64,000 nt of DNA, taken from contig NC_087444.1 of the NCBI RefSeq assembly GCF_036321535.1, forward strand, positions 75,392,001-75,456,000, written 5' to 3'. The DNA comes from Camelus dromedarius. Lineage: Eukaryota. The notes under the pieces are model-generated. The model did no database searches, was not told the origin of the DNA, and saw only the letters and a list, made by a program, of their open reading frames with translations. Position 1 is the first letter of the stretch. Each line of letters opens with the position of its first letter. Positions 1 through 64,000 of the stretch are shown here, piece after piece. The position numbers and the translations under genes are program-made.

Positions 1-200
1 GGGGTGGGCCCTGGGTCCCTGGGGATGAAGGATATGAGAGAGAAGGAAGGGGGTGGGGTGGGTCTAAGGGACGAAAGGGTTTGGCCTAAGGAGGGGGTTG
101 GAGATCTGGACTCCTGGGAAAGACGGAGGAGGGGACTGGGGGCGAGACCTTTTCGTCCCCACTGGGCTAGGAGAATTCGGTGACCCTGGTCCCCCTCCAG

Positions 201-1885
201 ATCCTCCGACCATCACAGACGTGACCAGTGCCCGAACGGCCCTAGGCCGGGCCGCCCTCCTGCGCTGCGAAGCCATGGCCGTGCCTCCAGCGGATTTCCA
301 GTGGTACAAGGATGACCGACTGTGAGGACAGCACCGGGGCGGGCCGTGGGGATGGTGGTGGTGGGGCCCTCAGTTCTTTGGACTGCAGGGAATGGGGCAG
401 AGGGAGCAGAGTACTGGGTCCTGAGACCTGGGGGTCTAGTTTCTAGGTCTTGGGGTCCACTGGGCACCGGGAGACTGGGGTGACTTACTAAAAATTTGGG
501 GTCCCAAGATGATAAATGTTGGAGCCCAGTCTCCTCCGGCTATTCAGGAAGAAGGTCTGGGGTCAGGGGTTGCTGTTGAGGATCTGGCCGAGAAGCTTTA
601 GGGGACCCTTGGGACCTGGGTCCAGCGTGGCCTGGGAACCCCTAGACCTAGAGGTTGGGGGGTCACACACTGGGAGAGTCCAATGTCCCTGAGGGACTGC
701 GGTGCCTGGAGAAGGGCGTCGGTGGGAGTGGCCCGTGATCCATGGGGAGCTAGAACAGGAGGCTAGAGATCGCTGGGGTAGGGGACAGAATGCAGGGTCT
801 TCAGGGAATCGGGAACTGGGGAGCCTGATGGTCGCGGATGCGGGTGCAGGGCTGGTCTCTCCGCCTCGAGTGGGTCCCAGGCCGGGTCCTGCGGCCTGGT
901 CCCTGACCCGGGTCCCTGGCAGGCTGAGCAGTGGCACGGCCGAGGGCCTGAAGGTGCAGACGGAGCGCACCCGCTCGATGCTTCTCTTCGCCAACGTGAG
1001 CGCCCGGCATTACGGCAACTACACGTGTCGCGCAGCCAACCGGCTGGGAATGTCCAGCGCCTCCATGCGGCTCCTGCGTGCGTCCCTGAGCGGCGGGCGG
1101 GGCGGGGCCGGGGAGGCGTGGGCGGGGCGGGAGCTGAATGGGCGGGGCCAGGGAGGTGGAGATGCAGAGACCGCCCCGAGAATGTCCTCGAACTTAGGAA
1201 AGATACGCGTGCTGAGACTCAGAAGCAGTGCGACTGAGCAAGAAGCCTATCCCTCTATCGATATTCACTGAGCGCCCACCTAGGGCTGGGCGTTGGGTGC
1301 TAGGGACCCAGCAATGCACAAAAGAGGCGAGCTCTGGGGACTCGCAGAGCTTGCTGTCCAGCAGCAGTAGAACAGCAATAAACAAGTAGACACAAATAAA
1401 ATTAAAAGCAAACAAATCTATAAACACGTAACTAAGCAAAAATAATTTTAAATATCCATAAGGGCTACGAAAAAAATAAGTAATAGGATTGGGGGTGGTA
1501 GCATTAGATCAGATCATCAGAGAAAGCTTCCTGGAGGGGCTGATATCTGAACTGAGATCTCAATGGTCAGAGGAAGCCAGCCCTACCAAGATCTGTGGGA
1601 GGAGGTCTGCGGGCAGAAGGAACAGGGATCACAGATGCTAAGACTGAAACACTGAGTGGGAAGCCCAGAAAGTTCCCTAGGAGGCAGCCTCAGACAAGAC
1701 CCTCGGAGACCAAAGCAGAGACAAGACTCCTGGGAGAGACACACATGGGGTTTCCCCTCTCCGGGCCTCCTCCCCTGACCCTCTTTCTCCCCCCAGGCCC
1801 AGGATCCCTGGAGAACTCGGCCCCGAGGCCCCCAGGGCCCCTGATCCTCCTCTCCGCCCTGGGCTGGCTGTGGTGGAGGATGTAG
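201..1885 (+). CDS. IGLON5: IgLON family member 5, 3' part: join(201..321,923..1077,1797..1885)
   Basis: Spliced translation YPPTITDVTSARTALGRAALLRCEAMAVPPADFQWYKDDRLLSSGTAEGLKVQ...YGNYTCRAANRLG...RPGSLENSAPRPPGPLILLSALGWLWWRM* is the third Ig domain plus GPI signal of IGLON5. GT-AG boundaries are phase-consistent. The upstream exons lie outside the window. Confidence 0.95.
1262..1625 (-). mobile_element. Old L2 LINE fragment
   Basis: cattcactgagcgcccacc...ggtgctagggacccagc...agaaagcttcctggagg pattern. Confidence 0.65.
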
Positions 1886-3408
1886 GGAGAACCGGTGCAG
1901 CTCGCCTCCCCCTGCGGGGGGCCTGCGGCCGAGAGCGAGAGGAAAAGGGGGAACAAGCGCTGTGGGTCTCGAGGAAACAGAAGAGCTCTCGGCCACTGAG
2001 GAAGAAGAGAGGAAAAGGAAGAGGAAGGGGAGGAGGAAAGATCTTTAGAGAACCCATCACTGTGAGGGATAACGCAAAATTATGCATCTTTCTACAGCCA
2101 TTCTCGCCACTGTTCACCTTTCCGATTGTGACTCACCCCTGGCCACCCCACACCCCTCTCTTAGCTCAGGCTGTCAACTGGATCGTGCGTGTGTAGTGGG
2201 TGTGTGTGAGCGTAAGCCTGCACGTGTGTGTGCGCGCATGCGGGCGTGTGTGGACGGATGGGTGGGTGCGGAAGGGGGCGCAGCACTCTTCCTTCCCCAA
2301 CACCCCCACATCCACTGCCCCCGTCCCTGCTGTCTCCCACTCTGGCTGGAGGTAGGTATGGGGGCTTCGTGGTAGAAGCCGTGAGGAGAGGTTTTCCAGG
2401 CTCCCTCCTTTCCCAATATATGCACGCACACCGCCCCTTCCCCTCCCTGTTGAAAGGCTGTCTCCTGGGCAGGTTGGGAGGGGGGGAGGGGCATCACTTT
2501 GTCAAGCTGTCATTCAGCCTTTATGAGAGGGTTGCGGGATCTCCATCTTGGCTTTGGGCCTCCCTGCTGTCAACCGCCAGCTGCCTGTAGCCAGAGGCCC
2601 CATTACCAGCTCAGCGGCCTGAGACCTTCCCACTTTCCCCGTCTCTGTCCACCCTGGACTTTCGGCCCCCTTCTGGGCCAATCGGTGCTTCCATCCAACT
2701 GTCAGGCTGGTGCCTGTTGTCACCTGCCTGTCTCAGTGCTTTGCCCTTCCTCAGCCCCACTCCCCTCGGCCACCTGCAGCGCCAACCAGCTGCCTTCAGC
2801 GCCCCTGCAGCCAACCCACAGGTGTGGGCTTACTGGTCTACCACTCCCTGGCCTCTCCACCAACCCAACCTCCTGAAGGTTGACCTGACCACCCTCACAC
2901 ACATTCAGACACACCCACAAAACCAGCGACTGTGACCAGCAATAGCCCCCTGGCTCCAGCTGTCCTGTAGTCAGTCGGTTCCCCCCAAGGATGGGCAACT
3001 GTTGTCAAGAAGGGGCTCTGAGGCTGTCACGTCAGCTCCGATTGTAGGAATACCCCACCCTGGCACAGCGCATCGCACCAAGTGGGGGAGAGAGGGGCGC
3101 CGCACAGACACCCCGAGCCCAGGCCAGGGTGCCGGGCTACCAGCTCCAACTCCCGGGAGACCCTCTATAAACACCCACCCTGAACTACACCACCCAGAGC
3201 TTGGGATAGGGAGAAAGGGTAGAGCAGGGGCAGGGGGGCAAGGGGCAGTGACTGTACCTCAGACGGGGGCGTGGGCCCCATCCCACATTGTCTTCCATTC
3301 CCAGGGTCCGGGGGACAGGGAGGGGAGGGGGAGGGACGCAAGGGAGGGGGCGGGGGGCCCTGGGGGCCGTGTGTTCCGATTCATGGGGAGTGTTGAGACC
3401 ACCACACC

Positions 3409-3414
3409 AATAAA
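3409..3414 (+). terminator. Probable IGLON5 polyadenylation signal (AATAAA)
   Basis: First AATAAA after the stop codon, giving a ~1.5 kb 3'UTR, followed by a T/GT-rich stretch. Confidence 0.6.
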
Positions 3415-4794
3415 CGCCTTTTTCCAAAGTCTCTGCCTGCAGGTGCCAATGTCATTAAGATATGGGTGAGTGGAGGGCAAGGGGTCGTGGTCCTTGGTGG
3501 TGCCACCCCAGCATCACTGCATCATTTCTACCCTCTTCTTTCTCTTTGGTAAATTTGGAATTGACCCACTTACAGAAGTGGCCCCTGATTGGCTTAAGCC
3601 ACTTGGCACAGCCCATTTCCCAATGTGACTGGTTCAGAGGTGGGCACGTGACCTAGCCAGGCTAATGACAGAGTGGACATCAGAGCTGTGTGGATTCACA
3701 AGAAGAGATGCTCTTCTGCTGGATAATGTGGCTCAGTGGTATGAAGGCTAGATCTGCAAGGTTGCTTTTTTCCATCGCATGGAGAGCTCTTGGGTCTGTG
3801 GGGATAGCAATGGTGGGGAAGACAGCACGTGGAGCCTGTGAATGATAGAAACACTATGGAATGCAGAGTGAAAAGTCTAGAGAAACTGAGTCCATGATGA
3901 CATCATTTGAGCAATCGGTTCAAAACTTACCTGATGCCCACGAACACTTACATAGGCAATAAAGTAGGTTTTCTGTCTCTAGTTATCCAAAAGGAAATGA
4001 AAACTCTAACTGATATAGAAGAGATATATAGAGTCCAGGTACCCAGGACCCCAGCCCTTACCTTTTAAAATTATATATGTGTGAGTGGGGAGGGCTATGT
4101 GTGAACTCTGTATTTTCTGCTCAATTCTGCTGTGAACCTGAAACTGCTCTAAAAGAATAAAGTCTATTAAAAAAAAAAAAAAAAAAGGATTCAAGGGCTC
4201 TTTTGCCCAAATCTTTCATCCCAATCCTTAATCAGAATGCCTCACATCCTTCCCCAAGACAGATGCTGGTTGCCTACACTTTATTATATGTTTTCTCCCT
4301 CTTTCCTGTCAGATGACCTCACATGATACAGGCTGAGATATTTAGTTTCCTGACCTCCACCTTGCAGTGATGTGGCCCATTCAGGGTCAATGAGACATAA
4401 AGGAAGTTTGCTGTGAGGCTTCCAGGAAAGTTTTTCCCCCCATTTATGAAGTTGGTCAAGGGGAGGGGGACCCTACTCCCTTCCTTTTGTTGTCAGATAC
4501 AGTTGTGTGAAGATGTGATGTCTGGGGCTGCAGCAGCCATCTTGCTACATGAGACAACATGCCAATCCACCAAGGGTGGCAGAGCAGAAGGATGCAAAGA
4601 GCCCAGGTACTTGATGGGGTCACTAAGTTGCTGAGCCAGCCTGAAACCACTTACCTCCATGTTACTTGCAGCCAAAAGGATTTTCATTGATGCACTCCTT
4701 AAATTTTCAAAGAGAAACCCAGGTGAAAAAGGAAGGAATCCTGCTGGGTAAAGCAACAGCAAGCCCAGTCCTTCGCGGGCCCCAAAACATTTGA

Positions 4795-5330
4795 TCGTCA
4801 ACAAATATTTATGGAGGAACTGCCATGTGCCAAACTCTGTGTTAAGTGCTTGGGATAATGACACGGTCTCTACCTTTGTGCAGCTCTCAGTTTAGAAAGG
4901 GACTCAGAGGTTAAACAATTAATTATGTATTTACATATAAGGCACAGGAGGTTCAGGGGCTCTGGGACCTCACACGTAACAGGTAGGTTGGGGTCATGGG
5001 TTCGGGAAGTGTCCTCTATAATGGTAATGGTTACTTTTACATTTGAGAAACAAATGACAGAGCAAAGAAAGCTGCTCCAGGCAGAGTAAACTCTAGGAGC
5101 AAAGGCCTGGAGGCAAAATAAAGTGTGGTGGAGAGAAGCCAGGATGAAAGTTCTGGAAGGGGAGGTCAGAGAGGCTGACAGAGGCCAAACCGCAAGGTTT
5201 TGAAGGTCACGATGAAGAGTTTGGACAATATCTGAAGGGCAACGGGCAACCGCAGAAGGGCTTAAAGAGATGAGGGATGTGATCTGATCTAAGATGAAGA
5301 CTCTGGAAGCTGGAGGGGGTGTGGCCTGGA
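4795..5330 (-). mobile_element. Old L2 LINE fragment
   Basis: caaatatttatggagg...gtgccaaactctgtgttaagtgc through gatgtgatctga. Confidence 0.65.
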
Positions 5331-5682
5331 GGCAAAAGAGAACATAGGAAGATCCTATCAGAGAATGAGGCAGGGCGACCTCTCCAGCACAAAGCAGCGC
5401 AGCAAGCCCTGCCAGTCTGCCACAGACACTGCAGGTTTTTCCTGCTCGAAGGTTGTGCAAACCACACTGTCAAATCAGCAGGTGTCTCTCCCAGCCCAGG
5501 AATCTCATCTCTTTAGTTGCACAAATGCCGGTAGAGTCTTCTCTGCTGAGAGAGGGAAACGGGAAGCCCCACTTTCTGGGTCCAACCTTCAGTCACAGCA
5601 GGACAGGAAGCCCTGACTGCTGGTGGGGCTAAACAGGAAGTTCTTCCCCAAAGTCCGAGGCACAGCAGGCCACTCGCTCTGG

Positions 5683-13297
<7,615 letters not shown>

Positions 13298-14831
13298 GGT
13301 GCTGGCCGCACCAGAGAGGATACTGAGGCAATACCCAGGGCCTGCACCCATCCCTCCCAGGCTTGTCGGGGCTGGACGAGTCGGACAGGACTGGTAGCTT
13401 CCTGGGCGGGGAAGGGAATCAGACCCAGTGGGAGGTGCCAGCATCCCCTACCCAGATCAGGTGCCTGAACCACCACCCCACCCCACTTGTCCTCATCAGC
13501 TGGTCCAGTCTCGGGGGGAGGCCCAGCCTGACCCCTGCACTCCCCACCCTCTGGGGGAAGATGGTGAGAATCGAGTACCAGCCAGAAACTTGGTGACAAA
13601 TTCATGGAAAATCCAGGAAGGCTTCCTGGAGGAAGGTAAGTTGCCCTTTCAGAGAGCATTCCCCTCTATGATGGCCTTGGCCTCAGCCGAGTCTTCCTCC
13701 TCTGCAGCCTCCTGGCCTCAAGTCCAATCTGTCCTGCCTGCAGCCTCAAATCCCCATGTCTGACCCTGCTCCTAACTCTCCCATGGTTCCCTCTTGCCCT
13801 CAGGACCAAGTCTCAAGTAGCTATCTCTCACCCAGTCATCTCTTCTGAGACCCAGAGGTGCATCTCCATGTCCCCCAGGCACTCACATGCCCTGTGTCCC
13901 ACTACACTCTCCAACACAACCCTTCTGCATTCTCCATCTCCTGCAATCTAGAGACATGTTGTGAGCCTCCCCCCACCCCACCGCCTCCCTTCCCTTCACT
14001 GCTGTCAGTCTCTGAAACCCACCCACTCCCACCCCTGAATCTCTCTGCTCCATCCCTTCCTCTCTGTTCCTACTGGCTGAGCCTCAGCACAGGCCCTCAC
14101 TTCTCCCTCTGTCCCTTTGCCTGGCCTCCTCCCTCCAGCTTCTAGTCTTCCTTAGTCCATGGATTCCCACTTGGCCTTTGAGTCTTTCCAGAGCTGACCC
14201 TGCCCCTCCATAGCTCCCCAGTGCCCCCAGGAGACAACCAGGTTCCTCATCAGAACTGCCGGGCTGATACCCACCCACTTTCCCCCTCCAGCAATTATTC
14301 TTTGAATACCCGGCCATTCCTCTGCCCATCTCTCCTCTCCCTGCCTTTGCAAGGGCAGCTTCCTCTGCCTGGAATGCTTGTGCTCGCTCCCCCACCCCCT
14401 CCTCTGACCTGGCTAAACCACAACTAGTCCTTCAAGTCTCACCTTATTAAGAACCAAAATAATAATTACCACTTCTCATGCGCCAGGAACCATGTGAAAT
14501 GCTTTCTGGACATTATTGGGCTGAACCCTTCTAAACACTCTATGGGCCAGGTGTTTACAAACCGGGATACTACGGCTCAGAGACGTCAAGGGACCTGCGG
14601 AGGTGGCACAGCTGGAGGGAGGCGTTTAGCCCAGGATGGTCAGGCTGCTCACTCTTTCTGAAAACTTCTGCCACCCCATGCTAATAATAATAATAATGGC
14701 CATAATATACAGTGAGAATCTTCTGCATGTTGGGTATGGGTCTGCAGGTGCTACATTAATTAAACCTTCAGAATCCCATGGAGGTACGTTTTGTAGATTA
14801 AGGAATAGCTGCAAATTCAACCCTCCTGCTA

Positions 14832-15312
14832 TTAAGAAATGGGGTCAAATTTGCAGCAACATGGATGGAACTGGAGATCATCATTCTAAGTGAAGCCAGA
14901 AAGAGAAAAATATCATATGATATTACTTATATGTGGAATCTAAAACAAACAACAACAACAACAAAACCCCACACAAATGAACTTATTTATAAAACAGAAA
15001 CAGACTCACAGACATAGAAAACAAACTTACGATTACCAGAGGGGAAAGGGGTGAAAAGGGATAAACTGGGAGTTTGACATTTGCAGATACTACCATATAT
15101 AAAATAGATAACCAACAAGTGTCTACTGTAGAGCACAGGGAACTGTATTCAGTATCTTGTGTAGCCTATAATGAAATAGAATGTGAAAACGAATGCATGT
15201 ATGTATACGTATATGCTGTGCACCAGAAACTGACACATCGTAAACTGACTACACTTCAATTCACTTTTTAAAATAAATAAATAAAAGCTATTAAAATTTT
15301 TTAAAAAAGAAA
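14832..15312 (+). mobile_element. 5'-truncated L1 (3' end)
   Basis: gcagcaacatggatggaactggagatcatcattctaagtgaag...agcacagggaact... ending in an A-rich tail. Confidence 0.9.
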
Positions 15313-16244
15313 AAGGAATAGGGTCTATGTCCCCTCCCTTGGGTCCGGGTAGTCTCTCTGACTGTCAGACCAAGAGAGCAGAGCAGAAGTGGCCCTGCGC
15401 TAATTTTTGCATCTAGAACTTGAGAGACTGGCGCCTACGCCACTGCCTATACTGGGCCCCAGCTGTGAGGAAGCTCAAGCGGCCCCAAGGAGAGGAACCA
15501 TGGCCCCTGGCCAACAGCCAGCTCAAGCCCACAGCCCCAGCCAGCTTGCCAGGCACAGGACTGAGCCACCTTGGACACCCCATTTGAGCCATCCCCACCA
15601 AGGCTGCATGGAAGATTGGCAAGCTGTCCCTGCCAAGCCTCGCCCACATTTCAGATTTACGAGCAAAATAAATGATTGTTGGTTTCCACCACCAAGCTTT
15701 GGAGAGGTCTGTTACGCCACAACAACCAGAACGCAGGTGTTACCACTAACTCCACCTGATGGAGGAGGAAACCCAGGCTCCGAGAGTGGGAACTTGCTGA
15801 AGGTCCTCCCAGCATCCGGGATTGGCCAGACTGGGATCTGAACCCAGGGCCTTGGGATGCAGATCCCAGGCTCTTAACCACTACACCAAGCTCTTACTAT
15901 TCCATCGTCCAGATGAGGAAACGGAAGCTCGGAGGCAGGAAGTAACTCACTCAAGATCTCATAGCTGGTAAGTGTGAGAATGAGGGTATAAAGTCATAAA
16001 GTCTGACTCCAGGCCCCAGCTCCTCATGCCTAAAAGAGGTTTTGACTGTCTGTTGCTTGCCTGTCCCCCCCAGCCAGGACCAGAGCCTCCAGCCTCATTC
16101 CCTCGTGTCTGAAGCTCAGCAGGGACCTGGCACCTGGAGTATCCAGCAAAATCTTTGCAGATGAAAGTCCTTCTTCTACCCCCTCCCCCCCCACCAACCT
16201 CACTGATATTTTTCTTTTTCTTTCTTTCTTTCTTTCTTTTTTTT

Positions 16245-16322
16245 AAATGGACGTACTGGGGATTGAACTCAGGACCTCGTGCATGCTAAGCATGCACTCT
16301 ACCACTGAGCTATCCCACCCCT
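16245..16322 (-). mobile_element. tRNA-Ala-derived SINE (camelid Vic-1-like)
   Basis: Reverse complement of GGGTGGGATAGCTCAGTGGTAGAGTGCATGCTTAGCATGCACGAGGTCCTGAGTTCAATCCCCAGTAC with a (TTTC)n/polyT tail. Confidence 0.85.
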
Positions 16323-16680
16323 TATATTTGTCTTTTGAGAATCAACTTAAACACCATCTCCCTGGGAGGTCCCTTTGACCCCACAGGCCAGGTCAGATGC
16401 CCCATGTGGGTTCCCAAGGGAAGTGGGTTCCCTCAGCTTATAGCACACAGCACCCCACCTTACAGCTGCCTCTGTCCATGTGTGTCCCCTCCTTCAACAG
16501 AGAAGCTCCTCTTGGACAGGGACTGCATGTGACTCACCTGGGTCCCCAGCATCACTTAGCACAGGGCACAGGGCACAGGACCCAGCATGCAGGAGACTTA
16601 AGTAAATGTTTGCTGAATGAATCAAAGAATGGGTTTACAGGGAATGGGTTAACAGAGACAGACGTTGGAAGAGTCATGGT

Positions 16681-16686
16681 TTTATT
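16681..16686 (-). terminator. ETFB polyadenylation signal
   Basis: AATAAA on the minus strand about 20 nt after the stop codon (very short 3'UTR). Confidence 0.75.
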
Positions 16687-16707
16687 GCTGAGTTTCAGGG
16701 AAGGGGC

Positions 16708-27712
<11,005 letters not shown>

Positions 27713-27714
27713 CT

Positions 27715-27960
27715 TCCTGCGGCGGCGAGTCCTCGCCTTCGGCCTCCCGGGCTGGTCGCCCCGCCCCCCTATCCTTCTCTGCGCCTGCGTTCCGCGCCGC
27801 CAGCCAGTCAACAGCCGCGGTGCCCGCCCCGCCCGCCCAGAAGGACCAATCGGGAGGCCGGAGGGGAGAGAGGTGGGGCAAGTAGATGCGGGCCAATGAG
27901 GAGCAGATCCCTGGGAGAGAGGCGGAACCCGGAAAAAAGGACATTGTGAAGGGGGTGTGG
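27715..27960 (-). promoter_or_regulatory. ETFB CpG-island promoter
   Basis: CpG-rich, with GC boxes, an NRF1-like TGCGCCTGCGT at ~27780, CCAAT at 27846 and 27893, and ETS-like CCGGAA, immediately upstream of the ATG. Confidence 0.8.
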
Positions 27961-28476
27961 CCAGGAACTGGGGGAAAGGTCCCGCGAGGGAGGGACGCGT
28001 TCCTGGAGAGGAGTTCAGAAAAGACCTCCTAAACTTTTCCCAATGCCTTCGGGTCTACCCTCTCCCCTAGTGCCCAACCCGTGTCCCATTCCCCCTACCT
28101 CATTCTCTCCAAGCCCGTGTTCCTCGTCCCCTCTATGATCGCGCCTCTACGTTCCTCCATATCTGTCCTCCCCCGTCCTTGTCTCCACTTTTCCTCCGTG
28201 TCTGTGTCCCTATATCCTCTCTATGCGCCCATGTCCCCTGATTCCACTATCCCCATGTCCCCGTCCCCTCCAAATACATGTCCCTTGTCCTCTCTATATC
28301 CGAGTCTCTACCACGCCCGTGTCCCCCCCATGTCTACAATGTTCCCTGTAGGTTCGTGTCCTTACGCCCTCCCTGAGCCTCCAAGTACCCCCGTATCTGC
28401 GTCCTCAGGTCCCCCAGAAAGTCACATGGAGCCGCTGCGGTGGAAGCCGTTCCTTTATTCTGCCAAGCACCTGCGG

Positions 28477-29886
28477 TTACAAGCACACTGGAAATTCACT
28501 GATGGCATCCGTGCTCTGCACGATCATGTCCGCCAGCAGAAAGCAGAAGCCTGGCGGGAGGAGAATGGAGGGCAGGTGGAGGAGGGTAGGTCCCGGGGCG
28601 GATGACCCGGAGGGCCCCAGGGACTGGAGTTTGGGGCTCCAAGTGCTTTTCTGCCGGGTCCCCGGGAGCCCGGAGTGGAATGTGTTGGGGAGTCCCTGGG
28701 AAGTCACTGTGGAGTTTCCGGGAAGTGGCTAGGAGTCTCTGCAGGGAGGGGGTGTTCTTCGGGACCGTCTCTTCCACCCTCTTCCGCTGTCCAGATTACC
28801 CGCGAGAACAGAGAAGGATAAAGTCAGCCACCCCAAAAAATAGGACCAGGAGAAGACGACGTCGTTTTTCCACATATTCTTCACTATATAGCAGCCTGTC
28901 AAGGCGATCAGCAGCAGCAGGCCTGGGCCCCGCCCACCCCCCGGGTGAGCGTGGCCAAGAGGCTGCACCCAGGCCCCACCCTGGCCTCGCCCACCGCCCC
29001 AGGCCACGCCCTTCGAGCCCACCCCGTCCGGGCTCTACCCCGTCTCCCCGGCCCCGCCCCTAGCCCCGCCTCTCTAGCTCCTCCACCACCAGAGCTGTCC
29101 TTCTGATCCCCGCCGTATCCTCTCGGTCTCCAGCCCCAGCTCCCGGCTCCCATACCCATGCCTCAAGTCCGACCCCTGGGCCCCTGCCCCTCCAAACTCC
29201 AGGCCCACCCTATGCCTGGCGGCCCGCTGCCGTCTCACCGCAGAGGAAGAAGATGGCGCTAGTGGTCTGGCCCCGTGGGTCGCCCTCTTGGCACAGAATC
29301 CGCAGCCCCATCACCAAGCCCACGATGCCGGAGCCCGCCGCTAGCACCATGAACGCCCCAGTCACCGCCAGCATGGCTGGGGGAGAGCGGGTCGCATCAG
29401 CCCCGCTGGCACCTTCCCTGGCCACCAACCCCACCCGCCAGTTCTGGGCTGGCAGCAGAGTCAGGGGTTTGGATGGGGACTTGGCAGTTACATCATGAGG
29501 GCCCGTTAATGTTGCAACAGGGAAGCAGATGCCAAAGTGGGAGATCATGGTGGCCTTGGTCACGGAGGGGTAGCTGGAACTTAGATGGAAGGGTAGATTT
29601 GGGGGCGCCGCAGGATGTGCCCCGCAGTTGTGTCAGATGAGGGGGCTAGCTGTGATCGGTCTGTCTGGGGGCTGTCTGTCCAGTGGAGGTCTGACACTGG
29701 GGCAGCCGGGCCTCACTCTGGCCGGGGATGTTGGGTTACATGCCACTGTTACACTCCTGCCACAGGCCACTGTGGCCCCCCAGAGTAACGGAACCAGTAG
29801 TTGGTGGTGGTGGACAGAATCGTGAGGCTGGTAGCCAAGAAGCCCAGCAAGATGCCCCCACTCTGAAGGTTCTGCTTCACCCCCAT
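28477..29886 (-). pseudogene. CLDND2: Claudin domain-containing 2, disrupted: exons complement(28477..28550,28800..28922,29239..29376,29717..29886)
   Basis: MGVKQNLQSGGILLG...NYW and LAVTGAFMVLA...FSWSYFLGW...DAISEFPVCL* match CLDND2. Exon 1 is 170 nt (3n+2) with a 6-G run that shifts the frame (stop at 29749-29751). With the frame restored there is still a TAA at 29736-29738. Confidence 0.85.
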
Positions 29887-30228
29887 GCCAGGGAGGATGC
29901 TGCCAAGGACCACACATGCAGGATTGGCCAACACCTCTCCCACCCCCAGGCCCCTCGCCCCATTCCTTCAAGTCCCTGAAACCCTCTTCCATATGTCCCC
30001 CCATATCCCAGATGGCTATCCCAGCACCCTGCCTCGGGCCCCTACTTATGGGGATCCCCCACAGGCCCCTCTCAGACCCAAGACCTCCTTTCCCCTCAGG
30101 CATCACTGCTTAGGAGTTTCCTTGTCTTCCAGAAACCTCCATCCCTCACATGCCTTTGGCCTGTCCAGTGCCACACCCCTCCTCCACTCCCCCACCCCCC
30201 CACCCCCCTCATCTCTGCACACACTCAC

Positions 30229-30345
30229 CTAAGTGACCCATTCCAGCTCCCAGGGCTTCTCAGACAGAGCCCAGAGGGGTGGGGGAAGGGAAACCAGGTC
30301 TCTGTGAGGCAGTAGGAATTCCAGAATCCGTGGCTGTTTAAAGAG
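30229..30345 (-). other. Probable non-coding first exon and core promoter of CLDND2
   Basis: Strong donor TAG|GTGAGT at 30229, TTTAAA TATA-like element at ~30337-30342, and a matching acceptor (cttggcag|) at 29899 just before the ATG. Confidence 0.45.
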
Positions 30346-31962
30346 ATAACCACCCACCCATACACACACGCACGCACACGGGGCAGCTCTTCTAGCAAAG
30401 TAACAGCTCAGAGTCAAACCGCAGGACTGGGGGCGTCTGAAGGTGATGACAGGGTAGCCCATGTCCTTCTAGAAACTTCTCTTCCCTTGACCGTCCCCAA
30501 GTTCTCCTGTCCCCAGCTCTTTGACTGTGCCCTCCTAGGCCCCCCTGCAGCCTCCTGCTCCTACTCCCGCCACCGCCCAGTGTGGGTTCTCTCGGAGGCT
30601 CCATTCTGTATCTTCTTTTCGGGGGAGCTTCCACACTCCCACAGCTCCAGTGACCACCAATGCTCTGAGAGCATCCCAAATGCCATCTCCAGCCCAGGTG
30701 TCCTCCTGAGCCTTAGCCTTAAATCCTCACATGCTCCCCGCCCTCTCCCAGACCCTAGCCCGCAACCATATCCCAGTTGATCTCAGCATCTTCCACCAAA
30801 ACCAGAAATGACCACATCATCCCACTCAGTTAGTTGGACCAGACCCCCTGGGCACTCTCCTTGCTCTCTTCCTGCCCCTCACTCCACAAAGCCCTTGGAT
30901 CCCTGAGTCCGGTTCCTCCCACCCCCTGAATCTTTCTGGATCCTTTCCTCCATTCCATCTCATGCCCTGGCTCCAGCCCAGCCTTGTCCTGTCTTCCGTC
31001 CCACCTGTTGTGTGGCCAAGATCTCCTCTCACCTCTGGCTTCCCCCATGTGCCCCAGAGGGAGCTTTCTGGTGCTCAGAGAAGATGCTGTCCCTCCCCTG
31101 TTCACCCTCTTCTCTTAGCTCCCTATCACCCACCAGAGACAGAGACAGAGACAGAGACAGACAACTGTTGAGTTAGAGGCACTGACTGCCACCTGTCTCT
31201 CCATCCTCATTTTCCACCAGCTCCACATTCTCCATTCAGCTGCAAAGCACTGTTCTCCATCCTCTGAGAACTTCCACCCTCTCCACGCCTCTGCCTTAGG
31301 GTCCCACTACCTGCATTACCTTCCTTTGGCCCTTGAGAAGTTCTCTGTCTCCTCAGAGAGCTCACCTCCACCCCCCACCCCACCCCACCCCCACGACACA
31401 GCCAGCCCTCCTGCTGTGCCCGCCCTGGGCTCTGCCTGCCCCCACCAGACTTGCAGCCCCTGGTGGGCAGGGTCCGGTCGGACCCACCACAGCACCCCCA
31501 GTGGGAGGCCCCCTCAGAAAGGATGCACTCGGGGAAAGCCAACTGCAGGAGTGAATTTATTAATGAAATGAGCAAGGAGGGCTAAGAGTGAAGGCAAGGG
31601 TGACAAAAGCAGAGAGGGGCGAGAACAAAAGGGATAAAAAGACAAAGGGGAGAGACAAAGGCCAGGGGGAGGGGGGAGAGAGCCCTGGGGCCGAGCCCGA
31701 GCCCACCCCGGCCCCCACTCTGGGTGGGAACACTCTCTGGGTGCCCAGGGTCTCCCACTGTGGAGCTGGTGTGTCGTCAGCTTCTGCTGGGGCTGCATTA
31801 ACCTCGGAATAACTGGGTCCCAGCAAATTTTTGTGGAGTGAACGAAGACACAAAGGAAGGAGGCTGCAGAGCCTGGGAGTGAGGACCGGGAGGAGAACCA
31901 GAGCTTCCCGCGGCTCCTGATGGTGCCTTCAGAGGGCAGGGCCCCAAAGCCATCCACACGGT

Positions 31963-32728
31963 TCACACGCTCTCATAGCCGGGCCGGTGTGCCCCGCAGT
32001 GAGCACCCAGACTCAGGCCACCTGGGGTGGCAGAGAGAAGTTAGAGCCCTTGCCCCTGCCCTGCTCCCTCAGAGCCCCCAGTGGACCCCTTCCCCCCTCC
32101 CCCCGAACTCCCAGGGCAGCAGTCACCTGCACACAGAAAGAGGACAGTTGAAACCCAGCCCAGGTAGAAGGACCAGGAGAAGAAGGACTGGATCTGGGGG
32201 TGTCCAGGCTGGTTCCACCGCTCAATAGTATAGACCACCATGGCCACCATCAAGGAGAGGGCTGGGGGCGGAGACGAGAGAGACAGCTCAGCCCCCCTGC
32301 AGAAACTCCCCAGGTCCCAGTGCCCCAGGTGCAGCCCAGAGCCCTTACCTGCGGCAAAGGCTGTGAAGGTGGAGACCAGGGGGCCACGTCCAGGGGCAGA
32401 CAGTGCGGGGATGCAGGACATCACCAGGAAGCTCACAGAGATCAGGCCCCACAGGGTGGCCAGAATGCAGAAGCTCTGTGTCACGTGGATGTAGCCTGCT
32501 TAGACACAGGACCTCTGAGTGCCTGTCAGCCCTGGCTGTTCCCCACCCCGAGAGAGTTGGCTCCCCCTTACCTGCTATTGAGTCCTGAAGCCCCTTTGGC
32601 CAGAGGCCCGAATGAGATGAAGAGGTGGGCCCCTCGGCAACGAACCAGAAATTTGTGCTCAGAGCAACCAAGATGGACATCAGGCCCAGGGAGCCAGTCA
32701 GCAGGGCCAGGGACCGACAGGGCTCCAT
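31963..32728 (-). CDS. NKG7: Natural killer cell granule protein 7, 165 aa: complement(join(31963..32021,32127..32261,32349..32495,32572..32728))
   Basis: MEPCRSLALLTGSLGLMSILVALSTNFWF...HSGLWP...FFSWSFYLGWVS...RPGYESV*. CDS is 498 nt and intact. Minus-strand AATAAA at 31556-31561. Confidence 0.96.
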
Positions 32729-33944
32729 CGGGTGAGCGCGGGGTTTCTGGGTCCTGGGTGATCAAGAGGCTGGTAATCCAGACTTCTGGGTCTCTGAGAG
32801 AGGAGGAGGCTGTGCCCCCGGACTCCTAGGTCCTCTGAGCTCAAGAAAGAAACCAGCAAGCAGCCGGGGTGGCCTGGGGGCCGGAGCGCCTTAAGACTGG
32901 GCTGGTTTAGCTTTACCCAGTTCCTAGCAGCTGACTCTTGTCACACATCCTCCCTTCCTGGGTTGCATCTACCCCACCCCACCTCCCTGAGGTTCCCCTC
33001 ACAGCGTGTGTGTTGGGGGGAGGGCACTGAAGATGTCACCTCGTCAGTGGTTTGGATGGTGGTTGGAACTTGCCTCTCTGTCTATACAGAAGCCCTAGGA
33101 GCCCTTGGCGGCAGAGGGGGCTTCCTGGAAGAGGTGAGAGAGAGGCTTGGGGGGCCCGGAGGTGAGATGTGGTGAGGCCAGGGTGTGATTGAAATAGGAG
33201 GGGGGGTGTGGCCAGAGGGGACAGTGGGGGATGCATCATGCTTTTCTGTGTGTGGGTTCTGAAACCTTCCATTCTAGGAGATGGGGGTCTCAACTCTATG
33301 GTCTCCACCAAAGGAGGGGGCAAGAGATCAGGATGCCTGGGGCTGAAAGAGGAAGGAGTCAGAGGCTTAGACTCCAGGTTTTGAGGGCAGGGGCCCTCAG
33401 ACTCCCAGATCCATGCTTGCAGCTTGTGCTCAGGGCAGATAAACAGTGATCACAGCTCTAAGAGTTTGTGGAGGGGAAGACGTGCCCACATCCTCCTCTG
33501 ATAAATGAGTTCACAGATAGCTCTGCTTTAAGCGGGGCCTTCAGCTTGGTGGGCTATCACCAAGATCAGGGTTTCTGTGGTCAGGGAGTCGGGATGGGGA
33601 GTAAAGGGTGTCAGGGCTGGATGCTCCAGACCTCCTCCCACACCGGGAGACTGGCCCTGCGAGATCCAATAGGCTGGATCCTCTTTGGTTGGAGACTCTA
33701 GATTGCAGGCCCTCATCCCTCACCCAGATCCTCCCCGAGGGGGTAACTGGCCACTCCTGAAAACATACCTATGAGGACAGGCTCCCAGAAGAGGATCCAG
33801 GTCATGAGCAGCTAAAGCACCATCACAAAAATGGTGGTGGATGTGGCTCCTGTGAGGAGCAGCCAGACAGACTTCAGGAAGTCGGGGCCGTGGGCGTGTG
33901 GTGACAGGAGTCATAGCCCAGAGCCCATCTGCCATCTTGACTTC

Positions 33945-34460
33945 AACCCCAAACCCAGCCCCATCCTGGCTGTGGCTCCAGTCCCATTCTTAGCCCCATC
34001 CCTTTCCTCCAACCCAATCCCATTCTCATTCCCAAACCTAACCCCAGACTCAACCCCATCCTTAACGCCAGCTCCAGCCCCAAACTCAACCTCATCTCAA
34101 TTTCCAAACCTAACCTAACCACTCTTATTCCCAAACCCCAATTCTGAACTCAATCCCACCCTCAACCCCAACACAGCCCATTCCTTAACCCCAACACCAC
34201 CCCCTAATTTAACCCTATCCCTGTCCTCTAACCTAACCCCATTCTTATTCCCAAACTCAACCTGATCCCAAAAACCCAAACTCATCCTCACCCAGACACT
34301 GAACCCTATCTTCATTTCCATCCCCACACCAGATGGCATTTCCAACCCCAGCTCCAGCCCCAGTCCCACACCCACTTCTATCTTCATACTTCTCCCCCAA
34401 CCCATATAATTCCTACCTCAAACTAACCCCCCTCCCACCTTACCCTCCGCCTCTCCATTT
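33945..34460. repeat. Degenerate hexamer (AACCCN) tract
   Basis: Strong 6-nt periodicity, C-rich on the plus strand; produces spurious (GL)n ORFs. Confidence 0.8.
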
Positions 34461-35029
34461 TTATCTGCGTCCCACCTCCAGGTCCAAGTCTCTAGAGGGC
34501 TTAGAGCGGAGGAGGGACATGATTTGAATTATGTTTTAATAAAAATTCCTCTAGATACTGTGTAGAGAGTGGATTGCAAGGGTGGGGGATTGGGGGTGGG
34601 GTGGGTAAGGCAGAGGCAGAGCTGGATAGGAGACTGTGGCAATAAGCCAGGTGACAGCTGATGGCAGCTTGGATCAGGGGTAACTGGGTAACTGTGGTTA
34701 AGCAAAGAGTCAAATATTGAACACATTTTTAAGGTAGAGCCAATACCTTTTGCTGATAAATCAGACATTAAGATGTAACGGAAAGAAAGCAATGGAGGAG
34801 GATGATCCTAATGTTTTTGGCTTGAACAGCTGGCTAAAAATGGAGTTGTTTTTTTTTTTTTTTCTTTTACCATTTACTAAGATGAGGGAGGCTGTGGGAG
34901 GAGCCGATGTGGTGGGTGAAAGAGATCAGGAACTCAGTTTTAGACATGTGAAATTTGAGATGCCTCTTCTTTTCAAGAGGAAATATTGAGTAAGAAGTTG
35001 GAGATAGGAGTCTGGCATAATAAGTGTAA

Positions 35030-35320
35030 CATGATTATTGCTAGAGTAAGCCCCTATAAATACAATGACTCGAATGAACCTCAGTAAATATTTCTACTTA
35101 AATTGTCCTCAATAAATTATAATTACAAGGAGGCCTCCATTCCTATTATTATTAGCAGAAGCCTCTATAAATATAGTATTATTGTTATTTGAGGAGGCCC
35201 CAATAAATATTTCTAGAGAGTAAGCCTCTATTAATATAACAGTTACTAGCATAGGCTGTAGTAAATATTCTTATTATTGGAACTAGCCTTGCTAAAAATG
35301 ATAAGCGTTAGTAAATCTCA
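35030..35320. repeat. AT-rich degenerate tandem repeat (core GCCYCWRTAAATAT)
   Basis: About 8-9 irregular units of 22-35 nt. Confidence 0.55.
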
Positions 35321-35541
35321 TGACGGTTGGCATCAGTTTGTTGGGTGAACTAATGAAAGAGTGGATGAAGAGAAGGTCAAGGTCATGAATGACGGGTGAA
35401 GAGGCAGGTGCAGAAGGAGGTGCAGGTCGGAGTTCCAGTGTCCCTAATTGGAGGAGCCCATCCAGGGAGGGGCCAGGAGCTTGGGAGCCAACTGGAGACG
35501 GCGTGCGTGGGCAGGTAGGTTGTTTTTTTCAAAGGTGTTTT

Positions 35542-36130
35542 TGATACAGGAAAAAGTTGGGTGAGAGGACAGCTACGTCCCAGGTCTCAGTTGAGTCCCT
35601 GGGATGTGCCCCCCGACTTGGCTCCGTGCAGTTAAGAATTCAAGAGCCAGCCACCATTGGGTACAAGTAGATTTATTCGGAGAGAGACATACTCCAGAGA
35701 CAGAGTGCAGGCTGTCTCAGAAAGCAAGAGGAAGGCCAAGTGGCACGGGGTTGGGTGCTTAGCTTAAAGTAACAGTAGATCCACATGCCACCGACAGAGT
35801 GCTGTCCGTCTCAGTCAGAAAGGAGAGCGGCCACCAGGTGTGGAAGCTGTTAGTTTTTATGAGCTCGGCAACTTCACGTGCTAACAAGTGGGAGGGTTAT
35901 TCCAACTACTTTGGAGAGGGGGTGGGGATTCCCAGGAACTGGACCACCACCCACTTTTTGACCTTTTATGACCTGTCATGGCACCTGTGGGAGTGCCATT
36001 TACCATACTAATATATTACAGTGAGTACATAAGGAAGCTCAACTGGAAGTCAAATCTCCCACCATCTTGGTATTAATTGCTGTGTCATTCCTTGAATGTC
36101 TGTAACCCTGTCCCCTCCCTTCCTGTCTCA
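35542..36130 (-). mobile_element. Solo ERV1-type LTR
   Basis: TG...CA termini with 9/10 inverted ends (TGATACAGGA / TCCTGTCTCA), flanking TTTT 4-bp target-site duplication, and a minus-strand AATAAA near 35672. Confidence 0.75.
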
Positions 36131-36154
36131 TTTTCAGTGACTCCATTATCTTAC

Positions 36155-36935
36155 TGTGATATTCTGATTTGGAATAAATATATATTGGGTCTTTGTCCTC
36201 ATTTCTGGCCTGGATCTCCTAAAACTCTTGGTATTTCCTAAGTGCTGAGAGCGGTCAAGGTGTCTTTTGTTATGCCAATGAGGTGACTTTTGGAAAGCCC
36301 CTAGGTAACTGATGGATGGGGCCGGTTGCCAGGGGAACCAACCACACAATTAGAAACTTAGAACTCGCAGTCCCACCTGGTTGAGCTCTTGGGAGGAGAG
36401 AGAGGTTGGAGATTGAGTCCAGTCACCGATGGCCGGTGATTTAATCAATCCTCCTATGTAACGAGTTTTCCATAAAAACCCCCCAAAGGAAAAGGTCCAG
36501 AGAGCTTCCGGGTTGGTGTGCACATGCATTCTGGGGGAGAGTGGCCCCCTTGGAGAGAGCTTGGAAGCTCACACCCCTCCCCACTTCCCTCACTCCATGC
36601 ACGCCTTCTATCTGGCTGTTCTGACTTACATCCTTTTATGTTGAGCTGGTGATCTAGTGGGTGAAATGTTTCTCTGAGTTCTCTGAGCAGCTCTAGCAAA
36701 TTAATTAAGCCCATGGAGGTGGTTGTGGGAGCCTCCAGCCTGTTGCTGGTTGGTCAGAAGCACAGGTGACAAACAGGACCTGTGATTGGTGGCTGAACTG
36801 GGGGGGCTGCGGGGTAGTCTTATCAGTCTGAGTCTTTAACTTGTCTGATCTGACCCCTTCTCCAGGTAGATAGTGTCAGAGTCGAGTTAACTGCTTGGTG
36901 ACGGGAAGAAAACACACACCAGAACTAGACCTACA
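36155..36935 (+). mobile_element. MER21-family LTR
   Basis: tgtgatattctgatttggaataaatatatattgggtctttgtcc...ggttgccaggggaaccaacc...tgatttaatcaatc matches MER21C as recalled. Confidence 0.75.
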
Positions 36936-37396
36936 CATCGGTTTCCTGGAAGTTGAACCTAGGAGGGCAGGGACTGTGTGGTTTACCTCTCTGCCCATCC
37001 CTACTGAAACGGGGCGGGTTGGGCTACTATAATGCAACCACCCCCCACCCCACCTACCACACTCACCCCTGTTTCTCTCCACCCCAGCCTCTCAGGGACC
37101 ACACTTCAATAGTTTCAATCAGTTTTATTAGACTCCAGAAAGTCGTTCTAATGGATAACCCATTTCTCTAACAACCTCCCTGGTGGGTGGGGCTTTGGGT
37201 CTTCTCAACTGCCTCCACCAGGCCCCATTCTTGCTCCTTCCCTCTTGGGACACAGGAGTCAGGGGCCCCCACCCAGAGTCCGGGACCGAGCCCCCTCATG
37301 CCCCTAGGAATCAGGATTTCAGGCCTCTAGACCCTCCCCCTCCTCTTCAGTGACCTCACTTTAACTTCCAGATGAAGTTGGGGCATACATTTGGGC

Positions 37397-40300
37397 TCAG
37401 CGGGGAGTGGACAGGCGCCGACATTCATGCATCCGGTAGGCACACATGTAGAAAATTCCTACATGAGAAGAGACCCCAGTTGACCACCCACCACCCCCCT
37501 CAAGTTCTCCCAGCCCCATTCCCAGCCCAAGACCCCAACACAGCATCCCGTTTCTCCCTGGTGTCCACAGGGCTTAGAGTCTGCCTTCTGGCTCAGTCCT
37601 GGGGGACTCCCCAGTATTTCACCCTCTTAAGTGCTTCCTGCTCTGCCACAGACACTGACCTTGCCACCCCCAAACCCAGTACCTGCAAAGAAGGTCATGA
37701 GCAGGGCTACCCAGCCCAGGATGTAAGACCAGGAAAAGCGCCAGTCCCCAAAGCGGCGACCGAGGAAGCTGACGGTGACTCCAGTGTAAATGGCCAAGGC
37801 CAGCAGGACAAAAAAGGCTGGAGAGAGAGGGCGGGGGGGGGTGTGGGTGGGAAAGGGGTGGATTTGGGTTTAGAGATGAGGGTGGAAATGAGATTGAGAA
37901 GGGGGTACAGGTTGGGTGGGTGTGGGTAGGGATATGGGTAAGGATGGAGGCTGAGTTGGAAGTGGGAGTAAAAATGAATGGGGAGCAGAGCTGGGTGGGG
38001 ATGGGGCAGTGTTGTATTGTGTCACAAAGAACCTGACTGGTCTTTGGCTCCCGGGAGGGAAACTCAATCTTTGGAATTTTCTGAGTAATAGGAGTGTCTT
38101 TTGTTGTTCTTGAGCCTCTTGGATCACACCTGAGTTTATGTTGATGAGCAAAGATGACTCAGGATGGGAGACAATCACCAGAAGACCAACTGTGGGAATA
38201 GAGGGTTAGGGCTTTGAGCCTCCTGGTATCAGTCTAAACTCTGGAGAGGACAGGGGAGCTGGAGATTGAGTTCAGTCACATGACCAATGATTAAATCAAC
38301 CACGTCCTTGTAATGAAACTGCAATAGAAACTCTGAATGCTGAAGTTCACTGGAGCTTCCTGGCTGATGAATGTATGGATGTGCTGGGGGGTGATGTGCC
38401 CAGATTCTGTGGGGAGAGGGCATGGAATCTCCAAGTTCAGGACTCTGTCTGGCTTCATCCTGTGCATCTCTTTAGTTGGCTGGTCTTGAGTTGTATTCTT
38501 TATAATAAAACTGTCATTGCAAGCATCATGCTTTCCTGAGTTCTGTGAGGTGCTCTAGCAAATTTTTTGGAAACTGAGTGGGTCCTGGGAACCCCTGAAT
38601 CTGTAGCCAGTTGATTAAAAGTGCAGGTGGGCTGGGGACCCGACTTGCAGTTGAAGTAGGGGCAGTCTTGTTGGGAACCATGCCTTTAAACCTGTGGGGT
38701 CTGCTGCCAGCTCTGGGTGGTGAGTGCCGGACCTGAATGGCAGTACGCCTCGCTGGTGTCAGAAACGACTAGTATTAGAAATAATCACGAAGTTGTGGTT
38801 GGGTTGGAGGTGGGATTTGGATGCGGGTGGAGTTGAGAGGGAGGAGAAGTAGGGAATGAAAGTGGTGTAGGGGGTGAGGACGGATTGGGGTTGGAGCTGG
38901 GCAGGGAGCTGGGGAGAGGGGTAGGCGTAGGGGGCAATACACTCACTGGAAGCGAAAAACATGATGCCTGCGGAGAAGGGCCGGGAGAGGCGGGTGAAGG
39001 TGGGCTGCTGAGCGAAGGCCATGATGCCCATGACGATGCCGGAGGTGGCACACAGGGAGGACAGGATCATGAAGGCCCGGGTGGCATTCCAGTATGCTGT
39101 GGGAGCACCCCAGGGTCACTGCCATGCCTCCCCCGCCCTCAGTGGTGAACGAGGCTACCTCTGAGGGCAGGGATGCCCTGCCTTTCTGTGTATCCCAGAC
39201 GTAGCTCCTCCTTCGCCTCTGCAAACTCCCTCCTTTTTAAAAACTGGCAATGACTTTGGAAACTTTAAAAACACTATACATATACGTCTTCGGCTGGGTT
39301 TCGCCCCTGGGAAGCAAGCTCAGGACTCCTGCTCTAAGACTGGTGAAAAATTATGCCAGTTATACAATTGATGAGCAAGTCAAACCAGTTGTTTGGACAA
39401 ACACCCAAGAATCAGTCGGGGTGAGTTATGTCACTGAGGTTCTCAGTCTTGTGGTCAAGAAGCTGTCAGATGAACTTGAAGACCTCCATCTGCCGCGCTC
39501 TCTCCCCATCCCCAGCAGAGATAAGACCCTTGGGGGTCTTGGGGATGTCTCTTGGGGGTGTTCCCAGTCTGAAGCAGGAGGAATGGTAGAAGTGTGACAA
39601 GAAAGACAGCCAGAAATGAAAAGGATGTGTAAAGTCAGGCAGACTGCTTTGTGAAGCTGGAGGCCCACCACAAGTCTTTCCACTTCTCCCTGCCTCAGTT
39701 TACCCCAGCAAACAGGAAGGTTTAGGGAGATGAGGTACGCTAAGTCTCCTGCCACAGGCCTGTCACATCACAGGGCTCACCAAGGGTTGGCCACTCCCCC
39801 CAAACCCCCCTCAAGAGAATTGGCTTTCTGAGGTCCAGTAACATGTCTTACTCAAAGACACAACGGGAGCACCCTCTTTGTGTTGCTGGGGCACCAAAGG
39901 GAGTTAATCCAGCCAAAACACTTAGAATAGCACATAAAACACAGTAACAATACATGTCAGTTATTGTTATTATTATTACCGCCACTATTATTGGATACAT
40001 ATAATATAAAACATGATATACTATATATTATTAATTTATTAATGTATTATATAATGTATATTGTATAATATATTATGTAACACACTGTATATCTCTATGT
40101 ATCTCTCTTTCCATATATACATATATTCAGTTGACCCTTGAACAGTATGGGTTTAAACTGCACAAGTCCACTTACATGTGGATTTTTTTCAATAAACACA
40201 TACAATACTACACGATCCGCGGTTGGTTGAATCCCCAGATGAAGAACTGCGGATGTGGAACTGAGAATATGGAACTATGGAAACGGAGGACTGACTGTGT

Positions 40301-41191
40301 GACTTGAGCATCCAGGGGTTTTGGTATCCACTGAGGGTCCTGGAAACAATTTTCTGAAGATACTGAGGGACAATTGTACATATATATAAATATATACCTA
40401 TGTAGAAAGAGGTACATAGAGATATAAAATATATTATAATACTATATATTATATAATACAGATTGCAAGAGCCTTATAATGTAAGTACTTTTTTATCCCC
40501 CTTACAATATATAGTGTAATATATACATGTATGTACCTATATACACATATACATACACACATACACACATATACATATGCACATATATATTACATGGCTT
40601 AGCACACAGCAAGTATTTAAAAATATCTCATCCAGTATTAAGCAAATGTACGGTCCGTATCACTTCTGTATCTGCCTGGTACCTAACAGAGCTCTTGATA
40701 CATTGCAGATATTTAGAAAATGCTGTTCTGACATCCCCAGCCCCAGCTGAACCTGACCTCTATGTTCACCTCTCTACCCAACCTCTAAATCAGTACATCC
40801 TGTAATTGTACTAGGAAAAAAATACTGAAATCCCAATTCTGCACCTTTCATGCTGAGTGACCCTGAGCTGCACCCTTTCCCTCTCTGAGCCACAGGGTTC
40901 TACATTTGCAAAAGAGGTTGCCCTCTGGCTGTGAGGTTCCGCCCTGCAGGAGGCTCTGATTCCAGCCCAGACCCCGCCCCGGAGCCTCACCGATGCTCTC
41001 CGTCTGCAGGTAGCACTTGCTGCCCAGACAGTACCGCCACAGGCCCTGGTGNNNNNNNNNNNNNNNNNNNNNNNNNNNNNNNNNNNNNNNNNNNNNNNNN
41101 NNNNNNNNNNNNNNNNNNNNNNNNNNNNNNNNNNNNNNNNNNNNNNNNNNNNNNNNNNNNNNNNNNNNNNNNNNNNNNNNNNNNNNNNNNN
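37397..41191 (-). CDS. LIM2: Lens intrinsic membrane protein 2 (MP19/MP20): exons complement(37397..37458,37683..37817,38947..39096,40991..within gap)
   Basis: HQGLWRYCLGSKCYLQTESIAYWNATRAFMILS...GRRFGDWRFSWSYILGW...ECRRLSTPR*. The first ~114 coding nt fall in the N gap 41052-41191, whose size is compatible. PolyA signal at ~37124-37129. Confidence 0.93.
38010..38765 (+). mobile_element. MER21-family LTR in a LIM2 intron
   Basis: Alignable by eye to the copies at 36155 and 55055. Confidence 0.72.
40128..40376. mobile_element. Tigger2/MER8-type DNA transposon
   Basis: CAGTTGACCCTTGAACA start and ...GAGGGACAATTG end followed by TA. Confidence 0.75.
40380..40590. repeat. (TA/CA)-rich simple repeat
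   Basis: tatatacacatatacatacacac pattern; a similar AT-rich patch lies at 39960-40120. Confidence 0.75.
41052..41191. other. Assembly gap (N) covering the LIM2 start codon
   Basis: 140 N; other gaps at 8285-8453 and 62421-62568. Confidence 1.
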
Positions 41192-41194
41192 ATG

Positions 41195-41560
41195 AGGTCA
41201 GGAGCTGGAGTCCAGGGTCCTGAGGAAGGAGGGGACTGGGGTCTGGGACATGAGGTCCCAGGGAAAGGAAGAAGCTGGTCACCTGGACCTTGGGTCTGGG
41301 GAGCAGAGGGAGCTAGTGATCTGGACTCCTGAGTCTGGGAGAGGAGATGCTGAGGATCTAGACCCTTGGGTCCTAGGGGAGAAAGGGGTTGGGCGCCTAG
41401 ACTCCTAGGTCCTAAGCCAAGAAAGGGCTGGGCACTGGGATGCTAAGTCTTTGTGGAGAGGAGTGGGCCGGGGGCCTGGACTCCCAGGTCCTATATGAGG
41501 AGGGAGCTAGGGGCTAGGACCCCACCAAGTCCCCGGGAGAGGAAGGAGCTGGAGGACTGG
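41195..41560. repeat. MSR1-like 37-40 bp minisatellite array in LIM2 intron 1
   Basis: About 9 units resembling GAGGGAGGAGGGGCTGGGGGCCTGGACTCCTGGGTCT. Related short arrays occur at ~9270-9400, 11945-12310, 21765-21865, 33310-33410 and 44215-44300. Confidence 0.6.
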
Positions 41561-41603
41561 CCGCCTAGGTCCTGGGGGAGGAGGTCCCGTGCCTGGCACC
41601 TAC

Positions 41604-41720
41604 CTGTGTGACAGAGCCTGACCTGAACCCTCCGTCTGCCTCAGCCCCTCTGTGCAGACTGAGCCTAGCCAGGTCACTGGCCTCTCTGCCTCCCGGGTCC
41701 CCCAAATCCCTTAAGCCTCC
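41604..41720 (-). other. Probable non-coding exon 1 and core promoter of LIM2
   Basis: Donor CAG|GTAGGT at 41604 and a TTAAG TATA-like element near 41710, located between C19orf84 and the LIM2 coding exons. Confidence 0.5.
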
Positions 41721-42169
41721 CCGCACAATGGCCCCACAGCCCAGCAGCTTCCAGCAGGCAGAAGTGCAGTGGTGGCAGAGGCCCCAGATGGAATTTGCTG
41801 AAGCAGGAATCCGGGTGCTCCCTCTCCACAGCCCCTGGCCCCACTGGCCTCTCTCTGTCACCCTCCCAGCGACCCTCCCACCCCCTCTCACAGGCCTCAC
41901 TCACGGCACCCACTAGGTCCGCCCAGCTGTGTAAGCACACACAGACACAAGACATAGGGATGCTCAGCCATTTATTGTTCAAGCCGGTTCCTCACCACCC
42001 CCACCCCCAGGGCAGGAAATGGGGTGAGGGCTGCAGGTGTCTAGAGAGGTTGGGCCAATGGGGTTCTTTGCAGGTGGGGTCACCAGGCATGTCACACTTG
42101 GGACAGGAAGGAGGTTGTGGACCAGGTGGGGCTGGCAAGCGTTGAAGACCGGGGAGGGGGTGTTTGGGG

Positions 42170-42480
42170 GGCTGGAGTTTAGGTGAAGCTAAGGATAAGG
42201 ACTGGGCTGGCCTGAGGTAGATGGGGAAAGAGGATGAGGGAGCTGGGAAGGAGGGAGGCTGGGGTGGAGACGGGATAAGAACAGGACAGGAATGACTGTG
42301 TTGGGAAGCATGGTACTGAGAGCGTGCATGGATGGGATGGGACCAGTAGAGCAGGCAGGAATGCCTTCTGGGTTAGGAATGGGGTTGAGGATGGGCTGGA
42401 GGAGCCCTGGGTGTTGAGAGTGAGGTGAGGGTTGTCGCTGTAGTTGGGGACGGTGTCAGGATTGAGAAGAGGTTTCAATA
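42170..42480. repeat. Degenerate G-rich hexamer tract (in C19orf84 3'UTR)
   Basis: GGGNTG/GGATGG periodic sequence; similar tracts at 37840-38008 and 38790-38935. Confidence 0.55.
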
Positions 42481-42711
42481 CAGGTATGAGGTCCAGGGTT
42501 TTTGTTTTTGTTTTTGGCTGCTTTGGGATCCTAAGTCAGGTCCGAGTTTCACCAGCTGACTCAGAGGACCCACTTCTGAGGCTGTGGTTTTGGGGGGAGA
42601 GGGATGGGAGTAAGATGTTTCTTGGGTTATCTCTGGCAGGGCTAAGGTCACCCTCCTGGAGACCCTCAAGGGGCCCTTCCGGAGTCAGGGGTGTACAGGA
42701 CCCTCAGGCCC

Positions 42712-44030
<1,319 letters not shown>

Positions 44031-46419
44031 CTTCACAAGTCTTTTCTAGCACCTTCGACTGGATTTCTCCAGGGCCCAGAGAGTGGGGCGGGGTCTAAAA
44101 GAAAGTGGGCGGGGCCTTGTTAGAAGGGGCGTGGCTTGTGGGCCGCGCTGAGCCTCGGGAAAGCGTGCAGGGCTGGGTTCTTGCGGTTGCGATTCCTCAG
44201 CTCTGCGTATCTCAGGTCGCAGCCCCCACCTCCCCGAAATCCAGGAGCCCTGCATCTGAGCTCCGTCCTTCCCTCAGACCCGGGAGCGCAGGCCCTTCCT
44301 CCCTCAGATCCAGAAGTTCTATCCGCTCCTCTCTCTCCACCTCTGTTTCTGGGCCTTGTCCTCAGGGGGGCCTGATGGTATTTTTTAGGGCTAAAGGGAC
44401 ATTTAGGGAAATCTGGATATCTGGACACTCCGAGCGCAGAAGGTTGAGTAGACAGGCTGGGAGTCTTAGGGGCTGGATTCCATTCTAGGCCATGTCTCTG
44501 ACTTACTTTGTGAGCTTAAGTCCTTCTAGTCTCTATGCTTTTGAGAAATGAGGCTAACATTACCTTCTAGGTTTATGTGAGGTTTAGAAGACGTATCACG
44601 TGTGTAAAGTAGTCACCACATGATCTGGACTATGACGGTGAGCCTTAACCAATGAGAGTTACTTATTGTTATTGCCTGGTGGTGGTGGTAGCAGTGTTGA
44701 GAAGCAATAGCCATTCTTTTATCTATTCATTTAAGAAATATTATTCAGTGCCTGCGATAGGCCAGGCCCCAGGCTGGACGCTGGGGATCTAGTCCTGGAT
44801 GAAACAGACACATGGTGGTGAAACTTACATGCTAGGAGAGAGACAGACCGGACCCAAATAGTACATTTCCTATGTGAATGAGAACTGTGAAGATGTGAAG
44901 ACAAGGCAAGGGGACATAGAGGCACAGAGGCAGGGGGTTATTTTAGATAAGACGGTTAGGAAAGAAGCTGTGGGCATGAGTCAGCAGATCTGGGAGGTGA
45001 GTATTTCCAGCCGAGAGGCCAACAAGTCCAAAGAGCAAGCATAGTTGTTGAATGTCCCCTTTTTCTCTATTCCAGAATCCAATGCAGAATCCCACTGAAT
45101 CCTCTCCTTAGTCGCCTCTGGTCTGCAGCGGTTGCTCAGTCTCTCCTTGTTTTTCTAGTCTTGACAGCTCTGAGGAATACTAGTCAATTTTATAAAAATA
45201 GCAGCCTATGTTAATGAATAATTCTAATTTATTTAATCCTCATTTTACAGACGATCAAACGTGCCTCAGAGAGGCAAAGTAAGTTACTCAAGGTCATAGA
45301 GCTAGTAAGTAGAACCATGGGATTTGAACCCCAGTTCCAGAGCCTGCACTTTAAATGGAGACATAAGAATGAGCCAGATTATATAGTACCTTGTGAGCTG
45401 CAGTGAAGACTTTGGTCTTTCTTTCTTTCTTTCTCTCTCTCTTTTTTTAATGCTAGAACTTTGAGATGACTTTGAATATTTGTCAGCAGAAGTGTGATGT
45501 AATTTGATTTATGTTTTAAGAAGGGCACTGCGTCTGCAGGTTGGGGAATAGATTGTACAAGACTGGAAGCTGCCATTGTCTAGGCAGGGGCGGTGGTGAC
45601 TCTAAGGAGGGTGGGGGTAGTGGGGATGGGAAGATGTGAATGGGTTTATAATGTGTTTTGGAGGGAGAACCATTAGGACTTGCTACAGGACTGCTGGAGG
45701 TAGTGGGGAATCACAACATCCCACTTTAAGAATGAGAAATCCAAGAGACTAGCTTTCACTTTCTGAGTTCTCTCGAACCCTTATAATGCTGGTGACCTGA
45801 GGTGATGCAGAACCAGTATCTGCCCTTGAAGGGCTCTCAGTTTTAAGGGGTAGGGAACAGAAACGGAGAGAGACTGTAACTAGGGTAATCAGAGCCTGGA
45901 CACAGGGAGGAACAGAACTGTGAGATCCCGAAGCAGGTTAGATGTTGCCTGGAGGCAAGGAGGTGGAGAGTAAGATTGGGGACCCGGAAAACATTATTGC
46001 TTCCTTGCAAGGGTCGGGGTGGGGCTGGTCGGGGAGGGTTTTTTTTTTAGAGGAGGTGGCCTTTGGACTAGGTCTAGGGTAAGTGGTTATTTGATGTAGA
46101 AGAAACGGGTGCAAGCAAAGGCCAGGTGGCTGGAATCGAAAGATTTTTATCAAGAAGGCTGGCTTTCCTTTCCTGGCGACTGTGATTAGCATGTAGGTCT
46201 CATTTCTCCGGTTACGTCCTATCCCAAAGAGGGAGCTTATGTCAAACAGGGATAGGAAATGAGGGTTCGAATCCTGGCTCCGCTTCTTACTAGCGTGTGA
46301 CCGAAAGCAAGCTGAATCTCCGTTTTGCTCGAGATAGCGCTTACTGCTCAATTCCAGCGTAACAGCATTGCTTCTGGTTTTGTTTTATCATTGTTTCACC
46401 TATTTATTCCATCAGGGTC

Positions 46420-46950
46420 CTTCCTCCTCACTTACCACGTACCTGGCCCTTTAAGGCCCTCCTTCCTACGATAGGAGGGCGGAGGCGGGATCTTGCGTCT
46501 CTAAGGAAATGCCCTTTACCCAGCTTCCAAATTTGACAGGCAAGTTTTGAAAAGTGACCAATCAGCTTGTGCGTCGGGAGGGAGCGAAGCTTCTGATTCG
46601 CGGGGAACGCTGGCAGAGAACGCCCGGTTTTTCTTGCGTATACAGCGCGAGACGTCATCCCCGGCTCTGATTGGCGGGTGAGCTCGCGTTGTTTCCAAGT
46701 CTCCTCCTCCGGCAGCTAAATCCTTGGGCTAGCATCCTCTCTCTTTTATTGGCTGCGTTTCTCAGCGCAACCTTCGCTCTCGCCTTCTGATTGGCTGCCC
46801 TCTTTCCGCGCCTTCTCCAAGCTGTAACTGATGATTTTCGTCCCGGCCTTTGGAGGTCTCTTGTCGGTTCTCAGTCGCGGTGGCAACGTCCCTGTCCGAG
46901 TAGAAGCAGCCCAGGCCTGGAGATACTGAGCGAAACCTGGAGGGAAGAGG
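46420..46950. promoter_or_regulatory. Orphan CpG-rich promoter-like element
   Basis: CCAAT boxes at 46558, 46670, 46748 and 46790 (three in full CTGATTGG context), CRE-like AGACGTCA at 46650-46657, E2F-like TTGGCGGG, dense CpG, and minus-strand donors at 46443 and 46436. Confidence 0.65.
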
Positions 46951-47861
46951 AGCCCCCCAGGCTGAGGGGCTCCCGACTAGGGAGCCTCATTGCCCTTAAC
47001 CAGCGTTAAAACCAGCCTCTTCCTTACACTGCCCCCTACAGGCCTCGGACCGTTAAAGTCCCAAGATTCGATCTTCAGGGCCTCCCCAGCCCACAGGGCT
47101 CACGGATTCCCTTAAGTGTCCCTCCCTTCCACTAACGTCCCCCTGCAGGAGACGCCCTGGGGACCCTGCTCTCTCCCTTGAGCCTTACCCACTCTTTCAA
47201 CCTTTCCATCTTAAGGCCCCTTACGTCTTGGGGGCTCCTCTTTCCCACCCTCACCCTTATATCCTCTTTCTCCCCTCCACCCACTTCTCCCACCTCCAGG
47301 AAGTCATCCTCTCCTCCCTTCCTTGGAGAATCTCCCCACTGTAGAGGTTCTCATCTCACTGCTCCCCTCCCAGCCCCTTGAAGGCCTGGGGATCACCTTT
47401 GGACTTTGACCCAGGAGTTACACTTTATTCCTAACCACCTCTCGTTTCTTGCCCCCAATCCCCTTGGGGGACCTTGGGAATCCTAAAGCCTCCAAAGACC
47501 GATCCCGCCACATGGTTAGGATTCCCATACTTAATCCTCTAACTTCTAGACCTTTCAGGATGGAAACTGGGACCTCCCCACCCTAAGGAGTGCATTCTCC
47601 CCTCTTCCTAGCCCATTCTCTTTTCTTCTAGGCCCACCATTCCCCTGGGATGTCCTTGAACCCTGCAGGTTTGAGGAGGGTGGCCAACCTAAGGGCCCTC
47701 ACTCGTTCAGGAATCCCCAGGTGTCCTTCAGTATCCAGGGAGGGTCGTCTCCAGGGATATCTCTACCTTCACATCCCTATTCCTTCCTCTTCCTTTCCCC
47801 AGTCCTTAGAGCTCAAACCCTCACTGTCATTCTCCCCTTCTCCCAATCTTTTCAGTTTGTT

Positions 47862-47985
47862 TTTTTTTTAATTGAAGTAGAGTCACTTTATAATGTGTGA
47901 ATTTCTGGTGTACAGCATTATAGTTCAGTCATACATATATGTACATATATTTGTTTTCATATTCTTTTTCATTCAGGTTTTTTAA
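47862..47985 (-). mobile_element. Short L1 3' fragment
   Basis: ttttttaattgaagtagagtcacttt...ctggtgtacagc...ttcagtcatacatatat. Confidence 0.75.
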
Positions 47986-48879
47986 TGGATTCTTTTGAAA
48001 TTTAGGAGGTTGTCCTTAAGCCACCCCCACCCTCTCAAATACCCCCGCCTGAGGGTGTTCTCTGCCAGTTCCTCCTCTGCTGAGTTCCTTACCCCTTAGG
48101 CATCCCACTGTCTCCCTAAGGTCTCCCCCCCTCACTGCCAGCTCCTTCACACTCAGGATACCCCCAGGACGTCCACCATAAAGGGGTCATCCCTGCCCTG
48201 TGAACCTTACTCTTCCTTTTCATGTACTCCCCTCTCACAGTTAGCCGCCTCTCTTCATTGTCCAGAGGACTAAAAATTCAGGGATTATCCCCTGGGCCTC
48301 TCCTTCCTTTGGAATTGCCCCATCCCCCTTTGACATACACTTGGAACAATCCTCGTTTTCATCTTCCATTTTCAGAGTCACCTGCATTCAGTGGGTTGCC
48401 TGGTCACTTTCAGGGCTTCCCCACATTTTGAGAACTTCCCCACACAGCACCTCCAACTCAGTGACGGTCCCTTCAGCCTCAGAGCAGAAATTACTTTCTA
48501 GGTTCAGACGGTGATCTTTAGGGTCTCCCTCAGCCTCGGAGGTTTTCCTCACCCCAAGGGCTTCTTCCTTTTACACACTCCCCAAAGGCCCAGCATCACT
48601 GTCTCCATCAAGAACTTCACTTTCAAGGCCTCTTTCTAGGTTCCCCCTTTTCTTCCAACCACCAGCTTTGAGAGTCTGGAGGCCGAAGGACTAAAGATCA
48701 CTTAGACACGTTCACTTGCATGAACTCATTTAAATTCTCATAATCTTTTTAACAGATTTTAAAAGTGCTCCTTGTGTTTGGTATTTAAAACCGTGTGGCA
48801 GTGTGACAGTAAAGGAGAAACACACAGGCGTGTTCTCCCTTACAGTGTGGTAGAGCAGGGTCTCAACTCTCCTGCCAAG

Positions 48880-49490
48880 AAACAGAGAGCTCCATTAATT
48901 AGAAAAGATTCACACACCCCAGTGTTCACAGAAGCACTATATACAACAGCCAAGACACGGAAACAACCTAAATATCCATCGACAGATGACTGGATAAAGA
49001 AGTTGTGGTATATATATATGTGTGTGCACTGAGATACTACTCAGCCATAAAAAAAGAATGAAATAATGCCATTTGCAGCCACATGGATGGACCTAGAGAT
49101 TATCGTACTGAGTGAAGTGAAGTCAGAGAAAGCCAAATACCCTGTTATCACTTATATGTGCAATCTAAAATATGACACAAATGAACTGATTTACAAAATG
49201 GAAACAGACTCGCAGACATAGAAAACAAATTTATGGTTACAAAATGGGAAGAGGGAGAGGCATAAATTAGGACTTTGGGATTAGCAAATGCAAACTACTA
49301 TGTATGAAATAGATAAACAATAAGGACCTACTGTATAGCACAGGGAACTGTATTCAGTATCTTGTAGTAACCTATAATGGAAAAGAATCTGAAAAAGAAT
49401 ATAAATATATATCTGAATCACTCTGCTGTCCACCAGAAATTAACACATCCTTGTAAACCAACTATACTTTAAAAAAAAAAAAAAAACCAA
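48880..49490 (+). mobile_element. 5'-truncated L1 (ORF2 end plus 3'UTR)
   Basis: Typical L1 ORF2 terminal sequence (ccagtgttcacagaagcactatatacaacagccaag...) with a polyA tail. Confidence 0.9.
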
Positions 49491-50604
49491 GGTGCCTAGC
49501 ATCCCAAGGTGGGGGAAAAATAGAAAAAAATCCAAGAAATCTCATCGGACTCACCCACCCAAGGCCTCACATTTTTGCTCCACAAGAGACCTAGTGTTTT
49601 GATACCTGCCACTCAGAGTCCCAGCCAGGGTTAGCCAGAGAAGCAGCTTCAGCCAACAAGAGGCCACTACTGTGACCAGTTAGGTTGAGTCACTTGTCCC
49701 CAAACCTGTCCCTTCTCTAGGCCCCAATACTTTGGGAAACTGGGGGTATGTCAGGAACAACTGGTCTCCCTCTCTTTTCCAAGGGGTCCAGTCCCAGCTT
49801 AAACCTCCACTGGCTGGAGATGAGATCTGAACTGAGTTTGAGGTGAAGATTTAAGGCCAGGCTGAGTTTTAATAATCAGAGCTGACTGGAGAGTTGCAGA
49901 ATGTCCAAGATCCTGTTAGGGGATGAGAAAAATTTTGACAGAGCATGATTAAGTCAGAAATCAGAAATGTAGAATCATTTTGTAGTATACCTCCTGGAGT
50001 TGATAGTCTCCAGTTAACTGGCTATAAAGAGTATCTGGCAGTGCAGAAAGTCCAAGTCAGCTGACTCCCAGCCTGTCCTTTCTGTAGCTGTGTTCATCCA
50101 CACACGCCTTTCCCCAAGAGGACTGGACTGCAATACTCTCCCTCCCCCCTCCCTCCAAGTCCCAAGCCGTTATTGCAGAAGTCAAGACCTTAACACACAT
50201 ATTTCACAGTTATTGACCCCTGACCAAACCTGGTGCCTTAGCAACACAGTCCCACAATCTCCCAGGTCAAACAAACTTTGAAGGATTGTTCTCATGCAAG
50301 ATGCAGGGGCAGAGGGAGGGAAACAGAGACCCCACCAGCATCCTCCCCACTCCGAGTCTATTAAAAGGAATTTGGGGACCTGCAGCGCTCATCACTTTTG
50401 GGTCCTATCTGAGTTTGAATTTCACTTCTGCTATTTTGTTATGTGACCTTAGGCGAGACCCTGTCCCTCCCTAAGCACCCCACCTATAAGATGAGGCAGT
50501 TGTTCAAACTACCGGGTGTAAGTGGTAGAGCATTTGACCGCAAAATACAGAGTGTAAAATAAATAATCAGCCAGGATGTACTGGGTAACACAGGGAATAT
50601 AGCT

Positions 50605-50755
50605 AATATTTTTTAAATTAAAAAAATTTTTGTTAGTGGGGTAGATAATCAGGCTTATTTACTTATTTATGTTCGGAGGCGGTACTGGGGACTGAACCCA
50701 GGACCTCATGCATGCTAAGCATGTGCTCGACCCCTTGAGCTATCCCCTCCCCCAC
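50605..50755 (-). mobile_element. tRNA-Ala-derived SINE
   Basis: Head and tail present in reverse orientation. Confidence 0.85.
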
Positions 50756-51579
50756 TGCCTTCATCTTAACACTTGGGGAAATCGAGGCTCCGAGAGGGAA
50801 AGTCACTTGCCTACACTTACTCTGGTTAGTAAGTGGTGGAATCTGGACACAAGCGTGAGTGCTTTGTCCTTTCCATATACTGCACCTGCCAGAACCCCTT
50901 ATCAGGCCCGCTCTGCTCATCAAGCCACCAGGAGCCAATATAGGGTTGTGACCAAAAGCCTGGGCTCTAGAATTGAATCTTACTAATCATGTGGCTTTGG
51001 ATATGTCTGTAACCTTTTCATGATTCAGTTTACCCAACTGTATAATGGAGATAAGATCTGTATAAAGGAACCCTGGTGGGAGGGGGGAGAGTATAAAGAA
51101 TGAGCATGGCTGTGTTCCAATAAAGCTTTATTTAAAGACACTGCAATTTGAATTTCATGTCATTTCCATGCATCACAAAACATTCTATTTTTTCCCCCTC
51201 ACCATGTAAAATGTAAAAAACCCTCTTGGCTCACAGTTGGCATGGAAACAGGCCAGACCTGACCTGCGAGGTTGGCTTGCCAACCTCACAAAGATGATCT
51301 TTAAAGGCCCTCCCACCTTTGAGAAACTGAGACTGTGAGTCACCAGCAAGGGTGAGGCCTGGGTTTGTCAGAGGAAAAGCTTTTCCTTGCTGCTCAGAAT
51401 AGTGTTATTTGCAGAAAGCCACTCTGGAGAGTTTTGTCAAGCTGGTCCAAAATGCTAGGGTCTGGGATGGGATGAGTCAGCCTTGAGGATTAAAGAGAGA
51501 AAAGGAGACACTACAGTTCTTCTCAGGTGCTCTCCCTTTCTCCCTGGCCTGGATCCCAGTCTTACAGCCCAGCCGACCC

Positions 51580-54500
51580 TCAATGGAGCTGGATTTCTGC
51601 ATAGTCCGAGTGGGCATCCTTGGACCCCTGAGTCTCCCAGGGCCTGTGGCCTGGAAAGTTGAGGACAGCATAATGGAGCTCCTCTTGGTTGTTCTCATAG
51701 TCTGCATCTTGAGTGGAGGCTTTGGGTCCTGGACAACTGTAGGAAACATAATAGGGCTGCTTCTGCTTATGCCTGGATTCCTGGGGGTGAGCATCTGGCG
51801 GAGGGGGCCGGGAAGGACTGCTTGGATTGGCTTTCCGTTTCTGAGCCTAAGAGAAAGATGACCATCACTCGTTCACTCATCCCTTCAACAGATGCTTGAA
51901 CACCTACCACCCACCAGGCACTGGTTGAGGAACTGGGATCACATCAGGCAGTCAGTAAAACAAAGTCCCTGCCCTCTCGGGGCTGGCCTTCCCTCCCGGG
52001 GCAGGAATAAACATAAACACATTAAAAAAAAAAAAAAACCCCACAAGTGTATTGTTTAAGCCTGCCGGCCTGTGGTTCTCTGCTATGGCCACCCTAGCAA
52101 ACTAAGGCGGGCAGACTGGTGTAACCACCACCGCAAGATACAGAAATGTTCCATCACCACAAAGAGCTCTTTCCATCCCGAACCCCTTGCCACTACTAAC
52201 CTGTTCTCCGTCTCTACAATCTTGTCATTTGAGAGTGTTATATACTTGGAATCCTGTGTATGCGACCATTTGAGACTGGCTCTTTTTTTTTTCACTTTTT
52301 TTTGGGGGGGTCCCTAAGCTCTATCCAGCCAGCTATATATCATTTGTCCCTTCTGATTGCTGAGTAGTATTCGTGGGGGGAGATGTACCTATTTGGGTTT
52401 CAAAATGATATCAGATAGAGAGAACTTGACCTGATGAACAGGCAAGAGTGGAAGCTGAGAGGACACACAGAAGGTGGCCATGGTGTCCAGGTGAGAGCTG
52501 TTGGCGCGCAGACTAGGGAGAAGGGGGGAGAAGTGGCTTGAATGGATTTTAGAGATTTGCTGATGGATTGATTGTGGGGTGACAGAGGAAAGAGGAATAA
52601 GAGATGATTTAAGGCTTTAGGCTCAAACAGCCAGGTGCTGTTTGCTGAGATGCAGAGGATGAAGGAGAAGGGTTAAGTGGTACTCAGTTTGGTTTTGGAC
52701 AGGCTAAGTTTGAGATGCCTATTAGACACCCGGATGGAGAAGCTACCTAGACAGTTGGCTATGAGTCTCAAGTTCAAGGGTGAGTCTGGAAGACATAAAT
52801 TTTGGATTCGTCAGCATATATATGTTCTCTCCTGAATATATCCAGCATTTATTGAACATTTGCTAGGTGCCAGGTACTATTCTAAATGTTTTACAGGTAA
52901 AAAATGAAGATGTTGAATATATCTAGAATGATCCTAGGTGATTGGTATGATTATTATTCCCATTTTACAGTTAAAGAAACTGAGGCACAGAGAAGTTAAG
53001 TGACTTGTCCCAGAACACACAGCAACGAAAGCAGGAATTAACCCAGGCAGGCAGACTTCAGAGCCCTGCCCTTAATCAACACCAGGACATACTGCCTCTC
53101 AGTGATATTAATCACTGTGACACCATTAATTATAATTAGTAATGTCCTTGGTGGTGGTAATGGAACAGCTGCTACATATTGAGCACTAACAGATGTCATA
53201 ATCCTCAAACCAAGTCTCTAGGAGGAAGAAATGGAGGCATAGAGGCAGGGAGTGATTTGGTCAAGGTCTCATAGATAGTTAAGTGCCAGAATCAGGATTT
53301 GAATCCTATACCCAGATTTCCCCTGTGATGTCTCTCAGGCAAAGGGTGGGGGCCGGGCTGGGGAGGAGCGGGTACAGGAGTCAGAGAAGGGGAAGAACAA
53401 GCACCACTCACTAGGAGGCCAGGTTTAGGGATCACGTTGATGTAATCCAGAATCGTGCTCCTCCGTGAGAGTCTGGACCGCAGAGTCTCTCCCGGGGCCG
53501 GGGCCGCCGGGGCCGCCGGGGCGGCCGGGGCCGGAGCCGGAACCTCTGCCTGGGTCCGTTTCTTCCGCAAAGTCTTCACGCTGAGGAAACACCCCGCAGG
53601 TGTGGGTCCTGGCCCCGCCCCTTTCCCGGACCTCCGATTCCCACCCTCCATCCGTCCCTGCTCCCGCCCCTAACTCACGCGATCGGGATGAGGCAGAGGA
53701 AAAGGAGGGTCATAAGGCCAATTGCTACAAACACTCCCTTGGAGAGAAGTTTCTTTTCACCTGCACAAGGAAACCGCGCAGCCTTCTCAGCCTTTCCCGT
53801 GCACGCGGGTCCTGGCGTCCACCCGCCACTAGGCGCGCAGGCTGCCGGCTCCCATTCCAGAGGTTTTACCTGCAGTCCCTTCCCATTGACTTCTTGGGAA
53901 CTCCGCTGCACCCCAAGCCCAGGTGTCAGGCTTTCCAATTTAAAGTCCCCCCTCTGCAGCCCCAGCCATAGGCACTGGTGTCCTAGTTCCTAGCTCCTGC
54001 CCCAACCACACACGGAACCCTGTCCCTGCCCCGCTCAGTCCCCGCCTCCACGGGACGTCTAGTTGCCCCCTGACCTGGCAGCAGCAGGACCCTGGCGCTC
54101 TGGGCCCCGTGGACATTCTGAGCCTCGCAGCTGAGGCTGAGGCCAGAGCTGAGCCCCTCACTGAGGCTCAGGGAGCTGTTGGCCCAGGGCCCAGCCGAGC
54201 TGGAGTTGACCATGTAGGAGGCGTTGCTGGAGGTCCCCTCCAGCAGCCCCTCCCCTAGCCGCCAGCGCAGGGAGGGGGCCGGCTGGGCCCGGGAGGAGCA
54301 GCTGCAGTGCAGACCCTGGTCCTCCCAGGAGCAGGAGGGTCCCAACAGCTGTGGGGGGTCTGTGGGGAGGGAGGAGAAGGGTCAGCGGTCCCTCTTCCCT
54401 CCCCTGGACCCAGGTGTCCTGCCCCCAGTGGTCCCCACACTCACAGACCACAGAGAGGCTCAGAGAGAGATACTGGGAGCCCAGCGGGTTCTGAGCTTGG

Positions 54501-57500
54501 CAGGTGAATTCTCCTTCGTGCTCTGTTTGTATCTGAGGCAGTTCCAGGACCCCAGGGTCTGAGGGCTGGGAGGGGCTCAGAGTCTGTCCCCCTCGGGCCC
54601 AGCTCAGCCGGGCTGGGGGGTTGCTGTGAGTGACACAGAGCAGACGCAGGCTTTGGCCCTCCAGGACCACAAGGGATGTGCCATTCCTGAAGTTTTCCAG
54701 GACTGAGGTGGGGGAGAGGCAGGACAGATGCACAGCTGAGGGTAAGGGGACCCCCTCGCCTGCCGATATTCCAGATGCCTGGGCCCCCAATTTGGCACTG
54801 AGATGCCCTGGTTCCTCTGTCCCCCTTTCCTACCTGTCCTGTTTGCTTGGGAGACCACCACTCTCAGGTTCTCTGGGGCATCTGAAACAGAGATAGGGCG
54901 CTGGCTCTAAAGTGGCCGGGACTTTCGGTCTGGGCAAAGTGAACGTCCCTGGGGATGAAGGGCTGGGAGGGGGCGGGAGGACTGACTCACCCACAGAATG
55001 ACTCAGTGCTGAGAGACCCAAGGGAACAGGCTGGTGGGAAGGGAGGGTCCCTACGACATTGTGATTTAGAATAGAAATAGATATTTGGTCTTTGTCCCTA
55101 TTCCTGGCACAGAGCTTCTAAAACTCTCGGAGTTCCTGAGTGGTCGGTAAGAGTGATAAAAGCCTCTTGTTATTCATAACAAACCCCTTGCAATCACCCC
55201 TGAGTTTATGTTAATAAGGTGACTTTGGAAGCACCTAGGGTGGGGGAGCGGGCTGGTTGCCAGGGCAACCAACCAGTGATTAGAGGGTTAGAACTTCCAG
55301 CCGTGCCCTGACCTCTGAGGAGGGGAGAGGGGCTGGAGCTGAGTTCAGTCACCGATGGCCAATGATTTAATCAATCACGCCTATGAAATGAAGCCTTCAT
55401 AAACTGCCTTCCCCAAGATGGGGTTTGGAGAGCTTCCTGGTTGCTGAACACATGGAGATTTGGGGAGAGTGGTGCCCGCGGAGAGGGCGTGGAAGTTAGG
55501 TGCCCCTTCCCTGTATCTTGCCCTATGCCTCTCTTCCATTTGGCTGTTCCTGAGTTATATTCTTTTATAATAAACTAGTGATCTAGTAAGTAAAATGCTT
55601 CCCTGAGTTGGTTTTATTTTTTGCAGTTTAAATTTAATTTTTTTAAATTGAGGTACTAGGGCTTGAACTCAGGACCTCAGGCATGCTAAGCACACACTCT
55701 ACCGCTGAGCTCTGCCGCACCTCCTCCCCTCCTCTGGGTTCTGCGTGCTGCTCCAGGCAAGTGATCGAACAAGGAGGAGGTCATGGGAATATCTCCAGCC
55801 TGTTGCTGGTCGGTCTGAAGCACAGGGGACAACCTGAACTTGCAACCGGCTCTGAAATGGGGGCGGGGCCAGTCTCATGGGACCGAGCTCTTCCCCTGCG
55901 GGACCTGATGCTCTCTCCAGGTAGACAGAGTCAGAACTGAGCTGACTTGTAGGACATGCTGCTGATGTTGGAGCATTGCTTGGTGGTGTGGGAAAATCTC
56001 CCACATCGCAGCTGGAATTGGAAACCTTAATCCCTTAGGCCCCGGGCGGGGGGAGGGTTCTAGTTCTCCCTAGAGCTCTGCGACCCGGTCCTGGGTCCCT
56101 TTCCTCCTCACGTCTCCCCCTCCCGAAGCCAGGTCCCAGCTGATCACACTCACACTGCACAGAGAGGTCCAGGCTGCGGCTCTGAGCGCCAAGCCTGTTC
56201 TCGGCTTGGCAGGTGTAGCGGCCTGCATCCTCAGCCTTCACCCCGGGCAGCACCAGCTCCAGGGTTCTGGAGCCGGAGGGGTGGGACCAAGAGAGGACTC
56301 TGTCCTCCAGGGCCCAGCTCAGGGTGGCGAGGGGCAGGCTATCAGCGGCACAGAGCAGCCGCAGGAACTGGCCTTTCTGGACTTCCAGATGTGGGCTGTT
56401 TCCCCACAGCTCCAGGGCTGCAGAGAGAGAGGCAGAGAGAAAGCAGAAGGGCTGCAGGAGGACCACCATTCCCCCACGCCCCGACACCTTCAACAGGCCC
56501 TTGGTACCTGACACATTGGCCCGGGAAGTGCTGACAACCAGGTCCCTGGGGGCGTCTGCAACAAGATGGAGAGCTGGCTTTGGGGAGGAATGCTGACTTC
56601 CTCCTCACCAGAGAAAACTCCCTTGGGGAAAAGAAAGTGTGACCATCCTCCAGGAAGACGAGAGACATGAGTGCCAAAGATGCGCTTGTGGACAGGGGAC
56701 CAGGTGGCACCCCCACTCCCCTCCCAGGGTGGGGGCAGCATCGTGAGACTCCACGCCTTCCTCTCTGAGGCCTGAGAGGTGCCCAGCATCGCCCCGCTGC
56801 ATCGCCCCATCTCCCCATCCCCCATGCTGCTTGCACACCCTGATGTCCCTCCCACCACCAAACTCACAGGCCACGCTAAGTCGGACCGTTTTCTCTGTGC
56901 TCACACCCTTTCTGGAGAAGTCCACTCGACAGGTGAGCTCAGTGCCGTGATCCTGGGGTCTGGGTGTGAGGGTGAGCGCTGAGAAGTAGGAGGTCCTTGG
57001 CCCTGCCCCATGGGAGGAGACGGCAGCCCCCGTCCAGGAGAAAGTAGGGGCTGGGCATTCCTCGATGATCCGGTTAAACACACAGATGAGTGTCACCTGG
57101 TGCCCAGGCTCTAGGGTCTCTGGTATGTAGACCTCTGGCTTCTGTGTCAGGGCTGGGATGGAGGGACAGAGACTGGGATCCGAGCCCCAGATGGTCACCC
57201 ATGGTCCATTCCCCATAGTCCCTCCCCAGTTTGAGAAGCAGAAGATGGCGAGGGAGGGGGAGGGGGATGTCCCACCCTACTCCAGCTGAAGCTGGTTCCA
57301 TACCTGTCACCTCTAGGTAGAACATGTTCTCCTTGAAATTATATTGGACATAACTGCCTCTCTCCAACCGAAAGAAGTACGATGCTGCGTCCTCCATCTG
57401 TACGTCTCTGATCAGCAAAGAGCAACTCTGGCTGAGATTGCCAAGGAGCTGGAATCGGCCCTGGGTGTCTTTTCGCACCTTTTGGTCTGGCTTGTTTGTG

Positions 57501-57810
57501 GCCACTGGTGGATCAGTGTGTGTGTTGGCCGGGTCTCTGAACCAGTAGCCGTGAGCTGGGGTGGCGTGAGTCCAGCCTCTTGGAGGATAGGTGATCAAGG
57601 AGCAGGACACGACCACGCACAAGCCTTCCTGCACACTCACGAACTTCGGCACTTGCAGCTGGAATTTGGGGTACAGAGCCCCTGACCCTGGGGGGAGTCA
57701 GAGGCTCAAGCTGTAATCCCAGCCCCACACCAGCCCCCAACCCGGACCCCTGCCGGCCCCGCCATCCACTCACCGCCCCACAGCACGGCCACGAGTAGTG
57801 GCAGGAGCAT
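51580..57810 (-). CDS. SIGLEC10: Sialic acid-binding Ig-like lectin 10, 708 aa: complement(join(51580..51846,53412..53580,53679..53760,54075..54359,54445..54702,54834..54881,56154..56417,56508..56555,56868..57152,57304..57687,57774..57810))
   Basis: V-set domain with the essential Arg (YFFRLERG), four C2-type domains, TM segment, LDYINV, ITIM LHYAVL and ITIM-like SDYAEI. Eleven exons total 2127 nt with no disruption. Position next to C19orf84 favours SIGLEC10 over SIGLEC11. Confidence 0.9.
52380..53310. mobile_element. L2 and MIR fragments (SIGLEC10 last intron)
   Basis: L2-type 'aagtttgagatgcctattagacacc'; MIR core 'cccattttacagttaaagaaactgaggcacagagaagttaagtgacttgtcc'. Further MIR cores at about 14470-14640, 15740-16010, 18580-18760, 25150-25380, 27240-27350 and 45230-45350. 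Confidence 0.65.
55055..56025 (+). mobile_element. MER21-family LTR in SIGLEC10 intron 5
   Basis: Closest of the three copies to the recalled consensus; interrupted by a SINE. Confidence 0.78.
55625..55735 (-). mobile_element. tRNA-Ala-derived SINE nested in a MER21-like LTR
   Basis: Interrupts the LTR sequence within SIGLEC10 intron 5. Confidence 0.8.
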
Positions 57811-58139
57811 CTTGGACCCGCTCTGGGGCAGGACGCTGTGGCTGGCCTTAGGCACTGGCAGAAGGCGGAAGCTGAGCCCCGGGGGGTACTGATGCATGAA
57901 ATGAGCTTCTGATGCTCAGGCCCACAGACTCCCTCTCCTCTTCTCCATAACTCTCCTCAGCCCCATCTGGCCCATTTGAACTCATTCTTTCCTAGGGGGC
58001 CTGCCTGGCGCTGGGGCTCGCTGAGCTGGTCTCCTTCCGAGTCATCTCCTGGGGAGGGAGGGAGTGGAAGGTCTGTATCTGGCCTTGGGGCTTGGCTCTA
58101 GGTGGGTGGAAGGTGGGGGCTCTCCCACTGGGCTCTAGG

Positions 58140-58225
58140 TCGTTGGAGAAGCAGAAGTGAAAGTCCCCAGGTGGCCCTGGTGGTGGGGGCGGGTGCAAGG
58201 CAGGGTGGATTTCTGGGAAGGAAGG
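58140..58225 (-). promoter_or_regulatory. Candidate immune transcription-factor sites upstream of SIGLEC10
   Basis: AGAAGTGAAAGTCCCC (ETS/IRF-like overlapping a near-kB site) at ~58153-58168 and a STAT-type TTCTGGGAA at 58211-58219. Motif matches only. Confidence 0.3.
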
Positions 58226-59019
58226 TTGGGGGTGGCATAGGGCTGCTCTCGCCAGGTCAAAGGCAGGATGCTCAGTTAAAATTGGCTTTCAGATAAATCA
58301 TACTTTTTTTTCCCCAGTATAAGTCTGTCCCCAGTATTGCATGCAGATGTGCTAAAATGATTCGTTGTTTAGATCTGCAATGCAAAGTTAACAGGGCAGC
58401 TTGCATTTTTATTGGCAAAATGTGGCCACCCTAGGCTAGTCTCAGTCCCACCCCTTCACCCTCGCTGGTGGGCTCTCCCACACATGGTCACCCAGGAGCA
58501 GCCACCCTCCAAGCCCTTAATCTGCTTCCCAGTCTCCTCTTCTTCCGTCACACAGTTGGACGACACACACTTGTAACACCCGTTGTGCTAAGAACACAAA
58601 CATCCAGAGGTGATGCTGACGGTGGGAGTTTTGGGTAATGCAAGGGGAGGGGGTCATGGAGTGGGCAGGATAAACTCCCCCAGAAGTTGACTGTTGTTCC
58701 CCTCACCTTGAAATAACGCTCTGTTTCGGCCACTGTGAGACACTGGGCTTGCCCGCTCGACCTCCATGCCCCTGGGACCTTGTGTGCAGCAGGAGTCAAG
58801 CCATCTAGGGGAGGGTATGTAGGTAAATCAGACACAGTGTCTGACCTCATGGGGATCCAGCCTGGTAAATGAAGTTCCTTAGAAACAGACAGACACCAGG
58901 TGCTCATAAATGCCCCACCCCCCACCTGCCCAGACAGATGTTCCTGACGGGCCCAGGGGAAGTCAGGAGGGGCCCCCTGGAGGAAGTTACCTGAAGCTGT
59001 TTCCGTCCTCGAATCCACT

Positions 59020-59465
59020 GTATTAGTCTGCTCGGGCTGCCATAATTAAACACTACTGAATGAGCAGCTTAAACCACAGAAACATATTACTTCACCGTTC
59101 TGGAGGCCACAAGCTCAAGATCAAGGTGTCAGCAGGGCTGGTTTCTTCCAAGGCCTCTGCTTGACGTGGAGATGGCCGTCTTCTCCCTGCCTCTTCACCT
59201 GGGCTTCCCTGTGTGTGTGTCTGTGTCCTTTACAAGGACCCCGGTCGCATTAGACTAGGATGCTACCCTACGACCTCACTTCAACTGAATTATCTCTTTA
59301 AAGACTCTATCTCCAATTATCAATAAAGTAAAAGGACAACGCACAGAATGGGGAAAAATTTGCAAAATAAAAGACCCCATCTCCAAACACACATTCTGAG
59401 ATACTGGAGGTTAGACTTCAATGTGTGAATTTGGGGACAGGGGGGATACAATACAGCCCATAACA
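59020..59465 (-). mobile_element. MLT1 LTR
   Basis: tgtattagtctgctcgggctgccataa...gggggatacaatacagcccataaca. Confidence 0.85.
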
Positions 59466-61355
59466 TCCACCCTCCTCTTTACTCTGATCCTCTGTCCCTG
59501 CTGCCCAACCTGGGCTTTCTCTGGGAAAAGCAGGTTCCCCTCTACCAGGGGAGCTCTAGCGTCAAGGGCATCACACTCGTCACTCCATCGTCCAGTTCAC
59601 AGAGGAAGAGAAGGGCCTCTCCCAGGGAGGAGTGAGAGGGAGGGAGCTGGGGACTTGCCCTAAGGAGCTGACAACTGAGGTCCCAAACCCCAAAGCTCAG
59701 ACCCAGCCTCCCTTCTGCCTCTGAGCATCGCTGTGCCTCTGTGGGGCTCACGGGAACAGGAACCAGGAGGGCAGTGATGTCTCAGTCCTGTGGGTTTCTC
59801 CAACAGAAACGGTGCCCCATCAGCCAGGAAAGGGAGAGAGGACCCTCTGCTGTCCTGGGGCTGAAAGATACCAATCCGTGACTCCCCATTTCCTCCAGGC
59901 TAACCCAGAGGTCTCACACCCCACATCGATGAATGTGGGCCACCCTCAGGATCAGATATGCCTTCAAACCTGAGAGCTGATCCTGAGATGTGGAGGTGAG
60001 GAAGCCCCCTGAACCAGGCGAGGATGGCTGGGCAGCTCTATGTCCATAGCCAGGTGGCCTGAGAGAGGTGGAAACAGAGTGGCACCAGGAGACCCTTCAG
60101 TGACCCCACTTGTGGACCAAACCTTCCCCTTCTGGAGACAGCTGCCAAGACATTCCTGGAGGTGGTTCTGAGACCATCAGCTCCCCTCCTCTGCTTTCCC
60201 GGACACCCTGAGGGTTCTTAGGGGTTCACCCTCTTCACAGGAAGGGTTCTTCAAGGACCCAACCTTTATTACTGACCATCCTGCCCATCCTCGTCTGATT
60301 GTGCCTCCATCCCTCCATCACTCAAACTGTTCTGTCAAGATCACCAAAGATCTCCAATGGCTAAAACCCACAGAGATTTTCTACTCTCATCTCACTTGGA
60401 TGCCACCCTCTCTGTAGCATTTCATGTGCTCAATCACCCACTCCTTCTCGAAACACTTCATTCTGGCTTCAGTGTCACCTAGAGCTGCTATCTTGCTCAA
60501 GTCCAGGGGCACCATCTGCACAGTCTGTGTGAAGGCACCTACCGAAGTCAGGTTGCACATAGCATACAGAGGACACCATACTGCTGACAGATTCACCTTG
60601 ACAGAGAATGACTATCCAGGTCCGTGCCACCATCATCCCACATCTGAATGAGACAAAAGCTACTGATGATCAGCCCTGCTTCTATTTTTGCTTACTCCCT
60701 AGTGCCCTCTCAGCACAGCAGCCAGGGTTACTTTTTAAATATAAATCAGACCAAGTCACTCTCTTACTCAAAGTCCTCCCGTTATATTTAGGAGAAAATG
60801 CAACCTCACCATAACCTATGGAGCTTGACCTGATGTAACCCCCCGATGACCCACCCCCAAACTCGCTTTCAACCCACTTCACTTCTGCATTCCCACCAGC
60901 GATCCCCACTTTGTTTCTCACACCGACCAAGTTTGTTTCCACCTCGGGAATGTGACCCTTGCTGTTCTGTCTTGCAGGAACGTTCTTCCTGTAGCTGGTT
61001 CCTTCTCACTTTCTCAGCTCAAAGACCTCTCTTTTGAGAAGTCTTTTCTGACTTTACAACCAAGTCGTCCCAACATTTCCCCATCTGTGCACTTTTCTGA
61101 GTCTTTGATTATTTCGTTGGCCTCTGAACTTCCCACTTTTCATCAATGTGACCAGAGCACTTCCCCCCTCTACTTCGCAATTGCCTTCTCCTTTAAGCCG
61201 CCGTTCCCCCACCCTTGGCCAGACCACAGACTAGCCGCTACCTGAGTCCTTGAGAATCTTATTTGGTCGTCCTCACACCTATCTTCTCTGCCTAAGAGTG
61301 CTCAGATTTTCTCTGAGTTTATTCTTTAAAAAAAAAAAAAACAGTCTGGGAAAAA

Positions 61356-61550
61356 GGGGAGGGTATAGCTCAGTGGTAGAGCGCATGCTTAGCATGCACA
61401 AGGTCCTGGGTTCAATCACCAGTACCTCCATCAAAAAAATAAATAAAAATAAATAAATTACCCTAATTACCTCCACCTCCAAAATAGTCCTTCAGAAGAA
61501 AAAAAGTTTTTTAATTAAATAAATAAATAAACCTAATTACCCTCCCCCCA
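61356..61550 (+). mobile_element. tRNA-Ala-derived SINE with duplicated tail
   Basis: GGGGAGGGTATAGCTCAGTGGTAGAGCGCATGCTTAGCATGCACAAGGTCCTGGGTTCAATCACCAGTACCTCCA followed by two 'ctaattacc' tails. Confidence 0.88.
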
Positions 61551-61983
61551 CAAGCAAACACAACTCTCCAAGCCTCTGGTCTCCCTTTCTCATTCAACAG
61601 ATGTTGGGCACATGCTCTGTCTCTGTCCCTGAGATCATGAAGAAGGCAAAGGTAGATACTGAGAGAAAGTGAGATCGGGGTGGGTGGGTATCAGGTGGGA
61701 GAGGTTGGCGGAGGGGAGAGAGGTAGACAGGTAGGTAGGCCGTTCAGGATTCTGCCCTGGGAGCGGTGCTGGGTGTGGGTCTGAGGACTGGACTCAGGAG
61801 AAGGGACGAGTGAAGGTCAAATAGGCAAGCATCCCAGTGGTGAATGAAGAGTCCGGGTCTGGCTGTAGTTGAGACCCTCAAGGTGCTGAGGAGCCTTTGT
61901 TGGGGGAAGGGAGTAATCAAGACATTCCCTGACCAGCGTCTTCTCTGGATGCACCTGTCCCAGTTCCCTTGCATAGCGCTCGT

Positions 61984-62018
61984 GCTGCAGTTCAGAATTC
62001 TGCCTCCAGGGGGCGCTC
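61984..62018 (+). promoter_or_regulatory. CTCF-binding motif with upstream module
   Basis: Core CCTCCAGGGGGCGC at 62003-62016, preceded by TGCAGTTC resembling the ZF9-11 upstream motif. Confidence 0.6.
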
Positions 62019-62326
62019 CATTTCCCTAGCATAGACTGACCCTTGTGCCCCAGTCACCAGGATCCGTGCTGTCCAGAGTTTTGATCCGACTGCCCTTCTA
62101 CAGGGGATATTTCTCAGATTCTGGACACATTTGAAAATGTTGCTCGTCCAAAAAGGCTGCATGCATTCTCACTGCACTTACAAATCATGATTCTGCCCTT
62201 TTCATTGCACTGCAGTACAAACTGGTTTCTGCCAGGGGAAGCGTATCAAAGTAATCTGTCACCGCAATCATCCCACTTCCCTCACTGCAAACTCACCCTT
62301 CCTCAAATTTAAATCACTTCAATATC

Positions 62327-62960
62327 TTATCCAGAGAAAATTCTAATTCGAAAAGACACATGCACCCCAATGTTCATAGCAGCACTATTTACAATAGCCA
62401 AGACGTGGAAATACCCTAAANNNNNNNNNNNNNNNNNNNNNNNNNNNNNNNNNNNNNNNNNNNNNNNNNNNNNNNNNNNNNNNNNNNNNNNNNNNNNNNN
62501 NNNNNNNNNNNNNNNNNNNNNNNNNNNNNNNNNNNNNNNNNNNNNNNNNNNNNNNNNNNNNNNNNNNNAAAAAATACCATATGATATCACTTCTATGTGG
62601 AATCTAAAAAAAAAAAAAAAAGATACAAATGAACTTATTTGCAAACCAGAAATAGACTATCACACATAGAAAACAAACTTATAGCTATCAGGGGGAAGGT
62701 GGTAGGAAGGGATAAATTGTGAGTTTGAGATTTGTAGATACACACTACTATATATAAAATAGATAAAAAAAAAAAGGACCTACTATATAACACAGGGAAC
62801 TATATTCAATATCTTGTAGTAACCTATGAAGAAAAAGAGTGTGAAAATGAATATATGTATGTATATGGATGACTGAAACATTATGCTGCACACCAGAAAT
62901 TGACACAACATTGTGAAATTACTATACTTCAATAAAAAAGAGTGCAAGTTAAAAAAAAAT
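62327..62960 (+). mobile_element. 5'-truncated L1 (contains N gap 62421-62568)
   Basis: aattcgaaaagacacatgcaccccaatgttcatagcagc... through to an A tail. Confidence 0.9.
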
Positions 62961-63054
62961 TTTTAAATAAAGAGTAAAGTAGCCCCTGCTGGCAATGACA
63001 GCCAGGCCCCGGTGTTCCCCTATTGAACAGAAATGATTTTAAAAGGACCTGAGA

Positions 63055-63185
63055 CTGGTAGAGAGCATAGCTCAAGGGGTAGAATGCATGCTTAGCATGC
63101 ACGAGGTCCTGGGTTCAATTCCCAGTACCTGTCCCCAAAATAAATAAACCTAATTACCTCCCCCTCAAAAAAGATTTAAAAAAAT
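63055..63185 (+). mobile_element. tRNA-Ala-derived SINE
   Basis: Head plus aaataaataaacctaattacctcccc tail. Confidence 0.85.
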
Positions 63186-63364
63186 AAGTAAAAGGACCTG
63201 ACACCTGACAAAGCCGCTCTGTGACTGTGATGAAACAATAGGAGTGATACTTGCTGTAGTCACGTCTCAATACAGACCCAAACAGGAACACTGTCTGAAA
63301 CACAGAGTGACCAGATACCCCTTTATCTATAAATGGCTGCTGATTATTTACCAATTACAGCTCC

Positions 63365-63680
63365 AGCCTTTGCTACAGACTGCTTGCTGTGTGCCTCTCT
63401 CTGACATTCATATGTTGAAGCTTTAACCCCTGATATAATGGTATTTGGACATGGTGCCTCTAGGAGGTGATCATGTCATGGAGGTGGAGTCTTCATGAAT
63501 GGGATTAGTGCCCTTATGAAAGAAACCCCTCAGAGCTAGCTCCTTATCTCTTCCACTGTGGGGAGACACAAAGAGAAGACAGTGCCTATGAACTAGAAAG
63601 ATGGCCCTCATCAGACACTGTTGTGCCAGTGCCTTGATCTTGGACTTCTCAGCCTTCAGCAGTGTGAGAAATAAAAAAGT
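63365..63680 (+). mobile_element. MLT1/MST-type MaLR LTR
   Basis: tgctacagactg...gggattagtgcccttat...ccttgatcttggacttctcagcc. Confidence 0.75.
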
Positions 63681-63699
63681 TTTTATAGCACCGTGATTC

Positions 63700-64000
63700 T
63701 TTAACTTTATTAATTTAATTTAATTTTTAAAATTTAAAAAATTTATACAAGTTTAAAGGTAATTTCCTTTACAGTTATTATAAAATAGTGGCTATTTTCC
63801 CTGTGTTGTACAATACATCCTTGAGCCTGTCTTACACACAATAGTTTGTACTCCCATTCCCTACTCCGGTGTTGCCTCTCCCCACCTCCCTGCTGGTAAC
63901 CACTAGTCTGTTCTCAATATCTGTGAGTCTGCTTCTTTATTTGTTATGTTGTACTTTTTAGATTCCACATATAAGTGATGTCATATGGTATCTGTCTTTT
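63700..64000 (-). mobile_element. L1 3' end, reverse orientation
   Basis: ttttccctgtgttgtacaatacatcc...ttagattccacatataagtgat; runs off the end of the window. Confidence 0.85.

What the first reader, a model, noticed from the sequence alone, without database searches (positions are those of the whole stretch)
29717..29886. CLDND2 appears to be a pseudogene: frameshift, independent nonsense codon and lost cysteines
Seen: exon 1 is 170 nt instead of 3n+1. A 6-G run (29776-29781) shifts ...YSGG into PQWPVAGV* and gives a 45-aa peptide. Removing one G restores GHSGLWQEC, but that frame then reads N-S-G-M-TAA-P-N-I-P-G-Q, where human (from memory) has NHGICSSIPCQ. One Cys codon is TAA (29736-29738) and another is GGC. 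A homopolymer sequencing error cannot explain the second and third lesions. Inference: lineage-specific loss of a claudin-like tetraspan gene lying next to intact NKG7 and LIM2.
Basis: partly seen in the sequence, partly recalled or inferred. Interest (0 to 1): 0.75.

Follow-up and report, generated by a model that had tools for sequence, protein, structure and literature searches.

The report
CLDND2 is dead in camelids
The small claudin-like membrane protein gene CLDND2 is a real, fixed pseudogene in camels: a stop codon shared with alpaca shows it died before Old and New World camelids split, so this is an ordinary lineage-specific gene loss not found reported in the searched papers.

Summary
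On the minus strand, the first coding exon of CLDND2 (29886-29717) is 170 nt. It has a 6-G run that shifts the frame, a TAA where orthologues have Cys50, and GGC where they have Cys55.

None of this is an assembly error. The window is identical to a dromedary chromosome assembly. Two Illumina read-set contigs match it base for base over 1.9 kb. A second Camelus assembly, a C. ferus assembly and RNA-library contigs from Bactrian-type animals all carry both lesions.

Six outgroups (pig, goat, hippo, narwhal, a bat, a mole) all have 5 G, TGC and TGC. Alpaca shares TAA50, Gly55 and an extra codon in exon 3, but has 5 G. So the nonsense mutation dates to the camelid stem, and the frameshift arose later in Camelus.

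Later independent lesions fit neutral decay: a second TAA at codon 86 in alpaca, and an 18-bp duplication in C. ferus. The locus is still transcribed, but the RNA contigs retain intron 1 and skip exon 3. No isoform bypasses the lesions.

dN/dS is raised (0.50 against 0.29) but not significantly. NKG7, LIM2 and ETFB alongside are intact. Verdict: a true unitary pseudogene, of modest interest.

The parts
28477..29886 (-). CLDND2 unitary pseudogene, from start codon to stop codon. It has four coding exons and lies between NKG7 (upstream) and ETFB (downstream).
   Evidence: Exon translations align to CLDND2 orthologues. Gene order is the same in alpaca, pig and hippo loci.
29717..29886 (-). Coding exon 1: 170 nt here, 169 nt in the outgroups
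29776..29781 (-). 6-G run, a +1 frameshift. It has 5 G in alpaca and all six outgroups, and 6 G in the three Camelus assemblies.
   Evidence: reads
29736..29738 (-). TAA at codon 50. It is TGC (Cys) in all six outgroups and Cys in 54 of 55 orthologue proteins. Alpaca shares the TAA.
29733..29741 (-). Cluster of four substitutions within 7 nt: ATC TGC TCC became ATG TAA CCC. All camelids share it.
29721..29723 (-). GGC (Gly) at codon 55, in place of the second cysteine of the claudin C-x9-C pair. It is TGC in all six outgroups. Alpaca shares the GGC.
29239..29376 (-). Exon 2, open in Camelus. Alpaca has its own CAA-to-TAA change at codon 86 here.
28800..28922 (-). Exon 3, open. It is skipped in every spliced RNA contig seen.
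28891..28893 (-). Extra in-frame TGC codon, present in camelids only and absent from 55 of 55 orthologues
28477..28550 (-). Exon 4 with stop codon TAA at 28479-28477. AATAAA lies at 28459-28454.
28786..28788 (-). Alternative acceptor inside intron 3. The exon 2 donor (29239) joins to 28786 in both RNA runs.
   Evidence: table 5. Protein P0002 reads across the same junction.
29896..29901 (-). Acceptor of the first coding exon. In Bactrian-type RNA, an upstream non-coding exon ending at 30229 is spliced to 29896. The dromedary window has AT where every other species has this AG, but keeps an AG 3 nt upstream.
   Evidence: table 7

Best explanation
This is the camelid orthologue of CLDND2, a four-helix membrane protein of the PMP22/claudin family. 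It is a unitary pseudogene. In the common ancestor of camels and alpacas, codon 50 (Cys) became TAA. The neighbouring Cys55, half of the claudin-type extracellular cysteine pair, became Gly. Translation from the normal start therefore ended after 49 residues, inside the first extracellular loop, and no four-helix protein could be made. The dead gene then decayed separately in each lineage. Camelus gained a G that shifts the frame at codon 37. Alpaca gained a second stop at codon 86. The C. ferus assembly carries an 18-bp duplication. The promoter and most splice signals survive, so the locus is still transcribed. The transcripts seen retain intron 1 and skip exon 3, and none encodes the protein. 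Shown here: the lesions, their distribution among species, and the RNA contigs. Inferred: the loss of function, and a rough date within the camelid stem.
For: 1. Lesions are in the sequence at the stated coordinates.
2. They are real. Contigs X5 and X8 are identical to the window over 28300-30200. Assemblies L002, L004 and L005 all carry 6 G and TAA. RNA contigs with exactly the seven L005-type variants also carry both lesions. Twenty DNA-type runs hold 100% of the sampled words.
3. Alpaca shares TAA50, Gly55 and the extra TGC codon, but has 5 G.
4. All six outgroups have 5 G, TGC50 and TGC55. Of 55 full-length orthologue proteins, 54 have Cys50, 51 have Cys55, 55 have Ala136 and 54 have Pro138. 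Camelids are changed at all four.
5. Independent later lesions exist: TAA86 in alpaca and an 18-bp duplication in C. ferus.
6. No joint in two RNA runs bypasses the lesions. Intron 1 is retained in a contig that is spliced at both ends, and exon 2 joins to 28786 or to exon 4.
7. Among the 120 listed CLDND2 hits, out of 195, the only camelid protein is a 69-aa C. ferus fragment.
8. The camelid dN/dS of 0.50 is above the background 0.285.
Against: The rate tests are not significant. Camelid omega does not differ from background (p = 0.13), and its difference from 1 is only borderline (p = 0.06). Exon against intron divergence between camel and alpaca is 0.022 against 0.030 (p = 0.39). Exons 2-4 remain an open frame with good splice sites in Camelus. 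The gene tables returned for the camelid loci list products of 167 aa (173 aa in C. ferus), so the locus appears there as protein-coding. The RNA evidence comes from assembled contigs only, which drop minor isoforms and cannot show abundance. The alpaca codon-86 stop and the C. ferus duplication each rest on a single assembly. I could not search a whole camel genome for a second, intact copy.
Confidence: 0.9

Rival explanations
1. The lesions are sequencing or assembly errors, for example a miscounted homopolymer, and the camel gene is intact.
For: The frameshift sits in a G homopolymer, where long-read assemblies often err. The gene tables list a 167-aa product for the dromedary locus.
Against: Illumina-based contigs of X5 and X8 match with no differences. 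Three separate Camelus assemblies agree. RNA contigs from genetically distinct animals carry both lesions. The TAA differs from TGC by two substitutions and is shared with alpaca.
Confidence: 0.01
2. The locus still encodes a shortened product. Candidates are the 45-49-aa N-terminal peptide with one helix, a protein starting at the conserved Met58 of exon 2, or the 130-aa ORF of the intron-retaining transcript.
For: The locus is transcribed and spliced. Exons 2-4 remain open in Camelus. Camelid omega stays below 1. C. ferus was annotated with a 69-aa protein made of exon 2 plus exon 4.
Against: Alpaca has a stop at codon 86, inside any Met58-initiated frame. The N-terminal peptides differ between Camelus (frameshifted tail) and alpaca. 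The spliced contigs skip exon 3, so helix 3 is missing. Neither P0001 nor P0002 nor any exon piece matches PF00822. On my rough estimate, an open 110-codon frame has a fair chance of surviving this long without selection.
Confidence: 0.05
3. The locus survives as a functional non-coding RNA or as a regulatory element for NKG7 or ETFB. On this reading the protein is lost but the transcription unit is under selection.
For: Transcription and several splice sites persist long after the inactivation, which predates the camel-alpaca split. Exon divergence is slightly below intron divergence. ETFB exon 1 lies about 0.7 kb downstream.
Against: The exon/intron difference is not significant (p = 0.39). 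Splicing in the RNA contigs is irregular. Residual transcription is common for young pseudogenes (general knowledge).
Confidence: 0.04

Closest known systems
CLDND2 (claudin domain-containing protein 2) of other mammals, PMP22/EMP/MP20/claudin family PF00822
   Same: Orthologous position between NKG7 and ETFB. Same four-exon structure, splice phases and polyA signal. Residues are 70-87% identical to a bat orthologue, piece by piece, except the six-residue piece after the stop.
   Different: Stop at codon 50, frameshift at codon 37, Cys55 changed to Gly, an extra Cys codon in exon 3, and replacements at otherwise near-invariant Thr115, Ala136 and Pro138. No open frame yields the four-helix protein.
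Lineage-specific unitary pseudogenes dated by shared inactivating mutations. Textbook examples, from my own knowledge: GULO in haplorhine primates, enamel genes in toothless mammals.
   Same: A single-copy gene at the ancestral locus. One inactivating mutation shared by the whole clade, then independent secondary lesions in the daughter lineages. Transcription persists.
   Different: No phenotype or ecological correlate is known, because the function of CLDND2 itself is uncharacterised. Only 40 papers in the library mention it, none functionally.
Human CLDND2 splicing behaviour
   Same: Weak exon 3-4 splicing with intron retention is reported in human NK and CD8 effector-memory T cells (PMC13754577). 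Isoforms that skip exon 3 are predicted in narwhal and panda. So exon 3 skipping in camel RNA is not specific to the pseudogene.
   Different: In the camel RNA contigs intron 1 is also retained, and no canonical exon 1-2, 2-3 or 3-4 junction was recovered.

Membership tests
PMP22/EMP/MP20/claudin family (PF00822), as a functional member | Pfam PF00822 match above the gathering score | tested here: inconclusive
   Orthologues P0015 and P0040 score 51 and 59 bits (cut-off 26.7). The camel exon pieces, P0001 and P0002 give no match, but the pieces are only 37-45 aa, too short for a fair test.
PMP22/EMP/MP20/claudin family (PF00822), as a functional member | One uninterrupted ORF encoding four transmembrane helices | tested here: not met
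   Frameshift at 29781-29776 and TAA at 29738-29736. Both are confirmed in reads and in other assemblies.
PMP22/EMP/MP20/claudin family (PF00822), as a functional member | First extracellular loop motif W...GLW...C-x(8-10)-C (established claudin signature, from my own knowledge) | tested here: not met
   W31, GLW40-42 and Cys45 are kept, but Cys55 is Gly and Cys50 is a stop. The full pattern is present in 51 of 55 orthologues.
CLDND2 orthologue (by descent) | Conserved gene order LIM2 - NKG7 - CLDND2 - ETFB on one strand, with matching exon structure | tested here: met
   Locus gene tables for dromedary, alpaca, pig, hippo and narwhal. Exon-by-exon alignment.
Unitary pseudogene | ORF-disrupting lesions verified independently of the assembly | tested here: met
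Unitary pseudogene | Lesion fixed and shared across related species, while outgroups are intact | tested here: met
   TAA50 is in four camelid assemblies. TGC is in six outgroups. Twenty DNA-type runs hold 100% of the sampled words.
Unitary pseudogene | No intact copy elsewhere in the genome | not testable with these tools
   No whole-genome search of a camel was available. Indirectly, the only camelid protein among the 120 listed hits (of 195) is a 69-aa fragment.
Unitary pseudogene | Relaxed selection (dN/dS rising towards 1) | tested here: inconclusive
   My own two-ratio codon model gives background 0.285 and camelids 0.50. The likelihood-ratio tests give p = 0.13 against background and p = 0.06 against 1. 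Exon/intron divergence is 0.73 and not significant.
Unitary pseudogene | No transcript isoform that restores the frame | tested here: inconclusive
   No such joint appears in X15 or X19. These are contigs, which can miss minor isoforms.

The most novel reading that the evidence does not exclude
The loss of CLDND2 in the camelid stem was not neutral drift. On this reading it is part of a change in the cytotoxic-lymphocyte programme: in humans the gene is most active in NK and CD8 effector-memory T cells and sits beside NKG7. Camelids would then be a natural knockout that reveals what this uncharacterised claudin-like protein does. Alternatively, the surviving transcription unit has taken on a non-coding or short-peptide role.
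Probability: 0.07. Interest if true: 0.6.

Novelty: new member of a known kind. Interest (0 to 1): 0.33.

Why it matters
CLDND2 has no established function. A family of large mammals that has lived without it since before camels and alpacas split shows that the protein is dispensable in that setting. It also offers a natural knockout for comparison with its intact neighbour NKG7 in cytotoxic lymphocytes. There is a practical point too. The gene tables returned with the camelid loci list a 167-aa product (173 aa in C. ferus). Such models should be treated as a pseudogene and not as assembly errors, and should be kept out of orthologue sets used for selection scans.

Tried and rejected
- **Assembly or homopolymer error:** rejected.
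- **Splicing around the lesions:** no joint inside exon 1 and no exon-1-skipping loose end appeared in two RNA runs. The evidence is contigs only.
- **Branch dN/dS test:** the first script timed out. The rewritten model ran, but neither null hypothesis was rejected.
- **Exon against intron divergence within camelids:** not significant.
- **Pfam scan of the camel exon pieces:** no hits, uninformative because the pieces are short.
- **Look-ups that found nothing:** hippo NKG7 X2, narwhal CLDND2 X1 and snow leopard CLDND2 were not on record. Hippo and narwhal loci were reached through the NKG7 X1 proteins instead.
- **Literature:** no paper in the library links CLDND2 with camel, pseudogene in the evolutionary sense, or gene loss. 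Supplementary tables of gene-loss surveys were not searched.
- **Stop-codon read-through or recoding:** considered and set aside. TAA is not a selenocysteine codon, and Camelus has a frameshift upstream of it (reasoning only).

Full report
**What is in the window**

The minus strand between 29886 and 28477 carries a four-exon gene. Its pieces translate to a clear CLDND2 orthologue.
- Exon 1 runs from 29886 to 29717, with donor GT at 29716-29715.
- Exon 2 is 29376-29239.
- Exon 3 is 28922-28800.
- Exon 4 is 28550-28477, ending in TAA at 28479-28477, with AATAAA at 28459-28454.

All splice sites are canonical. ETFB exon 1 follows about 0.7 kb downstream, and NKG7 lies about 2 kb upstream.

**Checking the observation**

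- Exon 1 is 170 nt.
- The run at 29781-29776 has six G.
- Frame 1 ends after 45 residues, in ...YSGGPQWPVAGV*.
- The frame one base on reads GGHSGLWQECNSGM*PNIPGQ, with TAA at 29738-29736 and GGC at 29723-29721.

**Whose genome it is**

A 69-aa C. ferus protein named CLDND2-like matches exon 2 at 100%. Window 27300-33000 is 100% identical over 5,701 bases to chromosome CM070318.1 of assembly GCA_036321535.1. I reached that locus through the Camelus dromedarius NKG7 protein. The window is therefore dromedary.

**Are the lesions real?**

Two searches for sequencing runs found 20 DNA-type runs, under several coded organism labels, that hold 100% of the sampled 31-mers. Laying four runs on 28300-30200 gave the following.
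- X5 and X8 each cover the whole stretch in one contig, with no differences and no gaps. The tool cautions that either could be the source sample.
- The RNA-library contigs of X15 and X19 differ from the window at seven places: 29042, an insertion behind 29169, 29704, 29852, 29897, 30036 and 30083.
- Those seven differences are exactly the ones that separate the window from locus L005, a second Camelus assembly reached through the NKG7 protein shared by C. ferus and C. bactrianus.
- So X15 and X19 come from genetically distinct, Bactrian-type animals. They show no change at the G run or at the TAA.

The C. ferus assembly (L004) also has 6 G and TAA. An assembly or homopolymer artefact is excluded.

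**Comparison across species**

I fetched the orthologous locus from alpaca, three Camelus assemblies, pig, goat, hippo, narwhal, a phyllostomid bat and a mole. I aligned the genes exon by exon.
- All six non-camelids have five G, TGC at codon 50 and TGC at codon 55.
- All four camelid sequences have TAA50 and GGC55. They share a tight cluster of four substitutions within 7 nt (ATC TGC TCC became ATG TAA CCC) and an extra in-frame TGC codon in exon 3.
- The sixth G is present in the three Camelus assemblies only. Alpaca has five.
- Alpaca has its own second nonsense codon, CAA to TAA at codon 86 in exon 2.
- The C. ferus assembly has an 18-bp tandem duplication in exon 1 that the Bactrian-type RNA contigs lack.

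This is the classic pattern of a unitary pseudogene: one inactivating change in the common ancestor, then independent decay in the daughter lineages.

**Conservation of the changed sites**

I aligned 55 full-length mammalian orthologue proteins.
- Cys50 is present in 54.
- Cys55 is present in 51.
- Ala136 is present in 55.
- Pro138 is present in 54.
- Thr115 is present in 51.
- None has the extra codon.

Camelids are unique at nine positions. Cys45 and Cys55 lie nine residues apart after the GLW motif. This is the claudin-family cysteine pair of the first extracellular loop (family signature, from my own knowledge). Orthologues match Pfam PF00822 above threshold. Even apart from the stop codon, the camelid sequence has lost a defining feature of the family.

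**Rate tests**

I fitted a two-ratio codon model of my own, with F3x4 frequencies, a fixed species tree and stop codons masked. It gave omega 0.285 for the background and 0.50 for camelids (stem 0.53, crown 0.45). The camelid ratio is not significantly different from background (p = 0.13), and is only borderline different from 1 (p = 0.06).

Exon divergence between dromedary and alpaca is 11/501, against 26/861 for introns (ratio 0.73, p = 0.39). Pairs of functional lineages give ratios of 0.49-0.71, significantly below 1. These tests point towards relaxed selection, but 167 codons give too little power. I count them as inconclusive.

The usual mixed-branch formula on the stem ratio places the inactivation about one third of the stem branch before the camel-alpaca split. 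This is a rough inference. By my recollection, not checked here, that split is some 16-25 million years old.

**Transcription**

The locus is still transcribed in RNA libraries labelled as reproductive-system samples.
- One X15 contig runs unbroken from the exon 2 donor (29239) to 29896, so it retains intron 1.
- That contig is spliced at both ends, so it is not genomic DNA. Upstream it continues into 28 letters that map to 30229-30256, the end of an upstream non-coding exon followed by GT. Downstream, the exon 2 donor joins to an alternative acceptor at 28786 inside intron 3 (both runs), or to exon 4 (X15).
- No exon 1-2, 2-3 or 3-4 junction was recovered, and no joint lies inside exon 1.

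The longest ORF of the main transcript is the 130-aa protein P0002. It starts in intron 1 and has no family match.

Exon 3 skipping and intron 3 retention also occur in intact species and in humans (PMC13754577). That part is therefore not a sign of decay. The evidence here is contigs only, so minor isoforms cannot be excluded.

**Known or new?**

Among the 120 listed CLDND2 hits, out of 195, the only camelid entry is the 69-aa C. ferus fragment. Yet the gene tables returned with the camelid loci list a product of 167 aa (173 aa in C. ferus). That length is only possible if the frameshift and stop were edited out of the gene model.

In the paper library, 40 papers mention CLDND2. None mentions it together with camel or gene loss. 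The two that also contain the word pseudogene are human gene-expression studies. The gene has no established function. In humans it is expressed most in NK and CD8 effector-memory T cells.

**Verdict**

The loss covers the whole camelid family. It was caused first by the nonsense mutation and the cysteine loss, and the frameshift is a later, Camelus-only event. This is a new example of a well-known kind of event, and of modest interest.

Noticed in passing
L004:8843-10271 (C. ferus assembly), equivalent to window ~29750: An 18-bp tandem duplication (GTGGCCTGTGGCAGGAGT) in exon 1. It is seen only in this assembly and is absent from the Bactrian-type RNA contigs. The called product is 173 aa, six residues longer than the 167 aa called at the other camelid loci.
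   Followed up: partly
window 29897 (minus strand T; G in every other species): The dromedary alone has AT in place of the conserved AG acceptor used in Bactrian-type RNA to join the upstream non-coding exon (which ends at 30229) to the first coding exon. An AG 3 nt upstream remains.
   Followed up: partly
window 29733-29741: Four substitutions within 7 nt arose on the camelid stem. By a rough binomial estimate this is denser than the roughly 5% stem divergence predicts. It could be a single multi-nucleotide mutation event.
   Followed up: no
L011:10819-12235 (narwhal CLDND2, exon 3): Narwhal exon 3 has a 3-bp deletion, plus Trp-to-Gly and Tyr-to-Cys changes at sites that do not vary in the other five non-camelid sequences aligned. 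One annotated narwhal isoform skips exon 3. This may be incipient decay in that lineage.
   Followed up: no
proteins P0068 (Nannospalax), P0090 (Octodon), P0122 and P0086 (Heterocephalus): These rodent CLDND2 models lack Cys55 or are flagged as low quality. They may be independent degeneration in other lineages, or poor gene models.
   Followed up: no
protein P0235 (C. ferus, 378 aa): This protein is named electron transfer flavoprotein subunit beta but clusters with NKG7. It looks like an old chimeric gene model spanning the NKG7-CLDND2-ETFB interval.
   Followed up: no
L001:12875-14283, L002:12843-14252, L005:8843-10253: The gene tables list a 167-aa product at the broken camelid CLDND2 locus. 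The annotation seems to have repaired the frameshift and stop as if they were assembly errors.
   Followed up: partly
window, whole: The window contains 457 N. None lies in 28300-30480, which I read in full. I did not look at them.
   Followed up: no
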